The position numbers and the translations under genes were made by a program. A DNA stretch of 64,000 bases from a virus, in IMG/VR virus record IMGVR_UViG_3300010883_007299, positions 32,474 through 96,473 of that record. The stretch is one strand, 5' to 3'. The first letter of the stretch is position 1; every line of letters begins with the position of its first letter. The notes beneath the pieces are model-generated. The model saw only the letters and a list, made by a program, of their open reading frames with translations, had not been told where the DNA came from and searched no databases. Below, in pieces: positions 1 through 64,000 of this stretch.

Positions 1-1530
1 ACCATCTACATAGAGGTTTCTCCATTCTTGAGTCGTTGTACCTAAATCATATGCATCATCCGTATTTGGTATGATATTGGAGTTTACGTCTGCACCAAAT
101 ACCACATTGTCTGTAGCAGCATCACCAAGTTGTAGTGTGCCTCCATTCAGAGTTGATAGTCCTTCGACAGTAAGATTACCACTTACTAATGCATCACCAG
201 TAACAGTTAAGTTATCGTTGATAGTAGTTTCGGATGTAGTATGTCCAATAGATATACCATTTGAAGCTTCTGTAGAAATCTTTAGTATGCCCGCATCATT
301 AGTTATGTACGAATCTGTACCATTATGATAAAGTTGTAAATCATCACCAGTACCCAATTTGACATGAGCATTATCAGGCATATCAATATGACTTGTCTGA
401 TTAAGAGCGCCTGTAATAGAAAAGTCTCCTGTTACATTTGCACTACCAAGTACAGCCAAATCAGCATCAAGTGTGGTGTTGCCCGTTACATCTAATGTAC
501 CAGCAATATCTGTATTACCAGTTGCAGAAGCAATAGTGAATTTATTTGTTGCTATATCAAAGTCACCATCTATACCCGTGTTACCTGTGACGTCCAGTGT
601 AGAACTTAACGTTGTAGCACCAGTGACTCCTAATGTATTGTTTAACGTTGTGGCAGCAGTAACACCCAATGTCGAACTTAATGTCGTAGCACCAGTAACT
701 CCTAATGTACCGGCAACTGTAGCATTCTCATCAACATCCAATGTATCAATATGAGCTGTGCCATCTAAATATAAATCTTTCCATTCTTGTGTAGTAGTAC
801 CTAAATCATATGTACCATCTGTGTTAGGTATAATGTTTGAATTAACATCAGCACCAAATACCACGTTGTCTGTGGCTGAATCACCAAGTTGTAGTGTGCC
901 ACCATTAAGAGTTGACAATCCTTCTACTGTTAAACTGCCACTAACTAAAGCATCTCCCTGTACAGTTAGGTTATCTGCTATTGTTGTTTCAGATGTAGTA
1001 TGTCCAATTACAACAGGAACACCAGATGTTTCTGTTGCAACTTTTAAAGAACCTGTCTTATTTGTAATAAAAGAATCTGTAGCATCATGGTAAAGAGATA
1101 GATCATTACCTGTACCTACATGAATCTCTGTGTCATCTGGTAGATGTATAAACGAACTTGCACCCGCTATCTCAACAGGAGCATTAACATTTAACTGGTC
1201 GTTTAATGTTGTAACGCCAGTAACACCCAATGTACTATTTAATGTTGTAGCATCAGTAACACCTAAAGTAGAATTAAATGTTGCTGTACCAGTAACTCCT
1301 AGAGTACCAGTAATTGTAGCATTTTCATCTATATCCAATGTATCTATATGAGCAGTACCGTCTATGAAGATATTTCTCCATTCTTGTGAAGCAGTACCCA
1401 AATCATATGCATCATCAGTATTGGGAATAATATTAGAATTAACATCAGCACCAAACACCACATTATCTGTAGCTGCATCACCAAGTGTTAATGTGCCACC
1501 ATTAAGAGTCGAAAGTCCTTCGACTGTAAG
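1..1530 (-). repeat. Internal repeats in the fibre gene: three ~57-aa modules and 12-aa (36-bp) repeats
   Basis: TVEGLSTLNGGTL(Q/T)LGD.ATDNVVFGADVNSNIIPNTD..YDLGT..QEW recurs at ~1-172, ~760-930 and ~1357-1528. TLGVT(G/A/D)ATTLN(S/N) repeats at ~595-710 and ~1200-1305. Confidence 0.85.
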
Positions 1531-2721
1531 ATTACCAGCAATATCTACATTTCCACTAATATCTACATTAGCATCTACATCTAAATTTTTAAGAAACTGT
1601 ATTTTTTCTCCGGCGTCTGTAGTATGATATACTGTATAATTTGTAGCGCCTTCTGAAATTGTAAGAGCCGTAGCATTATTATCAATAATATTGATGTCTG
1701 TGGCTTGAGTAGATGTATCTATATTAGCAGAATTAAAATCTATATCTCCATCTAGAGTTGTTGTTCCTGCAACAATAAGATTTCCAGAATCAATATCAAT
1801 GCCTTGGTTAAAATGCCATCGGTCATCTGTGTTCGACCAAGCAATAGTTTTATCCGTGGCGCCTTTAAGAGTAAGGCCACCACCATCAGCTGTAACATCA
1901 GTTGGAGTTGTAACTGAACCTAATTCTATATTTTTATCATCAACTGAAATGGTAGCAACATTAAGAGTTGTTTGTGTACCATTGACAATCAAATCTCCTG
2001 TAACTGTTAGGTTGTCATTGACGGTTGTTTCTGATGTTGTATGTCCAATTGAAATTACTCCGCCACTATTGGATGTACCCAACTGTAAAGCATTAACGCC
2101 AGTAGGATCTATCGACAATATACCAGTGGTGGATGTTATAGCATTAGAATTTAAATTTATATTATCAACATCAAGGTCACCTGTAATATCTACTTCACCA
2201 GAAAGGGCTAAATCACCAGAAAAGAGAGAATTGCCAAAAACTGACAAATCTCCAGTAATGGATAAATTATCATTAATGGTTGTTTCAGATACAGCATTAC
2301 CTATACTAACAACAGAACCACTAGTAAGTGTTCCGAGATTTAGATTTTGTGTGCCTTGTGCATCAACATTTAAATGGCCATTTGAAGTATACTCATGGAA
2401 GATACCTACATTATTTCCATCAAGAGTTACTCTATCAACTCGCCATTCATCTACCTTTTTATCTTCATCTACTAGTACAGCAGAGTCAGCTGTTATTTGA
2501 CCATGCAAATGGTCCAACATATCTGTGTAATATTTACCACCTAGTTCTTGTAAGAATTCAGCAACACCACTGTATTCGTCTCCAGCACCTATAAAAAGTC
2601 TATCGCCTTTATTCGTATGTGTACCTGCACCATACGTTAAAGCCAATTCACCTGTAGCCAAATCTGTGGGTGCAACTACACCCCCTGATCTTTTAATTTT
2701 AAATTTTGAAATGGTAGGCAT
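1..2721 (-). CDS. Long tail-fibre/virion structural protein (3' end runs off the window)
   Basis: Absent from the ORF track because it has no stop in the window. ATG at 2721 overlaps the TAA of the upstream gene (TAATG). Reads MPTISKFKIKRSGGVVAPTDLATGELALTY...NVATISVDDKNIELG...ADGGGLTLKGATDKTI...QEWRNLYVDG in frame to position 1. These motifs are typical of marine T4-like phage fibres. Confidence 0.85.
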   Translation of the reverse strand, partial: MPTISKFKIKRSGGVVAPTDLATGELALTYGAGTHTNKGDRLFIGAGDEYSGVAEFLQELGGKYYTDMLDHLHGQITADSAVLVDEDKKVDEWRVDRVTLDGNNVGIFHEYTSNGHLNVDAQGTQNLNLGTLTSGSVVSIGNAVSETTINDNLSITGDLSVFGNSLFSGDLALSGEVDITGDLDVDNINLNSNAITSTTGILSIDPTGVNALQLGTSNSGGVISIGHTTSETTVNDNLTVTGDLIVNGTQTTLNVATISVDDKNIELGSVTTPTDVTADGGGLTLKGATDKTIAWSNTDDRWHFNQGIDIDSGNLIVAGTTTLDGDIDFNSANIDTSTQATDINIIDNNATALTISEGATNYTVYHTTDAGEKIQFLKNLDVDANVDISGNVDIAGNLTVEGLSTLNGGTLTLGDAATDNVVFGADVNSNIIPNTDDAYDLGTASQEWRNIFIDGTAHIDTLDIDENATITGTLGVTGTATFNSTLGVTDATTLNSTLGVTGVTTLNDQLNVNAPVEIAGASSFIHLPDDTEIHVGTGNDLSLYHDATDSFITNKTGSLKVATETSGVPVVIGHTTSETTIADNLTVQGDALVSGSLTVEGLSTLNGGTLQLGDSATDNVVFGADVNSNIIPNTDGTYDLGTTTQEWKDLYLDGTAHIDTLDVDENATVAGTLGVTGATTLSSTLGVTAATTLNNTLGVTGATTLSSTLDVTGNTGIDGDFDIATNKFTIASATGNTDIAGTLDVTGNTTLDADLAVLGSANVTGDFSITGALNQTSHIDMPDNAHVKLGTGDDLQLYHNGTDSYITNDAGILKISTEASNGISIGHTTSETTINDNLTVTGDALVSGNLTVEGLSTLNGGTLQLGDAATDNVVFGADVNSNIIPNTDDAYDLGTTTQEWRNLYVDG

Positions 2722-2954
2722 TAGAATGTTCCTCCATCAAAAAGGATTGTTCCTGAAGAATCTAAAACTGTATAATCAACATCAGTAATTAAGTCTTTTA
2801 ATTCCCAACTATCTGATGTTGAATTATAAAAAATAACTTTTCCATTCTGGGCCGCTGATAGTGTTCCAAAATTTGAATCGGTCAGTGTTCTCAATTTTAA
2901 TTGAGATTTCACCACCTTCGCTTTTAAAGTAGTCCCACTTGAACTAATAGCCAT
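2721..2954 (-). CDS. Small virion-associated protein
   Basis: 77 aa, GGGAG SD, translationally coupled to the fibre gene, ends DGGTF as many fibre-associated proteins do. Confidence 0.65.
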   Translation of the reverse strand: MAISSSGTTLKAKVVKSQLKLRTLTDSNFGTLSAAQNGKVIFYNSTSDSWELKDLITDVDYTVLDSSGTILFDGGTF

Positions 2955-2966
2955 TTATAACTCCCT

Positions 2967-3320
2967 CTACACTCTAGAAACGGAAGGCAATACTGTTAAT
3001 CTTCCCTCTAAAGTTCTTGTTTTATTTCCCGCGGCATCGGTTAATTGTAAGTCCCAAACAAATCTCCCATCTTTAAGGGTTCCTGTTTGAACGTCAGTCA
3101 ATTCAAGAGCTATCTTACCACTAGTCCTGTCTGCCGTAAAGGCAACAGTAAATGTTTCCGAAACACTACCAGAACCGTAGCGTTTCCTTATTTGTGCAAG
3201 AGCCGTATATCCAGTTAAGTCTAGTGTGGTAAGATTACCATCCGCATCTTCATTGGTTAGTTCTACAGTAACCGTAAAATCTGCATTAGCTTCAACTAGC
3301 AAGTTATTAATTAATGCCAT
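2967..3320 (-). CDS. Small virion structural protein (Ig-like/BppU-N-like)
   Basis: LDLTGYTALAQIRK...GKIALELT...GRFVWDLQL...TRTLEG pattern is common in T4-like marine phages. TATAAATA lies upstream. Confidence 0.7.
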   Translation of the reverse strand: MALINNLLVEANADFTVTVELTNEDADGNLTTLDLTGYTALAQIRKRYGSGSVSETFTVAFTADRTSGKIALELTDVQTGTLKDGRFVWDLQLTDAAGNKTRTLEGRLTVLPSVSRV

Positions 3321-3344
3321 ATAAACTCCGATCTTTTATACTCC

Positions 3345-3352
3345 TATTTATA
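3345..3352 (-). promoter_or_regulatory. T4-type late promoter TATAAATA
   Basis: Exact T4 gp55 consensus, intergenic, upstream of the 3320 start. Confidence 0.7.
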
Positions 3353-3357
3353 AAAGA

Positions 3358-3957
3358 TCAGAAGTTATAGCCCAATATTCCCGCCACAATATGCACTCTA
3401 TTTTGTTCACCACCATTAAAAAAGTTGTGATATACCGTATTATTTGTGATCCAAACAGAACCATCGGCCGGCATATGTCTACATTCATCACCAATTACCA
3501 TACGGCAACCTAGATTAGTAACAATAGGAACGTGCAAACGTGGTTCAGGATCCCTATGCCAACTCAAACAAGACCTAGGTTGTTTCAATAACAAACGAAC
3601 TCTACCTAGTTTAAAGCGACTGGTTAACGTTTCATATACTTCTTTAAAATAAGTATTTTCATACTTGGGGATAAATTCTGTGTAAAGATGTTCTTCTACA
3701 TAGACATCTCTTTCTACTTCTTTGCCATCGGAGTCTGGAATAGTCCAATACTTAGCTCGTATTTTATTTCCTTCTACGGAACTTGGATCTCCGGGAATTC
3801 TATTTAATGGTATAGCACCAAAGTTAGTTACACCTGGGGTCTCAAACTGTTGTTTAGATAACACATCCGTTAGAGCACCTTGCAACTTAGCTATATCAAA
3901 TTTGAAATCGAACAGATGATGATAATTACCATAATCTATATAAGTTTCTATATTCAT
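3358..3957 (-). CDS. 2OG-Fe(II) oxygenase, aspartyl/asparaginyl beta-hydroxylase-like
   Basis: HxD...H facial triad (WHRD...VYHNFFNGG) with RLHVPI and the C-terminal RVHIV arginine. Confidence 0.8.
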   Translation of the reverse strand: MNIETYIDYGNYHHLFDFKFDIAKLQGALTDVLSKQQFETPGVTNFGAIPLNRIPGDPSSVEGNKIRAKYWTIPDSDGKEVERDVYVEEHLYTEFIPKYENTYFKEVYETLTSRFKLGRVRLLLKQPRSCLSWHRDPEPRLHVPIVTNLGCRMVIGDECRHMPADGSVWITNNTVYHNFFNGGEQNRVHIVAGILGYNF

Positions 3958-3979
3958 TTTAGTGTTCCTTTAAAGGAAC

Positions 3980-3987
3980 TATTTATC
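3980..3987 (-). promoter_or_regulatory. Late-promoter-like GATAAATA
   Basis: One mismatch to TATAAATA, intergenic before the oxygenase. The same variant occurs at 7111, 25852 and 50131. Confidence 0.45.
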
Positions 3988-3991
3988 TAAA

Positions 3992-4807
3992 TTATACATC
4001 CAATCCTTCTCTTAACTTCTGAGCCATATCCCAACCACCAAAAGGTCTTTCTAATTCAATGATACCTGAATGTTTACCATCTTCAAACATTTCAGCTTTA
4101 AATATCATTTCTGTTGCATGGCCTGCTAATGCGGTGTGGCAATCTCCACCTATTTCTACTAATAGTTCCCTTTCCATTAAAGCATTAAGCCATGTCTCAT
4201 AGTGATTAAATTTAATCATTTCATGTTTCCGATTTTGGTCATCTTCTCTAACTTGTATTGCAATAATGCCTTGACATATAGCAGGGATGGTATCTAAAGG
4301 TTTTTGTCCCACATCTATATTCAACAAATTTAATCCAGCTGAAGCCAACACGATAGCATCATATTCTCCATCTCGCCACTTATCTATTCTAGTTTCAACA
4401 TTACCTCTAATGTCTTTTACTTCAACATCTTTAAACTTATTTTTTATTTGAGCCTTACGTCGAGGCGAACTTGTACCTACAACACAACCAGGAGTAATTT
4501 CTCCTATTAAACAATCTGTAGGATCATTTCTCGGCAATACTGCCACAACAAGCAAACCTTCAGTTTTTTCGCTAGGCATATCCTTAAAACTATGAACTGC
4601 CACATCTATATTTTCATTCAACAATTCTTTTTCAACAGCATTACAAAATACAGCCTTGCCACCCATTTCCGCTATAGGAGTCTTTTGATCTTCATCACCC
4701 TCTGTAGTTATAATCTCACGGTCAAATGACATCGCTGCCGTTTTCTCAAACAAATCTACTTGTGCTAAAGACAAAGCACTGCCTCTCGATCCTACTATCA
4801 TTTCCAC
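3992..4807 (-). CDS. hemC: Porphobilinogen deaminase (hydroxymethylbilane synthase)
   Basis: GSRGSALSLAQ, TEGD, GGKAVF, DVAVHSFKD, VGTSSPRR, IRGNVETR, YDAIVLASAGL, CQGIIAI and the cofactor-attachment Cys in GGDC. The true start may be the ATG at 4801. Confidence 0.95.
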   Translation of the reverse strand: MEMIVGSRGSALSLAQVDLFEKTAAMSFDREIITTEGDEDQKTPIAEMGGKAVFCNAVEKELLNENIDVAVHSFKDMPSEKTEGLLVVAVLPRNDPTDCLIGEITPGCVVGTSSPRRKAQIKNKFKDVEVKDIRGNVETRIDKWRDGEYDAIVLASAGLNLLNIDVGQKPLDTIPAICQGIIAIQVREDDQNRKHEMIKFNHYETWLNALMERELLVEIGGDCHTALAGHATEMIFKAEMFEDGKHSGIIELERPFGGWDMAQKLREGLDV

Positions 4808-4838
4808 TTCACCTCTTTGTTATCTAGTTTCGTAATTA

Positions 4839-5792
4839 TCATTGAAATCTTTTCCTAATAGTATCAATAAAAAGATGTACATTTGCTTCAGGAGTTTCTT
4901 TATCTATACCATGTCCTAAACCACATACCCAACCGAGTCTATTTCGTAGTTGCATATAATCACAAAACGTATCAATTTTTTCTCGCAGTTCTTTTTTAGG
5001 TAACAGTAAATACTTTTCTTTAAAGTTACCCTGTACAAATCCCTTATCACGACTCATCAATACTTTAGACATACTTTGAGATCCATCTATACCAACACCG
5101 CCCCAAGGATAATGAGTTGCTTTTAAAATATCTCTATTCTTACAGTAGTATCCAACATTATCTCCCACTAAAGGTTTCAATAAAGGTATGTACTTCTTTT
5201 CCCAAAACCATTGGTTCATTATATCTAAAGTACTATCAAATATCATTACCTTTTCAGCACCCGCTTCTAATTGTAAATCTATATTTGCTTTCAATATAGG
5301 CACCATAATATTTTCTAACCATTCTAAAGGTTTGTCTTGAATACCTGGAACAAACGTTCTTTTCATTAACTGTGCCGTTATAGTATAAGGCCCACCAACA
5401 AATCCTATTAAACTTACATTGTTATCTAATCTTTCTCTAGTTGCTTTTATTACATCAGCTTGAAATTTCATATGTTCAATAGCTTTTTGAACATTGCCGT
5501 GTATGCTGCCACCAGTAAATTTAGGACCTGGATCAAATTGTAATTCCATTCCCAATCCTTCCAATACAAACAATATATCAGAAAACATAATAGCAACATC
5601 TAGATCAAACTCCTTTACTGGGCCACAAGCTACCTCAGCAGCAAGCTCAGGAGTTTTACATAGTTGTTCAAATGTATATGTTTTTTTTAGTTCTTTGTAA
5701 TGAGTATGATATCTTCCTGCTTGACGCATATACCATATAGGGGGTGTGTTTTGTTCGATTCGTTCACAAGCATTATAAAAAGTTTTATTCAT
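4839..5792 (-). CDS. hemE: Uroporphyrinogen decarboxylase
   Basis: PPIWYMRQAGRY, AIMFSDIL, LIGFVGGPYT, QLEAGA..VMIFDS, VQGN and GLGHGI.KETPEANV signature motifs. Confidence 0.95.
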   Translation of the reverse strand: MNKTFYNACERIEQNTPPIWYMRQAGRYHTHYKELKKTYTFEQLCKTPELAAEVACGPVKEFDLDVAIMFSDILFVLEGLGMELQFDPGPKFTGGSIHGNVQKAIEHMKFQADVIKATRERLDNNVSLIGFVGGPYTITAQLMKRTFVPGIQDKPLEWLENIMVPILKANIDLQLEAGAEKVMIFDSTLDIMNQWFWEKKYIPLLKPLVGDNVGYYCKNRDILKATHYPWGGVGIDGSQSMSKVLMSRDKGFVQGNFKEKYLLLPKKELREKIDTFCDYMQLRNRLGWVCGLGHGIDKETPEANVHLFIDTIRKRFQ

Positions 5793-6469
5793 AGTTCTAC
5801 TTTAGGAAAAAGCATATCAGAACAAAATAAGTCTACATCATTTTCGTCTAGACCTAAAGACTTCATTACCCTTGGTGTATGTGGGTTCTGTCTTTGGTTA
5901 TCACAATAATAATTTTGACGTTCTAATACTTCTTCCTTATCTCCGTCCCCATGTGTTTCAGTCACATGGTCAAAATAATAATTAAGGTTTTTTAATGTTA
6001 GTTGTATAATATCTAAAGACTCTCCTTCCGTCTTTACATTACTAGCAGCAATCATAGAAGGAGAAAATATATTTAAAGCCCATTCTGGCAACTCTCTCCT
6101 TTTAGTAGGAATAAAATCTTCTACTGATTCAGCAAACCACTGTATCATAAAATGATTCTTATCCACTGTTGCAGAAAAGTCGTGAAATGCTCCAGTAAAC
6201 TTTCTTTGGCCAGATATAACATCAAAGCCAAAAATAGGACTGGTGTTAGTTAGATCAGGAAAAATGCAAACGTGCATCATCCATAATTTCTTTGTATCAC
6301 GAACATCCACAACATCTATATGGCAACGTCTGGTCGATTCGGTTTGCCATACTCTATTCATCCATCCAGATTGGTTAAAATGATCCATACCAGGTTCAAA
6401 AATTTCAACACCCACATCATTAAATTTTCTTATAAATTCATTCTGTAAGTTAATAAGATTATCCCACAT
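5789..6469 (-). CDS. pcyX: Ferredoxin-dependent bilin reductase, PcyA/PcyX-like
   Basis: RRCHIDVVD, MMHVCIFP, PIFGFDV, GAFHDFS, RELPEWA.IFS and QNYYC..QRQNPHT.RVM motifs. Adjacent to a heme oxygenase, as in phage hemO-pcyX cassettes. PcyX versus PcyA is judged from memory of the family. Confidence 0.85.
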   Translation of the reverse strand: MWDNLINLQNEFIRKFNDVGVEIFEPGMDHFNQSGWMNRVWQTESTRRCHIDVVDVRDTKKLWMMHVCIFPDLTNTSPIFGFDVISGQRKFTGAFHDFSATVDKNHFMIQWFAESVEDFIPTKRRELPEWALNIFSPSMIAASNVKTEGESLDIIQLTLKNLNYYFDHVTETHGDGDKEEVLERQNYYCDNQRQNPHTPRVMKSLGLDENDVDLFCSDMLFPKVEL

Positions 6470-6473
6470 CTAT

Positions 6474-7091
6474 CTAACTCGATGGATCTAAATCATTGCC
6501 CATCATAAGTTGTGAATGGGTGTCTTGCCAATCTTTAAGTTCATCAAACAAAGATTGTGCAAACATAAAACTCATTCTAGCTTCAGATTCCATATTATCA
6601 TTCAATCTAGATTCAAGTTCTTTTATAGATTTTTTAAGATCAACAAAATCAAATACTGTTGCTTTACCTGGCACCAAATCTTTAATCATCTGACCACCAT
6701 ATAGATCACCACCATGTCTCACATAGATATGAGCCATAAGTTTATCATCATCATTATTGATTCTCATAATTCTATCAATGTGGCTTCTAGTTGAAACGAA
6801 TGTGGGAGGTTCTGCTTCCATATCTTCTTCGTAGATTTCATCCCACAATTCCAAATAATCATTATAAAGTCTGATAGCTCTACAAGTATCTGGGTCAATA
6901 AGATTTCTCTCAACAGCAAATCTTTCCATCACATCGTATATTAAATGTAGATTAAAACAATATACGGCATAGACTTCAGCATCCATACCTTTTACTAATG
7001 TCATTGCCATGGGGTGTCGTTCTGTTTCCATGTGTATATCTCTAAGAGATGTCCGCAGGTTATCAGTACGCTCTGATTTAATATCATTCAT
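6474..7091 (-). CDS. hemO: Heme oxygenase (biliverdin-producing)
   Basis: Proximal His in LRDIHMETERH and distal helix AHIYVRHGGDLYGGQMIK. Start moved from 7124 to 7091 (MNDIKS), which has a GGAGGT SD 8 nt upstream. Confidence 0.92.
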   Translation of the reverse strand: MNDIKSERTDNLRTSLRDIHMETERHPMAMTLVKGMDAEVYAVYCFNLHLIYDVMERFAVERNLIDPDTCRAIRLYNDYLELWDEIYEEDMEAEPPTFVSTRSHIDRIMRINNDDDKLMAHIYVRHGGDLYGGQMIKDLVPGKATVFDFVDLKKSIKELESRLNDNMESEARMSFMFAQSLFDELKDWQDTHSQLMMGNDLDPSS

Positions 7092-7110
7092 TATGTAATA
7101 CCTCCACCAA

Positions 7111-7149
7111 TATTTATCGGGCAATATCCAGAAGGATATTACCCGATAA
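7111..7149 (-). promoter_or_regulatory. 16-bp hairpin overlapping a GATAAATA late-promoter-like box
   Basis: Plus strand TTATCGGGCAATATCC-AGAA-GGATATTACCCGATAA (one G.U pair in the minus-strand RNA). GATAAATA at 7111-7118. Confidence 0.6.
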
Positions 7150-7169
7150 TCAAAAGAAATAAAATGTGA

Positions 7170-9434
7170 TTAGTCTGTAGGACCAGAGTGCATACAGTAA
7201 ACATCACGGTGGTTATCATTTCTATTCCATTGGAACCAACTGTAATGATAACAACTTCTGTTAGTTCTATCATACCCAGCCCACATGACCTTACCTCTAT
7301 CATCTAGGTAAGCCATATTGGGATAGTGTCCAGAACCAAAAGCCATTAGATTAACAAGTCTAGTACCTGACGGCCAAAAAGACTTTCTCTTATTCTCAAA
7401 GTTCAAGCCTTCAAATCCTGCATCGGACGTTGCCGGCCAGTTATGACTGTTCCAACCAGTATCATTTCCACCATGTTGAAACCATCGAGAAGTATAACCA
7501 TCTTCGCCTCTACCACCAGAATATATAGAACCATTATAATCCAAATACATCGGGTCACTATACTGGTATGAAGCATCACCACGATCCGAGTTCCATCCAG
7601 AAACCCATTTAACGTGTTGTGGACCTTTAATCATTGTAAACATATTCTGAATACCACCAGAAGTATACCAGTAGTTATTTGCTGTGACAGAACTACCTCT
7701 ACCACCGTTTGCATAGCCACCATTCATTTCCCAAGTAGCACCTGTACTCTTCTGTCGCATGGCGATCCAATCATCTTCGTTATCACCTCCGATCCAGAAC
7801 TCATCAACATCTCCGTTCGGTCGGAAGTTCAATTTCTTAAATGATCCAAACTGGTGAGCTCCTTGATAACCAATCGGCGCCCAACCTGGCCAGTAACTCT
7901 GATCTTCATAACCACAAGCCCATAGCCAACCATCATTGGTTAAGATCCATGTTGAACCCCAGGTGTTGCCATCCATGACAGCAAACTGTTTGATTCCACC
8001 ATAGTCATTCCAATCAATACCAACTCGTCTTGGATTGTAGGTGTGATATGTACCATTTCTATGACCAAGTCCTAATTCACCGTTATAGTTGTGACCCCAG
8101 GACCATAAGAAACCTTCTTCATCCATTGCATAGAATCTACCTTGTGTCGCACCGCCGGACCATATATCAATAATCATCTTACCATCAAACATTGATTGCG
8201 GAATCCGGAAAGGACGATTAAAATGTGAACTATACCAACCCCAAGGCCAAACAGATGTTCCAGTTTGGTTACCAACAACTTCTCTGGTACCCATTGTAAA
8301 GTCTAGACCATCTGGACCTAAAGAAGTAGTACCTGACCAGTTGCCATCATTCTTAACGTGTGGGTTACCAAAACCAAGTTGACCTTCGTTATTGTATCCC
8401 CACATCCAAACAGAACCATCTTCACCGATAGCACCGGTTGAAGTTGAACCTGTATCTGTAGCAGAACCAGTATTAGTAACTTTAACAATCTTCGTTTGGT
8501 TAAAAGTTTTAGTAGGATTACCAAGCCAATCAGTTGTATCGTTAGCTGTGACTCTTTCTGTCCATGGTCTGGAACTTGTATGCCAAGATCCCATCTGACC
8601 ATGTCCATTATATCCTGCAGAATAAACTTCACCATTATTCATTACGAAATAAGAAGTATCATGTCCATTTACTATTTGCATAGTACGAGGACATTCTCCA
8701 TCAGGAGTAGGTAATCCTTTATCATCTGTATAGGTGTTAGGATTAAAACTGGAACAATCAGAACTCATCAACCAATCTGTGAATGTAAATCCTGTATATC
8801 TGTGTTTACCATAACCATGGCCACCGATCTGACTTTCTCCAAGTCCAGATTTGGATCCGTTATCATCTCCACCAATATGCATTACTGTTCCATCGGAACA
8901 AAGAGCCATACAATCGTGATACCATTGATGTTGGAAAGACCTAGCATCAATACCCATATTGTATCTCCAACCTAATGGGGCGAAGCCGGCAAAAGTAATA
9001 ACTTCGTGACGACCATCTCTGCCACGACGAGATTCAAATACCTTTGTCCAATACTCTGATTCTTCAACCCAAGTATTTCTAAACCTAGTCTGTTTAATAC
9101 ACTGGTAAAATTTACCATTTGCTTTACAGAATTCACCAGGCTCATATTGGCGATGGTAGTCCCAAAGCGCACAATCAGGTGCACCTCTCATGTGTAGTGC
9201 CCAGTAAGTTCTATTATCTGGACGATAACTTCTTTGGACTGCTTCTGGATGTTCAAACGCATAGTTAGTTGTATTAACTGTACCCTCATTGTAGATTACA
9301 AAGTCTACAGGACAGTCCCTAATACAACGATAACTCTTACCGTGCCACTGTACAACATCATTCTTGCTGTAAGCTTTACGAGGTCGCCATCTAGATTTCC
9401 AATTAAGTCTTAATTTACTAGTGTCTAAAGCCAT
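7170..9434 (-). CDS. RCC1/BLIP-II beta-propeller virion protein (paralog 3)
   Basis: Repeats such as VYSAGYNGHGQMG, VWMWGYNNEGQLG and LWSWGHNYNGELG. N-terminal Y.KNDVVQWHGKSY carbohydrate-binding-like modules. Confidence 0.8.
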   Translation of the reverse strand: MALDTSKLRLNWKSRWRPRKAYSKNDVVQWHGKSYRCIRDCPVDFVIYNEGTVNTTNYAFEHPEAVQRSYRPDNRTYWALHMRGAPDCALWDYHRQYEPGEFCKANGKFYQCIKQTRFRNTWVEESEYWTKVFESRRGRDGRHEVITFAGFAPLGWRYNMGIDARSFQHQWYHDCMALCSDGTVMHIGGDDNGSKSGLGESQIGGHGYGKHRYTGFTFTDWLMSSDCSSFNPNTYTDDKGLPTPDGECPRTMQIVNGHDTSYFVMNNGEVYSAGYNGHGQMGSWHTSSRPWTERVTANDTTDWLGNPTKTFNQTKIVKVTNTGSATDTGSTSTGAIGEDGSVWMWGYNNEGQLGFGNPHVKNDGNWSGTTSLGPDGLDFTMGTREVVGNQTGTSVWPWGWYSSHFNRPFRIPQSMFDGKMIIDIWSGGATQGRFYAMDEEGFLWSWGHNYNGELGLGHRNGTYHTYNPRRVGIDWNDYGGIKQFAVMDGNTWGSTWILTNDGWLWACGYEDQSYWPGWAPIGYQGAHQFGSFKKLNFRPNGDVDEFWIGGDNEDDWIAMRQKSTGATWEMNGGYANGGRGSSVTANNYWYTSGGIQNMFTMIKGPQHVKWVSGWNSDRGDASYQYSDPMYLDYNGSIYSGGRGEDGYTSRWFQHGGNDTGWNSHNWPATSDAGFEGLNFENKRKSFWPSGTRLVNLMAFGSGHYPNMAYLDDRGKVMWAGYDRTNRSCYHYSWFQWNRNDNHRDVYCMHSGPTD

Positions 9435-9461
9435 TTGCTTATTACCTTAATTTAATTTGTT

Positions 9462-9875
9462 TTAGAATCCAAGCGCTGTAATGTGAGCTGCTTTATCTGT
9501 TTCTACTTGTGCCAAGCCATCAACAATTGCCGTTGTTCCCGCAGAAACACCAGCCAGGATTTCAACTTGTGATTTGCCAGTCATAAAAGCATCTTCCATT
9601 GCTTGTAGTTCCTGCCTTAACTGACCTTGTGACATTGCCTCAACCTTGACTGCATCAAGGACTGCTTGATCGTCTGCTACTCCCTTATCATATACTTTAA
9701 CTTCGTAGTCTCCCTGAGGCGCCACTACAGTTACATTACTGTCATCGTAAGAAAAGAACTCTTTGTCATCATATGATAACAAGAAAACAGGTGTATCAGC
9801 TACATCAGAATACGCAGGTTGCACATAATCGTTATTGAGGGCAGTAGCCTTGTGACTATAAATTTTCGCTGCCAT
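9462..9875 (-). CDS. Hypothetical protein (possible fibre assembly factor)
   Basis: 137 aa with GGAG SD and a TATAAATA upstream, located between RCC1 genes. Confidence 0.65.
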   Translation of the reverse strand: MAAKIYSHKATALNNDYVQPAYSDVADTPVFLLSYDDKEFFSYDDSNVTVVAPQGDYEVKVYDKGVADDQAVLDAVKVEAMSQGQLRQELQAMEDAFMTGKSQVEILAGVSAGTTAIVDGLAQVETDKAAHITALGF

Positions 9876-9918
9876 TTTATTTTATCTCCGTTATAAAAAA
9901 TATTTTGTTTTGTTGTAC

Positions 9919-9926
9919 TATTTATA
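9919..9926 (-). promoter_or_regulatory. T4-type late promoter TATAAATA
   Basis: Exact consensus in the intergenic region. Confidence 0.7.
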
Positions 9927-9929
9927 TAG

Positions 9930-12695
9930 TTATCGGCCTATGCCTGGGTTAATCATTTGACCATTATTGTGACTGTTGTAAGTCCAATCATTATGTCCAC
10001 CAGCATGGTTTCCATCATTACTACTATGGCCACTGAATCCGATTACTAATTGTTGTCCATCTTCTGTGATGAACCAAGGCATCATACCATACCAACTGGC
10101 AGCTTGATGACCTCCTTGTGGTATAATATGTGAAATCTTAGTGCCAGCAGGTTGATAAACATGGTAAGGTTTATAAGTTCCATCTTCACCCGTCCAGTTA
10201 TCGGCAGCATGAGGATTAGCACAACTTTTATAATTGTTTCGACCCTGTGTAAAGCATTCGCCTTCATCCGTAAGCCAATAACCCATATTGCCATCAGAAT
10301 ACGTACCGCAATAATAAACTTCTTTCAGGTTCTTAATCTTACCAATGAGTACAGGCGGATAGTTATTGCCTGTGCCACCATCACCAGAAGCATAATAAGT
10401 TCCAGAAAATCCAGCATGGTAAGTATCACCATTCTGAGTTCTCATCCACAAACCGTGGTAAGAGTTAAAGTGTTGTCCCCAAATGTCAACAATATTACCA
10501 TTAGGCGGACTTGTCATTTTTGTAGGACTGTCTTGATGGTTAGTTGTATCCGCACCACTAGCGTTACCATAACCGTTATAGCCACCATGCCACACAAAGC
10601 CGTTGCCGTCTAATATATAAACACATGTGTTACTGGAATATCCAGCAATTTGCCAAGCGGCGATACCATTATTAGCAACAGGATCCCACGGTGTAGTAGA
10701 TCCACCACCCCACTTCACAGGACGCCAATAGTCAGTTGTGTTATTCTGATTGAACCAACCAGAGTTATTACTACCCCAACAATAGAGTTGATCGTCTGCT
10801 GTTCTTGCCCAACAACCTTGATAGTTGTCTCCGCAAGTAGCAATATCTACTATTCGTTTGTTCTCAAAGTATTCTTGAGGAATCTTATATGGAGCACCCC
10901 AACTTTCTGTACGTCCATTTCCTAACTGACCGTAACCATTGTAACCCCATGTCCAAACCTGACCCTTATCATCAAGAGCCATACAAGTATGTGTATCGGT
11001 CTCTTGCTGAGTACCAGTAGAAATCTTGATGATGTGAACACCTTCCAAGTTTTGTACGGGTTGCGGAACTGGATGATTTGTGAATTGTCCACCACCAGCC
11101 TGACCGTGGCCACCATAACCTTTATGGTGTACTTCGCCATTATCAAACAGCCAGTAATGAAAACCCCAACCTCTTTCTATCTGTACACATTTAGGTGTAT
11201 GGAATTTACCAACTCGGTTTGTATGCCTTCCTCTCCATTCGCCACCTTTAATGCCAGAATCGTGAGCACCAAACCAGTTCTTATCTTCTGACTCATGCCA
11301 ATCACGGAACTGGAAGTCCATTTCCATCCAGTAACCAATTCCATCATCGGTGTGGCCATTCCAAGCTTCTGCGCCAGCAGTTGGGCCCCGTCCTAGATTC
11401 CATACCGTTCCGTTCTTATCAATCATAGCACGTGAACGATAGGTTTCAAAGTTACTATTGTTTACGTTCTTATAGGGCCAATTCATTCTGCCCATGTTGT
11501 TCGCCCAAATAGTAGCCTGTTGGTTTGTATTACCACCCGAAAGGTTTTCCCATCTCTGATCGAAACCTTGATTTTCTTCTGGAACACCTCGGTGATCCAA
11601 TGCAGTTCCTATACCAGAAGTATTTGTAGTATCTTTAGCACTCTCTACCAATGGTCCGCCATGTCCACCTGTCTTACCCATATCAACTGACATAAGTTTT
11701 GAACGTGTCCTTTCCATTGATTGACTTGTCTGCGGCGGTGTACCGCTAGTATCAGCCAAAGCCCTATAGAATCCAACTGTAGAATATGAACGTTGGTCAG
11801 GCACGTTTAGGTTTGTTTGTGGTGTACCACCTGTACCAGTGTGGTGTCTATAAGAAACTAGATCACCCCAATAATACTGTTTACTTGCTTCCCATACGCC
11901 TCGATAAGTTAGACCAGGCATTGTCATTAGATCCCAATATGAATGTCCTATCCAACCTTGTTCAATAATGAGTCCTTTATCATACCACATATCAGCAGTA
12001 GCAACACTAAAGGGATAAACTCGTTCTTCTCCAGCAGGGACATGGAGCTCGACACGACGATGCCTATTAGCCATTGTGTTAAACAATGTTGCTGTTGCCA
12101 TAGAAGCAACATAAGCTGTCTGTGTAACTTCTTTTCTATTCAAGTAATATTTTAAAGGCGAATCAACAGTACTGTTCCAAATAGTTGTTCCAGAACCATG
12201 AGTACCATCAGCCGCTAAACTGAAGTCTAAAGCATAACCTTGGTTAGTGCTGTGGTTCTGATAAAAACTAAAATGACCACACTCATAGAAGTATGGTAGA
12301 CTCTCAGAATTCATTGCATTACCACTAACACCAGCAATTTTAAATCGCTGAGTGGTTTCTAGTTCTGTTTCAACCTCGTAATTATTTTCTACGGGTTTGA
12401 GGTTGTAATGAAAATTGCCATCGTCAGTCAAAGAATGATATGCATTAATATCTATATCAGATTCTAAACGACCCTTGGCCATATTTTCCCGTGTGTTCCA
12501 TATAGTTCTATGATTTTTATATCCTAGACCTTTGTCGCCCGGAGCGAATGTTTCAAACCCATTAGCGAGATAACCCTGAGTATTAATCCACAACTTACCA
12601 CCCCACTGAACTACATCGTCCAATTCGTAGGTAATATTGGGATCCCATTCTCCTTCAAATGCGAGTTTAATTTTTCCTAAATCAATTTTAGCCAT
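9930..12695 (-). CDS. RCC1/BLIP-II beta-propeller virion protein (paralog 2)
   Basis: VWTWGYNGYGQLGNG and related repeats. N-terminus MAKIDLGKIKLAFEGEW...YELDDVVQWGG. Confidence 0.82.
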   Translation of the reverse strand: MAKIDLGKIKLAFEGEWDPNITYELDDVVQWGGKLWINTQGYLANGFETFAPGDKGLGYKNHRTIWNTRENMAKGRLESDIDINAYHSLTDDGNFHYNLKPVENNYEVETELETTQRFKIAGVSGNAMNSESLPYFYECGHFSFYQNHSTNQGYALDFSLAADGTHGSGTTIWNSTVDSPLKYYLNRKEVTQTAYVASMATATLFNTMANRHRRVELHVPAGEERVYPFSVATADMWYDKGLIIEQGWIGHSYWDLMTMPGLTYRGVWEASKQYYWGDLVSYRHHTGTGGTPQTNLNVPDQRSYSTVGFYRALADTSGTPPQTSQSMERTRSKLMSVDMGKTGGHGGPLVESAKDTTNTSGIGTALDHRGVPEENQGFDQRWENLSGGNTNQQATIWANNMGRMNWPYKNVNNSNFETYRSRAMIDKNGTVWNLGRGPTAGAEAWNGHTDDGIGYWMEMDFQFRDWHESEDKNWFGAHDSGIKGGEWRGRHTNRVGKFHTPKCVQIERGWGFHYWLFDNGEVHHKGYGGHGQAGGGQFTNHPVPQPVQNLEGVHIIKISTGTQQETDTHTCMALDDKGQVWTWGYNGYGQLGNGRTESWGAPYKIPQEYFENKRIVDIATCGDNYQGCWARTADDQLYCWGSNNSGWFNQNNTTDYWRPVKWGGGSTTPWDPVANNGIAAWQIAGYSSNTCVYILDGNGFVWHGGYNGYGNASGADTTNHQDSPTKMTSPPNGNIVDIWGQHFNSYHGLWMRTQNGDTYHAGFSGTYYASGDGGTGNNYPPVLIGKIKNLKEVYYCGTYSDGNMGYWLTDEGECFTQGRNNYKSCANPHAADNWTGEDGTYKPYHVYQPAGTKISHIIPQGGHQAASWYGMMPWFITEDGQQLVIGFSGHSSNDGNHAGGHNDWTYNSHNNGQMINPGIGR

Positions 12696-12718
12696 TGCTT
12701 TTTTCCCTGTTTAAATTT

Positions 12719-15313
12719 TTATCCAATAGGTGGCGGAGACATAACGTTTTCTCTGCTATTTCTCATGCCGCCATCCATATAATGTGATTCGTACCCACAA
12801 TGTAGGAACCTGTTTCTATCTGTAATTATACTACAACGCCAATAGTGATTGGTTGTATCATTAGATGTATAACCAAAAGGCCTAATACTTCTAATATGTC
12901 CTTGACAATCATTCATCAGTCGAGGCATCTGGGCATAACCATTACTCCTATCTTCAATTCCGTTTGGTCTATCTTGACTTGCATTAGCATAAGTGTCAGA
13001 CCAACCCATTGAAGATGAACCACGACTATTTCTTCCACCCACAAACATATGTCCACCGTTTGTTAAGATAAAGACATTATGATAATCATAACCACTCATG
13101 CCCCATACACCCTTAATGTCTTTCATGGATACACCAAGGTTTGTGCCACCTACACTAAACTGTGGTATAACCGGAGCGTTTGTGTTTGAAGCACTTCCGT
13201 TACATAATTGATAATTTTGATTACTACCACAAGCCTGCATATTTCCATCATCGCCTTTAACGTATATGGAACCATATTGGCCACATCCAATTAACCAGAA
13301 GTTTGCAGCTGTACCTGTACCAGAACCATAACCCAAAGAAGCTTGAGTAAATATATTCTGTTGACTTGTCGTTCCTGACATAGCCCAACCTCTACCATTA
13401 TATCCAGTGGTATAAATCTTCCCAGCAGATGTAAGAGCACAAGCCCTTCCATATGAAGCTCGTTCATCACACCAGAATTTTACAATAGTTTCACCCACAC
13501 CCAATTCTAGATGTGCGCCACTACCATCCTCACCAATAGCAAGTAATGGAGCTGTAGCCTGTGATGTACTATTAATTCCTAACTGACCGTAACCATTATA
13601 ACCGCAACTGTAAATTCTACCCTGTGCAGTATAGAAATAACTGGATCCATATGAACCACCACACATCCACATATCTCTAATTTTCTGCAAGTTAAAGAAA
13701 GCGTTGTTAATCTTCTGAGGTCTATTATGGTTAGTTGTACTACCAATTCCTAACTGACCGTAACCATTGTAGCCCCACATCCAAACATCACCATTCTCGT
13801 CAATAGCACCACAGTGGTGTGTACTATCACCTTCACTAGACCAGTTAGAAAGATGAATGTCAGACATTCTTAAATCTCTCCAAACGTGTGTTGCTGTGTT
13901 TGTAGCGTCATAAATTTCTTGATATGTACCACCAACTCGTTGCGGAAAACTTCTACTTGAGTTTGCCGCATCTCCATTCTGTCCATGTCCACCATAACCC
14001 CAGTGATACACTTCGCCATTGTTCATCAAGACCAAACCAGTTTCGTAACCTACCTGATACTTAATAACTTTAGGAGCTTTTCCATCTGGAGTATTATGTA
14101 CACCTGTTCCACCATGATCTGTAGAACGGTACCAATCCAAAAATGGAAAGTTTACATTACTCATTGTCATCATAGTTTGGTTGTGAGCATTCTGACCCGT
14201 AGAAGATGAACCCTGGACCATAATGTTACCACGACCACCAATGAATGTTGGAAAGTTATGAGCCTCATATTTCTGATAGTTATTACCCAATCGTCGTGTT
14301 GGGTTATCCATACCCAAGACAGTTTCATGCATAGGTTGTTCTATCGCTTCGATATAGTCACCAGTAAATGTTGCAATCTGTCCTTGTGCCTTATCAGAAG
14401 CAATAACACTGTCATCAAAATCTTCATCAGAAGATACTAGATCCCAGTTAGCATTGTTGTTCCAAGGCAATGTGGTATTTGTTCCATCAGCTTGATGATC
14501 CTGTACACAAATGTAATTCGCCTTTGTTGTTCTTACCTGGTCATGCATCAAGAAGCCTGAGCCTCCAGTAGCATCACCACCAGAAAACTGTGAACCACCT
14601 AGTGTGTTATCATAAGGAACATCAATATGAACTACATCGTTTACATAGTACTGTGTGGTTGCTGTATTAACGTGTGCTCCCTTCCAATCAAGACTTTCTC
14701 TAACAGTTCGCCAGTACATTGTAGCATTAGTAACTGTAATTTCGTTACCCATGCCTGTACCGTGGACGCCACAATGATACCAAAGGTCTGCAGGTGATCC
14801 ACCTGCAGGTGCAGTATCATGTACACTAATTTCTATTCGTCTTGTTGTAGCAGCATTAAAGTTTGTAACATTTTCGTACTGTGCCTGTGATTTCAACCTA
14901 CCATCAAGATAGTAACGAACTCCTTTTGCATAATCTGCTACTGAAACATTACCGTTTGTTCCAAATAGCATCGGATGTCCGTCATTTGTAGAATCATCTT
15001 GATTAAAATGATGAAGTTCACCCCGTTTGAAAGTTAATGCTGGGTTAGTTATAGCAGCCGCATTTTGCATACCTTGACCAGCAAGAAAGAAAGTGTTTCC
15101 TGATCCACTTGGATATGTTGTACCAGCAGCGACAGTAACTAGATAATCAACTTCCCTGGGAATAGAGGGTAAGTTACCTGTACTTGGAGCAACACAAACA
15201 AAATCAGTGTTTCCTCTCTGCACTACATCGTCAATGACATAAGCGGTACCAGCGTTGTAATCGCCCTTATAATTGAAATGCAAATTTCCTATATTTGTTG
15301 TTGTGACTGACAT
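12719..15313 (-). CDS. RCC1/BLIP-II beta-propeller virion protein (paralog 1) with a cupredoxin-like domain
   Basis: VWMWGYNGYGQLG and IYSCGYNGYGQLG repeats. GHPM...WYHCGVHGTGMG motif. Confidence 0.82.
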   Translation of the reverse strand: MSVTTTNIGNLHFNYKGDYNAGTAYVIDDVVQRGNTDFVCVAPSTGNLPSIPREVDYLVTVAAGTTYPSGSGNTFFLAGQGMQNAAAITNPALTFKRGELHHFNQDDSTNDGHPMLFGTNGNVSVADYAKGVRYYLDGRLKSQAQYENVTNFNAATTRRIEISVHDTAPAGGSPADLWYHCGVHGTGMGNEITVTNATMYWRTVRESLDWKGAHVNTATTQYYVNDVVHIDVPYDNTLGGSQFSGGDATGGSGFLMHDQVRTTKANYICVQDHQADGTNTTLPWNNNANWDLVSSDEDFDDSVIASDKAQGQIATFTGDYIEAIEQPMHETVLGMDNPTRRLGNNYQKYEAHNFPTFIGGRGNIMVQGSSSTGQNAHNQTMMTMSNVNFPFLDWYRSTDHGGTGVHNTPDGKAPKVIKYQVGYETGLVLMNNGEVYHWGYGGHGQNGDAANSSRSFPQRVGGTYQEIYDATNTATHVWRDLRMSDIHLSNWSSEGDSTHHCGAIDENGDVWMWGYNGYGQLGIGSTTNHNRPQKINNAFFNLQKIRDMWMCGGSYGSSYFYTAQGRIYSCGYNGYGQLGINSTSQATAPLLAIGEDGSGAHLELGVGETIVKFWCDERASYGRACALTSAGKIYTTGYNGRGWAMSGTTSQQNIFTQASLGYGSGTGTAANFWLIGCGQYGSIYVKGDDGNMQACGSNQNYQLCNGSASNTNAPVIPQFSVGGTNLGVSMKDIKGVWGMSGYDYHNVFILTNGGHMFVGGRNSRGSSSMGWSDTYANASQDRPNGIEDRSNGYAQMPRLMNDCQGHIRSIRPFGYTSNDTTNHYWRCSIITDRNRFLHCGYESHYMDGGMRNSRENVMSPPPIG

Positions 15314-15337
15314 CGTTATTCGTCCTCTATCCTTTTA

Positions 15338-18300
15338 TTATGATACGTTCATTTGTAGATGCCCATTAGCATCAATTTCTAATGTGGCAGCTTCACCAGC
15401 GGCAAACCAGAAAGCAGCGTTTCCGAAAGTAGCTGTTTGTGATGGAACATTATAGTTTGTGGATACAACGTGTGACAATCCACCTGTCTCACTATTATAA
15501 ACCAATGCAGTAGCCGCAGGAGCGTCATACTTATCTGCATATGTTTTATTAACTATATCGGCATCAACTGTCGGCACAATTGCAGTTTGTGTCTGGGCTT
15601 CTAGTAAAATCTTACCAGTTCCATTTGTCTGCACTTTCAAATCACCGTCTGTAACCGTGGTGATAAGAATATTACTATGTAGTTTTAACTGACCAACAAG
15701 AATTTCGTTGACTGTCAAGTTGTTACTACCACCACCCAACTGGGTCTCAACATACGTTCTAATTGCTTTCTCTGTTACAAGAGCATTATCTGAATTTCCT
15801 GACAATGTTCCATCTGTTGAGAATTCTGAAACTGTAGCCCCAAAACTTCCCAGAGCAACAGATCCCAGTGACAATTCTTGTAGACCTGAAAGGTCAAAAC
15901 TCTCAGCATTAAGTGTAGCCTTACCTGTGGCCTGATGTACTTTAAATAGGTCACCAACTCTGTAGTTACCATCTTGGTCAGTCGATGTGTAGAATACTCT
16001 ACCACGATCTAACTCAACAACTTCATCGTCAGCATCAGATGCCTGTAATGGTTCTTCAGTCGGATAGTTGGTGTCTGCAAAACTACCAGTACCAATATCC
16101 AAGAAGTCATGTCCAGTCATTCTGATGTTAGAGTACTTATCCCTAAACGTAATGGCTGTATTGTCAGGCGGAGTTAATGACTTTGTTATAAGCGGCGAAC
16201 ACTGAATTGTTGCCTGTCCAAGACCACCTGTAACTGCATTGGCCGTAGAACTAACAAACAAGTGTGCTGTTGTATTCGATGATACACCAACATTCACAGT
16301 AAGCGTTGTTGCAGCTATTGCTGTGATGGACAATGATTTTCCTGATGCAGGATCACTGGCCCTTGGATATGTATGGTTACTACCATGACTATCATGAGCA
16401 CAAGTAAATGTTAAACTGTTATTTACAATCTCTATCGTTTGACCAACTGTCAAAGTGTGTGTTCCAACAGTCAATACTAATACACCTGTTATGGGATCAT
16501 ATGTTGCCGCAGACGGAGTAAACTTCGACTGGCCCTGGTAATTAGTAGCTGCAACAACCAAGTAACTTGTATTGCTGTCATGTGCAAACTGAAAACTAGC
16601 TCCTTCTTTAGGTGCCTTAGATAGACCATCAGCAACAAAACTGTTACCCACTGGGTTGATGTTTGAATAACCATCACCACTTACGGTTCCTGTTGTTGTT
16701 GCAGTCTTATATCCTGTACCACCCACAGTAATAGTTGATTGGCCAATTACTCCATTACCTATTACAGGAGTTGCAGTTCCTAATGTTGTTGCATTGGGGT
16801 CAGTAATTATTGCTGTTGGTGCAGAACTATATCCTGCTCCGGTATCAAGAATAAAGATTTTCTGAATCTTCGATGATTTAACCGACACTCTAGCCAAAGC
16901 AGTTCTAGTAGGTGAACCACCGCCTGTAAAATGAATTCGTGGTTCAATTTCATAAGTCGTTGTGGCATTTAGTGATGTCTCAGCAGATGATCTGCCTCCA
17001 AAATAATCCCAACCAGAACTTGCAACTTCATTAACCATTGTACAGACTTTAGTTGATCCGTTATGGGCCTGAATAACGCCTGTCTGACCACAACCAGTAC
17101 CATCGGTAATAGTCAATCTCATTCCATTATAGAAACCAGTTACATTTGTATCTGACAGAGCAAGAGTAATAGTTGTTGCAGTACCAGTCTGAGCAGATGA
17201 TGTAGTTGTTATATGGTTCTCACCAACTGTTGTAACATCAACGTGTCTAACACCACCATCATTGATAGCAAGTGTAGCAGCCCCACTAGCGCCTGCACCC
17301 GAAAATGCGATTGTAGCGGTTTCTATAGTAGCAACATTAAATGTTAGTGCAGGTGCACCGCCGCCTCCCAACTGAGAGTCGTTGATACTAATTGTATCAG
17401 CTGCGACATGAGCATCACCACCACTAATTAGGAGATGAGCCGTTACTTGACCAGAACTACCAATATCTATATTAACTATTAAGCCAGTACCAGAACCTGT
17501 TGTAGCGTCTTGAGTACAAGCAACATAAGAACCTTGAGTTCGTGAAGCGTGAGCCGCACCAAAAGTACCTAGTGTAGCGCCAACGCCATGGTTATAATTA
17601 TTACCAGCGTATTCAAATTCGATTCTCTGTATAGCACCTGTGCCTGCAGTATTATGTCCTGCAAGTACTCGTCCCACTACAGCCTGTTGGCTTAAGTTAT
17701 TAACAGTACCTGTTGCAGGTACTTCAAGTGGGTCTACACCAGAAGATACAGCTCCGTATTCTCCGTATGAGTTATTACAGTTTGCAGCTCGAATTGTACC
17801 ACCCGAATCTGCAAGGTAACCCATGTGACAGTAGTATGTAAATACAGAAACAATTTCTGATCTACCAGCATTTTTCATCCATACGCCAACACCATCGTCA
17901 CATATTTGTGTGAAGTCATTAGAAAGAATAGAATCATAACCCATGGGTTGTAATCCACCATCGACTTTAATACCTACAGCGCCCGAATAACTAACGTGTA
18001 CTGCGTTCTGAACAAACGGTGACTGTAGATAAACAAGTCCGTTTGGATTAAGAGCAACAGCAACACCAGACCTTGTAGCGCCTGCTGTTTCTGTCGGTCG
18101 TTGTAGACCATCAGATGAAGCAGAAGCCAACTGACCGATAAGACCATTCATGGACACGCCACGAATAGTAGTCTTTTCGGTCATCTGGAACATATCAGAA
18201 CGGTTGTTAGGTGTTGTACTATCGTCAGAAGTTCCTGGTCCAGGCCTGACTGTAACACTTCTCATCTCATCACCCATAACAGCAACACCTTCTGGTATTG

Positions 18301-20443
18301 CCATGGGTAACTGTTCGTCATATGTACCTGACTTGATAAACAAAGTACGACTCGGCATGATTGGCAATGATCGGGCAGGCAATGTACTTAAATTACTTAC
18401 CAAAGCATTTGTTTCAATCAACACATGAGCGGTGATGAATTCATCAGCCGCACCCTCAGCATTATTACCAGTCGTTGTCTGTGTAGTAATTACTGGTGAC
18501 TGTAATGAACTATAAGCTGAATTTGTAAAGATGTAATTATTAATAACATCTCTTAATTTATTATGAATATCAACCTCGACCTGTCGAGCATTGTTATTTG
18601 CAGTAGCGCCGCCACCCTTATATGTATCACCACTTGGGCCGCCGACGTATGTATCATTCGCCCAGAACATATGAGTAAAAGCTCGAATCCAACAGTTACC
18701 ACCATAAGTCATATCGTGGTCTAGAGCATCAATCATATAACCAATGTCTCTTTCGCACTTGGCGACATCGTATGTAAATCCGTACCAGATTGAACCTGAG
18801 GTAGATGCGTTAATAGCAACTTGCTGTGCAGCATAAGCAACCATTTCATCTTTCAACCACTCTTTATTAGCGCTCAACAAGGCGTGTGCATATGCTGGAA
18901 CACCACCCTTAATAGCATTTGAAGTAGCACTAACAAATGTATGTGCATGAGTAATAGGTGCAACACCGACATTTATTGTAATTGTTGTTGCCGATACGGC
19001 ATCAACAGCGATAGGTTTATTATAATGCGGATCAGTTGATCTCGGATATGAATGGTTTGAAGCATGACTATCTTGAGCACAAGTAAATGTTACAGCGCCT
19101 GAGTCCATTGTAATGTAAGAACCAGCAAGTATACTATGTGATCCTACAGTCAATTCCATAACACCAGATGTAGGTTCGTATGTTGCACCTGTTGTTGTAA
19201 GGAATGTTAAAGGATTACATTGTGCAGCCGCTTCTAATCGTACTAGGGCATACTTAATCGTAAGCCAAGGTTTGTCTAAAGAAGTTCCTCGTCCAGTTTG
19301 GGTATCATCTAAGCCGTTTTTGCTAACATAAAATATGTTAGGAACAACGCCCGAATATCCCCATTCAGGATCAAGACCCTCAGCATTAACTTTAAGTACT
19401 TGTCCTGAAGGACCTATCGGCAAACGAAAGTTAGCAGTAGCATTTCTGGAGAGTATATCACCCCGTGTGGATAATACTGCCGCAGAATCACCTTCAGCAA
19501 CTAGGTCCCAATATACGCCAGCGGCATCTGTTACTGGATCATTGGTTGCAGATGCAGAGGTGTGAGTTAATTTACAACGATATGAATTAGCAATGTGACC
19601 GACAACATCACCAGGACTATATACTGTAGCATTGGACCATGCATCTTTCCATGTCAAGCCTTCTACAACGAGTTCCCAATGTGTCGTCGAGTCTGGTGCA
19701 TTACCTGTAGTATCAATCTTGGCGGCAAAAGAGTGGCCACCGTAGATTACTAAATCGCCCGGATTATAAGCCGTAGCGTTGTTATATGCACCTTTCTGTT
19801 TAAATCCTGTAGATAAAATATCCCAATCTAGGGTATTGTTATAAGGAACAACACCAATATTCTGTCTTATCGCAACATAGTTATAACCGCCGTAGGTTAC
19901 AACATCACCCTGTTGGTAGTTTGAGCCCACTACCCACGAATCTTCAAATTCTAAACCTGAAGCAAATAGTGCCCAGTTAGCATCTGTTAATGTGGCTCCA
20001 CCAGTATGTTGTGTTGTACAAATGTAAGTTGAGGGACCATACTTAACTACATCATTAAGTTTATATGCGGTAGCATTTGCATAGTTACCTTTCCATGCAA
20101 AACCAGAGTTATACTCTGTCCATTTTGCTGTATCGTCATATAGACTAGCCTGTGATGTATGACCAGTATTACAAATATAATTCTTACCACCCCAAGATAC
20201 TACTTCATCTACTTTGTAATACGTTGTTCCACCCCAAGCGCCTTTAAATTCTTGACCACTTGTAAACTTTTCAGTTTTACTAGCGGCAAGGTCTACATAA
20301 AAGTCCGCGTTGGCGGTATGGTTCTCTTTTACGACATAAACGTTACCACCGTACTTTACACAATCGTCTTTGATGTATACAGTACCGGTAACCCAGTCGC
20401 CTTTAAAATGGAATCTTAGTCTTCCTAATACAAAATCTGCCAT
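15338..20443 (-). CDS. Large tail-fibre/spike protein with carbohydrate-binding-like repeats and a pectin-lyase-like beta-helix
   Basis: About six N-terminal (K)G.W....Y..(D/G)DVV.YG repeats. FYVSKNG.D...G.SLDKPW.TI, FIKSGTYDEQLP and SPFVQN beta-helix motifs. 1701 aa. Confidence 0.82.
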   Translation of the reverse strand: MADFVLGRLRFHFKGDWVTGTVYIKDDCVKYGGNVYVVKENHTANADFYVDLAASKTEKFTSGQEFKGAWGGTTYYKVDEVVSWGGKNYICNTGHTSQASLYDDTAKWTEYNSGFAWKGNYANATAYKLNDVVKYGPSTYICTTQHTGGATLTDANWALFASGLEFEDSWVVGSNYQQGDVVTYGGYNYVAIRQNIGVVPYNNTLDWDILSTGFKQKGAYNNATAYNPGDLVIYGGHSFAAKIDTTGNAPDSTTHWELVVEGLTWKDAWSNATVYSPGDVVGHIANSYRCKLTHTSASATNDPVTDAAGVYWDLVAEGDSAAVLSTRGDILSRNATANFRLPIGPSGQVLKVNAEGLDPEWGYSGVVPNIFYVSKNGLDDTQTGRGTSLDKPWLTIKYALVRLEAAAQCNPLTFLTTTGATYEPTSGVMELTVGSHSILAGSYITMDSGAVTFTCAQDSHASNHSYPRSTDPHYNKPIAVDAVSATTITINVGVAPITHAHTFVSATSNAIKGGVPAYAHALLSANKEWLKDEMVAYAAQQVAINASTSGSIWYGFTYDVAKCERDIGYMIDALDHDMTYGGNCWIRAFTHMFWANDTYVGGPSGDTYKGGGATANNNARQVEVDIHNKLRDVINNYIFTNSAYSSLQSPVITTQTTTGNNAEGAADEFITAHVLIETNALVSNLSTLPARSLPIMPSRTLFIKSGTYDEQLPMAIPEGVAVMGDEMRSVTVRPGPGTSDDSTTPNNRSDMFQMTEKTTIRGVSMNGLIGQLASASSDGLQRPTETAGATRSGVAVALNPNGLVYLQSPFVQNAVHVSYSGAVGIKVDGGLQPMGYDSILSNDFTQICDDGVGVWMKNAGRSEIVSVFTYYCHMGYLADSGGTIRAANCNNSYGEYGAVSSGVDPLEVPATGTVNNLSQQAVVGRVLAGHNTAGTGAIQRIEFEYAGNNYNHGVGATLGTFGAAHASRTQGSYVACTQDATTGSGTGLIVNIDIGSSGQVTAHLLISGGDAHVAADTISINDSQLGGGGAPALTFNVATIETATIAFSGAGASGAATLAINDGGVRHVDVTTVGENHITTTSSAQTGTATTITLALSDTNVTGFYNGMRLTITDGTGCGQTGVIQAHNGSTKVCTMVNEVASSGWDYFGGRSSAETSLNATTTYEIEPRIHFTGGGSPTRTALARVSVKSSKIQKIFILDTGAGYSSAPTAIITDPNATTLGTATPVIGNGVIGQSTITVGGTGYKTATTTGTVSGDGYSNINPVGNSFVADGLSKAPKEGASFQFAHDSNTSYLVVAATNYQGQSKFTPSAATYDPITGVLVLTVGTHTLTVGQTIEIVNNSLTFTCAHDSHGSNHTYPRASDPASGKSLSITAIAATTLTVNVGVSSNTTAHLFVSSTANAVTGGLGQATIQCSPLITKSLTPPDNTAITFRDKYSNIRMTGHDFLDIGTGSFADTNYPTEEPLQASDADDEVVELDRGRVFYTSTDQDGNYRVGDLFKVHQATGKATLNAESFDLSGLQELSLGSVALGSFGATVSEFSTDGTLSGNSDNALVTEKAIRTYVETQLGGGSNNLTVNEILVGQLKLHSNILITTVTDGDLKVQTNGTGKILLEAQTQTAIVPTVDADIVNKTYADKYDAPAATALVYNSETGGLSHVVSTNYNVPSQTATFGNAAFWFAAGEAATLEIDANGHLQMNVS

Positions 20444-20447
20444 TGTT

Positions 20448-20876
20448 TTATCCTATCCAGTTTTCTGTAGCGCCGTCTTGAGCAGCGGCATATGTAAAGT
20501 TATGTTGATATCGAGCTACGATATTTCCATCACTGTTCAAAAAGTATGTTAATTTGTTCTTATCAAATCTCATTTGTTCATAAGCCCTATCACCAGAATT
20601 TGTCTGATGTTGTAATCTTCCTGACTCATATAGGCCATATTGTGATTCGTTTATATTATTATTGCCTGCGTCCGTATTTGTTTCTAATTCTTCTATACCG
20701 CCGAACGCATATCCTTCCCCACTATTTATCGAAATTGCATCTGTACCATTAAAGTAAACTTTCTTATATGTAAGCAATCCCGTATCATCTCTATGCAAAA
20801 CATGAAGTGCATATTCATCCGTAATATCTTTTTCTCGGCTCTCATCTCGAGCCGCAGCACTAATTAGCATCGGCAT
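20448..20876 (-). CDS. Hypothetical virion protein
   Basis: 142 aa, coupled (TAATG) within the structural operon. Confidence 0.65.
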   Translation of the reverse strand: MPMLISAAARDESREKDITDEYALHVLHRDDTGLLTYKKVYFNGTDAISINSGEGYAFGGIEELETNTDAGNNNINESQYGLYESGRLQHQTNSGDRAYEQMRFDKNKLTYFLNSDGNIVARYQHNFTYAAAQDGATENWIG

Positions 20877-21214
20877 TAGCTAACCTCCAATACACTTAAA
20901 AAACATTCTAGGTGGTTGACATCTCCAACAACTCTTATTTTATCCCCAGCCCCCAAATTAACTGGCTTATCCAGTATCAAAGTATTTTGAGCTGCAATCT
21001 CTAAAGATTTACCTATATGTCTAAACGTTGTACCACCATCTACTGTTACTTTAACATCAACATTACCCACACTTGATAAATCTAAATTTGAAATATAAAC
21101 AGCGTGCAATATAGCTCTAGAAGATGTCGGACTTGCTGGACAAGTATAGATATCCGCTGTACTGTTATCTATCTGTGCTACTGCCGCACCTGCGTTTTTA
21201 AAATTACTTGCCAT
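20876..21214 (-). CDS. Small virion protein (paralog of 35120-35446)
   Basis: MASNFKNA...IYTCPA...ISN...GDKIRV...SVLEVS family. Confidence 0.7.
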   Translation of the reverse strand: MASNFKNAGAAVAQIDNSTADIYTCPASPTSSRAILHAVYISNLDLSSVGNVDVKVTVDGGTTFRHIGKSLEIAAQNTLILDKPVNLGAGDKIRVVGDVNHLECFLSVLEVS

Positions 21215-21217
21215 ATA

Positions 21218-21592
21218 TTATAACGCAATAGCAAATGCTATTATGTCTCCATCAGTAGCTAATGTTCCATCTGCATTAGGTAAGGTTAATACTCTATCAA
21301 CATCTGGATCTTGGACAGTAAGTGTTAGCTCTGCCGCATCAGGTGTTGAACCTTCAAACACTATATTTGAACCATCTAAATGTATATCATTTGAAGTTGA
21401 ATTGTTTGCTTGTGTTACATCATGGAGTGTGACACCAACCGCACCACCGACTTCCTTGATGTTATTACTACTATCTTTAATATAGAGTTTTTGGTCAGCG
21501 GTATTGATTGCAATTTCGCCAACTTCTAAATCACCAGTACCAGGAGGGGTACTAGCAATTTCGTTACGTTTTACCTTGATTACTTGAGGCAT
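21218..21592 (-). CDS. Short fibre-like protein
   Basis: N-terminus IKVKR...DLEVGEIAINTADQKLY resembles the start of the 2721 fibre. Contains IVFEG.TPD..E.TLTV.DP..DR.LTLPNA.GT and ends IAFAIAL. Confidence 0.72.
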   Translation of the reverse strand: MPQVIKVKRNEIASTPPGTGDLEVGEIAINTADQKLYIKDSSNNIKEVGGAVGVTLHDVTQANNSTSNDIHLDGSNIVFEGSTPDAAELTLTVQDPDVDRVLTLPNADGTLATDGDIIAFAIAL

Positions 21593-21620
21593 AAATTACC
21601 CTCTATGGTTATTATATATC

Positions 21621-21628
21621 TATTTATA
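21621..21628 (-). promoter_or_regulatory. T4-type late promoter TATAAATA
   Basis: Exact consensus upstream of the 21592 start. Confidence 0.7.
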
Positions 21629-21653
21629 CAAAAAACCATCTTATCCACTGGTT

Positions 21654-21665
21654 TATTTATAAATA
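21654..21665. promoter_or_regulatory. Palindromic TATTTATAAATA: late-promoter box on both strands
   Basis: Minus-strand box at 21654-21661 and plus-strand box at 21658-21665, the latter 5 nt before an ATG at 21671. Confidence 0.55.
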
Positions 21666-21670
21666 CTTTC

Positions 21671-21826
21671 ATGTCACAAAAATTAAAACAAAGTAGGCGT
21701 GTAGGAAAGAAACTTATAATAGTAATGCCGGCCAGTTCAGCTGAACGTCACAATGGATGGCCACCAGATAGACAATCTCGTAAGAAAGAACCAAAATTAA
21801 AAATACTATTTAAACATATCAAATAA
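21671..21826 (+). CDS. Small basic hypothetical protein (51 aa), possibly leaderless
   Basis: MSQKLKQSRRVGKK... starts directly after TATAAATA and fills the intergenic gap. Confidence 0.4.
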   Translation: MSQKLKQSRRVGKKLIIVMPASSAERHNGWPPDRQSRKKEPKLKILFKHIK

Positions 21827-23815
21827 CAATGGATCTCCTCTTTTAAATGTTGTTGCTATTACATCTCTAATATATGTTTCAGTTCGTTTGTCTCCACTAT
21901 AATCTAACCATTTAAATTTAGATAACGTAGATGCATGATTGCCTGTCGTTTGCAATATGTCTTTAGAAACCTTTATTCTCTCAGGTTCATCCATTGGTTC
22001 GCTCCACCAATTAGATTTTGCTACTTTAAAATACTCTTGCCAATCATGTTCCATGGTAAATACAAACCCTTTAGTATAATCGTAATCCGGGGTTACTATT
22101 AAATCTAGATTAAATTTCATTATACTATATAAGTTTTTTACGTCATAAGTATTTCGCATATATTGTTTTAATTCTTTTCTATATTCTGCAAAGTTAAGTA
22201 ACAATAAAATTGTAATATATTCTTCAACATCGTACATAGGTTTTAATGTTGGCACTTCTTCAACTTCATATTCCCAAAACCAATCATTTTCCAAATCAAA
22301 TATAAAGTTATTGATATGTTCATTTATTTTTGAATATATAGAATATACTGTGGGATATTTTGGATTCATAAAAAAGTTATTATGAAAATCTCTATAAAAA
22401 TCTTCATATGATATATTGTGTGTGAGCTTTAAATAAATCGAAATGTATCGTGTAAATCCAAATCCATGAAAACTTCTTATCATAGCTGAAAAATTATATA
22501 TATCTATATAATCTAATCTACTATATGTAGAAGTAGATATAACAAATTCGCCTGACGAGGTTACCTCTTTTGGATTATCTTTCTTTCGGCGTCGTTGTTG
22601 TGGGTGTCGTTCTATTGTTTCTATCTGCCATTTCTTTTTATAAGCTGGTTCATTGGCTGGTGAATTTGGTAAAATTTGGAAATGAAATACTATAAAGTTT
22701 TCTAGTATACCTTCATTCATTACATCAAAAAAGTTTTGTTGCCATCTATCATAATTATCTCCTGGCAGTCCCATTATAAAACAAGATTCAATAGGTATAT
22801 TGTGATTACCAGTTTCTTTTGCTAATTTAATTAGTTCTTTATGAGGAATATTTTTCCGGTCAATAGCTTTTAATACAACATCGGATGTTGATTGTAAAGG
22901 TAATACACAAGTGGTTAACATCTCAGCGTCCCTAGCAATTTTTAATATTTCTTTTGTATAGTCCAATTTAGTTTTAGTGTGTTGTAAAAAAATTCTTGGT
23001 GGGTAACCACTCCTTTCTTTAACTTCTGCCATCTTGGATGTTATGTCTATATCTCTAGGAAAAATTCCAAAGTTAGCATTAATAACATCTATGAATCCAA
23101 TGCCAGCTTCCCCAGCAAACTCTATATCTTTATACACCACTTCTAAAGGAATCTTTCTAATTTTTTGTAGAGTAGCACTACCCCAATCACAGAATGTACA
23201 ACCAAATGGACAACCCCTATCACTTTCTAACATGAGAGCAGTATTGTCTGAACTATGACAAAACTTTTTACTATCATGTGCAAGTTCCATAAATTCTTCA
23301 GCATAATCATGGAAATATGATTTAGTAAACTCTTTTTTTAATATTGGCATACCAGTATCACCACCATTCTTTAAAACCAATCCAGGAATATCCTCAAAAT
23401 CCATAGTGCCTAATACAACTTCTTCAACTATTCTAGGAAAGGAATACTCACCTTCATGTTTAACAACAATATCTATTTGTGGATTTTTATAGAAAAACTC
23501 TATGTCTCTGTAATAAGGTTCTGGTCCTCCTACAACGACAAGACAATTCGGGTTTTCTTTTTTTATTTCGGCTGCTAGATTATAATTAGTTTCCCTGTTC
23601 CAGGTATAAACAGAACAAGCAAAAATGTTTAGATTTTTTAAATCATATCTAGATAATTTAATATGGTTCTTCCTATAGTATATCGGTTTATACCAATTAA
23701 CTTCATCACCCAAACCAGGAACATCATCAACAGACCCTTTAAGAATTCCATGTATATATGGTAGATATTCAAAAGAGGTATATGAACATGGATTACTATA
23801 TAATATATCAATCAT
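21806..23815 (-). CDS. Cobalamin-binding radical SAM protein
   Basis: B12-binding-type N-terminus (SVYTWN...VVVGGPE...EGE) and RGCPFGCTFCDWG CxxxCxxC motif, with NANFGIFPRD and IMGLPGD. Confidence 0.88.
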   Translation of the reverse strand: MIDILYSNPCSYTSFEYLPYIHGILKGSVDDVPGLGDEVNWYKPIYYRKNHIKLSRYDLKNLNIFACSVYTWNRETNYNLAAEIKKENPNCLVVVGGPEPYYRDIEFFYKNPQIDIVVKHEGEYSFPRIVEEVVLGTMDFEDIPGLVLKNGGDTGMPILKKEFTKSYFHDYAEEFMELAHDSKKFCHSSDNTALMLESDRGCPFGCTFCDWGSATLQKIRKIPLEVVYKDIEFAGEAGIGFIDVINANFGIFPRDIDITSKMAEVKERSGYPPRIFLQHTKTKLDYTKEILKIARDAEMLTTCVLPLQSTSDVVLKAIDRKNIPHKELIKLAKETGNHNIPIESCFIMGLPGDNYDRWQQNFFDVMNEGILENFIVFHFQILPNSPANEPAYKKKWQIETIERHPQQRRRKKDNPKEVTSSGEFVISTSTYSRLDYIDIYNFSAMIRSFHGFGFTRYISIYLKLTHNISYEDFYRDFHNNFFMNPKYPTVYSIYSKINEHINNFIFDLENDWFWEYEVEEVPTLKPMYDVEEYITILLLLNFAEYRKELKQYMRNTYDVKNLYSIMKFNLDLIVTPDYDYTKGFVFTMEHDWQEYFKVAKSNWWSEPMDEPERIKVSKDILQTTGNHASTLSKFKWLDYSGDKRTETYIRDVIATTFKRGDPLLFDMFK

Positions 23816-24470
23816 TGATTAGGGCCTCGTATTCTTTTTTTAATAACTCTGATTTATTTAAATCTATTTTCTGTAATCTTTTAAACTGTTCTAGTTTAGC
23901 TTGGTCGTTAGTACCTTTTATTTTTTCAAATAAATGTAAAGTAAATCGGTTAGCTTTCTGAAAATCTGATGAGAGCCAATCTTTACCAGTAACATATGTT
24001 CTACATTCAACAAATCCACATTGACAATTTTCAAATTGCAGAACATCATCGTCATGTATAGTACCATAGTCTACAGATAGTTCCTCATCCTTTTTAATAT
24101 TTGTTAGTGTTTTAATACACATTTGTCCACTAACATAGCAATTAGGTTTACAAGTATGATTGATAGTAGCGGCATATTTATCCGTACCCATTTGTAATAA
24201 CATATGATTAGGATCAATCTGAACACCAGTTGCAAAGTTCCATCTTGATTTAACAGCGTTATATTCTTCAACTGTAAGTACTATACCACCTGCTAATACA
24301 ACTGTTTCTCCAGCACCTATATCTTCTATAGCAAATCTACCATTGCCTGCATTAGGAATTAATGATGGCCTTACTTCTGTTTGTGGTGACATCCAAGATA
24401 GACCAATTGGATTTTTATCCAACCAATCAATCAATTCGTTTATTCTGGAAATTTTCATATAAGTGTTCAT
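23808..24470 (-). CDS. SET-domain (lysine methyltransferase-like) protein
   Basis: GNGRFAIEDIGAGE, INHTCKPNC, EELSVDYG and post-SET CQCG...CR motifs. Confidence 0.88.
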   Translation of the reverse strand: MNTYMKISRINELIDWLDKNPIGLSWMSPQTEVRPSLIPNAGNGRFAIEDIGAGETVVLAGGIVLTVEEYNAVKSRWNFATGVQIDPNHMLLQMGTDKYAATINHTCKPNCYVSGQMCIKTLTNIKKDEELSVDYGTIHDDDVLQFENCQCGFVECRTYVTGKDWLSSDFQKANRFTLHLFEKIKGTNDQAKLEQFKRLQKIDLNKSELLKKEYEALIND

Positions 24471-25416
24471 ACCCTATTGTTAAAGTTTTCACTTGTTCAT
24501 CATAATCTGTCCAAAGTTCTTGAACATTTCCCCAATGCGCTTGGAATTCGGTTCGCAGTTCATGTTCCAACTGCATCTCTGGTTTTGGGATATATTCAAA
24601 TCCAGTATAGTCTGTATACCATCTTCCTTTACGGCACCAACTTACAATTCTAGGACGTGGTTTTAAATTAGGGAAATGTGATATGTACATTTCATTTTTA
24701 TTATACTGCATGGCAACATCAGTATGTTCTATGTTATTAGCAAATTTAATTGTTTCCCAATCTAAAAATTGACTAGTCTTTAACTCTGGTGTATATTTAA
24801 AAAACGACCCAGCACCATTTCTATTTTTATGTCTCAAATATCGTTCTTGACATCTTAATATTTCTGTATCTATATTCCAAGATTTGGTTGCTATTTTTTT
24901 ATTTCTATTTAAATCAGCTTCTCCATATCCAATTACAGGAAAACCATCAACTAGTTCCATTGCCCATGGAAGAATACAAAATTGAGGAGTCCAAGATTGT
25001 ATTAACGATCCAATATCCCATGCTTCATTTTCTAAAAATTTCATATAATCTAAATCTAGAATAAGTGGTTCTATATTATATTCATCACACCACTCTACAG
25101 CAAATTTCATATCATGCCAATTCCAAGAATCAGTCAATCTAATAATAACTATTTTAAAAGGCACACCCGATAATCTAAATGATTCTGCTACTACAGCAGA
25201 GTCCATACCTCCACTAAAATAGATAGTGGGTATTTCTCCGTTAGCTTCATCATATATAAGTTTTGCTGTTGCTATACATTCTTCACGCCAAGGTAATGGT
25301 TCTCTAGTTAATCTTCCATACCTTACAAAAAATTCATCACTATCCTTTTCACGAAATGAAAATGGAATATCATTATAACCCCATACAAATGTATTTCTAT
25401 AATTCACGAAAGACAT
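24427..25416 (-). CDS. PP-loop (N-type) ATP pyrophosphatase-family protein
   Basis: IYFSGGMDSAVV PP-loop of the asparagine synthase/QueC/NAD synthetase superfamily. Confidence 0.65.
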   Translation of the reverse strand: MSFVNYRNTFVWGYNDIPFSFREKDSDEFFVRYGRLTREPLPWREECIATAKLIYDEANGEIPTIYFSGGMDSAVVAESFRLSGVPFKIVIIRLTDSWNWHDMKFAVEWCDEYNIEPLILDLDYMKFLENEAWDIGSLIQSWTPQFCILPWAMELVDGFPVIGYGEADLNRNKKIATKSWNIDTEILRCQERYLRHKNRNGAGSFFKYTPELKTSQFLDWETIKFANNIEHTDVAMQYNKNEMYISHFPNLKPRPRIVSWCRKGRWYTDYTGFEYIPKPEMQLEHELRTEFQAHWGNVQELWTDYDEQVKTLTIGYEHLYENFQNKRID

Positions 25417-25843
25417 AACAATTTACTCCCCAATCAGCCTGTTCAAATTCAGACTCTTTAGTAAATCCAGCTCGAATATATAAAGGCAGTACTGCTTCGT
25501 TAGGATAACCCCACACACCATCGCCACCTAAATCTTTTGCTGTTTGTATTGTTTGATCCAATAACAATTTGCCAAAACCTTTGCGTCTATATTCTGACAA
25601 AACATAAAATGATCGAACACGATATAGGTTATTAGGAGTTAAATATACACTGAGAGTACCGCAAAGTTTAAATCCTATATACACTCCAAAGAATGTTACC
25701 TTTACTTCATCGTCAGATAAAGTCCACTTTGCATCTTTTTTGTAACTCATTTTTGCATATTTTTTATGTTCTCTGCCAGGATGTAATAACTCTATCAATG
25801 GTAATGTATCTTTAAACTCCACTGTCCTCATGTCATAATTCAT
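25397..25843 (-). CDS. GNAT-family acetyltransferase
   Basis: FYVLSEYRRKGFGKLLL acetyl-CoA motif and N..VLPLY.RAGF. Start placed at 25843 to avoid overlap with the divergent gene. Confidence 0.85.
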   Translation of the reverse strand: MNYDMRTVEFKDTLPLIELLHPGREHKKYAKMSYKKDAKWTLSDDEVKVTFFGVYIGFKLCGTLSVYLTPNNLYRVRSFYVLSEYRRKGFGKLLLDQTIQTAKDLGGDGVWGYPNEAVLPLYIRAGFTKESEFEQADWGVNCYVFREL

Positions 25844-25845
25844 AG

Positions 25846-25859
25846 TATAAATATTTATC
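25846..25859. promoter_or_regulatory. Overlapping divergent late-promoter boxes
   Basis: Plus TATAAATA 25846-25853 (ATG at 25860) and minus GATAAATA 25852-25859 (ATG at 25843). Confidence 0.55.
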
Positions 25860-26858
25860 ATGGCCACCTATGAAGAAAAAATGTATGCTGCACTATCTAG
25901 AGATAAAATAAATTTAGATATACACAGTAAGTGTACTTTAAAATGTAGTGGTTGTGCTAGAAAACAATATAATGATTATAAAATAAAAGTACCCGGCGAA
26001 AGAATGTCTATAGAATGTTTTAAAAAAATCATAGAATTTTTTGTTTGTGTAAATTTTTGTGGCCAAATATCAGATCCTATATTACATCCAAAATTTCCTG
26101 AATTTTTAAAACTTACTTATGAAAAAGGAACCGAGGCCAGAGTGGCCACTGCTGCTTCTCACAAACCTTTATCTTGGCATAAAAAATGTTATGAAGCAAA
26201 TCCAAAGGCAAGATGGATATTTGGTATAGATGGTCTTCCAGAAGAAAGCCATAAGTATAGAGTTAATCAAGATGGTATAAAGGAATTTGAAAGAATGAAG
26301 TTATGTGCTGAAATGGGATTAGATACTTTGTGGCAATATATAATTTTTGATTATAATGAAAATCATGTAGATGAAGCCAGACAAATGGCTACCGATATTG
26401 GTGTTTGGTTTGTAGAGTTACGATCTACAAGGTGGAATAAACAAACCATACATTTAAAACCTAAACAAGAAGATTCTTTTGGAGAAAAAAATCTTATAGA
26501 AAAATTACGTCCAAAATGTATAGAAAAATTAGATAAACTTAAACCAGAAAGTTTGGCTAGACATGGACCAAAACAATTAGGTCATTCATCACTTGGATAT
26601 CTTCTTCCTTGTTGTTGGCAAGATCCATCAGCTATTAGAATTAAAGAAACTGAAGATATAAAAGATTTATTTCAAGATCATTTAAAAATAGAGAATGTAG
26701 ATACTATAGAAGAAATTTTATTTTCTGATGAATGGATAAACTTTTTTAAAGTATTGGTAACTGATCCAGAAAATGCTCCATCTAGCTGTCAAAGACGTTG
26801 TAAGGAGTTGGTAGTTGATGAACATGACCGTATAATAACAAATGTAATAGTCAAATAA
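25860..26858 (+). CDS. Radical SAM protein with C-terminal SPASM/twitch-like cysteines
   Basis: CTLKCSGC, FCGQISDP, FGIDGL, WQYIIF.YNE and LLPCCW...CQRRC. It is the only large plus-strand gene. Confidence 0.88.
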   Translation: MATYEEKMYAALSRDKINLDIHSKCTLKCSGCARKQYNDYKIKVPGERMSIECFKKIIEFFVCVNFCGQISDPILHPKFPEFLKLTYEKGTEARVATAASHKPLSWHKKCYEANPKARWIFGIDGLPEESHKYRVNQDGIKEFERMKLCAEMGLDTLWQYIIFDYNENHVDEARQMATDIGVWFVELRSTRWNKQTIHLKPKQEDSFGEKNLIEKLRPKCIEKLDKLKPESLARHGPKQLGHSSLGYLLPCCWQDPSAIRIKETEDIKDLFQDHLKIENVDTIEEILFSDEWINFFKVLVTDPENAPSSCQRRCKELVVDEHDRIITNVIVK

Positions 26859-27576
26859 ATAAATGATAATCTTTCCAATCGTGTGGTCTATTTTCGGATC
26901 GTGTGAAGTGTACCATTTTAATAAGTGGGAAAAATTCTCCACCTAGATAAATGTGATCGTAGCCAGTAACATCATTCCATTTTTTAGTAATACTCTCTTG
27001 CCACATCCAAGAGTTACTGCCTGCGGGCCCGTAGGCTGAAAAGTCAACATGAGCATTCCATCTAGTAAACCATTCGTCTGGTAAAGTAATCAACTCTAGA
27101 CGTTTCTTAACTTGATCTTCCACAAAATACTGTTCACCATTTACAGGCCCCACAGTTGTACCATTTTTAATATAGTGTCTTTGCCACTTCATGGGATCTG
27201 ACATAAATTCTTCCCAAATATACTTACACTCTTTTGGATAGTACTTAAAAAATCCACCGTTAATCTTATAGTCACCTTTAAGAGCTCCACCCCACCAACC
27301 AGGCATAGCAAGAAATTGGCCATGTTCTATTGGATACTCAAACACTTCTTTATAGTCATTCACCAAAAGAATATCAATGTCCATAACACAGATAGGTTCA
27401 TTGGTATCTATATTCATGCCTATCATTTTATTCCATTGAAGCCATACATCATCTTGTATAGGTACTCGTATCCAAATGATTTCGTAATCCGATAACTTTT
27501 TCTCTAGGTAGGTCTCATATTCAGGACCATACTTATCACCTATTCTAACTATTATTATTTTCATTAATCTTTCCAA
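26851..27576 (-). CDS. Glycosyltransferase-like (GT-A) protein
   Basis: VRIGDKYG, WNK, MDID (DxD), INGGF and MVHF motifs. Confidence 0.7.
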   Translation of the reverse strand: MERLMKIIIVRIGDKYGPEYETYLEKKLSDYEIIWIRVPIQDDVWLQWNKMIGMNIDTNEPICVMDIDILLVNDYKEVFEYPIEHGQFLAMPGWWGGALKGDYKINGGFFKYYPKECKYIWEEFMSDPMKWQRHYIKNGTTVGPVNGEQYFVEDQVKKRLELITLPDEWFTRWNAHVDFSAYGPAGSNSWMWQESITKKWNDVTGYDHIYLGGEFFPLIKMVHFTRSENRPHDWKDYHLFI

Positions 27577-28424
27577 TACATACTAAAACGTTTATTAATC
27601 ATGTGGTATAATTTAACATCTGGATTTAATTCTACATCTATTTTTAAAACTCTAGCGTGCCAATAATAATCTAAAAGAGATATTGGTACATTATTCTCAA
27701 TAACTCTATATCCAAAAACAGTTTCATTATCGAAACCAAAGTTTTGTCTTATGTCTATAGGGTACATACTATATTCATCTTCTTGGAGTTCTTTCATATA
27801 CTCCATCAAATTTTCAAAGTCATCAAAGTAATGTAACTTAGCTATAGCATCTTTTGTGCCACCCATGATTGCTGTATTCCAAGCCCTAACATCCAAAGTT
27901 TCGTATTCTCTATAAGCTAACATAGCATGAGCATTCCAATATTTGGAGATAGGATTTCTATTGTCATGTGAGTCCATTCTACCAATCATTAAATTAAAAC
28001 GAGCGTCTTGTTCCGAATCTGCTAAACAAACAGTATCTTCCACATTCCAAACATCAAAAAAATCTTCTGTGGTATTTGGTATTACGTCAAAGTCCAAATA
28101 CAAAACCTTTTCATACTTCTTTGCTGTTTCTACAAACAACCAAATCTTATAAAAATTTAAAATGTCATAATGAGACATTGTTGGTTGAAGTTTATGCAAC
28201 CAATCATAAAATTCTCTATACTCTTTATCATCTCCAAATAGAATATAGTCTGCTCCAATAGCTTTAGCATACTCTAGATGAGCTGCAGATAACTTATTAG
28301 CATACTTCTTTAACTCTAATCGAGTACGTTCACTTTTATTAATAGTATCCCAAGAGTAAGGTTTCTGTTCATCAATCTCACCAGGAGGAATATCTATGTA
28401 AAGACTATAAACTAATTTATTCAT
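27564..28424 (-). CDS. Glycosyltransferase-like (GT-A) protein
   Basis: FYKI, VLYLDFDV (DxD), WNTAIM, DNET, WH and HMINK. Paralog of 29281-30132. Confidence 0.72.
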   Translation of the reverse strand: MNKLVYSLYIDIPPGEIDEQKPYSWDTINKSERTRLELKKYANKLSAAHLEYAKAIGADYILFGDDKEYREFYDWLHKLQPTMSHYDILNFYKIWLFVETAKKYEKVLYLDFDVIPNTTEDFFDVWNVEDTVCLADSEQDARFNLMIGRMDSHDNRNPISKYWNAHAMLAYREYETLDVRAWNTAIMGGTKDAIAKLHYFDDFENLMEYMKELQEDEYSMYPIDIRQNFGFDNETVFGYRVIENNVPISLLDYYWHARVLKIDVELNPDVKLYHMINKRFSMYWKD

Positions 28425-28653
28425 CTGGTCTTTCCAATTCAGCTTCTATTAAATGTTTAATAAATTGTTGAGGAGTAATTTCACTTTGGACTGCAGCAAT
28501 AATAAATTCTGCCATATGTATTTCTTTTTCAATCCAAAACTTCTTTCTTATTAAATCTTCTAGTTGAATTTCATAACCTTCCAGTTCCTTTTGTTTCCGA
28601 ACTTTGTTTTCTATGATGTCCGTAATCGAAATAATATTAGTTTTATTATCCAT
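28417..28653 (-). CDS. Small coiled-coil hypothetical protein
   Basis: 78 aa overlapping both neighbours in the operon. Confidence 0.6.
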   Translation of the reverse strand: MDNKTNIISITDIIENKVRKQKELEGYEIQLEDLIRKKFWIEKEIHMAEFIIAAVQSEITPQQFIKHLIEAELERPDE

Positions 28654-29284
28654 TTAATTTATTCTCAAAAAAAACTTTCCACTGGTCAACATCTTCTATA
28701 TACTTTTCATAATTTATATTCATCGGTTCAAAATTACTATGAGGTGTATCGACACTAAAAAATTTATTCAAATAAGTTTCATTTAAATCTTCATATTGTA
28801 AAATAGTATGTACTTGTTCTTCCAAAATAGTATTGATTAAATCTACCTTTTTTTTAAAATCGTCAATAAACTTCATCACCGAAACATCATCAACTATTAT
28901 TTTAAAATCATCAGGAATAATAATTTCTTTACCCGTGTAGTTGAGAAATGTATTTGTTTGATTCGCATACCGATGACTTATAAACATATCCCAAGGGTTT
29001 CTTTTAATAGTTAGTATGTGGTATCCTCTAAAATGTCGTATTAATTTTTCAATAAAATCAGGATCATCTGCTACAAATTGATCTAGAATATTAACTATAA
29101 TTGGATGATGGTTTCCCATACTCTTTTCATTTCTAAGCCAAGTCCACATTTCTTCATCGGTAACACCTAGTTTAGTCACACGCAAATGTGGTAAAAAGTA
29201 TTCTCCAATATGTATATCTCCTTTAGTGTAAGTATAAAGATAGTGAGTTCCCGTCCTACTCTGTGAAAGTATTTGATAAGTCAC
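28646..29284 (-). CDS. Sulfotransferase-like protein
   Basis: 5'-PSB-like ILSQSRTGTHYL, 3'-PB-like IKRNPWDMFIS and YEDL. Confidence 0.65.
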   Translation of the reverse strand: MTYQILSQSRTGTHYLYTYTKGDIHIGEYFLPHLRVTKLGVTDEEMWTWLRNEKSMGNHHPIIVNILDQFVADDPDFIEKLIRHFRGYHILTIKRNPWDMFISHRYANQTNTFLNYTGKEIIIPDDFKIIVDDVSVMKFIDDFKKKVDLINTILEEQVHTILQYEDLNETYLNKFFSVDTPHSNFEPMNINYEKYIEDVDQWKVFFENKLNG

Positions 29285-30132
29285 AATACATCTTCAAACC
29301 TTTTATTGATAACATGAATCATGCGTGCTAAAGGATTGAGATCACCTATCCTTTCTTGGTCATATATGTGATGCCAGTTATCATCCATAATGTGAACATT
29401 TATATTTTTACTATAGGTTAGGTATGACATTATAGATTCATTGTTTATACTGAAACTTTCTCTAAGATCATTTTTTCCATATTTAGCTACCGTTCTTTTC
29501 CATACTATATCTTTACACATCGGCCAAAAGTAATCTCCAAAATAATCTAATTTATTTACATGATCTCTATTGATAGCTATTATCCCAGTATTCCATATCT
29601 CTGGGTCCATATCATTATTTAACAATTCTTTTGTAATAGCATATTTCATTAACGGCGATCTAGATGATGGTTTATATGTTGCTAAAAAATTACGTTCTTG
29701 AGTTTTATACAAATACTTTTCTCTCATTTCATCCAGGCCCGTAGCATTCTGCGGTGCTAAACATATGCCATTGGACAAATCAAACTCCTCAAAAATATTT
29801 TCATCAGTATTTACCAGAACATCAGAATCTAAATATAGTATTTCGTCATAATCATATTTGAGTTTATCTAAACATAGTATCTTAAAATTATTGATTGTTT
29901 GGTAATGTGTTACTTCTGGATCTATGTTTTTTAATTTCTGATAAAATTCATCATACCATGGAGCGTCACGTTGTATTATAACATAATTAGCATCACACTT
30001 CCATGCATAATCTTCCTGATTATGCCGTATAATATCATGGTACTCTTTGATTTTAGGAAAGTAATCTTTACCCCACGGTTCATCATCATACTCAGATAAA
30101 TCTATATAAACAGAAAAGACAACCCGTTTCAT
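29281..30132 (-). CDS. Glycosyltransferase-like (GT-A) protein
   Basis: ILYLDSDV (DxD), WNTGII, NNES, WH and HVINK. Confidence 0.72.
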   Translation of the reverse strand: MKRVVFSVYIDLSEYDDEPWGKDYFPKIKEYHDIIRHNQEDYAWKCDANYVIIQRDAPWYDEFYQKLKNIDPEVTHYQTINNFKILCLDKLKYDYDEILYLDSDVLVNTDENIFEEFDLSNGICLAPQNATGLDEMREKYLYKTQERNFLATYKPSSRSPLMKYAITKELLNNDMDPEIWNTGIIAINRDHVNKLDYFGDYFWPMCKDIVWKRTVAKYGKNDLRESFSINNESIMSYLTYSKNINVHIMDDNWHHIYDQERIGDLNPLARMIHVINKRFEDVL

Positions 30133-30857
30133 TTTTTAATTCCAAATGACATATATCTTTCATGGTCTCCCATAGAAGTGGGCCACGGTTTTGTCAAAGA
30201 AACATATTCATCAAAGTGCCAATGGTATCTATCATTAAATTCTTCTTCTGATTCCGAACAGTTTATATGTTCTTGCAAACCAAAGAAATTATTGCTCTGA
30301 AAAATAAATATAGTTCCAGACTCAGCTGTATCTATTGTATGATTTACTATTTCTTGTTCCATATGTTCTGTTGATGTGTTTATAATTATATCATAAGAAT
30401 CATCAAAATTTATTTCAGCAACATCTTTTATACGAAATTTAATAATATCTTTATCCAACGGTTGAAATCCTTTGTCGGATCCCACTCCATGTAGTATTTT
30501 TCCTACTTTCTTTGTCATATAATCCATATCAAAAGACTCTATTAGTTTTATTTCAACTCCTAATTCCTCTATAAGAATATGGGCTAATAAACCATACCAC
30601 CCACCCAACAAAGCAATGATATAAGAACCATCACGTTTACCATGTTTATAAAGATACAAGTTAAGTTCTTCTGCTAACCATCTCTTACTTAGCCATTGTG
30701 TTTCATTACAACTATTAAGATAATCCAATACTCTACCTGGATATTTTCTTATTAATTCTTGTAATGCTTTTGTATTTTCAAAATCAATCATAACGTTGGT
30801 TCCATAAAAATATAGGTGCTTCGTCATTTGGTTCTTCTTGTTGCCAACTAGCAACAT
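30129..30857 (-). CDS. Class I SAM-dependent methyltransferase-like protein
   Basis: IALLGGWYGLL motif I, FDMD and YDIIINTSTEHM. The true start is probably downstream (MIDFEN). Confidence 0.75.
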   Translation of the reverse strand: MLLVGNKKNQMTKHLYFYGTNVMIDFENTKALQELIRKYPGRVLDYLNSCNETQWLSKRWLAEELNLYLYKHGKRDGSYIIALLGGWYGLLAHILIEELGVEIKLIESFDMDYMTKKVGKILHGVGSDKGFQPLDKDIIKFRIKDVAEINFDDSYDIIINTSTEHMEQEIVNHTIDTAESGTIFIFQSNNFFGLQEHINCSESEEEFNDRYHWHFDEYVSLTKPWPTSMGDHERYMSFGIKK

Positions 30858-31395
30858 GAATATCTTTTAAAAGTTTATAAGATACATTTTCATTATAGAT
30901 AAAACCATCTATGCCTTTATACAACCGCAAATAGGTATCACGATTGGACATAAACTGTTTAAAAATAGATTCAGAACTCCACCATCTCATAAAAGAACTA
31001 TTAATTCTAGTATCATTGTACAATCTAAAACGAAAAATATCTTTATCAAACACAGTAGCTACATGAAGTTCATCACACCGTTTTGATTTCCATCTTGAAG
31101 AATCTATTAAAGTAAATTCTTGAAAATCTGTAAACAAGAAATCTATATTCTTTTTTATCTCAATATCTAAATCAAAAAAGATAGATGGCCCAGTAAATTC
31201 TAAAAGAGCTAGTTTATGCCATACACCTCTCAAGTAAGGATACTTAACAGGTATATCATATTCACTTTCTGGCTGGTCAGTATAACACCAAAATTTTATA
31301 TCTAATGTGGTATTAGATTCTACGTTATCTTTTAAACGTGTTACAAAATCTCGGTTATACTTATCACCCCACTTAACACAATAAACATTATACAT
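30784..31395 (-). CDS. Glycosyltransferase-like (GT8-like) protein
   Basis: YCVKWGDKY, WHKL, FFDLD and NSSFMRW. Confidence 0.75.
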   Translation of the reverse strand: MYNVYCVKWGDKYNRDFVTRLKDNVESNTTLDIKFWCYTDQPESEYDIPVKYPYLRGVWHKLALLEFTGPSIFFDLDIEIKKNIDFLFTDFQEFTLIDSSRWKSKRCDELHVATVFDKDIFRFRLYNDTRINSSFMRWWSSESIFKQFMSNRDTYLRLYKGIDGFIYNENVSYKLLKDIHVASWQQEEPNDEAPIFLWNQRYD

Positions 31396-32473
31396 TCAAT
31401 TTATCAAATTCTACAAGTACTTTAAGTTTGTTTGGAGCTTTTCTTATCTTGGCTTTTTGTTCTTTATTTTTATTCTTCTTCACTTTTTCCATTTCAAAAA
31501 TAGCCAATTTTAATTTAAACAATTCTTCTTTAGCAGCTTCAGATTCATTATCCATAACAACTTCTAAAAGGTTAGAATCAATTTTTTTATGTGCAGCTAA
31601 AGCAGCAACAGTATTACTTTGTATAATATCCTTAACAATATCATTTGCTACATCAGAAGCCTCTCGACCTTGTATCACTTGTGATGTAGTTCTTTTTAAA
31701 AGATCCTCAACATAACTGGGATAATTAAAACCAATATTATTTTTTAAATCTTCAGCATTACTTTTTAATTCTTTATAATGTTCTACCATTTGTCGATACT
31801 GTTCTTCTATTTCGTCTTTACTCACGTTAGGATCAGATTCAAATGTTTGTTTAAATTTTTCAGATTGTTCTTTCAAAAAATCTTCAAAATTGCTAGCAAC
31901 TTCTTCTAATTTTTTCATAGTGGTTTTGTGTTCCTTTTCCAAACCCTTATGAGATTTGTCTGTTTCAGTCCACACCACTTTCATTTTTTCTTCTGTTTGT
32001 TTAGCATGAGTCCAAGCCTTATCAATTTCATCCCATTTCTTTTTTAATTTCTTCCACTCTTTAGCTATTTCTTTTTTTTCTTTTTCTAAAATTTTATATT
32101 GTTCTTCTAAAGACTCACCATATATTTCTGTATAATATCTTTCACGTTCTTTAATCCAATTGTCTTTAAACTCATCAAGGTCTTTTTCTATCTGTTCTTT
32201 TCTTTCTTTGAATTCAGTTTCCATATAAACAGACACAGCATGGTTAACTGCGTTGCCGAATGTTTCTGATTGTTGTTTTAGACGTTGATTGGTATTCTTA
32301 TCAAGCTGGTCTAAACTTACTTCTTCAAGTAAATCTTTAAAATCTGGGTGCTCGAAATCAACCTGAATAGCATAAGCAATATGCTTGTCGCCTTGGGTAT
32401 AGATAATTTCTACATCAGTCTTTTCTGGATTAATGTAGTATGCTGTTTCAATCTTATCGCTGAACAAAGCCAT
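31388..32473 (-). CDS. Coiled-coil hypothetical protein
   Basis: 361 aa with a long E/K-rich heptad region and a GAGGAG SD. Confidence 0.7.
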   Translation of the reverse strand: MALFSDKIETAYYINPEKTDVEIIYTQGDKHIAYAIQVDFEHPDFKDLLEEVSLDQLDKNTNQRLKQQSETFGNAVNHAVSVYMETEFKERKEQIEKDLDEFKDNWIKERERYYTEIYGESLEEQYKILEKEKKEIAKEWKKLKKKWDEIDKAWTHAKQTEEKMKVVWTETDKSHKGLEKEHKTTMKKLEEVASNFEDFLKEQSEKFKQTFESDPNVSKDEIEEQYRQMVEHYKELKSNAEDLKNNIGFNYPSYVEDLLKRTTSQVIQGREASDVANDIVKDIIQSNTVAALAAHKKIDSNLLEVVMDNESEAAKEELFKLKLAIFEMEKVKKNKNKEQKAKIRKAPNKLKVLVEFDKLNV

Positions 32474-32491
32474 GATATAATTTTCTCCTCA

Positions 32492-33520
32492 CTATGCTTT
32501 ATTTATCTTTAGATAATACGTGCCTAATGTAGTTGGTGAACCAGAAGGAAACTTTTGTGCTCTATAGTCATCTGGTCCCACTTGATGGGTAGCGTAGGTC
32601 TGACTATTCAATTTTGTATCGGTCATACCAGAACCTCTATTAGCCCCACCAATGTTTATATTGTATCTGAGTTTATATCCATTTACATCATTAACAGCAC
32701 ACCACTTTATAAGATTTTGTAAATCGGTATGAAAAGTAATACCATATTCTTGAATATCTGTACCATCAACATTAGTATGACATGGATATTCTGTAATGGT
32801 TTGTGTTGCTTCATCTATTCTCCAGAGATAGAATGATTCAACAGTACTGGGTTGATCTCTAGTTTCTGGAATGTTAGCTGCTGCATATGCTGATGCATCC
32901 GCTCTAGTATCTATATAGACAGGCGTAGCATCAACCAAAGTAGAACCTGCAACACCACTATTTGCAGTATTGATATGGTATGTACCATTCTGTTCATCAC
33001 CAATAGAACCCAATACAAGTTTATCTATAGCGGGGTATATAAACGTGTCTAACATATCCTGTGTTGACATGGATTGTAATGTTGGGTTGTCTATTTGTTC
33101 TTGTTGTACATGGTCATCATCTTGGTGTAGAACATAACCCATATCATCTTCCAATATGATTCTTACACTATCGTTCCAATATAAAGGATATTCAACATTA
33201 TTTGTATCAACCGGAACCGAAGCGCCAGGCCCGGACAAGTCCTCTATCATACGTTGATACTGTACAGTAATATCGCTAGTATCAGAAACTGTTCCTTCAG
33301 CAGGAAAAGCCGAAGCACTAGATGCAGATGATCCCGCCTGTAGTCTTGTATCTGTTTGTGAGTCTAAACTACCACCCGTAGAAACTACTCGTAAAGTAAC
33401 AGAAGGATCATTACCATACTGCTTAGTGGCATAATCAACAATAGAGTCTATCTGTGCTGGCGTTAGTTGCCTTAAATTGTTATTTGATGTTTCATCAATA
33501 TAAAGAGGAATCCGTATCAT
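32492..33520 (-). CDS. Virion structural protein
   Basis: 342 aa in the structural operon, ending YRAQKFPSG.PTT..TYYLKI. Confidence 0.7.
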   Translation of the reverse strand: MIRIPLYIDETSNNNLRQLTPAQIDSIVDYATKQYGNDPSVTLRVVSTGGSLDSQTDTRLQAGSSASSASAFPAEGTVSDTSDITVQYQRMIEDLSGPGASVPVDTNNVEYPLYWNDSVRIILEDDMGYVLHQDDDHVQQEQIDNPTLQSMSTQDMLDTFIYPAIDKLVLGSIGDEQNGTYHINTANSGVAGSTLVDATPVYIDTRADASAYAAANIPETRDQPSTVESFYLWRIDEATQTITEYPCHTNVDGTDIQEYGITFHTDLQNLIKWCAVNDVNGYKLRYNINIGGANRGSGMTDTKLNSQTYATHQVGPDDYRAQKFPSGSPTTLGTYYLKINKA

Positions 33521-34209
33521 TATGAACCTGCCCCATACATTGTAAACAAAACAGAACCAGCTGCATCATATACAATTAAGTCATTAACATCTTTTAGTTT
33601 AGTAGAGTCTACTGCATCATCGGCAAATGCTTCTAGAGGTACTTGTATCTCGGCTACTGTACCTGACGTTGTTGCACCAAGGACTCTGCCAGCAGTAACA
33701 ACATCTTGCATTTTATCATACGTTACAACATCTGGTTGTATAACTGTTGCTAAAACAGTACCGCCCACGTCACCCGATACAGGAGGATTTATGCCCGATA
33801 AGAAATTACCATATGTTACCTTATTACAAACATCACCACCATCATAATCTGATAGTGCCATATCATCATCATTATCGGGTTGTGCTGATAAAGGAGTTTG
33901 GTCAGTTACTTGAGATTTAGCCCAACCGGGATTAGTTCTTAAAGTTTCTAACCAACGTATTTCAGAACTGCCTGTTCTCGCAGATTTTATAGTTATTCGT
34001 TTAACTATAAAAGAACCAGGATCCCTATCTAAAACAAAATCAACACCTGGTTGCATTACCTGACCATCGACACAAACCAATAATTCAGCAGTATCTCTAG
34101 TTGTATATTTTAGAATTAATAGTTGTGAACCAGAACCATCAGCTGTAAAGTCTTGTTTATGGATTACTCCATACTGTGGACCTTGTCCCCAATAACTTTG
34201 ACCAGACAT
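33520..34209 (-). CDS. Virion protein (paralog of 34209-34880)
   Basis: Shares KQDFTA, QPD.VTYDKMQD.VTA.RVLGA and YGAGS with its neighbour. Confidence 0.72.
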   Translation of the reverse strand: MSGQSYWGQGPQYGVIHKQDFTADGSGSQLLILKYTTRDTAELLVCVDGQVMQPGVDFVLDRDPGSFIVKRITIKSARTGSSEIRWLETLRTNPGWAKSQVTDQTPLSAQPDNDDDMALSDYDGGDVCNKVTYGNFLSGINPPVSGDVGGTVLATVIQPDVVTYDKMQDVVTAGRVLGATTSGTVAEIQVPLEAFADDAVDSTKLKDVNDLIVYDAAGSVLFTMYGAGS

Positions 34210-34880
34210 TATGAACCTGCCCCATAAATGGTCTCCAATACCGAGCCTGAGGAATCTCTAATATCTAATGCAACAACCGCAGTAAGTTTTGTTTGGTCTA
34301 CTGCATCATCAGCTATCATAGCGGTTTGTATTTGAGTTTCAATTATTGTGCCAGACGTTACTGCACCAAGTACACGATTAGCTGTTACTATATCTTGCAT
34401 CTTATCATATGTTACTGTATCTGGTTGAATAACATTTGAAGCAAGACCACCAGCAACATCTCCTGCTAGTGTTGGGTTAATACCAGATTCTATATTTGCA
34501 TAACTAACTTTCTTTAATAAATCATCACTTGTATCATAGATAACAAATTGATCCTGAGAAACAGGAGGTCCACCCAAAGCTGCTAGTTCATCAATACTAG
34601 CTTTAGTCATTTTAGGTCCAGATATTCTATGACCTAACCAAATAATCCAAGAGACACCAGTAGAGGTTGCACTTATTGTAAGTGTTGTGCCTATATCATC
34701 TAGAGTATAGTCCGTTACTGGTTGTAATACTGCACCCGCAACAACTATCAATAGTTGGTGAGTATCACCTGCAGCATAATTTAAAGATACTGTTTGACTG
34801 CCTGTACCACTAGCTGTGAAGTCTTGCTTTTGGAAGATCCCATAAACTGGAGATTTTCCTATATAACTTTCTGTTGACAT
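34209..34880 (-). CDS. Virion protein (paralog of 33520-34209)
   Basis: Same shared motifs; coupled by TAATG. Confidence 0.72.
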   Translation of the reverse strand: MSTESYIGKSPVYGIFQKQDFTASGTGSQTVSLNYAAGDTHQLLIVVAGAVLQPVTDYTLDDIGTTLTISATSTGVSWIIWLGHRISGPKMTKASIDELAALGGPPVSQDQFVIYDTSDDLLKKVSYANIESGINPTLAGDVAGGLASNVIQPDTVTYDKMQDIVTANRVLGAVTSGTIIETQIQTAMIADDAVDQTKLTAVVALDIRDSSGSVLETIYGAGS

Positions 34881-34892
34881 AGTTCAATCTCT

Positions 34893-35120
34893 TTAATGTA
34901 GGTCTACCCATGCACCATTAGCGTATCCTTGGAATTTATTATCTGTAGAATTATAAACTATCCAACCATTACTTGGTGACAAGGCATCTCTTTCTGATGT
35001 AGTATATGATCCAGCAGCTATAGCTCCCGATAACTTTGTTACCGTTACTATACCATCTGCAATAGAATCATTTGTCGGGTCTCGGTCAGCCGGGCCCGTT
35101 CCTAAATAACCTGCAGGCAT
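34893..35120 (-). CDS. Small fibre-associated protein
   Basis: TTSERDAL...GWIVYN.T.NKFQGY...W motif typical of phage fibres. Confidence 0.68.
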   Translation of the reverse strand: MPAGYLGTGPADRDPTNDSIADGIVTVTKLSGAIAAGSYTTSERDALSPSNGWIVYNSTDNKFQGYANGAWVDLH

Positions 35121-35446
35121 TAATTAACGTCCTCTAATAGTGAACATATTGCATCAGCTGAACTAGCAACACTAGCAGCGACTGTGAGTACTTCATTTTC
35201 TTCCAAAACTACTTTCTGTCCCGACACTGCTTTTAGTGTACCACCGAAAGGTACTGGTGCAGCCTTAACTAGAAAAATACTATCTAACTTTACGGTCACC
35301 GTAATATCACTAGAAGCATGAGTGTTAGCAATATCAAGTTCCAAAAGAACAGTAGTTTTACTTGCTGGTGTTGTATACAGTGTTGTATACGTTCCAGAAT
35401 CTACTGCAATATTTTGTGCAGTTGCGTTTTTAAATTCATTTGCCAT
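35120..35446 (-). CDS. Small virion protein (paralog of 20876-21214)
   Basis: MANEFKNA...LYTTPA...IAN...KVVLE family. Confidence 0.72.
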   Translation of the reverse strand: MANEFKNATAQNIAVDSGTYTTLYTTPASKTTVLLELDIANTHASSDITVTVKLDSIFLVKAAPVPFGGTLKAVSGQKVVLEENEVLTVAASVASSADAICSLLEDVN

Positions 35447-35458
35447 AATTTTTACCTT

Positions 35459-35653
35459 TTATCCTAACGCTACAGCCAAAGCTATAGACATCTTTCTAGT
35501 AACTTTAGAATTAACACTCTCTACCAAATCGGTAGGAGTACCATTAAATTCTATATTTAAATTTGTTATGTCTCCAATATCTACAGCTGTCGAGTTGTAA
35601 GCATCTCTCCAAGTAGCAAAAGTATCTGTGTCGTTTACGTTTCTGTCTGCCAT
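35459..35653 (-). CDS. Small virion protein
   Basis: Paralog of 35658-35864 (WR..YN....D.G.I.NLNI.F..TPTDLVE). Ends IALAVALG. Confidence 0.68.
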   Translation of the reverse strand: MADRNVNDTDTFATWRDAYNSTAVDIGDITNLNIEFNGTPTDLVESVNSKVTRKMSIALAVALG

Positions 35654-35657
35654 AATT

Positions 35658-35864
35658 CTACTCTACATCGTTTGTCATAACAAAGATCCACTTTAACAGT
35701 TCGCCTTTGTCAATTTTGTTATTAGCTGCTTCTACTAAATCTGTAGGAGTTTCATCAAACAAAATATTTAAATTTGATATTTCTCCTACATCTTGAGAAG
35801 AAAGATTATATGTTTGTCTCCAATCTTCTACAGTATTGGCCAACGTTGCGTTTCTATCTGTCAT
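35658..35864 (-). CDS. Small virion protein
   Basis: Tandem paralog of 35459-35653. Confidence 0.68.
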   Translation of the reverse strand: MTDRNATLANTVEDWRQTYNLSSQDVGEISNLNILFDETPTDLVEAANNKIDKGELLKWIFVMTNDVE

Positions 35865-36072
35865 CTACTAACGTCCTTAACATAGTTTTAATTTCTGATA
35901 TTTCTTCTTTAATGGTATTTATGTCATTAGTATTATTTCTTAATTCTTCCTTAGCTATCTGTCGAGCTTTATTAGAACTCACAGCAGCCTGATGAGAATT
36001 AGCATCTATATTAATAATAGCTCTAGAATTCGGGTCTCTTACAATATCCGTTCTTCCTTCTACTACGTCCAT
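35854..36072 (-). CDS. Conserved small T4-like phage protein downstream of the VrlC-like gene
   Basis: VEG..DIVRD..SRAIIN...IKEEISEIK.ML pattern; coupled to the upstream gene. Confidence 0.7.
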   Translation of the reverse strand: MDVVEGRTDIVRDPNSRAIINIDANSHQAAVSSNKARQIAKEELRNNTNDINTIKEEISEIKTMLRTLVDDR

Positions 36073-39000
36073 TATGTCGCCAACGCTATTGCTCTAAAAT
36101 CTTTAAGAACAGGAGGCAAAGCACTATTAGTTCCTTGCATTACTATTTTAACAGCAAAAGATGTAAATTCATCTAAAGATTCTCCCAAACCATTTTCCTT
36201 CTTACCATCAAAATAAGTATACTCCTTAAAGTCACTTCTATTTTTTGAAACAGGTACTGCCTTATCTGGAGAACCATCAGTATTAAAATATGTCCAACCC
36301 ATATCTTCAAACGGAACAGAAGCATCAGCCCGTTGTATTTTATATAGTACCTTAATAGTAGATTCTGACATATTAATAGCATCAAAATATACTTTAAGAG
36401 CAGTAGCACCATTAGCTAATGAAATTTTCTTTGTAACATAAATAGCAACATTATTATCTCCCTGAGCTTCTGTAACATCTTTAAAATTACTTAAAGCTCC
36501 TATATCCGCTTTCGTATCTATCTTATTTAATCTTGAGCTTACACAAATAACTCCCATTCTTTGAGTATCTATAACAGGACTTAAATGATCTTGTGTTGAA
36601 TTTAATGTCATTGTATTTCTATAAGACTTATTACCAGACAATTCATTTGTTTCGTTAATTTGTGAAGCTATAAGTTTTGGATAATCCCAATAGTAATCAG
36701 CGTTTAGAGGAATGTCTATAGCATTGGATGTTGACAACCTAGAGTAAGCATTTTGTGTTGTAGAACTAACACTTCTAGCACTTGTAACTTGAACAGCAGA
36801 TGTTACCTTTGTATTAGGCAACTCCATAGTTTGTATAATAGGATGCATAACATCAGCAATAACGTTTTTCGTTATTTTAACATTATCACCACCAGCAGCC
36901 ACCGTTGCTGTTGCACCTGCTGAAGTTATTATAGTAAAAGAATCCACTTCTATATCAGAAAGAGCCGTGTGAGTTTTATTAATATCTATTAACGGAATAC
37001 CAGCAAACAAATAAAGTGCTACAATACTATCATTATCATGTGTATCTGCGGTAGTATTAGTACCATCACCATTAACTGTACCTCTTGTTAAACCTGTCAA
37101 TTCTGTTGTACCATTCTTACCAGTATAAGTAATAAGTTCATTATCAATCCTTACTGTACCTGTTGTCGGGAAATTACTTACATCATCACAAGTAGCAGTA
37201 ACATCTCCAGTCGATAAAGAACCATTTAATGCTGTATTGCCAATATCAGATTTAACCCCAGCAATTATAACGTTACTATCAACATCTGTATTTCCATGGT
37301 TCAAGAAATTAATCTTAACCTTTTGTATTGCTGTAGGTACAGTAATACTTACAGTTGGATCCGATGTGTAGCCTGCACCTCCAGTATCTACTGTTATAGC
37401 AGTCACAACTCCGCCAACAATTGTTGCAGTAGCTGTTGCATCTGTAGTAGCACCACCCCCAGTTATTGTTACTGTAGGAGCTGAAGTATATTCTGTACCA
37501 CCACCAACCACTGTTATGGCTGTAACCACACCACCACCCTGTGCAGCAGTAGCTGTTGCTGTAACACCTTCTAACGACTCTATTGGATTGTTAGGTAGAG
37601 TTGGAATTAATCCATTACCATCATCAACATCTTCTGTCATTTCTACATTATGAACTACAACAGTAGCGTTTTTGGTAATATCGAATTTAGCTCGTCTTAA
37701 TGTGAATTTTAAATCTTCATATTGTGATGCAGTCCATGTAGAAGCGTTCTGTGACTTGAACAATGAACCCAGTGTTGGTTGTGTAGAAATAGCTCTTGAA
37801 CCACCAATATCCAATTCTCCCAATCTAGATATCCATACTTTATAATTTGGAGAGTGTGAAGCAACTACAAGAGCATACTCCTGTCCTTCTTGTAAATAAA
37901 CAAGTCCATTAAAACTAAATTTTGTAGCAGTTGTTCCATCTGTAGGATTCACACCTACCTCAGAAGATTCTAAAGATGTTTTGGAGAATGGCAAAATTTC
38001 CTGTGAAGGATATCCATTCTTAACTGTTCTAACTTCCATCCATACAGGTAAGGTATCATCTTTATGTGAAAAGTATAAATCACAACTGCTCAGGAAAATA
38101 CCACCAGTCTTTTCACACATAATTGTTTGTGCTAATGGATCAAACCAAGCACCAACATTTTCTCCTCCACCAGATTGTCTTTGAACAGTTCTAGCTTCTT
38201 GTACAGCTGCAGTACCTATCTGTCCATTTCTAGTAGCAAGAATAAGTTCCTGTTTAGTCTGTTTATGACCTATGGCCAAGTAAGTAGTTTCTGCTGAAGT
38301 ATTAACAAATCCTCCAATCTGACTATTAGTATCACTATCAGTTAATCGAAACATTCTACGGCCAACTCGGAATCTTTTTGTATCGGTATTGGGTACTTTA
38401 AAACGTCCTTCCAATCTTCCTAATTCATCTGTAACCATTGCTGTTCCATAAGTCTGATTACTTACCGGAGTTGCACCTGCTAACCAGTTTTGTGGCTCAT
38501 CATATTGATTACCTGTATTTCTTGTTACACCAGTAAATGTTGTAGCAGTTTTACCAGTATATGTCATCTGTTCCTGTTGTACAAAGCCTATACCAAAAGG
38601 ATTGATCTCTGTAGTATCTCCAATTCCTATAGTACCTGTATTTGGAAAACCTGTTGTAGATGTAACACTAACTGTTGTATCTGTTTTAGCTAAATTACCC
38701 GTCAGTATTGTATTAACAGCATTTATGCCTCTTGGTTTAACATCTATATTAACATCCACTTTATCAAAGAAAGCATAAACCCGTGTACTGGGTTTTAAAT
38801 TGGTAACACTAAAGTTTACATCTCTTGCTCGCATCCAAGGAACAATTTCAATATTAGTTACACGATCTCCAGCAGAAATATTATCAATACGTTCTACTAA
38901 TCGTGTTTCTGTTCCTGTTCTTGCCTGTCCCACCGTAGTAGAAAAGGTAGCATCCCAGGTTATATCCCTAATAAGGTTTCTTGCACCTCCACTACCATTT

Positions 39001-42000
39001 GCATTTGTTTCTCGTCTACTACCTCCACCTCCTGACTGTACAGTGGCACCTGTCCACGTATCATTCCAGGAATTCCAAATAGTACCTAAAGCACCAGCTT
39101 CTCTAGCTTCTCGTAACAACTGTTCGTAGTTACCTTCAACATTAATCGTTAGTGATGGAATTCTATCATCTGCCATCCACACATCTGTTTCTGGTTCTAG
39201 TCTTAAATGTCCAACCCATTCAATAACACTATATGGGTTAACACTCTCAACTCTACTTGCATAAATTTGTTCTGTCTGTACTATTTCAGAATAAGGAAGA
39301 GTAATTAAATCTCCTGTTTTTATATAGTGGTCACTTGTTCTAGCTGTATCTGTGGTATTTTCTTCAATAAGGTCCACAAACTGTTGTACACCTACAGGAC
39401 GTAAGTGACCTTTACCTGGATCAACAGAAACGGAATAATCTTCATGCATAATATTCCCTACATTATGACCATAAAAATTATCAACTATAAATCCAGACTT
39501 AAATCTATTAAGTCCATCAGCATCCAAAATCATATAAGAATCTGTTTCTCTTTCTAACAGACCAAGTGTTGTTGAATATTCTAGTTTGGCAATTCTCCTT
39601 TCAAGTTTGCCAATGTCTTTCATTGTATAACCTTTATTATTAATATACTCAACGTGTATGTCTGTAGGATCATATGTATATGGTAAAATTTCCAATCTAG
39701 CAATTAACATATTGAGATTATCTATTGATGGAAATGGAGGAGTTTCTCCAGGTATTCCTGATTGTAATGAAAAATTTCCATTTCTATCAAGTAATAACAA
39801 ATCTCTACGGCCGAGATAGAAGTCATAATCCAATGTTATGTTTCCATCTGGTTCTACCATGTTACCATTTACTGATCCAGCATCTTCAAAATTCTTCATT
39901 ATGAAAGCAAAAGGACTAGATGTAAGTGATCCAGCTTGTGGTTGATCTTTTACTCTTGGTCTAAAATCTAATGCATCTCTTAATTCATATTGACCAACAG
40001 GAGCTCTAGATTCTGGGTCTACTTTAGAAGCAACATATCTAGGAATATTTCCATAGTCTACTTGACCTGTATAAGAGTCAACAGAAAAATAATCACCTGT
40101 ACCATGTGTAAAATAATCAAACACCGCTAGTAATTGTCCGGCCGGCGTTTGTGCATTTGGTTTTCTAACTAGTCTACCAATATCATAATAGGAATCTCGT
40201 TGGCCTGTGTCTAACAAAAAACTAGTAAGTATATTTCTATCACCAACAGTGGTCTCTGTCACTTTAGCTGTATATGCTGTAGTGCCACCAGTAATTATAT
40301 CTAGTGTAGTAAATGTTCCAGAAATACCAACATACTTCATCACTCCAGCAACAAGAGAAATAATACGACCTATAGCATCACTATTGCTACCTGTAATAAG
40401 TTCTCCTGCAATTAATACTCCAGTAGCATCTGTAATCGTTAATGTTGGAGTTACTGGTGTTGTACCAATAGCTGTTGATTCATATACAGCGTGTAACTTG
40501 TGAACGTCTGCATATGATAGTGAAAGTTCTTTATCACCAACTCTTTCTCCATAAATATCTGGATATGCAGCAGCAATAACTTTTTCTGTCATCTTCTGTG
40601 CGGCTTTAGTTCTATGGGTAGCTTGTGAAGCATTTATAGTGGCCATCAATTCCACATCTGTATTTGGACCCATAACAGTCGCATCAGCAATTTCTAAAGT
40701 AATTGTTCCAGAACCTGTAGCTGTCGATGAAATATCTACAACATCTCCTTGGAGTGCTGAACCACTTGGTGAAGAATCAACCACAGTTAATGTGAAATTT
40801 CTTCCCAAAGAAGGAGATGCCCACGATTCTCCTGCAGCCAAAGTAAATGTAGCTACACCAGCAGCTGTTGATGTTGTTCTAAATTGTTTTCTGTAAGAAT
40901 AATTTGTATCTGTATTAAGACCAATATCCAATAATGTCTTAACATCGGTTTTGGGCATTTTATAAACTAGTACAGTTTCTTCTTCTTCAGCAATTTTTCC
41001 TCTCAACCTTTTCATTGATGAAGAAGTAAGAGCATTACTTAAAGCTGAATCTATTTCAATTCCAGTATTACCTGTTTTAGTAACAACTCGTCTTTCCTCT
41101 TGAGCAGCAGCTACACCACTTGGGAAAGCAACAATATCACCAACAACCAAATCACCACTAAACTCTGTATTATTACCAGTAATAGTTGTACCACTTCCAG
41201 AATAAGTAACTTGGCCACCTAATGTTCCAATTTGATCCATATTAACATCAGCAGTATAATCTAAACCTGTAGATGTATCCATAAAGAGCGACCTTACATC
41301 TTTAGAGAAACTTTTGCTTGATGTGGATACTATTGTGCCTATAGCATTATCTGATGTGACACTACTAGTAAAATTTTCGCCAGGTAAAAAATCACCTGTT
41401 ACTTGCATAAGTTGAAATTCTGTTGCGCCCGAAATAGCAGCAACAACCACACCCGTAGCACCACTACTTGAACCTGTTACTACTGCATGAGCTGATAGTG
41501 TTGAATTAGTAGAAACTGTAACAGTATGGAACATAGTAAGATCAAAAAGATAATGATAAAATACTGCTGCAGTAGCACCAGTATGTGTTCCTATAGTTCC
41601 AGTATTATATTCAAAAGCTCTTGATCTAGCATAACCAGTCCAAGCACCAGAAGGTGTTCCTCTAGTTACTGTTCGTTGGTCATATAATTTTACTTCCTTA
41701 AATGGGTCTAAAATAGAACCATCTTCTGTAAGGTCTGGTTGATTAAAAACATTTTGTACTTTTACATAGTTACCCATATTAAAAGGTATAGAATCATTTT
41801 GAACATTTTGTGTTGTTCTAGATTTATCCATCTCCACAATGGTGGGTGCTTGAATGTCTATTTCATATCCATCCACATAAGCTTTACCCGATCCAACAAC
41901 CAAAGCAATTTTAGATTCTAATCCGCCTTGTGTAGTTGTGTAAATGCCTCTATTAGTTCCATCATTAAAATGTTCTCTAGATTCAATATCAAAATGATTT

Positions 42001-42932
42001 ACTATATAATTTCCAGACTCGTCATTAGTTCGTCTAGCAATCATATCAGCAACTATACTATACTCTGTATACTTAAGCCGTTTTACAATTTTACCTTCTT
42101 CTACTCTAGCCAATTCTACAAAATTAGAATCAGCTGTATCCGTTAAAGCTTTCTTCGTAAGAGTAAGACTTATCTGAAATCTATGGGCTCCTTTAGCCGC
42201 ATAGTTAGTTGTGCCTTGTGCATTGTCAACAAGTTCAGAATCTGCTTCAGGTGTAACTAATGTTTCGGCTATCTCCCAACCAACACGAAAACTAACATTA
42301 GTAGAATACTTGTCCAGTATAACAGTCTGCAAAGTATTCTTTACCATAAAACCACGAATAAAATATATACCTTCTAATACTGTAACAGCACTACCTGTAA
42401 AGGTTGCACTGGTAGCTTCTAATTGTGCAGATGCAGTTCCAGAAGTGTGAGAAGAAATAACTTTATTAGCAGTGATATATTCACCATCAGAAAAAGTTAT
42501 TTGTGAATTATCAACTGTGCTCGAACCCAAATACTTTACAAACAACGTATCTGGTTCATCTGTGGTAGAATCTGCTTTTGAATAGTTTATAACCTGTGCG
42601 GTAATTCCAGATGTTGCACCTGTAATAATAGAACCCACATATTGGTCAATATAATCACTAACTGTTCCTGCACCAATTCCTGTAGATGACGCTTGCAACC
42701 TAACAGCAAAATACTTATCATCATAACCAACACTGCCTGGTATAACAATAGTGCCTTCTTTAAAGACATGGTTACCAAATTGTTCTATTTGGTTTTGTAG
42801 AATTGTTTGTAGTTGTGTTAATTCTCTTGCCTGTACAGCAAATCCTGGACGAAATAAAATACGATAAAAATTATCAGTATCTGCAAAATCGTCCCAATAA
42901 GGAGTTACATTAAAATCAGTTTTGGCTGGCAT
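36072..42932 (-). CDS. VrlC-like/DUF4815 large baseplate-associated structural protein
   Basis: PYWDDF...[28 protein letters not shown]-terminus, [26 protein letters not shown] and [19 protein letters not shown]. Confidence 0.9.
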
Positions 42933-42942
42933 ATTTTATACT

Positions 42943-44355
42943 CTAAAATTCTATGATTAACTTTATGTTTTCTGTTTGGTCTGCAGCCCTAGTAATGGGT
43001 GCTCTATTTTCAACATATATTACATCACCAGAATAAAAATCAATTTCTGGAGATGCGAGAGTATCTATATCTCCCGTAGCAGAACTTGTTGATGTAATAC
43101 TTTCATTTGTTTGGAACTCTACTAGATTACCAAAACCAACACCAATGGTTGTTGATACTCCAGTCCACTGTGTTTGTGCATACTTTAAAACTCTACTTGT
43201 TGAATCCCAATGTACAACAACTCCTCTAGCGCCTGATGTTCCTCCAGCAATTACTTCGTCTATAACAAATGATCCAGGTGTTGGTGAAGTTTTTAATGTC
43301 ATACTTTTTAAACCACTTAAAGTATCAGATGTAGAAACAGTCACACTTCCATAGTTATAAGGATTTCTTACTAAACCAATTCGTCTAAAATCCTGGTCTA
43401 CAATAAAGTCTCCAGAACCAGCGGTACCTGCAATTGATGTATTTGTAATTACAAAGAATCCACCCAATTCTTTAGTTGCATCAGAACCATGACCTCCTTT
43501 TGGAGAAATCATTGGAACTATAACTGCACTTGTTGATGGTGACCCAACACCACTAATTTCATCTATAGATAAATCTGCAAAAGTATATCCTGAACCAGCA
43601 TCAACTGGTACTATTGATGTAACAGAGTTACCACTTACTGTAACATTAAATGTTGCATTTGTTGTTCCATCACCTTTAACTATCTGAGAAGTATAAGTGC
43701 CGTTGTTATAACCCGCACCACCATTAGCAATAATATAGTGTCTGATTTCTCCCTGTACAGCAACAGCTGATACTGTGCTATCTGTATGTACTGGCATAAA
43801 GTCTGTTGTTAGAAAATCTGTAATTTCTGTAGTGGTTAATGTATACATATATTTCCACACATAACCATCCGCAGTAGATAGTTCAGCAGTACCTGTGCCG
43901 GAAGGTTCTTGTGTAGATGCAGTACCACCATCGTTCCACAAACATTTATAAACGTTATTTTCAGAATTTAAAACCCACATCCTTGAAGTGGCTGCAAATG
44001 GATCTATACTACCATTAACTGTTCTTATTACTGCAGCGTTAACCGTTTCGCCATAATCTCCTCTGTACATATCATATACAGTACCCGTTACCCAATTATG
44101 TCGAGTAATCGCAAAAGATATGGCACTAGCTGTTATGCGTTTTGCGGCAAACATATCCCTAAAATACATACGTTCATCATTAACGTTGTCTAAAGGGGTT
44201 GGAGGAGAAGCATCTGTTCCACCTCCTGTTGATGCTGAATAGGGTTGGTGCCTACCCACAAAAAGGTAATATTTTGTAGAAGCAGTTTCACTAAATGATT
44301 CGTGGAACTGTTCAGCATTATTAAGTCTAAAGTTATTTGTAATTATAGCTGCCAT
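42943..44355 (-). CDS. gp8: Baseplate wedge subunit
   Basis: MAAIITNNFRLNNA, NVYKCL.N, DGYVWKYMY, PKGGHG and SGDVIYVENR.PI.RA.DQTENIKLIIEF. Confidence 0.9.
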   Translation of the reverse strand: MAAIITNNFRLNNAEQFHESFSETASTKYYLFVGRHQPYSASTGGGTDASPPTPLDNVNDERMYFRDMFAAKRITASAISFAITRHNWVTGTVYDMYRGDYGETVNAAVIRTVNGSIDPFAATSRMWVLNSENNVYKCLWNDGGTASTQEPSGTGTAELSTADGYVWKYMYTLTTTEITDFLTTDFMPVHTDSTVSAVAVQGEIRHYIIANGGAGYNNGTYTSQIVKGDGTTNATFNVTVSGNSVTSIVPVDAGSGYTFADLSIDEISGVGSPSTSAVIVPMISPKGGHGSDATKELGGFFVITNTSIAGTAGSGDFIVDQDFRRIGLVRNPYNYGSVTVSTSDTLSGLKSMTLKTSPTPGSFVIDEVIAGGTSGARGVVVHWDSTSRVLKYAQTQWTGVSTTIGVGFGNLVEFQTNESITSTSSATGDIDTLASPEIDFYSGDVIYVENRAPITRAADQTENIKLIIEF

Positions 44356-44385
44356 AGCATTTTTTCCTGATTATAGTATCTCTAT

Positions 44386-44393
44386 TATTTATA
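44386..44393 (-). promoter_or_regulatory. T4-type late promoter TATAAATA
   Basis: Exact consensus upstream of gp8. Confidence 0.7.
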
Positions 44394-44400
44394 AGACTTA

Positions 44401-47400
44401 TTAGGACTTATAAATCATTACTTCGCTTGGAGGACTAATATTATTTTTGTATTCTGGATGATTGATAAGATTATCCAAAGTTATATCTTGTCCATATTGG
44501 TCTTTCACCCAATCTTTAATTCTATACCCAGTAGTAGTATCTTGTTTAGGCACCCACTGTACAACATATACGCTATCTCCTGATGAATGAGGAGCCGCAG
44601 TCGAACTCATTGCACCTCTAGTTCCTGCTCCACTACAATCCAACACACCACCAACAGCACTAATATAATCTAGATATTCGTTACCTATCAGCACTGTACC
44701 CACACTTGGGAAACCAGTAGTATTACTAATTATAAAAGTTTCTACACTAGCATTAATATTACTTGGTAATGTTGCCAAAGGCATTAAGAATCTATACACT
44801 GGGTGTCCTCTAAATGTAAAAGATTCTGCATGGGATGTTTCTTGACTTGGTGCAAATTTGTAAGCATCTCCACTTCCATAATTAGGACTGAAGCCATAGA
44901 AAAGTCCGTTATCAGTAGTTCTCTGAGTGTGTATCCTAATATACATCTCATGTCTTAACGTGACATCTCTCTCACCTTCCAATCCATATACATTCATTAC
45001 TGTGGCCGTTGTTCCACTAGGCACACCTGTTATTGTATCAGCCGTGGTGAAGATTCCAGTATCCGGCCTATACGTTATAGTCCTTTGTCCAGAATCGTCT
45101 ACCAGGTCTGTTACAATCTGTCCTGTAGCGCCTGAAGAACTACCTGTGATAATATCTACTTCACCAAATATTCCTGTACCAGAGACCTCTAGTCTAGTAG
45201 CATAGTAAGGTTCGCCTGAAGGTTCATTTGCGGGCAACATTGGATTTGGGTTAAGTGGAATTTGGTCCGTAGTGCCCAAACGTCTACCAATAATATTAGC
45301 AAAGACAACTTTATACAATGCACCCAAAGCAACAACAGCAGTTTCCGAAATACTAGCAATTTTAGCAGTAGATTTAATTTTACTGGCAATATCTACTTGT
45401 CCAAATACAGCCCAACCGGCTGGGTGTACTGTAGATAACAAGTCATCTCTCCACTGAACAATAGATTGTGAAGCTTTTACAACATATGAAAAGTCTTGCC
45501 AATAGTAACTGTCTTGAATCTTTTTACTGGCTTCACTTATAAAACCTTTATCTGAAATATAACGACCAGATTTCTTAACTAGTGTTCCTGTAGATCCTGG
45601 TAGGTTAGTTCTTTTAAAGGAATGTACTGTAGCTGTTTTTCCAGAAGAATCTCCTTCTATTGTTTCCCCCACATCAAATGATCTAGCACCCAACCAGCTA
45701 ACTTTAAAAACACCTATATCATTATTTTGAGAAAGAATTTTAGCAGTAGAACCTGAAGTTAATCCTCTTAGTGTTTCTTCAAAAGTAAAAATTCCAGAAA
45801 CATCAGTACACAATATATTAGTATTAGCTTGAAATAATATATCATCATTGGTATAATGTGAACCGTGCATAACCATTTGTATGCCAGCAATATTACCGAC
45901 ATTTGTACCTATAGCTTTAACTAATCCAGAACCACTTGGTAGTGATAGTGTCGGTAATGATGTATAACCAAATCCCTGGGAAGTTACTCTAATATCTGTA
46001 ATATCTCCTGTACCTGTTCCAATTTCTTGAACCATAGCATCACCGGTATAACTATCACCTCTTAAAGTTTCATCTTCCAATATAAATCTATCTGTACTGG
46101 ACATTCCCAAATCATCTTCATAGGCCATGTATATGTTTTCTGTATCTATTATTACTTTAACAGTATATCCATTAACAGAACCTCTTACAGTTTCTCCAAT
46201 AGCAAAAGAAGAAACTCCAGTTTTATTATATTGTACTACTTTAACATCTAATTGATTTCTAACAACATCACCTGTAGCTCCAGAATCAAGACCCGTTATC
46301 GTTTCTCCTATATCAAATGTTCCTGTTGGAATTTCATAAGAAAATTCAGACGTTTCAGAAAGAAATTCTCCAACTTCATTTTCTAAAGAGGATCTAAAAT
46401 TGCCAGTAAGACTATCATCCTCTGCACCAAATCCCCCATTAACAATTGATACTCTAGCAGCAAGGTTAATACCATTTGTATTTGTGTTATTAACAGTTAT
46501 AAGTTCACCACCTACATATCCAGAACCTCCATTATCAACAACAACATCTTTTATAGTTCCTGTTGAAAGTTCACTAATTCTAGCTGTACCAAAATCACCA
46601 GTGTTAGAAGTTATTGTAACCTTATCTTCTATATCATAATATTCACTTGTCTGAAAATCAGGATGATTTAAACCAGCATCTTTTGCAATTGGAACAACTT
46701 TAGCTTCTATTTCTGTTGTTTGGTCAATATTACTTAAACCTCTAATTGTTCTACCAGGCAAAAATGTTCCTTCAACGCTTTCACTATTTAAAACTAATTC
46801 TGTAACAAATTCTCCGCCAAAATTATATTTAAATAGTGTATCAACAACAGCATTAGTACCGTCTGCTGAAGCTTGTGTTATTACCTGTCCTACAAGTTGT
46901 GAGAAATCAGCTAAACCTGTTACAGTATCCTCTAACACAATATTAGTGCCATCTTCAAATTCTAAAAGCTCTTCTATAGCAAGATAAGAATTTTCACCAA
47001 CCAACAAATCATTTTTTTGTATTACTGTTACTATAGTATCTTCAGACCAAACACCATCAGAAACCCTATATAGATTTTTTGTTGGGTACTCAATTTCAAC
47101 TTCTTCTCCCAAAAGAATTCTAAAGAATAGTTTATGACCCAATTTAGTACCTTTGGCTCTATAAAGGTCTTTAATATGTTTCAAAAGTGTTTTATGATCC
47201 AAACCCGTAATTAATTTTTTGGGTATGCTTCTCATAAAAGAATCTTTAAATTGTATAAAGAAAGAATCTATAGTTTCATCAACATCACTATACTCTAAAA
47301 GGTCTTGTACATTTTGTACCGGGTTAGCTGTATAGTTTGTTATAAACCCAGTTGCACCAGAACTCTGGCCTACAATTTGTTCTCCCAAAACAAATTTATT

Positions 47401-47769
47401 TTGTGAAGATATAAACAAACGAGAATTGGAGTTTATATCTTCAACTTTAATAACTGCTGTTGCTTTAGAAGTTTGACCAATAATGGTTTCAGTATTTACA
47501 AAAGCTCCATTTGGAGTATCTTCTGCAAGAATTCTATTTGACTGATCTGTTCTATAGAAGTTTTTATCCTCTAAAAGTAAAAGATTAGTAGAACCTTCTT
47601 CAGTTAAAAGAGCACCTTTAGAACCTAAATTTACTAATGTAAGTTCTGCTGATTCCAAAAATTCATAATACGTCTTTAAAAATTCCACAAATATAGGATG
47701 GTCGCCCGACACAAACTCGGGAACCATACTAGGTACATGAACAGAAATTTTATTTTTTAAAGTTGCCAT
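44401..47769 (-). CDS. gp7: Baseplate wedge initiator
   Basis: PEFV..DHP.FVEFLKTYYEF, IKDLY.AKGT, IQDSYYWQDFSY and VHPAG; lies between gp6 and gp8. Confidence 0.85.
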   Translation of the reverse strand: MATLKNKISVHVPSMVPEFVSGDHPIFVEFLKTYYEFLESAELTLVNLGSKGALLTEEGSTNLLLLEDKNFYRTDQSNRILAEDTPNGAFVNTETIIGQTSKATAVIKVEDINSNSRLFISSQNKFVLGEQIVGQSSGATGFITNYTANPVQNVQDLLEYSDVDETIDSFFIQFKDSFMRSIPKKLITGLDHKTLLKHIKDLYRAKGTKLGHKLFFRILLGEEVEIEYPTKNLYRVSDGVWSEDTIVTVIQKNDLLVGENSYLAIEELLEFEDGTNIVLEDTVTGLADFSQLVGQVITQASADGTNAVVDTLFKYNFGGEFVTELVLNSESVEGTFLPGRTIRGLSNIDQTTEIEAKVVPIAKDAGLNHPDFQTSEYYDIEDKVTITSNTGDFGTARISELSTGTIKDVVVDNGGSGYVGGELITVNNTNTNGINLAARVSIVNGGFGAEDDSLTGNFRSSLENEVGEFLSETSEFSYEIPTGTFDIGETITGLDSGATGDVVRNQLDVKVVQYNKTGVSSFAIGETVRGSVNGYTVKVIIDTENIYMAYEDDLGMSSTDRFILEDETLRGDSYTGDAMVQEIGTGTGDITDIRVTSQGFGYTSLPTLSLPSGSGLVKAIGTNVGNIAGIQMVMHGSHYTNDDILFQANTNILCTDVSGIFTFEETLRGLTSGSTAKILSQNNDIGVFKVSWLGARSFDVGETIEGDSSGKTATVHSFKRTNLPGSTGTLVKKSGRYISDKGFISEASKKIQDSYYWQDFSYVVKASQSIVQWRDDLLSTVHPAGWAVFGQVDIASKIKSTAKIASISETAVVALGALYKVVFANIIGRRLGTTDQIPLNPNPMLPANEPSGEPYYATRLEVSGTGIFGEVDIITGSSSGATGQIVTDLVDDSGQRTITYRPDTGIFTTADTITGVPSGTTATVMNVYGLEGERDVTLRHEMYIRIHTQRTTDNGLFYGFSPNYGSGDAYKFAPSQETSHAESFTFRGHPVYRFLMPLATLPSNINASVETFIISNTTGFPSVGTVLIGNEYLDYISAVGGVLDCSGAGTRGAMSSTAAPHSSGDSVYVVQWVPKQDTTTGYRIKDWVKDQYGQDITLDNLINHPEYKNNISPPSEVMIYKS

Positions 47770-49661
47770 TAATTATAAGAGGTTGTTGTGGAGTATTGTG
47801 TGCCGCCATCAGAAGAACCTGCAGCTATAATATCAGTTTTTCCTGAAACATATATATTAATATTGTCTATTTCTAATACTTGGTTTCTTACAGGCACAAT
47901 ATCATTAGATGATGGTTTTGTTGTAATGCGAATTTCTGTTTGTGTTAATCCGTCATAAGTTATAACAGAACCAAAATTCTCTTTTGTTATAACTATTTTT
48001 CCAAGTCCGTAATCTACTGTTCCTATTGGTGACGCTTTATAAACTTTATTGCTACTTGAAATATAAAATGCGTTTAAATTTCCTTTTCCATCATCTTCTA
48101 AATAATAGTTATTAGTATCTCCTGTAAAGGTAAAGGGAGTTGAAGATACAACTCCACTAGATTCTATACCAGATGAAGCATCCAAATATCCTTCATAAGG
48201 ATGGTAGAAAGCATTATTAAATTCTATTGTATATTGAGAAGCTGAACCAATAGCCGGCTTAAAAACTTTGCTCATAGTGATAGTTGAAATGTTAGAAAGA
48301 ATAGCAGTATCAGCTTCATCTACCAATTGCACAAAAGGAGAATATCTAAATAACGCTTCGTGTTTTTCTAAATTATTATTTGACCAATTTTTAATATTAG
48401 TTTTAATAATTGTACTAATATCTTCTGAACTTTTATCTGTTACAGAATCATTAAATTTAAAATTAACATTAGGTATAATCTTTGTTATTTCTGGAGCCAG
48501 TACTACTGGAGTAATAGATGCAACATTATAATTTTGTAACTGTGTAATAATATCTAATTTTGCACCTTCTGTTAAATTATAACCCGACTTTGTTTTAATA
48601 CTAATAAACACTTTACCATAAACAGCTGGACTAGCAAACTCTCCACCCCACACCGCTATAGATTCTACATTAGGATATATTTTTGGAACTATCACCGCAT
48701 AATCTTTTGCAGTAACAGCTCTGTTCTGTGCAGCATAACTGAATGGTGCATTATATTTAATAGATTCATCATTTTCTTTAGTTGCACCTCCAGAAGAAAC
48801 ACTCATAGTTGTTATTGTAATATTATGAAACCCACTAATACTAGCTGATGGTGAAAACACATTAGCCCCATTAGCCTCTGTAACATTTGTAATTATATAT
48901 TTCAAAATTACAATATTGCCATCCTCAAGAGCTCTACCAACCACATCGTCCCCAAAATAAATCTCCCAATTATTATCTACAGTCTCTTGGCAAAAATATG
49001 TTGTTGTGTCTGATTTAATACTAACTAAAGAATCTGCTTTAGTATATGTTAATGTTAAAGGATCCGATGAACTATTTTGTATTAAAACTTTTAAACTAGA
49101 AAGATCAGCATTTTTATTTGGTATAATATATCGTTGGTCTACATCAGATGTGTTTACTGTATATTCTGTTGTTGTCCAAGTACCTTCGTAAATTGGAATA
49201 CCAGATGCCGATCCAAATACATATTGTCCTGCTATTGGGTTAACTGTTCTATCTTCTATATTAACAAATTGATAATCCACTCCATTAATAGCAGTGGAGA
49301 AAACATAACCCTCTGGTAAAGTTACTGTTGAAGTATTTGCATCATTAATTTCTATCTTGATGTTAGCAGTAGGAGCTTTTACTGATGTTGGTGTATATCC
49401 CAAAGCCTTAGCATGAGAAGTCACAGAGTTTCTTTTCTGTGCAGTATCTAGGAACATTTCATTAGCCAACATATTTGTATAAAATGCATTATAGTGAGTA
49501 TTGTAGGCTAAAACATCTAACAAAATATTCATACCAGAACCTTCAAAATCATAGTCAGTAAAATTTGACTGTCCCTTTAAATAGGTTTTTAGATTAGATT
49601 TAATATCATCAAAATCTAATCCAGTGATTTCCATTTTTCCTTTTGTTGTTAATCCGGCCAT
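47769..49661 (-). CDS. gp6: Baseplate wedge subunit
   Basis: LDFDDIK.NLK.YL...FTDYDFEGSGMNILLDVLAYNTHYNA and AQNRAVTAKDY. Confidence 0.93.
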   Translation of the reverse strand: MAGLTTKGKMEITGLDFDDIKSNLKTYLKGQSNFTDYDFEGSGMNILLDVLAYNTHYNAFYTNMLANEMFLDTAQKRNSVTSHAKALGYTPTSVKAPTANIKIEINDANTSTVTLPEGYVFSTAINGVDYQFVNIEDRTVNPIAGQYVFGSASGIPIYEGTWTTTEYTVNTSDVDQRYIIPNKNADLSSLKVLIQNSSSDPLTLTYTKADSLVSIKSDTTTYFCQETVDNNWEIYFGDDVVGRALEDGNIVILKYIITNVTEANGANVFSPSASISGFHNITITTMSVSSGGATKENDESIKYNAPFSYAAQNRAVTAKDYAVIVPKIYPNVESIAVWGGEFASPAVYGKVFISIKTKSGYNLTEGAKLDIITQLQNYNVASITPVVLAPEITKIIPNVNFKFNDSVTDKSSEDISTIIKTNIKNWSNNNLEKHEALFRYSPFVQLVDEADTAILSNISTITMSKVFKPAIGSASQYTIEFNNAFYHPYEGYLDASSGIESSGVVSSTPFTFTGDTNNYYLEDDGKGNLNAFYISSSNKVYKASPIGTVDYGLGKIVITKENFGSVITYDGLTQTEIRITTKPSSNDIVPVRNQVLEIDNINIYVSGKTDIIAAGSSDGGTQYSTTTSYN

Positions 49662-49662
49662 T

Positions 49663-50124
49663 TTATCTTACTCTCTTTAAAAGAACCTCGACGGCTTCTA
49701 CTGTGGCCGGGGCATTTATTATTACAAATTCTATTTTTATACCTAAAGTGTTATTATCCATTCTATGAAAACCGGGGTCTGCAAAACCAACCTTATGCAC
49801 TTTTACTCTAGGTTCCCATCTTTCTATAGCTCTAATTATTTTATTTCTTAAATTTACAATAACTGGAGGTGTAAAATTCTCAAACAATGCAGCTCTAACG
49901 TTAGTACCTATTTCTGGATGAAAAGGTTTATCCCAGGTATTTAATAAAACTATATTACGAACAGCACGTTTAATATCCTGAATATCTGAAACTATAGAAA
50001 TATCTCCAGAAACAGGATTCTTTGTGAAAAACAAATTCAAATCCTTATAAACGAAATTACTTCTAGAACTATTATTTACAGATTCGTCATCATCGAATCC
50101 TGCATTGTATGTTGTTATAGGCAT
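49663..50124 (-). CDS. gp25: Baseplate wedge subunit (gp25/GPW family)
   Basis: YKDLNLFF, IKRAVRN, KPFHPEIG, LFEN and WEPRV. Confidence 0.9.
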   Translation of the reverse strand: MPITTYNAGFDDDESVNNSSRSNFVYKDLNLFFTKNPVSGDISIVSDIQDIKRAVRNIVLLNTWDKPFHPEIGTNVRAALFENFTPPVIVNLRNKIIRAIERWEPRVKVHKVGFADPGFHRMDNNTLGIKIEFVIINAPATVEAVEVLLKRVR

Positions 50125-50137
50125 ATCTAATATTTAT

Positions 50138-50281
50138 CTATTTACCTTGGCCTCTATACTTTTTCCAAGTTCTTTTTTTGTTTTTATTCTTTGGTCTAGA
50201 CCTTGGAGAATCTCCAATAGAAGTTCTCTTTCTAACCGATTCTATTCTTGAGGTTAATAGTCCTTTTGCTTTCTTAGCCAT
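50138..50281 (-). CDS. Small basic protein (47 aa) conserved next to gp25 in marine T4-like phages
   Basis: Not in the ORF track. Reads MAKKAKGLLTSRIESVRKRTSIGDSPRSRPKNKQKKRTWKKYRGQGK. Confidence 0.7.
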   Translation of the reverse strand: MAKKAKGLLTSRIESVRKRTSIGDSPRSRPKNKNKKRTWKKYRGQGK

Positions 50282-50510
50282 TTTTTTTCTTTATTACCTT
50301 CTTTCTTTGTGTTTTGTTATGGTGGTGATGATGATGATGTTGTTCAGTTGGTTTCTCTTTCTCTCCATAAGCCTGATACAAACCATATACAATCAAACCT
50401 ATTCCACTTATTAACAGTTCAGATACTACCAATGAACCACCACTTACTACCATTACCGCACCTAATATAACATCTTTATTTTTCAATTGTTCTTTCAAAT
50501 TTACAAACAT
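50274..50510 (-). CDS. Small membrane protein with a poly-His tract
   Basis: Hydrophobic segments followed by HHHHHHH and a basic tail; AGGAG SD. Confidence 0.65.
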   Translation of the reverse strand: MFVNLKEQLKNKDVILGAVMVVSGGSLVVSELLISGIGLIVYGLYQAYGEKEKPTEQHHHHHHHNKTQRKKVIKKKNG

Positions 50511-50529
50511 TTTATTTTCTCCTAAAATT

Positions 50530-50835
50530 TTAACTTCCTACAAACACATCAGGCGACCCTTCTGTTGTAGATGGTCCACAATGAGGACCTCCTATAGGTA
50601 TACATAAAGCATCAGCCGCAGCTGTTGCGAGATGACCAACTACTAATATATTATGTACATAAACATTATCAGCATTTGCATTTAGTGCTCCGGCACCGTC
50701 TGTACATATATCTCCATGTGAAGCTACAAGTAAATTATTTGCAAATACAGTATCTTGATTCATTGCAGTACCTGTTGTAGCGCTACAAGCCCTTTCATCA
50801 GTGTGTCTATGTGTTGGTAATACTGGTAATCCCAT
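50530..50835 (-). CDS. gp5.4: PAAR-like spike tip protein
   Basis: HR.TD.RAC, TVFANN, VYVHN and HCGPSTTEGSPDVFVG; downstream of gp5. Confidence 0.8.
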   Translation of the reverse strand: MGLPVLPTHRHTDERACSATTGTAMNQDTVFANNLLVASHGDICTDGAGALNANADNVYVHNILVVGHLATAAADALCIPIGGPHCGPSTTEGSPDVFVGS

Positions 50836-50847
50836 TTATATTATCTC

Positions 50848-51834
50848 CTAAAAAGAAGTACCTGGACCATCAGGCCTAACACCAGCAGCATCAATCATTG
50901 AATCTGTAAAGCCTGCAGCTGCATAACCAGCAGAATAAGCAGTATCCATAAGACCCGGTTGAGATGGATCAAAAAAAGGAGTATTTTTAGATTTAGGATT
51001 AGTACCATTTGGTGTTGTTGTAGCCATACCATCGTGGGCCAACGCTATAAGCCCATTCGCTGGAGGAGGAACTGACAGCCCTGTATTTGGATTTATCCAG
51101 TTGTTAGGACCATATGTCGTATGAGGATTAGCAGGTGTCTTTACAGGAATCCCACTCATTGAAGCTTCACCGGATGTACCACCAGCATTACCTCTTCCTT
51201 CTGCTGCTGGTAAACTTTTTAATGCAATAGAATTACTACCACCAATATATGTTCCATTAATCATTGATGTTGCCATATTAACACCTACTGTCATATGTTC
51301 ACCAACTGATCTTAAACTTATACTAGTAGGTATTGTCTGTCCCAAAAGCGCCTGAGCATTAATGGCAGCTGAAACTGTAGCCTTATTACCTGAACTATTA
51401 TTTAAAGATAAACTTATAGGACCTAAATTAAGATTTGCGCCAAACCCCAATCCAGCACCAGCAGGAATAGCAAGATTAAATGAAGCTTTTGCTACAAGGG
51501 GACCTAAAGCTCCACTAAGCGTAGCATTCATATTACCCAATATAGAACCAGCTGCACTTAAAGCTGCTCCGAATGGATTAGCCATAATATTAATAGCAGT
51601 TTTCCAAGCAGCAGGTAACATACCACCAATGCCCAATTGTAATGATAATCCTAATCCACGACCTATATTAAGATTTGCTTGAAGTCCACTAAAAGCACCA
51701 CCAAGTTTACCAGCAGCCATATTAGCTGCCGTTGTAATTTGGGAACCTATACTTGTAACAGCTGATGATAAAGCGCCAACCGCCGACGAAGCAAAAGAGG
51801 ATATAGCTCCACCAATTGAACCAAACCAACTCAT
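50848..51834 (-). CDS. Gly/Ala/Ser-rich hypothetical protein between gp5 and PAAR
   Basis: 328 aa ORF with a GGAG SD and a low-complexity hydrophobic N-terminal half. Confidence 0.7.
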   Translation of the reverse strand: MSWFGSIGGAISSFASSAVGALSSAVTSIGSQITTAANMAAGKLGGAFSGLQANLNIGRGLGLSLQLGIGGMLPAAWKTAINIMANPFGAALSAAGSILGNMNATLSGALGPLVAKASFNLAIPAGAGLGFGANLNLGPISLSLNNSSGNKATVSAAINAQALLGQTIPTSISLRSVGEHMTVGVNMATSMINGTYIGGSNSIALKSLPAAEGRGNAGGTSGEASMSGIPVKTPANPHTTYGPNNWINPNTGLSVPPPANGLIALAHDGMATTTPNGTNPKSKNTPFFDPSQPGLMDTAYSAGYAAAGFTDSMIDAAGVRPDGPGTSF

Positions 51835-51845
51835 TTATTTTCTCC

Positions 51846-54800
51846 TTACCATGCTGTATTACTCTTACCGGCAATAATATCATTAATTGTGTCGTGTGTT
51901 ACTCGGATGTTTTCTCCACCGTAACCACCACCAGGCGATCCTGGATCGTTTGCATTTAAGCCAAGACCAATACCAGAAGCAGGTGCAGGATCTGGTATAT
52001 CAATAGGAAGAACATCTATTGTAGGTGCCATGCTAGACATCAACGCAGGAGTCGGCCAACTAGGAGCTAGTGCTTGTGCTTCAGTAGCTTGTACAGCAGT
52101 ATCAGCAGGATCAGCAAGTGCCGACCAAAGGGCTTCCGGCCCATTCATATGAATCTCAGTTGCAGTTTCAATAATATTGCCACCAGCCAGATTATAAAAA
52201 TCCAAGGTCGACTCCACATAATGGCTGATGGCAGCGTGACTATATACATTTGATGTAACAGATTGGAGATATAAACTTGTCTGAGATTTTACATGAATGC
52301 TTTTCGATGCTGCTTGAAGGAATATATTTTCATCAAGAGATTTTACATTTATATCTGTCTTAGCTTCTATATTTATAACTGTATCCAACGCTTTAATATC
52401 TACTCTTTCCTTTCCGGTAATCATTACATCATCATTAGCATAAGCAATAATATCATCTGTAGCATACATCATTATATCATCAGCAGCAAACATTTGAATA
52501 TCATCTGATAGTGCGGATATCCTAACTTGAGCAGCATCAGCAATAATTTTAATATCTCCGGTAAGTGCTTCTGCCTTAATTTCTCCAGCCGAAGCATATA
52601 TAGAAACATCTCCACCAATACTCAAATCTTCAACATTCATCATAGAAGTTCTAGCATTCCACATAACTGAATACTCGTTTATAGAACCTTGAGCTGTTGT
52701 ATAATTATCACCGTAAGTAAATTCGTGAATATCAGTTCCTGCTGTTAAGTAAATACTATCGGTTAAAGCCTTTATAGTGATTTCACTAATATCAGCTTGT
52801 ATCTTAATATTTTCTATAGCTTGTACTTGTATATGTCCAGTCTTTAAATTGAAATTGGATAATTCTTTACAGGGTCTTGTTCCTGCATGATATTTTGCTG
52901 ACGCTGGATCTAATGCAGTACCCAAGATATTCATATGACCATCATACTGCATATTAATATCACCAGAAGCCTTCATATTAATATTGCGTTTTGATGATAG
53001 GTCTAAATCACCACCTGAATGAATCTGTATCTTCCACTTTGCGGATATGTCCATTCTATCATTGGCTCGGATCCATACCTCATCATCGAAAGTCCAAGCA
53101 ACTTTGCCTTTAACATAAAGATAATCGTCAAAGATTCTAATGTTATAATTATCACCCTTTACATAATCAACCTTTGTACCTTGATGATCTACTTCATAAT
53201 AAGTTCCCGATCTATGGTACTCATGTATTCTTTCTGCACCAGGCGTATCATCAAATTCTTTAATGTGTCCTGACTCTGATTCATATACATGGTTAAATGG
53301 ATATTGTGAAGCCCAACGACTCGTTGGTTGATTCCAAAATCTAAAATTAATACCAGTATTCATTTCTGGATTGCCGATATTGATTTGACGTTCTCTGGTT
53401 TCTGCCTTTGCCCTAACCATCCAATGTGGATTAATTGATATAATACCACCACCAAGATATGCAGAATATTCAGCAGTATATTCTTTTTTCAATTCTACAG
53501 CATCTACAATAGAAGGTGTAGTAGATTCTGGACCTGAATATTCTATACTGCCCGGACCTGACCAAGGAATGCCGTCCATAGTTCCTAAGGTAATAGTGAA
53601 ACCAGAACCAGAACTAGATACATCCATTATTCGATATACACGTCCATTATATTCTTCTGAACCTCTACAACCGGATATCATTATCACATCACCCTTTTGT
53701 ACTTTAGGTTTAGTGTTTTTATTTTTATTTTCTTTTGCAGTAGCAAATGTAGTTGTACTATCTCCCCACAAACTAGACCTTGTAACAACCTTACTATCTG
53801 TAATACTCTTAATAGGAATGCCACCTTCAGCAAGTCTATTTGTATCTGATTCTGGTAATACTACCAAATCTGTTTCCTTTACATCTGCAAATTTAATATC
53901 TTTTCTAGTATCAGGTCCTTTTGGATCACTAACATTATAAATTCCTGTTCCATAATGACCATCATCAAATAATTCTTTTACTTCTTGTCTCTGTGTTGTT
54001 GCTAACTTACCCTTCTGTACATAAGGTGTTCTTGGATGTGTTAATCTAAATTCTTCTCCATCTAAACAGAAATATCCAATCTCTTGACCAGACTCTTGAC
54101 CCCATGATGCTCTGTTATCTAATGGGTCTATACCAGCAAGGCCTGCCGAGTCTGTACTAGATGTTGGTGTGTCTCTTGTGATTGGCCATGTAGGTGCATG
54201 AGTACCACCAGGCGAACCTGCTTCTTTATCAGCACGCCAATGGCCATCTTCTAAATAACCTGTTGATAGATTAACTCCTAAATGAGCTCTATATCCATAA
54301 GTTTGCACATCAGGCCATGCAAATGTTCCGAAATGAGTCCAATCACATTGCCTTAAATCAGCTGTAACCCTTCTCGTTGTACGATAAAGGTAATGTAAAA
54401 TATCCGAATGTGTTAATCTAGCAAACTTTGGTGCATAACCTTTAAGTTCTGGAAGCACCATCCATTTCTCATCATCACATTCATCTAAATCATTAGGTGC
54501 TAGACCTGCTGGTTTATAATTAGGTACTCGTTGTGTCTTTTCATATTTGTCATCAGGGAAATCTTCCGGTATCATATCGTGTTTAGATTTCGTTACACCG
54601 CAAGCAGCACCCGGACTGTTTACATAGTAAGACTGTGGTGTTTCAATAGAACTCTCATGCAATTCTGGATAATGTTCTCCAGGCCCGGCAGAATAATCAC
54701 CAAACTTCTGACTGTGACCTATTGTTACATCACTAGGAGGATAAGGAATGTTTCTTTGGTCTATAGTGGGATCCTGAAACCCATGTTCATAATCCAAATA

Positions 54801-55211
54801 ATCTTCAGAAGCATCTGGAATTTCTGATGAATATTCCTTTGTATACTTCTGCAGCATACCTCTTTGTTTTGCCCACTTTCTATTTAATTTACCAGCAAAT
54901 GATGTTCTTGTATTATTACCGGGCAGAGTGCCCATAATAATCCATTCTTGTAAAGTATCTTCTTTTGCAAAACCTACAACCCAAGTACCTTCTACTAGGT
55001 TTGTGGGTGAATCTCCAACACCAGCCATAGCACCTGCACTTACAGGTTGCATAACTTGAGACCAAGGTAAATCTTTAGTTAGAATCTTTTGTTTGTCGTC
55101 ATCATGTAAACCCAACCATCTTACTCGCACACGACCCAACTTCTCAGGATCAAATCTATCCTCGACAACACCAATGCCCCATTGAAAACCATCTTGTCCT
55201 AAAAATGCCAT
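51846..55211 (-). CDS. gp5: Baseplate hub/central spike
   Basis: OB-fold N-terminus GVVEDRFDPEKLGRVRVR...LPW, then YPFNHVYESESGH..EFDDTPGAERIH..HRSGT and a long beta-helix. Confidence 0.93.
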   Translation of the reverse strand: MAFLGQDGFQWGIGVVEDRFDPEKLGRVRVRWLGLHDDDKQKILTKDLPWSQVMQPVSAGAMAGVGDSPTNLVEGTWVVGFAKEDTLQEWIIMGTLPGNNTRTSFAGKLNRKWAKQRGMLQKYTKEYSSEIPDASEDYLDYEHGFQDPTIDQRNIPYPPSDVTIGHSQKFGDYSAGPGEHYPELHESSIETPQSYYVNSPGAACGVTKSKHDMIPEDFPDDKYEKTQRVPNYKPAGLAPNDLDECDDEKWMVLPELKGYAPKFARLTHSDILHYLYRTTRRVTADLRQCDWTHFGTFAWPDVQTYGYRAHLGVNLSTGYLEDGHWRADKEAGSPGGTHAPTWPITRDTPTSSTDSAGLAGIDPLDNRASWGQESGQEIGYFCLDGEEFRLTHPRTPYVQKGKLATTQRQEVKELFDDGHYGTGIYNVSDPKGPDTRKDIKFADVKETDLVVLPESDTNRLAEGGIPIKSITDSKVVTRSSLWGDSTTTFATAKENKNKNTKPKVQKGDVIMISGCRGSEEYNGRVYRIMDVSSSGSGFTITLGTMDGIPWSGPGSIEYSGPESTTPSIVDAVELKKEYTAEYSAYLGGGIISINPHWMVRAKAETRERQINIGNPEMNTGINFRFWNQPTSRWASQYPFNHVYESESGHIKEFDDTPGAERIHEYHRSGTYYEVDHQGTKVDYVKGDNYNIRIFDDYLYVKGKVAWTFDDEVWIRANDRMDISAKWKIQIHSGGDLDLSSKRNINMKASGDINMQYDGHMNILGTALDPASAKYHAGTRPCKELSNFNLKTGHIQVQAIENIKIQADISEITIKALTDSIYLTAGTDIHEFTYGDNYTTAQGSINEYSVMWNARTSMMNVEDLSIGGDVSIYASAGEIKAEALTGDIKIIADAAQVRISALSDDIQMFAADDIMMYATDDIIAYANDDVMITGKERVDIKALDTVINIEAKTDINVKSLDENIFLQAASKSIHVKSQTSLYLQSVTSNVYSHAAISHYVESTLDFYNLAGGNIIETATEIHMNGPEALWSALADPADTAVQATEAQALAPSWPTPALMSSMAPTIDVLPIDIPDPAPASGIGLGLNANDPGSPGGGYGGENIRVTHDTINDIIAGKSNTAW

Positions 55212-55232
55212 ATAATAATATCCTCTCTTCCA

Positions 55233-55240
55233 TATTTATA
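55233..55240 (-). promoter_or_regulatory. T4-type late promoter TATAAATA
   Basis: Exact consensus upstream of gp5. Confidence 0.72.
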
Positions 55241-55268
55241 TGTGAAAAAAAGAATTAAAATAAATATA

Positions 55269-55357
55269 TGGCTCCGGAGGCTCGGATCGAACGAGCACGG
55301 TATCGAAATACCACCTAGTAAACGGCTAGGCGTGTCTACCACTTCCACCACTCCGGA
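55269..55357 (-). tRNA. Atypical type-II (long variable arm) tRNA, anticodon GUU (Asn), CCA encoded
   Basis: TCCGGAG TG GTG GAAGTGGTAGA CAC G CCTAG CCGTTTA CTAGG T GGTAT TTCG ATACC GT GCTCG TTCGATC CGAGC CTCCGGA G CCA. All stems are fully paired; the amino-acid identity is uncertain. Confidence 0.9.
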
Positions 55358-55363
55358 ATTCTT

Positions 55364-56215
55364 TTACATAGACTGGATAACTCGTCTAACATCGTAATCA
55401 TTCATTGCAGAAAGTAGTCTGGTGATTCCAATTCCACCACCCACTCTTGGAAAGAAATCAAGTGATAGAAACTTATCTAGTTCCTTGTCAACTCTTTCTT
55501 TACCGAATAGGCCATACAACAGGTCAGCATACATACCATCAGATATTTCATGGAACATTCTAGACATCTCATCTGTATCAGAGGACCTTTCAGCTGAACC
55601 GATAGTCTCTTGACCTGAAATGATAACATCTATCTTGGCCGCTGTACCGTCGCCATTCTGTTTCATGTTCCAAAAAGGACTTGTGTAATTTGGAAAGTTC
55701 TTAATCATACAAACTCTACCTTGCCAACTCTTACACATTGCATCTTCATGTTTATGTTCTAGTTCTTCTACTTTAAAATAATCACACCATTCTAAATAAT
55801 CTTTATCTACAATACCATGTCCGTTACCGAATCCCATATGTTCGCATAACTCTCTTTCCATCTTTTCTAAATCGTGAACGTCACCTGGCATCTCAAATTC
55901 AAACATAGGAAAGATAATATCATGTCTACCCTCCGTAATGTTTTTCTCTTCCCGGTAGGATGTGGAGATACAAAAAAACCCGGGAATTTCCGGGTTATTT
56001 AATAATTCGTATTCGAGCCACATTTGGCCGGTTTGTGGAAGAGGCCATACTTCACCTGCATAATTATATGTTGCCACTGTAGTGGGATCTTCACAGGCTG
56101 CTAATATTGATAATCTGTTTTGTGTGTGTACTTCTTGAAAGCTACGGGCCAAAAAAAAGTCACGCAATAACGTGACCGCCTCTGTATACTTTCTTGGGTT
56201 AATTAATTGTGTCAT
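55364..56215 (-). CDS. Class IIb aminoacyl-tRNA synthetase catalytic-core paralog (AsnRS/AspRS-like, no anticodon-binding domain)
   Basis: Motif 1 (LRDFF...FQEV), LPQTGQMWLE, motif 2 STSYREE...RH...F.MFEFE, ETIGSAER and motif 3 PRVGGGIGITRL. Only 283 aa and lacks the N-terminal OB fold. Confidence 0.88.
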   Translation of the reverse strand: MTQLINPRKYTEAVTLLRDFFLARSFQEVHTQNRLSILAACEDPTTVATYNYAGEVWPLPQTGQMWLEYELLNNPEIPGFFCISTSYREEKNITEGRHDIIFPMFEFEMPGDVHDLEKMERELCEHMGFGNGHGIVDKDYLEWCDYFKVEELEHKHEDAMCKSWQGRVCMIKNFPNYTSPFWNMKQNGDGTAAKIDVIISGQETIGSAERSSDTDEMSRMFHEISDGMYADLLYGLFGKERVDKELDKFLSLDFFPRVGGGIGITRLLSAMNDYDVRRVIQSM

Positions 56216-56239
56216 AAAGTGTTTTCTCCAAATTTATAT

Positions 56240-56247
56240 TATTTATA
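56240..56247 (-). promoter_or_regulatory. T4-type late promoter TATAAATA
   Basis: Exact consensus between a terminator and the aaRS-like gene. Confidence 0.72.
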
Positions 56248-56252
56248 CAAAT

Positions 56253-56279
56253 AAAAAACCCCACCAGTGAGGTGGGGTT
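56253..56279 (-). terminator. Rho-independent terminator
   Basis: Minus strand AACCCCACC-TCACT-GGTGGGGTT followed by a T run. Confidence 0.88.
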
Positions 56280-56445
56280 CTTCATGCTAACTGTCAGTCA
56301 GAGGATATCGGTTGAATCAGAGCCTTGTTCGTAACTATAGAGCGTTAGACTTTCTATATCATATATTCACTGGCGTCCCAGTGGCCTGATCTGTCATTGT
56401 CAGGACTTTATCTCCTATTATTTTACTGCTCTATTTTAATATCGT

Positions 56446-56673
56446 TCACGCTTTTTCATCTTTTTTCTCCAGAGGTTTAACTTTGGGGCCTTTAAAAACA
56501 TAACCCTTTCCTTCATTGCCTTCTGCAACAAATTTTTCCAGTTTACTTAAACTACAAAGTTTAGCAACATAAACATTTCTAGCAGTAACATCCTTAATCT
56601 TCTTTTTATCAAGATTCTCCAATCTCATTCTTTGAGATTCCAGTTTCGCTTTTATTTCGTCCTGTACTAACAT
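56446..56673 (-). CDS. Hypothetical protein
   Basis: 75 aa, coupled to the upstream gene (TAATG). Confidence 0.6.
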   Translation of the reverse strand: MLVQDEIKAKLESQRMRLENLDKKKIKDVTARNVYVAKLCSLSKLEKFVAEGNEGKGYVFKGPKVKPLEKKDEKA

Positions 56674-56882
56674 TATCCCTTATACTTCTCCACTTGTAAA
56701 ATCATACTTATACTTTTCTCTAAAGTATTCAAAGCATTCTTTATATGGTCATACTCCGTAACTTCAATCTGTTTAATATGTTTACGTTGACCCAACACTT
56801 CCACACAATCTTCTTTTAACTGTCTAGCTTTGTCTAGTAGGTCTTGTAACTGTTCATCTTGGTGCATAAAAAAAGTCCTCAA
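56673..56882 (-). CDS. Hypothetical protein
   Basis: Downstream of an early promoter; likely starts at MHQDEQ after a GAGG SD. Confidence 0.6.
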   Translation of the reverse strand: MRTFFMHQDEQLQDLLDKARQLKEDCVEVLGQRKHIKQIEVTEYDHIKNALNTLEKSISMILQVEKYKG

Positions 56883-56903
56883 TAATGTTATTTACTGAGG
56901 ACC

Positions 56904-56932
56904 AGCTTAACACAAATTTAATAATTTGTCAA
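56904..56932 (-). promoter_or_regulatory. Sigma70-type early promoter
   Basis: TTGACA-17 nt-TAAGCT with extended -10 TG. Confidence 0.8.
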
Positions 56933-58179
56933 GCATTTCCCCACTGAACTTCTACTTTGCGTTTACCTTCAAACATTTCGCCCAACAAATATGTAGGTTT
57001 GAGTTTGTATAACTGTGCTAAAGAAATGACAGCATTTTTAGAATCCACTCTCCACTCTGATCCATCTACAGTAACCATCATAAATAAAAACTTACTAAAA
57101 TCATCAGTATGGCAGGCTACTATAAACTCTTGTGAAGGCATCTTACTACTACCAGGAGCTGAATAGATTTTGGTATTGCCAGCAGAACTATTAAACTCAC
57201 AAGCCTTTATTTCAAGTTGTGTATCAAAATATCTATCCTTGCTACCTTTTAATTTCTTGTTAGCCAAATCTGTTAAGAATTGAAATAAAATATCAGCATA
57301 AGTTTTATTTGATATTGCCCCAGCAGAAGCACACTGTAATTTCTTATCACCAGTGTTATTAAACCCCAAAGCGAAAGCCGACATTGTGGAATGAGATAAA
57401 AAGTTCGTTCTTGTGTTTCGTTCCCAACCAAGAACAGAATCACGAATAATGCCACCATGTACTGCCTCTATTTTTCGCACCATTGAAACAGATGTCTTAA
57501 TGGCAAATGGAACAATATCAGGATACTTTTTCAAGTCATCATAAAAGGTGTGTCTATTAGGATCAACAATCTCTTTTGGTGCCTGTATCGTAACCAACTT
57601 ATATGCTTTTCTAACAGTTATCTTATCTGCAACAATATCATCTACCAAGTCGGGTCGTTCTTCACCAATCACCACAAGTTTCTTAAAAATATCCTTATCA
57701 ATACGAGCATCGGTGGCAAAGTTGTTTCTGTCCTTATTAGAAAGTTCTTTGCCGTACTTATCAAAGTAAGCTTCAGATTCTTTAGTCCAGAGTCGTAATG
57801 CTGTCCTATAATTGGATTCGTTTCTTTTGCCGTCTTGATTAAATGATTTTAGGAATTGTATTTCTTCATATCTGTCGGCTTTAGGATCATAAGTACGTTC
57901 AGCACAATATACTGCTCTTACCTTTAGAAAGCCCAACAACTTAGCAACCCATACTCTAAAATTTCCGGAGTAAATAACACCAGTTTTGGGACAAACGGTA
58001 ATAGGTGTATGGTTTGCATCTCCATATTTGTCAAACCAGGCCTGCATCTTCGTTTTCAATAACTCAATATCATCCCCATGATTTGCTCTAGGATAGATTT
58101 CTTCGTTTAGGGGATGGAAGGTTAGATTAGCAACGATTGCATAACCATCTTCATCAATAAATTTCACTTTCTGTGTCAT
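56929..58179 (-). CDS. ParB/Srx-like N-terminal domain protein
   Basis: L.FHPLNEEIY...PITV...VIYSGNFRV.VAK.LG ParB-N-like motif. The C-terminal half is unassigned. Confidence 0.6.
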   Translation of the reverse strand: MTQKVKFIDEDGYAIVANLTFHPLNEEIYPRANHGDDIELLKTKMQAWFDKYGDANHTPITVCPKTGVIYSGNFRVWVAKLLGFLKVRAVYCAERTYDPKADRYEEIQFLKSFNQDGKRNESNYRTALRLWTKESEAYFDKYGKELSNKDRNNFATDARIDKDIFKKLVVIGEERPDLVDDIVADKITVRKAYKLVTIQAPKEIVDPNRHTFYDDLKKYPDIVPFAIKTSVSMVRKIEAVHGGIIRDSVLGWERNTRTNFLSHSTMSAFALGFNNTGDKKLQCASAGAISNKTYADILFQFLTDLANKKLKGSKDRYFDTQLEIKACEFNSSAGNTKIYSAPGSSKMPSQEFIVACHTDDFSKFLFMMVTVDGSEWRVDSKNAVISLAQLYKLKPTYLLGEMFEGKRKVEVQWGNA

Positions 58180-58350
58180 AATAATATTCCTTTAAAAAAA
58201 TTAAGGGGTAGGGTAGATGTGTTCTCTTTAATCAGGACTGCGACATAACCTGGAATCAAAGTTTTAACAGAGCCCTTCGGGGGAGCATCTCCAAGCTTCA
58301 GGTTGAGTCCCCAGGTTAACCCCAGGGACATACCCCTTCGCTTCCAATAA

Positions 58351-59604
58351 TCAGAAGCCATCTTCCTCCTCTTGGTCATCGTCACCGACTTCCTCAGAGG
58401 CCGTCAAGGATTCTATGTCAGCGCCTGCATCTATCTTGGTGTACAGGTCAAGGAAAGAATCCTTCGTTTCGGCATCAAACCGATTCACAGTCAGCTCAAT
58501 CGCTTTCATTTTGTTATCAAAGATAGCAAAGGCATTTACGATATGCACAAGGCGACGAGTTGAAATGATTTCATCACAACCACCTTCTTCAAAGGTCTTG
58601 CGGATTACACCAGCCCACTTAACAAGATTGGTACCGAACTCGGAATCTTCCTTGCCATGTTTTGAAAATTCGTTGGTAAGAATTTTCTCTTCCATTTTAG
58701 CAGTCGGGTACTCCTGTTCGATGGTGACAGGAAAACGTTCCAAGAAAGCTTCGTTCAGCACGTTGGTGCCAATGAAGCGTCCATCTTCGGAACCCTGACC
58801 CTTGGTGTTAGCAGTAGCGATAACATTAAAGCCCGGTGTTGGGTGTACCCATTTGCCAATCTTCTTAATGTAGATTGACGAACCTTCCAAGACAGGCTGC
58901 AAGGCCATAATCTTATTTGAGGCAAGGTCGATCTCATCAAGGAGAAGAATCGCACCACGTTTCATGGCGGTCACAACAGGACCATCATGCCAGACGGTCT
59001 CACCATTCAGCAAACGAAAGCCACCAATCAGGTCGTCCTCGTCAGTTTCAATGGTAATGTTGGCACGGACATATTCTCGCTTTTGCCGAGCACACAATTC
59101 CTTGACCATCAAGGTTTTACCGTTACCAGACAATCCGGTGATAAACATCGGATAGAAAATTCTAGACTTAATAACATCCTTCACGGTGTTAAAATTACCG
59201 TAAGGAACATATCCCAAGAATTTTTCAGGCACATAACTGTCTTGGTTATCCATTACACCGATAGCACTGGGTGCCATCATCACGGCGGCAGTCGCCGAAG
59301 CGTTTGAGACAGTTGCCGGCACGTTTGTGACAGTCGCCGAAGCGTTTGAGACAGTTGCCGGCACGTTTGTGACAGTCGCCACGCCATTGTACATACCATT
59401 ATTGTCGGGCAAGTGGTACAAACCTCGCTCAATCTTCAAAGCATCCTTATTGACCAACCAAGTCGGCCAAGAATGTACTCTTGGTTCCACATCCACGATG
59501 GATTGCAGTTCCCGACGAGTAACGGTAACCCGGTCTTTACCGAATTCCTCTCTGACCGCTTTAACCAGAGCAACCCGTTTCTCGTTCATTTTCACATCTG
59601 ACAT
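58351..59604 (-). CDS. cobS: MoxR-type AAA+ ATPase (phage CobS-like)
   Basis: FITGLSGNGKT Walker A, ETDEDDLIGG, LLLDEID Walker B, TANTKG and ISTRRLVHI. Start moved to 59604 (AGGAG SD). Confidence 0.9.
   Translation of the reverse strand: MSDVKMNEKRVALVKAVREEFGKDRVTVTRRELQSIVDVEPRVHSWPTWLVNKDALKIERGLYHLPDNNGMYNGVATVTNVPATVSNASATVTNVPATVSNASATAAVMMAPSAIGVMDNQDSYVPEKFLGYVPYGNFNTVKDVIKSRIFYPMFITGLSGNGKTLMVKELCARQKREYVRANITIETDEDDLIGGFRLLNGETVWHDGPVVTAMKRGAILLLDEIDLASNKIMALQPVLEGSSIYIKKIGKWVHPTPGFNVIATANTKGQGSEDGRFIGTNVLNEAFLERFPVTIEQEYPTAKMEEKILTNEFSKHGKEDSEFGTNLVKWAGVIRKTFEEGGCDEIISTRRLVHIVNAFAIFDNKMKAIELTVNRFDAETKDSFLDLYTKIDAGADIESLTASEEVGDDDQEEEDGF
59289..59380. repeat. In-frame perfect 42-bp tandem repeat (2 copies plus part), built of 21-bp subunits
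   Basis: cagtcgccgaagcgtttgagacagttgccggcacgtttgtga occurs twice and encodes ATVTNVPATVSNAS in the AAA linker. Confidence 0.92.
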
Positions 59605-59643
59605 ATTATAAGTCTCCTGACTTTTTATCACTTTCCAAACAAT

Positions 59644-59672
59644 AGCTTAACATATTCCTAGGTCCCCGTCAA
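59644..59672 (-). promoter_or_regulatory. Sigma70-type early promoter
   Basis: TTGACG-17 nt-TAAGCT with extended -10 TG. Confidence 0.8.
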
Positions 59673-59819
59673 CCACCTATCTAAGCTCTTGATTATATAC
59701 ACGTTTTTTCTGTTTTGGGGCTCCACTTGGCTTTGGAATTTGCCAATTTCGCCTCCAAAAAGTCTATATAAATCAATCACTTACGGTAGGTGGCCGGGGG
59801 TCGTTGTAAACCATTGAAA

Positions 59820-62117
59820 CTAAACAGCAATTATATCGGTCATTCTATTGACCAACATCTTGTTACCAAACTTCGTTTTTTGATTCTTAGCAAATACAGC
59901 TTTCATTTTACCAACACTCATACCTTCCTCTATATTAAGTTCGCCACCATCTTCACGAATTGTTCCAACGGGTACGATATAAAACTCATCATATGAAATT
60001 GTCTTAATTGGAGCAAACCCATGTTTACGGCAATGACTTCTCGCCTCTTTATGAGCAGCCTTGTTAAAGTATCTCTGACCAATCATAAGTTCTAAGGTTC
60101 TCATTGTTAGGCGTCGACCTTGGGCATTGCCGTCTAGGAAGATACCTACAACATTCAGATTATGGCGATCCTTCATCATTTGAATAATAGCACGGGTCTG
60201 AATATTACCCTCGTAAGCATATCCATCGCTCATCGAGGTGAACTCACCAAGCGAGTACTGCTTCTTGGTTATCGGGTCTTCCAGAAATGTCGATTTGCGG
60301 TTATAGTAACCTCTGATTGCACGGCTACGATTATAACCAACTCGTCGGTTCTGGCTAGATTCACTATAAACACTATCCATGGCAGTGTTACATTCACCAT
60401 CGGTTAGAATCATTAAATTGCAATTATCAATTCCATACTTGTTTATAAAATTCGGTAGAATCTTCTGAATCCCTACCAAGGCTTCAACCAACGGAGTTGA
60501 GGACATCTCATATGGGCCAAAGGCACCACGTCCACTACGTTGGCAATAACTAAACTTGAATAAGGTCTTAGCCATCAATGCGGACTGCTTAGCAGACATC
60601 CTGCTGGACATAATATTGAGCAAGCAGACATCGTTATGCAATGTACCGTTACCTTCTTTCAAATCCCAGACATCGGGCATATGCAGCTTCGCCGCTTCAT
60701 CTAAATCTACCTCATCATCACGCATCGCTTTGTGCCATGCGGTGTTGTGGTAACTATTGGTGAAGGCATAGACCTCAAAAGGTATATTGATTTTCTGACA
60801 GAACCACATGAGGTTAATAATCTGTTTCATGGTGTCGTACAGGTGAGGGGTCATAGAAGCAGACCAATCCAGTAACATCACCATTCCGTGATTCTTGCCA
60901 TCCGGCTTAATCGTATTACGGAGGAACAGGTCGTCATTGTATTTGTATGAAAACAATTTATTCACATCTAGCACACCAGTCTTAGCAACGGATTCTTTCC
61001 TGTATTCTGATGCTGCCTTCTTACGGTCAAATTCCTTTGCCATGTAATTAATGATTTTCTGAGACTGCCTACGGAACTTCTGGTAGTCCATATCGACTGC
61101 CGAATGCCTGGCACTGAATGCCGCATTACCTGGTGTGGGGCTGAGAACCTCATCCATAATCTTAGGTAGTTCTCGTAAGACTCGCTTATACGGAACGACC
61201 ATCCCTTTCAGGTTGGGGTCGGGAAGGGTAAAGTACACAAAAGCTTCCCGGCCATCTGAGTTTGGATTGATTAGACTATCCAACATACGGTCGAACTGGC
61301 CTTGAGTTTCTACCAGATCATCAGGTAACTCATCAGCAAAATCATCATCGCCGAACCTGGGATCAAACTCACCATCAGAATCTTCCTCATCGGAATCTCC
61401 GCCAGTTTGCTTAGTAGTATCAGATTCACCGTTGTCATTTTCGTCCTCATTATTGTCATAGCCATTGCCCGGTATAGGAATACCACCATCACTATCATCA
61501 CTATCCATGTTAAAGGAGTCGCCATTATAATCTATATCAGACTCTCCCCACATCTCCTCGATATTCTCCAGAACGTGATCCATCAAGGCTCGAGTGGTTT
61601 TCGTAACATCTCTCCACGATTCGCACGCCTCTACCATTAAAACCAGCTTTTCTTCCGAGGGATTTTTGAAAGGGATCCCAAAGGTTGCGCCGAGTTTACA
61701 ATGGAGATTAATACGATCCACAATATTCATCTGCTCGATATTCTGACCATCTTCAAAAAAGAAATTCTGATCTGCAAGGGTACGATAAGCAGAGATAAAG
61801 TCCTTAATTATCCCAGGGTACTTCCGCTTAATCTTTTTTTCTATACGAGCATCTTCCACGACATTCAGAATGCCCTTATGGAGACCATCCTTATTAATAG
61901 CTTTTGCCCAGTCCTCGAACCCCGTCCATATAGCATGACCAACTTCGTGACCAGTCATCATATCGGTGACCGCCTCGTTGTCCAATGCCCACCGTGGGAT
62001 TGTCAGAATTCGATCCTTGACATCAAAGGATGCTGTCGTAGCATTGACATCCACACGGATTGTAATATTCTCCGTGGAGAGTAACCTCGCCAACATCGTT
62101 TTACTTTGTACCGACAT
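59820..62117 (-). CDS. Metallopeptidase-like plus VWA-domain protein (CobT-like partner of the AAA ATPase)
   Basis: HEVGH and NVVEDARIE, an acidic linker, MIDAS LLDWSASM, STPL and LTDGE. Confidence 0.85.
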   Translation of the reverse strand: MSVQSKTMLARLLSTENITIRVDVNATTASFDVKDRILTIPRWALDNEAVTDMMTGHEVGHAIWTGFEDWAKAINKDGLHKGILNVVEDARIEKKIKRKYPGIIKDFISAYRTLADQNFFFEDGQNIEQMNIVDRINLHCKLGATFGIPFKNPSEEKLVLMVEACESWRDVTKTTRALMDHVLENIEEMWGESDIDYNGDSFNMDSDDSDGGIPIPGNGYDNNEDENDNGESDTTKQTGGDSDEEDSDGEFDPRFGDDDFADELPDDLVETQGQFDRMLDSLINPNSDGREAFVYFTLPDPNLKGMVVPYKRVLRELPKIMDEVLSPTPGNAAFSARHSAVDMDYQKFRRQSQKIINYMAKEFDRKKAASEYRKESVAKTGVLDVNKLFSYKYNDDLFLRNTIKPDGKNHGMVMLLDWSASMTPHLYDTMKQIINLMWFCQKINIPFEVYAFTNSYHNTAWHKAMRDDEVDLDEAAKLHMPDVWDLKEGNGTLHNDVCLLNIMSSRMSAKQSALMAKTLFKFSYCQRSGRGAFGPYEMSSTPLVEALVGIQKILPNFINKYGIDNCNLMILTDGECNTAMDSVYSESSQNRRVGYNRSRAIRGYYNRKSTFLEDPITKKQYSLGEFTSMSDGYAYEGNIQTRAIIQMMKDRHNLNVVGIFLDGNAQGRRLTMRTLELMIGQRYFNKAAHKEARSHCRKHGFAPIKTISYDEFYIVPVGTIREDGGELNIEEGMSVGKMKAVFAKNQKTKFGNKMLVNRMTDIIAV

Positions 62118-62118
62118 T

Positions 62119-62256
62119 TTAGTTTATCACCAACAGAGGGAGATTAGGTTCAGCAACCAACAGATGGACATAGGCCGAAAAATCTTCAAGATCATCAGCT
62201 GTCTGGATATCGTGTTCTATAAGGAATTCAACCAGCAATTCTTCAGTAATGGGCAT
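62119..62256 (-). CDS. Small acidic early protein (45 aa)
   Basis: Not in the ORF track. MPITEELLVEFLIEHDIQTADDLEDF... lies between an early promoter and the VWA gene. Confidence 0.5.
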   Translation of the reverse strand: MPITEELLVEFLIEHDIQTADDLEDFSAYVHLLVAEPNLPLLVIN

Positions 62257-62288
62257 ATATAAATTTCCGTGACTTGATTTGAAACATA

Positions 62289-62318
62289 AGCTTAACATAT
62301 CCAGAGGGGGTATGTCAA
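62289..62318 (-). promoter_or_regulatory. Sigma70-type early promoter
   Basis: TTGACA-18 nt-TAAGCT with extended -10 TG. Confidence 0.78.
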
Positions 62319-62350
62319 ATATCGTTGTAAACCATTGATTTGTATGGACA

Positions 62351-62590
62351 TTATATCCATGGTAAAAAGGGGTCTGGTGCCAAAATGGGCCTGAGAAAAC
62401 TTTTATAAATCAATGACTTAGAGGCAGCCAGCGAGGGTCGTTGTAAACCATTGATTTGTATAGGCCTGACCAATTTGGTCTGAATTTGGTCTGGATCCTG
62501 GGAGGAATTCCCTTGTATTTTTATGGCTAGGCGCATCGCATGGATCAGATCGGCCCGGCCCGGCTGCACCAACTGTTCTTCCGAGTCCAT
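62351..62590 (-). CDS. Possible hypothetical protein
   Basis: Starts 1 nt after the upstream stop, but its 3' half runs through the operator-like repeats. Confidence 0.3.
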   Translation of the reverse strand: MDSEEQLVQPGRADLIHAMRLAIKIQGNSSQDPDQIQTKLVRPIQINGLQRPSLAASKSLIYKSFLRPILAPDPFLPWI

Positions 62591-62591
62591 A

Positions 62592-62729
62592 CTAACCGAG
62601 GCCCAGGGCTGCCATCAAATGGCCACCGCCACCCATGTGATCCGGCCAATTCATATCGGCTACTGCTAACACCGAGGCCCATACAGCTACGAAAATGAGG
62701 TAGCACCACTTATCTGATATTCTGTCCAT
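62592..62729 (-). CDS. Small membrane peptide (45 aa)
   Basis: Not in the ORF track. GGAGGT SD; MDRISDKWCYLIFVAVWASVLAVADMNW... has one hydrophobic segment. Confidence 0.55.
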   Translation of the reverse strand: MDRISDKWCYLIFVAVWASVLAVADMNWPDHMGGGGHLMAALGLG

Positions 62730-63056
62730 TTATCTGGACCTCCGTGATCGGTTAAAGATTCTGGTCTTACCGGGTTCACCGACTTGGCCATTAATGTGAC
62801 GTGGTACACCATAGCGGCCATCCATCGTCCATGTGTCAGTATGGTTACCGAATACATCCATCCGCTCTATACGGAGTGGTGTATCGAAGCCGCTGGTACG
62901 GTCTAACGTATTGAATACGGACACCGCCTGTAATAGGGTGGACTCCTTGAGAAAGGCCATCCTGTTACCACCACATATAGGCTCACGGTAGTATATGTTC
63001 CAACCACCCATGTCCATAGTGATAGGTGTGCCAGTGTTACCATATGATTTAGTCAT
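62730..63056 (-). CDS. Hypothetical early protein
   Basis: Start moved to MTKSYG at 63056 (AGGAG SD). Confidence 0.6.
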   Translation of the reverse strand: MTKSYGNTGTPITMDMGGWNIYYREPICGGNRMAFLKESTLLQAVSVFNTLDRTSGFDTPLRIERMDVFGNHTDTWTMDGRYGVPRHINGQVGEPGKTRIFNRSRRSR

Positions 63057-63098
63057 AAAAGGTCTCCTGTTAAAAGGGTAGAGGGTAAATACCAACGC

Positions 63099-63365
63099 TT
63101 ATTGGTATATGTTTTCATCGTCGTGCCAGTAGTTGACACCTGGCTTTACGGTTACATCCGAATCAGCTGGGCTGTAACCCATGACCTGGATGTGCTGACT
63201 AGGGGGGTTATGCATGGAACGGGTAGCATCATAGACCGCCTGCTCAAGCTCAATCACCAACTGGCTATGCTCTTGACCGGCCACATTCACGTCCTTGATT
63301 ACTATGGAGTCCTGTAGCCAATCTACCTTGTCCTCGTAATCTACTACCAAATCTATGCGTTTCAC
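63099..63365 (-). CDS. Hypothetical early protein
   Basis: 88 aa, GTG start, first ORF after the 63491 promoter and its structured leader. Confidence 0.55.
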   Translation of the reverse strand: MKRIDLVVDYEDKVDWLQDSIVIKDVNVAGQEHSQLVIELEQAVYDATRSMHNPPSQHIQVMGYSPADSDVTVKPGVNYWHDDENIYQ

Positions 63366-63387
63366 TATTAGCGTTCTCTTATGTGGC

Positions 63388-63471
63388 CAGCCCTTTGCAG
63401 TTGGATTCTAGACTATTCCAGTTGCCAGTGGAGGCATTCAGTTGGTTTCTAATAGTCGCCAGTAAGGGCTG
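63388..63471 (-). ncRNA. Candidate structured leader RNA with two-fold internal symmetry
   Basis: Nested stems CAGCCCTT/AAGGGCTG, GACTATT/AATAGTC and TGCC/GGCA with a repeated internal-loop motif. Confidence 0.45.
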
Positions 63472-63490
63472 AACTTGATTTTGAAAACAT

Positions 63491-63520
63491 AGCTTAACAC
63501 GAAAAGCTGGTACCCGTCAA
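63491..63520 (-). promoter_or_regulatory. Sigma70-type early promoter
   Basis: TTGACG-18 nt-TAAGCT with extended -10 TG. Confidence 0.78.
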
Positions 63521-64000
63521 CCACCTATCGTAAACCATTGATTTATATAGGATGGAGCTCGGTGGATATCCATGGTTTCGGTGACGACCCTCTCAAACCC
63601 ACCGTAAACCATTGAATTGATTGGGTTTCTGAAAGCGTCCAATGGGTGGTTGCAAAAAATCGTTGCCTATCGTATAAGGAACACAGGACGCCACGCTGTT
63701 TTAAAGTTTATTACTACACAATTCGACACGATAATACACAATAAAACACAATTAAATCAAAGGTTTAGAATGGAGTCTACGCAGGTCAGATATTACTCTT
63801 TCCGCCTGGTAATCCACTAGTGATACTGGATGGATCCATAGGTCATAAGCCCCCATTAATGCGGTACAGAATAGAGTACCTACGATAATCATACCAAATA
63901 CAATACGAAACAATTTGAATTTGTCTATCATTTGGATACCTCGTCTAGGGATTTATTTATACAGATAGTATTGTAGATACTATAGTATTGGCGCACCCGA

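Follow-up and report, generated by a model that had tools for sequence, protein, structure and literature searches.

Bacterial tRNA-Asn carries a GUU anticodon, a G73 discriminator and a U1-A72 pair on a type-I body, with a 4-bp D stem, a variable loop of 4-5 nt and the anticodon loop CU-GUU-AA in which A37 is modified to t6A. It is charged by AsnRS, a class IIb synthetase of about 430-470 aa whose N-terminal OB-fold domain binds the anticodon. Stand-alone class IIb cores of about 280-330 aa also exist, among them bacterial AsnA, archaeal asparagine synthetase A (AsnRS2/AS-AR, PDB 3P8T) and EpmA/GenX/PoxA. None of these is known to charge tRNA or to be linked to a tRNA gene: AsnA and its archaeal counterpart are asparagine synthetases, and EpmA is an EF-P lysine ligase. 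GluQRS (YadB), a class I paralogue without an anticodon-binding domain, does act on a tRNA, but it glutamylates queuosine-34 of host tRNA-Asp. Natural synthetase-tRNA pairs with unusual tRNAs have been described (PylRS-tRNAPyl, ProRSx-tRNAProX of Streptomyces, the allo-tRNAs), as have phage tRNAs with altered anticodon loops or stems that escape host anticodon nucleases. Here, we describe a locus that shares features with several of these systems: a non-canonical tRNA(GUU) and, ending 6 nt upstream of it, an AsnRS-like catalytic core gene.

The locus lies in a window of 64,000 nt (positions 32,474 to 96,473 of IMG/VR record IMGVR_UViG_3300010883_007299), and its features are collected in the table below. 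The 96.5-kb record is judged 53% complete and is a T4-like myovirus. The genes just downstream of the tRNA match gp5, gp25 and gp6 baseplate proteins and PHROGs identifies many more T4-type structural genes, together with a ferredoxin-oxidoreductase family that we take to be PebS-like, which would fit a cyanophage.

Features of the enzyme-tRNA locus (positions are those of the 64,000-nt window)
Feature	Position	Strand	Description and support
tRNA(GUU)	55269..55357	-	Non-canonical type-II tRNA, called tRNA-Asn(gtt), 89 nt, by ARAGORN; 89.4 bits against the family covariance model
AsnRS-like core	55364..56215	-	283-aa class IIb synthetase catalytic core; Pfam PF00152, E 6e-14, residues 12-280
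TATAAATA	56240..56247	-	T4-type late-promoter-like motif 24 nt upstream of the enzyme start codon, followed by a GGAG ribosome-binding site; promoter function inferred
Hairpin plus T run	56258..56273	-	G+C-rich, terminator-like; closes the upstream unit and so sets the enzyme and tRNA apart as a unit of their own; function inferred
TATAAATA	55233..55240	-	Next copy of the motif, downstream of the tRNA and ahead of the gp5-like baseplate hub gene (51846-55211; Pfam Gp5_OB); marks the 3' limit of the module

The tRNA is the only one that ARAGORN calls in the window or in the whole record. It has a 7-bp acceptor stem, UCCGGAG/CUCCGGA (U1-A72, C2-G71, C3-G70), G73 and an encoded CCA; a 3-bp D stem with an 11-nt loop of the tRNA-Leu type; a 5-bp anticodon stem with the loop CC-GUU-UA (C33, G34 U35 U36, U37); an 18-nt variable region with a 5-bp stem, GGUAU/AUACC, closed by a UUCG loop; and a 5-bp T stem with the loop UUCGAUC. 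Every feature listed in a preliminary description of this sequence, which presented it as a chimera of an Asn-like acceptor and anticodon on a Leu-like body, is present and the observation is therefore confirmed. In contrast, the Rfam tRNA model (RF00005) does not call it, either at the gathering score or at E-values up to 10, and the best Rfam match is tRNA-Sec at 18.2 bits against a gathering score of 47. We treat this as a limit of the model rather than as evidence against a tRNA. The folding energy of the single sequence is likewise not significant (z -1.35) and was not used. Strong support comes instead from comparative analysis. Among 28 distinct homologues, 100% of 560 pair cells are standard pairs and 16 of 20 pairs show changes on both sides; 0 of 500 shuffles reach this and slid controls pair at 44-52%. 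U8, A14, G18, G19 and the T-loop pattern GTTC.A are invariant columns in the alignment, so the elements needed for the L-shape and EF-Tu-type handling are intact.

Position-by-position comparison of 49 distinct family members shifts the emphasis of the preliminary description. Position 32 is C in 43 and U in 6; position 33 is U in 33, A in 9, C in 6 and G in 1; position 34 is G and position 35 is U in all 49; position 36 is U in 48 and C in 1; position 37 is U in 43, A in 3 and G in 3; and position 38 is A in 37, C in 11 and G in 1. The hallmark of the family is therefore the pyrimidine at 37, whereas C33 is a variant of the clade closest to this window. C33 is not a sequencing error, as six distinct relatives from other samples have the same CC-GUU-UA loop. 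Three members have a fully canonical loop, CU-GUU-AA or CA-GUU-AA (our loci L052, L073 and L016, of which L052 and L073 have CU-GUU-AA), and one has GUC (locus L003). Acceptor stems are completely rewritten between clades (for example UCCGGAG, UGUGAGG, UCUGGGG and UGCAACC), yet U1-A72 is kept throughout these sequences, with one U-G exception, and G73 is invariant. The variable region ranges from 5 nt, a type-I-like length, to 38 nt, and we conclude that the variable arm is not a recognition element. About two thirds of members encode CCA; the P-SSM2 clade does not. Among tRNAs outside the family, the one that scores best against the family covariance model is a phage tRNA-Leu(taa), at 52.8 bits, which supports the description of the body as Leu-like, although A73 and a Leu anticodon are found in no member.

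The preliminary description did not mention the gene that ends just upstream of the tRNA. Its 283-aa product starts at the motif 1 helix and is matched end to end by the class II D/K/N synthetase core, with no domain preceding it. NCBIfam models give only weak hits: asnS (TIGR00457) scores 32 bits against a cut-off of 342.6, AsnA (NF005055) 22.8 against 389 and EpmA (NF006828) 15.3 against 264. A profile of 48 diverse homologues hits solved AsnRS structures best (E 1.6e-14), followed by archaeal/eukaryotic-type AspRS (4e-12), archaeal AsnA (3P8T, 1e-6), EpmA (6e-6) and LysRS. An AlphaFold (AF2) model of the protein (pLDDT 93), compared using VIA-align, superposes on AsnRS cores at Z 28, on AspRS at Z 27, on archaeal AsnA at Z 24.6 (rmsd 2.5 over 243 residues to 3REU) and on LysRS/GenX at Z 23.9. 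The catalytic residues, including R88, E90, R97 and H98 of motif 2, E106, E108, K194, D196, E203, R210 and the GGGIG..R266 of motif 3, are near-invariant in the profile-derived alignment of 48 sequences. We rely on this alignment because loci retrieved with peptide patterns are biased toward conserved motifs, and the invariance of GQMWLE and FPMFEFE in those loci is partly by construction. In the alignment to Brugia AsnRS the segment QTGQMWLE lines up with QSSQLYLE, so that the family has Leu67 where AspRS has its carboxylate-binding Lys; it also has Glu106 where AspRS has Asp. This is the AsnRS pattern among class IIb enzymes, and on this basis we infer an asparagine-type pocket.

The two genes form a conserved module in T4-like marine cyanophages, and this module is very common in ocean cyanophages. 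The enzyme has at least 598 relatives in IMG/VR and at least 8000 clusters at 90% identity in a large protein collection. It is present in the cultured Prochlorococcus phages P-SSM2, P-SSM5 and P-SSM7, where it is annotated "tRNA ligase"; it is gp198 of P-SSM2 and gp129 of P-SSM7. In P-SSM5 and P-SSM7 an annotated tRNA-Asn of 85-86 nt follows it directly; in P-SSM2 the tRNA is also there (3814-3902 of the retrieved locus, L082), but the RefSeq feature coordinates are displaced by about 2 kb. Among the 80 best IMG/VR loci, about 64 of the 74 with enough downstream DNA carry the tRNA immediately after the gene. A reverse search, using a pattern made of the D arm and GTTT, gave 80 listed loci, and in all 72 that hold a genuine tRNA and at least 900 nt of upstream DNA the enzyme gene is directly upstream. 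The two pattern hits without the enzyme (L149 and L184) are not cloverleaf tRNAs of this family. No other neighbor is conserved: the flanks differ between P-SSM2, P-SSM7 and this window, and although a 416-aa ORF and two small ORFs upstream resemble P-SSM2 genes 195-197 in size and order, BLASTP finds no similarity, leading us to drop the idea of a larger cassette. A weak SagC-type hit of a 69-aa ORF (E 0.005) was regarded as chance. The TATAAATA motif lies within 80 nt upstream of the enzyme in 38 of 81 homologous loci, and the two genes look like a late transcription unit of their own.

The linkage is asymmetric, since the tRNA was never seen without the enzyme but the enzyme is sometimes seen without the tRNA. 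Whole records of five phages whose enzyme lacks an adjacent tRNA were searched with the family covariance model: four gave no match and the fifth (G001) gave only four weak matches of 36-44 bits, at least three of which fall on the cluster of ordinary tRNAs that ARAGORN called in that phage. No match reached family-level scores. However, these records are only 14-28% complete and absence from these phages is not proven. The enzyme also occurs in huge phages without such a tRNA nearby. A search of 50%-identity representatives gave 657 hits, mostly stand-alone cores of 265-310 aa, and two fusions, one with dihydroorotate dehydrogenase (PyrD) and one with OMP decarboxylase (PyrF). Relatives of one fusion lie in giant-virus MAG contigs beside TFIIB, Erv1, PolB, ribonucleotide reductase and PurH, with no family tRNA. 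A scan of species-representative genomes with the single protein found the core at 56-64% identity in about 58 CPR/Patescibacteria assemblies, mainly Saccharibacteria and including contigs of 0.6-0.8 Mb, again with no family tRNA. The tRNA genes near these homologues are ordinary tRNA-Gln, Lys, Thr and Arg at a density that fits chance and shared synteny. In five of these genomes the only other class IIb proteins are AspRS (one of the non-discriminating type) and LysRS; none reaches the AsnRS cut-off, and GatB is present in all five, complete in four and in pieces in one. A tree of 159 sequences places almost all tRNA-linked enzymes in one marine-phage clade of 66 rows, with the giant-virus and CPR clades separate. 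A second small tRNA-linked clade (loci L109 and L111-L114) lies across the midpoint root. Its tRNAs keep the Leu-like D arm, the CU-GUU-UA loop and G73 but have A1-U72 and no CCA, indicating that U37 and G73 are old and conserved features and that the first base pair changes along with the enzyme clade.

Altogether, we favor a model in which the tRNA and the upstream gene form a self-contained phage module, apparently transcribed late and as one unit, although we consider it only about as likely as not. In this model, the core makes an aminoacyl-adenylate, most likely Asn-AMP, and transfers the amino acid to the 3' end of its own tRNA, which it would recognize through the acceptor end (G73 and the weak 1-72 pair) rather than the anticodon. 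The tRNA, having kept G34-U35-U36, would still read AAY codons on the ribosome. Its type-II body and hypervariable arm would be tolerated by an enzyme without an anticodon domain or hinge and would probably clash with a full-length host AsnRS. U37 and the free position 33 remove the t6A37 site, the U33-G34-U35 signal for queuosine insertion and the motifs read by known nucleases that cut tRNA-Asn or tRNA-Lys: AriB of PARIS, for which tRNA-Asn(GUU) is a documented target, reads U36-A37-A38-U39 and PrrC needs ct6A37 (bioRxiv 10.1101/2025.02.04.636281). The tRNA would then not depend on, and may not be seen by, host factors that act on the tRNA-Asn anticodon loop, such as these modifications, anticodon nucleases or the anticodon domain of the host synthetase. 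Our analysis establishes the anatomy of the locus, the obligate linkage, the covariation, the intact active site and the missing domain, whereas which amino acid is used, aminoacylation of the tRNA by the enzyme, decoding on the ribosome and the reason U37 is kept are inferred from sequence and predicted structure. Several points weigh against the model. The occurrence of the enzyme without this tRNA means that the tRNA cannot be its only substrate, and the enzyme may not act on tRNA at all; the characterized core-only class IIb paralogues are not known to charge tRNA; the conserved GUU and G73 are also exactly the identity set of a host AsnRS, so that, if the enzyme ignores the anticodon, host charging is not excluded; and a pyrimidine at 37 and a non-U33 are expected to weaken decoding.

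The preliminary interpretation is partly supported by these findings: this is a real, selected, chimeric-looking tRNA and not a decaying one. It held that perfect stems and an encoded CCA argue against decay, and that homologues with random anticodon loops and degenerate stems would refute its reading; the homologues show the opposite, with perfectly covarying stems and invariant G34 and U35. Of its three proposals, a mistranslating tRNA is the least supported, because the enzyme pocket looks Asn-like and the anticodon is Asn; a nuclease-resistant tRNA remains plausible as the reason for U37 and the variable position 33; and a non-ribosomal amino-acid donor or a decoy is not excluded, but the strict conservation of GUU speaks for decoding. 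The upstream enzyme, absent from that description, points first to a dedicated charging pair.

The main alternative, which we consider unlikely, is an asparagine-supply module without direct coupling. In this scenario the enzyme is a tRNA-independent ligase, for example an AsnA-like aspartate-ammonia ligase making free Asn, the tRNA is charged by the host AsnRS or by ND-AspRS with GatCAB, and the genes travel together only because both serve Asn incorporation into late proteins. Consistent with this idea, the known core-only paralogues AsnA and archaeal AsnA are asparagine synthetases and the fold of the latter is matched; the enzyme exists without the tRNA in giant-virus MAGs and CPR genomes with the same active-site residues; it is fused or adjacent to aspartate-consuming pyrimidine enzymes (the PyrD and PyrF fusions, and DHO_dh, Lyase_1 and Amidohydro_1 as neighbors); the tRNA keeps the full AsnRS identity set and U1-A72, which GatCAB reads (PMC1635274); and Asn makes up 6.0% of the phage codons. 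However, mere co-benefit does not require that the tRNA always be accompanied by the enzyme, the 1-72 pair switches together with the enzyme clade, and the family is closer to AsnRS and AspRS than to archaeal AsnA in both sequence and structure. In addition, the five CPR genomes examined have no AsnRS but do have GatB, so that free Asn would have no use in their translation, and the type-II body and U37 are, we infer, unlike any host AsnRS substrate.

Somewhat less likely still is the possibility that the enzyme charges or modifies the tRNA but that the product serves something other than ordinary translation: a donor for a non-ribosomal transfer, a decoy or inhibitor for a host nuclease or sensor that targets the tRNA-Asn anticodon loop, or a substrate modified in the anticodon loop in the way GluQRS modifies tRNA-Asp. 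U37 and the free position 33 break two near-universal rules for decoding tRNAs, the Rfam tRNA model does not accept the sequence, U37 destroys the AriB and PrrC signals, and truncated synthetase paralogues such as GluQRS and EpmA aminoacylate acceptors other than the tRNA 3' end. Against this, G34, U35 and U36 are conserved across enzyme clades that are only 40-50% identical while the surrounding stems turn over freely, which selection for codon reading explains most simply; three members have a canonical loop; no partner transferase is conserved next to the module; and the tertiary elements are intact. A decaying or mis-called tRNA-Leu or tRNA-Asn pseudogene, or an assembly error in the loop, for which only the Rfam and folding-energy results could be cited, is excluded by the covariation, the four perfect stems, the 49 distinct homologues with invariant functional positions, the recurrence of the C33 loop in independent samples and the annotation of the gene in three cultured phage genomes.

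The only mention of this system that our literature searches for the enzyme, the tRNA or the pairing uncovered is a table line, "tRNA ligase" (T4-GC 194), for P-SSM2 and P-SSM7 in a 2010 comparative study (PMC3037559). If the pair works as proposed it would be, to our knowledge, the first natural synthetase-tRNA pair that a lytic phage carries as a unit and the smallest known synthetase that charges a tRNA without reading the anticodon, and it would show that a tRNA with a pyrimidine at 37 and a non-U33 can be kept under strong selection for a long time. The module is not rare and sits in cultured phages, making the idea directly testable, and it bears on how ocean viruses secure translation in nitrogen-poor, streamlined hosts. 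A compact pair that may be orthogonal to its host would also interest genetic-code engineers, and the CPR and giant-virus homologues raise a wider question about what this core-only family does in genomes that lack AsnRS. A more far-reaching possibility, which we regard as tentative and on balance unlikely, is that the bare core is a working AsnRS that reads only the acceptor end, that it forms with its purpose-built tRNA, which needs no t6A or queuosine, a pair orthogonal to the host that keeps Asn codons readable when host tRNA-Asn or AsnRS is cut off or limiting, and that the same minimal enzyme is the only direct AsnRS of many CPR bacteria, which otherwise have only ND-AspRS and GatCAB, and of some giant viruses.

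Comparison with the described systems highlights how the module differs from each. It shares with bacterial tRNA-Asn and AsnRS the GUU anticodon, G73, U1-A72 and CCA end, class II motifs 2 and 3 and a predicted Asn-type pocket (Leu67, Glu106, Arg210), but the tRNA has a type-II, Leu-like body, U37 in place of t6A37 and C, A or G at position 33 in a third of members, and the enzyme lacks the OB-fold domain and hinge. With archaeal AsnA, bacterial AsnA and EpmA/GenX/PoxA it shares a stand-alone core of similar length and the same fold (Z 24-25), but it matches their models far below the cut-offs, is closer to AsnRS and AspRS and, in phages, is tied to a dedicated tRNA. Like GluQRS, it is a synthetase paralogue that has lost its anticodon-binding domain and is associated with a tRNA bearing a GUN anticodon; however, GluQRS is class I, nothing here shows modification of the loop, and U33, which queuosine insertion needs, is absent from the tRNA of this window. 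Like the phage tRNAs that escape anticodon nucleases (T5 tRNA-Lys/Thr/Asn against PARIS AriB; mycobacteriophage tRNAs, eLife 2023 e85183), it is a phage-encoded isoacceptor of a tRNA that host defense is known to target, with changes at positions such nucleases read (33 and 37). Those tRNAs keep a normal body and a purine at 37 and are charged by the host synthetase, whereas this one has another body type and U37 and brings its own synthetase-like enzyme, and no nuclease that targets tRNA-Asn is known in picocyanobacteria. Finally, as in the PylRS-tRNAPyl, ProRSx-tRNAProX and allo-tRNA systems, a synthetase gene sits beside a structurally atypical tRNA that it probably recognizes without using the anticodon. 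Those pairs recode or mistranslate, whereas here the anticodon and the predicted amino acid agree, the carrier is a lytic phage and the enzyme is a bare catalytic core.

Some members of the tRNA family depart from the common form in anticodon or body. One of them, at the viral locus L003, lies beside an enzyme that is 84% identical to that of the window but has the anticodon GUC (Asp) with G37 instead of GUU. If the enzyme ignores the anticodon, this tRNA would carry the same amino acid to Asp codons. Others (at loci L035, L043 and L069) have lost the long variable arm, with a total length of 77-78 nt and a variable loop of 5-6 nt, but keep the Leu-like 3-bp D arm, G73 and the enzyme gene upstream. 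In a further viral contig, L149, a tRNA-Leu-like 5' half comprising acceptor and D arm is followed by a long insert before a T arm, raising the possibility that this is an intron-containing tRNA gene. In the cultured phage P-SSM2 (locus L082), the tRNA-Asn feature of the RefSeq record is placed inside CDS PSSM2_205, whereas the tRNA actually lies right after PSSM2_198; the feature coordinates seem not to have been updated with the record version.

Within the window, a MoxR/CbbQ-type AAA_5 ATPase and an ORF with no family hit lie upstream of the module. Elsewhere in the window, three ORFs match "regulator of chromosome condensation" (RCC1-like) PHROGs and one matches a ferredoxin-oxidoreductase PHROG, which we take to be PebS-like and which would fit a cyanophage origin.

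Coordinates of the features described in this section
Feature	Sequence	Position	Strand
Example of a CPR/Patescibacteria locus carrying the core-only enzyme (L254)	OZ246403.1	624888-631679	
RefSeq tRNA-Asn feature PSSM2_199, as annotated	NC_006883.2 (P-SSM2)	164094-164179	
Actual position of the P-SSM2 tRNA	NC_006883.2 (P-SSM2)	about 162083-162171	
Family tRNA with anticodon GUC	L003	3868-3966	
tRNA-Leu-like 5' half, insert and T arm	L149	2817-2930	
MoxR/CbbQ-type AAA_5 ATPase (426 aa)	window	58351-59631	-
ORF with no family hit (765 aa)	window	59820-62117	-
Region with the three RCC1-like ORFs and the ferredoxin-oxidoreductase ORF	window	1-48000	

The enzyme also occurs in other settings. One clade sits in giant-virus MAG contigs from IMG/VR (loci L092-L110) beside TFIIB, Erv1/Alr, PolB, ribonucleotide reductase and PurH, without the special tRNA. 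In addition, two proteins (P0126 and P0151) are independent fusions of the core with pyrimidine-pathway enzymes: an N-terminal dihydroorotate dehydrogenase and a C-terminal OMP decarboxylase. DHO_dh, Lyase_1 and Amidohydro_1 also recur as neighbors in giant-virus and CPR loci, and together these associations hint at a link to aspartate or pyrimidine metabolism. Finally, the same core-only AsnRS-like protein is a chromosomal gene, 56-64% identical to the phage protein, in about 58 CPR/Patescibacteria assemblies, mostly Saccharibacteria (loci L248-L319). The five of these genomes that were checked have AspRS, LysRS and GatB but no AsnRS, and the core could be a minimal AsnRS there.

Follow-up and report, generated by a model that had tools for sequence, protein, structure and literature searches.

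Core-Only Synthetases and Dedicated tRNAs

Catalytic cores of aminoacyl-tRNA synthetases that lack an anticodon-binding domain have been described several times. Within class IIb, archaeal asparagine synthetase A (AS-AR, also called AsnRS2; P. abyssi, 3P8T) and bacterial AsnA are core-only, adenylate-forming proteins of ~290-330 aa that need no tRNA. AS-AR occurs alongside an AsnRS that uses its product. EpmA/PoxA, the EF-P lysine ligase, is likewise a class IIb core without the anticodon-binding domain, and it aminoacylates a mimic of the tRNA acceptor arm. However, its pocket is of the LysRS type and it has no tRNA partner. GluQRS (YadB) is also a synthetase core without an anticodon-binding domain, and it acts on position 34 of a GUN tRNA. 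It belongs to class I and is queuosine-dependent, and the bacterial TGT needs U33-G34-U35.

Other cores come with a tRNA of their own. PylRS without its N-terminal domain is a ~275-aa class II core, anticodon-blind and encoded next to an unusual dedicated tRNA-Pyl. This pair can be set beside SepRS/tRNA-Cys and ProRSx/tRNA-ProX as likenesses of the phage system described here, although PylRS is of subclass IIc rather than IIb. In all three the partner tRNA decodes on the ribosome and keeps U33 and a purine at position 37, and we know of no metabolic fusions for any of them. Aminoacyl-tRNA can also be a metabolic intermediate, as it is in the glutamyl-tRNA reductase pathway and in the transamidosome of ND-AspRS and GatCAB. 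These pathways use the ordinary decoding tRNA of the cell. For the Asn/Asp pair, tRNA identity lies in the anticodon and G73, bacterial GatCAB needs U1-A72, and in yeast t6A37 blocks aspartylation (PMC9976931, PMC2811023).

The locus considered here, in a marine T4-like phage, combines a core of this kind with an adjacent tRNA. The window, that is the whole stretch of DNA that was analysed, is 64,000 nucleotides long. No description of the cassette was found in the literature searched; its sole trace is a table entry reading 'tRNA ligase, T4-GC 194' (PMC3037559).

Layout of the Locus

All parts named in the preliminary description are present on the minus strand, in the order terminator, TATAAATA, synthetase core gene and tRNA(GUU). 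A hairpin resembling an intrinsic terminator (ACCTCACTGGTGGGGT), followed by a T run, closes the upstream unit at 56258..56273, and hairpins of a similar kind lie 5' of the core gene in many relatives. Next comes a T4-type late-promoter box, TATAAATA, at 56240..56247. It lies 25 nt before the ATG, with a GGAG Shine-Dalgarno motif between the box and the gene start. The core gene (55364..56215) encodes 283 aa, and the 89-nt tRNA (55269..55357) begins 6 nt past its TAA stop codon. A further TATAAATA box at 55233..55240, which serves a gp5-like baseplate hub gene directly downstream of the tRNA (55211-51846), marks the 3' limit of the cassette.

Is the cassette a late transcription unit of its own, as had been proposed? 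At the 5' end it is. At the 3' end the proposal does not hold: no terminator follows the tRNA, and the next late promoter and gp5 come straight after. The number of TATAAATA motifs in the window is not significant by itself (11 versus 10.6 expected). Nevertheless, its position upstream of the core gene is conserved. The exact motif is found there in 31 of 66 distinct relatives, mostly ~30 nt before the start, and a CTAAATA variant takes the equivalent place in several others.

The Enzyme

The core protein is a subclass IIb catalytic domain of the class II aminoacyl-tRNA synthetase superfamily. It matches Pfam tRNA-synt_2 (PF00152) at E 6e-14, above the gathering score, and PHROG 29758 at E 1e-120. 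Class II motifs 2 (fRxE...H...F.F.E) and 3 (GxGxGxxR) are intact, the motif-2 loop is full-length, and the catalytic residues and motifs are invariant across 143 relatives. The best Foldseek matches of the AF2 model (pLDDT 93) are AsnRS and archaeal/eukaryal AspRS (E ~1e-18), and the Foldseek probability to AsnRS, AspRS and LysRS is 1.0. What the protein lacks is the N-terminal OB-fold anticodon-binding domain. The PF00152 alignment starts at protein residue 12 and spans catalytic-domain positions 27-302, and no upstream extension of the reading frame is possible because the terminator and promoter sit directly upstream.

The fold is that of the AsnRS catalytic domains of P. horikoshii (1X54), Brugia (2XGT/2XTI) and human (8TC8), with TM values of 0.70-0.75. 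Motifs 2 and 3 are shared, and the motif-2 loop is about as long as that of the Brugia enzyme, the HMMER alignment showing one gap of one residue. The pocket is also of the AsnRS type, with the signature PQTGQMWLE, Glu106 and the Arg of GSAERS. Leu-Glu in this signature replaces the Lys-Gln of AspRS, and the Leu stands where AspRS has its Asp-binding Lys. However, identity to AsnRS is only ~20%. The phage core also differs from AsnRS in the missing OB domain, in having relatives that are fused to pyrimidine enzymes, and in a partner tRNA that is chimeric with a non-canonical anticodon loop.

Models for named families give low scores. The asnS model TIGR00457 gives 32.1 bits over residues 150-231 only (cut-off 342.6), the AS-AR models NF005055 and NF005053 give 22.8 and 16.5 bits (cut-offs 389 and 322), and the EpmA/GenX models TIGR00462 and NF006828 give 12.8 and 15.3 bits (cut-offs 287 and 264). 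NCBIfam PRK06462 matches at E 4e-5. In profile comparisons of the core family AsnRS/AspRS score better than AS-AR 3P8T (E 2.5e-14 versus 2e-7, the latter over positions 59-215 only), and the similarity to EpmA/PoxA is very weak (E 2e-5). The family tree is unrooted, the class IIb synthetase branches of the CPR being too long to serve as an outgroup.

The tRNA

ARAGORN calls a tRNA-Asn (GTT) at 55357-55269. The general Rfam tRNA model (RF00005) has no match to it at E<=10, and the best member of the Rfam clan is tRNA-Sec, with 18 bits against a threshold of 47. With a covariance model of its own, R1, the tRNA of the window scores 85.6 bits. Its D stem has 3 bp, its variable region is a 5-bp stem with a UUCG loop, its anticodon loop is CCGUUUA (C33, U37), and G73 and CCA are encoded. 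Alignment with tRNA-Asn and tRNA-Leu of Patescibacteria (CPR) identifies a chimera. The acceptor stem and GUU anticodon are those of tRNA-Asn, while the body is like that of tRNA-Leu in its D arm and long variable arm.

That this is a structured tRNA is clear from 49 distinct homologous copies. Cloverleaf pairing is found in 99.9% of cells of the alignment, versus 43-54% in register-slid controls, and double changes occur at 18 of 20 pairs. This degree of structure far exceeds chance, and four helices are backed by covariation. Invariant columns include T8, A14, A15, G18, G19, A21 and the T loop. The molecule is a cloverleaf tRNA with conserved tertiary nucleotides, discriminator and CCA.

The identity set of bacterial tRNA-Asn (G34-U35-U36, G73, U1:A72) is kept. 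G73, G34 and U35 are present in all 49 distinct copies and U36 and U1:A72 in 48 each; one tRNA copy has a GUC anticodon. The signs of normal decoding are less well kept. Position 33 is U in 32 copies, A in nine, C in seven and G in one, so that U33 is replaced in 17 of 49. At position 37 U takes the place of the purine in 43 copies, with G and A in three each. The copy in the window, with its C33 and U37, does not have the U33 and purine 37 expected in the 7-nt loop of an elongator. With a length of anywhere from 5 to 38 nt, and a short type-I loop in three lineages, the variable arm does not serve as an identity mark. It had been suggested that the enzyme reads the acceptor stem and the variable arm. 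The essentially invariant U1:A72 and G73 are in keeping with recognition of the acceptor end, and the arm has to be dropped.

Linkage of Enzyme and tRNA

A tRNA lies within 12 nt of the core stop codon in 63 of 85 related loci, and its start is no more than 12 nt from the stop in 63 of the 64 loci that were parsed. Conserved linkage was a check set beforehand and it holds: the cassette is present in the isolates P-SSM2, P-SSM5 and P-SSM7 and in most IMG/VR relatives, and its neighbours differ (33 upstream and 22 downstream gene clusters). In P-SSM2 the orthologue of the enzyme is gp198. In the complete genomes of P-SSM2 and P-SSM7, R1 finds the cassette tRNA only beside the enzyme, and the loci of other clades contain no R1 match of the cassette type. 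The cassette is inherited jointly in many ocean phages. The distant homologues P0182 and P0246, used as single-protein queries, retrieved no IMG/VR loci.

However, the enzyme family as such is not tied to the tRNA. Members with an identical active site and no linked tRNA are found in Patescibacteria, megaphages and giant-virus-like contigs. These cellular and viral proteins are 50-64% identical, with unchanged active-site residues. In several members of the viral clade the tRNA has been lost, while the enzyme is intact. The megaphages LR756501 and LR756508 contain a homologue and ordinary tRNAs only. In five CPR carriers the special tRNA was not found anywhere in the genome, the best R1 matches being tRNA-Leu and the normal tRNA-Asn. 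The core-gene neighbourhoods examined in the CPR contain Dus, ClpP, DnaX, trigger factor and NUDIX, and no pyr genes.

Fusion and Clustering with Pyrimidine Genes

Fusion to PyrD, PyrE or PyrF, or clustering with them, is common among the relatives and would point to a metabolic role in pyrimidine supply, an aspect that the preliminary description omitted. In sister clades, fusions of PyrD (dihydroorotate dehydrogenase) with the core make up at least nine clusters (P0125, P0305-P0311 and P0315) and are 50-56% identical to the protein of the window. A fusion of the core with PyrF (OMP decarboxylase) makes up one (P0150). Apart from the truncated P0315, the fusion proteins have catalytic motifs like those of the window protein, with a less exact match in P0150. 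One locus (L344) has the order PyrEF, PyrD, core and another (L290) PyrD-core. PyrD, PyrE or PyrF is no more than 8 kb from the core in ~15 of 85 metagenome loci and in three loci of bacterial MAGs. In a set of 50,697 phage records, PyrE turns up in just three isolates, P-SSM2, P-SSM5 and P-SSM7, and these three alone among T4-like isolates have the cassette.

Several observations count against a pyrimidine role. One is that the co-occurrence of PyrE and the cassette spans only two independent phage lineages. Another is that none of the tRNA-linked loci has a pyr gene closer than 2.5 kb. The 96-kb record from which the window comes (~53% complete) has neither PyrD nor PyrE, and of 20 larger partial contigs in which the core gene occurs, only one has PyrE. 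In the CPR, the core is not associated with PyrD (14/50 carriers versus 40/121 in the background) or with PyrE, which is above cut-off in only 2/50 carriers.

Asparagine Supply in Hosts and Carriers

Synthesis on tRNA is the only source of Asn in the known hosts. Three Prochlorococcus genomes and one marine Synechococcus genome contain no AsnRS, and GatB is present in all four. AsnRS is also rare among CPR carriers of the core, being above cut-off in 3/55, although the anti-correlation is not significant when set against the background (16/121).

A Proposed Function

The reading that we tentatively prefer, while allowing that it may well be wrong, is that the enzyme forms Asn-adenylate in connection with pyrimidine supply and that the tRNA is its acceptor-end partner. 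The enzyme would be derived from AsnRS by loss of the anticodon-binding domain, and the dedicated tRNA-Asn-like RNA would work with it via the acceptor end. Ordinary tRNA charging is probably not the primary chemistry of the family. PyrD and PyrF fusions and PyrEF-PyrD-core clusters contain relatives whose active site is the same, and asparagine would therefore most likely be turned into dihydroorotate or an immediate precursor of pyrimidines. How might this be achieved? Asn and ATP would first give enzyme-bound Asn-AMP. Capture of CO2 would then yield an N-carboxyanhydride, and attack by the side-chain amide would close the ring of dihydroorotate. Such a route would do without carbamoyl-phosphate synthetase, aspartate carbamoyltransferase and dihydroorotase. 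We infer the three steps, the substrate, the product and also the direction of the tRNA step, whereas the anatomy of the cassette, its conservation, the covariation, the fusions and clusters and the AsnRS and GatB content of the hosts are observed.

What might the tRNA contribute? The linked tRNA of marine T4-like phages keeps exactly the marks read by ND-AspRS (GUU, G73) and GatCAB (U1:A72) of the host, and it has lost those for normal ribosomal decoding, U33 and purine 37. Since the hosts' Asn is tRNA-bound, this points to a host-loaded tRNA that delivers Asn. The loaded tRNA would give its Asn to the enzyme by a reversed transfer step, forming Asn-AMP. Alternatively, the enzyme itself may charge the linked tRNA. 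The use of aminoacyl-tRNA as a metabolic intermediate would recall the glutamyl-tRNA reductase and transamidosome pathways, although in the cassette the tRNA is a separate one, relaxed in its decoding features and encoded beside the enzyme.

The full proposal, of a 'dihydroorotate synthetase' family (Asn + CO2 + ATP) that in ocean T4-like phages takes its Asn from a host-loaded, non-decoding carrier tRNA, is possible but doubtful. No enzymatic precedent for the chemistry was found in the literature searched, nor anything on an AsnRS-like enzyme in pyrimidine synthesis, and the former counts against it. Bacterial GatCAB reads the D loop and may reject the large, Leu-like one of this tRNA, which also counts against the proposal. 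The phage enzymes retain their ATP-binding motifs in full, and this fits plain aminoacylation equally well.

A link with pyrimidine supply, if true, would mean a new route of nucleotide synthesis in phages, giant-virus-like elements and some bacteria, and a new metabolic use for aminoacyl-tRNA. A dihydroorotate synthetase would replace the first three enzymes of pyrimidine synthesis. Glu-tRNA in haem synthesis being the first, the carrier would be the second natural aminoacyl-tRNA to feed central metabolism, and in this case the tRNA would be a private one.

Alternative Explanations

The main rival reading is that the cassette is a private charging pair for translation. A minimal AsnRS would read U1:A72, G73 and CCA and charge the tRNA with Asn for late decoding of AAC and AAU, giving the phage a one-step route to Asn-tRNA in hosts that have only the two-step AspRS/GatCAB route. 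The odd anticodon loop would help to evade anticodon nucleases or modification enzymes of the host. The tight, conserved adjacency and co-transcription agree with this, as do the complete class II motifs, the AsnRS-like pocket and full-length motif-2 loop, a fold nearer to the catalytic domains of AsnRS/AspRS than to AsnA, AS-AR or EpmA, a GUU anticodon in 48/49 copies, and hosts without AsnRS. Core-only synthetases with special tRNAs, such as PylRS without its N-terminal domain, are a precedent. However, loss of U33 and purine 37 on the scale seen here is very unusual for a decoding tRNA, and one copy reads GUC. Enzymes whose active site is identical have no linked tRNA and occur as PyrD or PyrF fusions, several members of the viral clade do without the tRNA and keep an intact enzyme, and the co-occurrence with PyrE is left unexplained. 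On balance we consider a private pair somewhat unlikely. If it were true, it would be a natural, very small, anticodon-blind pair, of interest for genetic-code engineering, and would show phages complementing hosts that lack AsnRS.

It is less probable, and in our view distinctly unlikely, that the two parts are independent. The enzyme would then serve metabolism, of pyrimidines or otherwise, without tRNA, and the tRNA would be an odd tRNA-Asn that the host charges and uses in translation. They would lie side by side because they move together in a tRNA hot-spot and are both expressed late, not because they are physical partners. Cyanophage tRNA genes do mark mobile, non-syntenic regions (PMC3037559). 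The tRNA retains the full identity set for ND-AspRS and GatCAB of the host, and the enzyme family functions elsewhere without a tRNA. However, co-mobility does not readily place so peculiar a tRNA 4-12 nt past the core gene in ~60 loci with differing neighbours. Nor does it explain the restriction of R1 matches to the side of the enzyme in P-SSM2 and P-SSM7, or their absence from the loci of other clades.

A plain asparagine synthetase like AS-AR or AsnA, making free Asn from Asp, NH3 and ATP for the Asn-rich proteome of an AT-rich phage, was the outcome that the preliminary description had named as its own refutation. We regard it as very unlikely. The closest core-only class IIb paralogs, AS-AR and PRK06462, are asparagine synthetases, and the Asn theme would be common to enzyme and tRNA. 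However, free Asn cannot be used in translation without AsnRS, which is missing from most carriers and hosts (found in 0/4 picocyanobacteria and 3/55 CPR carriers). This setting differs from that of AS-AR, which has no linked tRNA and no pyr fusions. In addition, AsnRS/AspRS score better than AS-AR, every NCBIfam cut-off is far out of reach, and the PyrD and PyrF fusions are unaccounted for.

Finally, a modifier like GluQRS, aminoacylating a base in the GUUU loop and not the 3' end, would have GluQRS itself as precedent and would suit the strongly conserved G34-U35-U36-U37, but it is hardly credible when GluQRS is a class I, queuosine-dependent enzyme, U33 is missing in a third of the tRNA copies, U1:A72 and G73 indicate the acceptor end, and the pyrimidine fusions stay unexplained.

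Occurrence

Whether the pyrimidine reading or the private pair is correct, a function would be assigned to thousands of entries named 'tRNA ligase', 'amino acid--tRNA ligase-related protein' or even 'transposase'. The enzyme family comprises thousands of metagenome proteins. The cassette is abundant and sits in the growable model cyanophages P-SSM2, P-SSM5 and P-SSM7, and IMG/VR holds 598 confirmed stretches that carry it.

A linked enzyme gene and tRNA

The layout of the locus, all on the minus strand, is as first described. A hairpin and T run resembling a terminator (56273-56258) precede the promoter box TATAAATA (56247-56240) and a GGAG ribosome-binding site. Next come the core gene, a 283-aa ORF ending in TAA (56215-55364), and, 6 nt past this stop, an 89-nt tRNA that ARAGORN calls tRNA-Asn(GTT) (55357-55269). 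A second copy of TATAAATA lies at 55240-55233, and directly after it, also on the minus strand, comes the gene for a gp5-like baseplate hub. The source is a 96-kb, ~53% complete IMG/VR record of an uncultured marine T4-like phage. Its gp5 has only ~35% identity to those of KVP40-type phages, and psbA was looked for in the record and not found. The minus-strand stretch upstream of the cassette (56929-59631) has a 416-aa ORF and an AAA-type ATPase of 426 aa that looks CobS-like by eye, followed by two small ORFs (56446-56882). The four upstream ORFs do not recur beside the cassette in other phages.

The linkage of gene and tRNA seen in the preliminary description is kept among homologues. The window was taken together with 80 IMG/VR loci. 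Of this set, seven are cut by contig ends and 64 could be parsed into both parts, with a spacer of at most 12 nt in 63 of the 64. In three loci (L058-L060) the tRNA sits ~160 nt 3' of the gene, and in ~9 distinct loci it is truly absent beside an intact enzyme. P-SSM2, P-SSM5, and P-SSM7 each have a gene annotated "tRNA ligase" with the cassette tRNA 6-9 nt 3' of it. The neighbors differ (they form 33 clusters upstream and 22 downstream), and in most loci a late-promoter box lies 5' of the start, typically ~30 nt away. R1, our covariance model of the cassette tRNA, was run on the complete genomes of P-SSM2 and P-SSM7 and detects this tRNA solely next to the enzyme gene. Together, the conserved spacing, varied surroundings, promoter box and exclusive placement mean that enzyme and tRNA behave as a two-part cassette. 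It is undescribed in the literature searched, apart from a table entry in PMC3037559.

Two details concern individual loci. GenBank places the P-SSM2 tRNA-Asn (PSSM2_199; L001, AY939844.2) at 164094..164179, within CDS PSSM2_205. ARAGORN and R1 find it right after PSSM2_198 (L001 3813-3900; record 162083-162168), so the GenBank coordinates are stale. Two viral contigs from IMG/VR (L059 493-875; L060 492-874) have, a short way 5' of the core gene, a tmRNA-like gene with the tag peptide AVNEDFALAA and clustered tRNAs for Ala, Glu and Asp.

The enzyme

The core protein matches Pfam tRNA-synt_2 (class IIb: D, K, N; E 6e-14) and phrog_29758, a PHROGs family labeled function unknown (E 1e-120). Its NCBIfam matches (AsnRS, AspRS, the archaeal AsnRS-like asparagine synthetase AS-AR, LysRS and EpmA) all fall far under the respective cut-offs. 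A profile of 49 diverse family members is closer to AsnRS (2.5e-14) and archaeal/eukaryal AspRS (2.4e-12) than to AS-AR (2e-7) or EpmA (2e-5). The AlphaFold prediction has high confidence (pLDDT 93), and its best structural matches are the catalytic domains of AsnRS and AspRS, equally strong.

Motif 2 (TSYR.E...GRH..FPMFEFE) and motif 3 (GGGIG.TR) are invariant in all 143 relatives compared, as are the LAACEDP loop, PLPQTGQMWLE, TSPFWNMK, and KIDVI..G.ETIGSAERS. In QMWLE, Leu-Glu stands where AspRS has its Asp-binding Lys-Gln, which is also the AsnRS state. The Glu and Arg that grip the Asn side chain are both kept. As previously noted, the core lacks an anticodon-binding domain; 283 aa leave no space for one.

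The tRNA

The general Rfam tRNA model does not match the cassette tRNA. Despite this the cloverleaf is real. Across 49 distinct homologues the paired cells amount to 99.9%, against 43-54% in register-shifted controls, and compensatory changes are seen in 18 of 20 pairs. The molecule is a chimera of tRNA-Asn and tRNA-Leu-like parts. The acceptor stem and discriminator (TCCGGAG...CTCCGGA-G) are identical to those of a Saccharibacteria tRNA-Asn, whereas in its D arm and its long variable arm it matches tRNA-Leu, which is also second-best to R1 everywhere the model was run.

AsnRS and AspRS use the anticodon and G73 as identity marks, and bacterial GatCAB uses U1-A72 (PMC9976931, PMC2811023). Exactly these positions are held constant: G34, U35, and G73 in 49/49 copies, and U36 and U1:A72 in 48/49. 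Loop positions usually fixed by ribosomal decoding are free or unusual. Position 33 is mixed (U32/A9/C7/G1) and position 37 is U in 43/49. Recognition through the variable arm, as suggested earlier, is not supported; the region spans 5-38 nt, so the long arm is no identity mark. CCA is encoded in 31 of the 49. The one deviating anticodon, GUC (Asp) with G37 (L007 3368-3463, IMG/VR), may reflect sequencing error or be a change that is tolerated; it bears on whether the tRNA decodes or acts as a carrier.

Possible functions

One clue comes from the hosts. AsnRS is missing from Synechococcus RCC307 and from three complete genomes of Prochlorococcus, all of which have GatB; they form Asn-tRNA by the indirect route. 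A plain asparagine synthetase would therefore be pointless for translation there, and either a direct AsnRS or the use of Asn-tRNA as a metabolite becomes attractive.

Another clue is a possible link with pyrimidine synthesis. Among longer relatives, at least nine clusters proved to be PyrD-core fusions, which align with 95% of the window protein at 50-56% identity, and one protein, P0150, is a core-PyrF fusion. The catalytic motifs are the same except in a truncated PyrD-core fusion (P0315), and are less exact in P0150. Metagenome contig Ga0169931_10004077 (L344 6692-10040) has UMP synthase (PyrE-PyrF), PyrD and a 352-aa core-family protein in a divergent cluster, adjoined by an NrfD-like gene. 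On metagenome contig Ga0209597_1003299 (L290 6413-9604) the gene order is PyrD, core, rhodopsin, thymidine kinase, and TBP-like and RFC-like genes are close by; the contig looks like a giant virus with a partial pyrimidine module. PyrD, PyrE, or PyrF lies within 8 kb of the core in ~15 of 85 metagenome loci, none of the 85 with the cassette tRNA; the same holds for the position of pyr genes in three bacterial MAG loci. In a set of 50,697 phage records, PyrE occurs in no isolates other than P-SSM2, P-SSM5, and P-SSM7, which are also the sole T4-like isolates with the cassette. Other results speak against the link: pyr genes are absent from the 2.5 kb around every tRNA-linked locus, neither PyrD nor PyrE was found in the window's 96-kb record, and PyrE occurs in just 1 of 20 larger partial contigs bearing the core gene.

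Our tentative preference is that the core is a pyrimidine-linked former of Asn-adenylate. It would make Asn-AMP, combine it with CO2 and pass through an N-carboxyanhydride to yield dihydroorotate, a route drawn from known adenylate chemistry rather than from computation. The cassette tRNA would be loaded by the host and hand its Asn to the core; alternatively, the core itself would charge it. Somewhat less probable is a private synthetase/tRNA pair, as originally proposed, serving translation. It is unlikely that enzyme and tRNA are independent parts. An asparagine synthetase is very improbable given its pointless product in hosts without AsnRS, and a GluQRS-like loop modifier more so still.

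Wider family

The core protein is matched by 657 representatives (50% clustering). A scan of GTDB species genomes gave 266 relatives, mostly in Patescibacteria, at 56-64% identity and on large contigs. No special tRNA was found in the Patescibacteria carriers, either beside the core or, in the five carriers searched throughout, elsewhere in the genome. Among Patescibacteria the gene occurs sporadically, in 2 of the 121 genomes sampled, and its presence is not significantly related to that of AsnRS, PyrD, or PyrE. A maximum-likelihood tree, read as unrooted, splits the sequences into two clades: one of Patescibacteria (61 rows, support 99), in which no row has the tRNA, and one of marine viruses (75 rows, support 96), in which 59 rows have it. 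Several Patescibacteria MAG relatives (L122, L126, L168, L121) are mis-annotated at NCBI as "transposase"; others are labeled "amino acid--tRNA ligase-related protein." Many Patescibacteria PyrD open frames are 527-616 aa long and one is 1229 aa (G018, G046, G095, G117, G035, G062, G074, G113), so PyrD in these genomes is fused to a further part.
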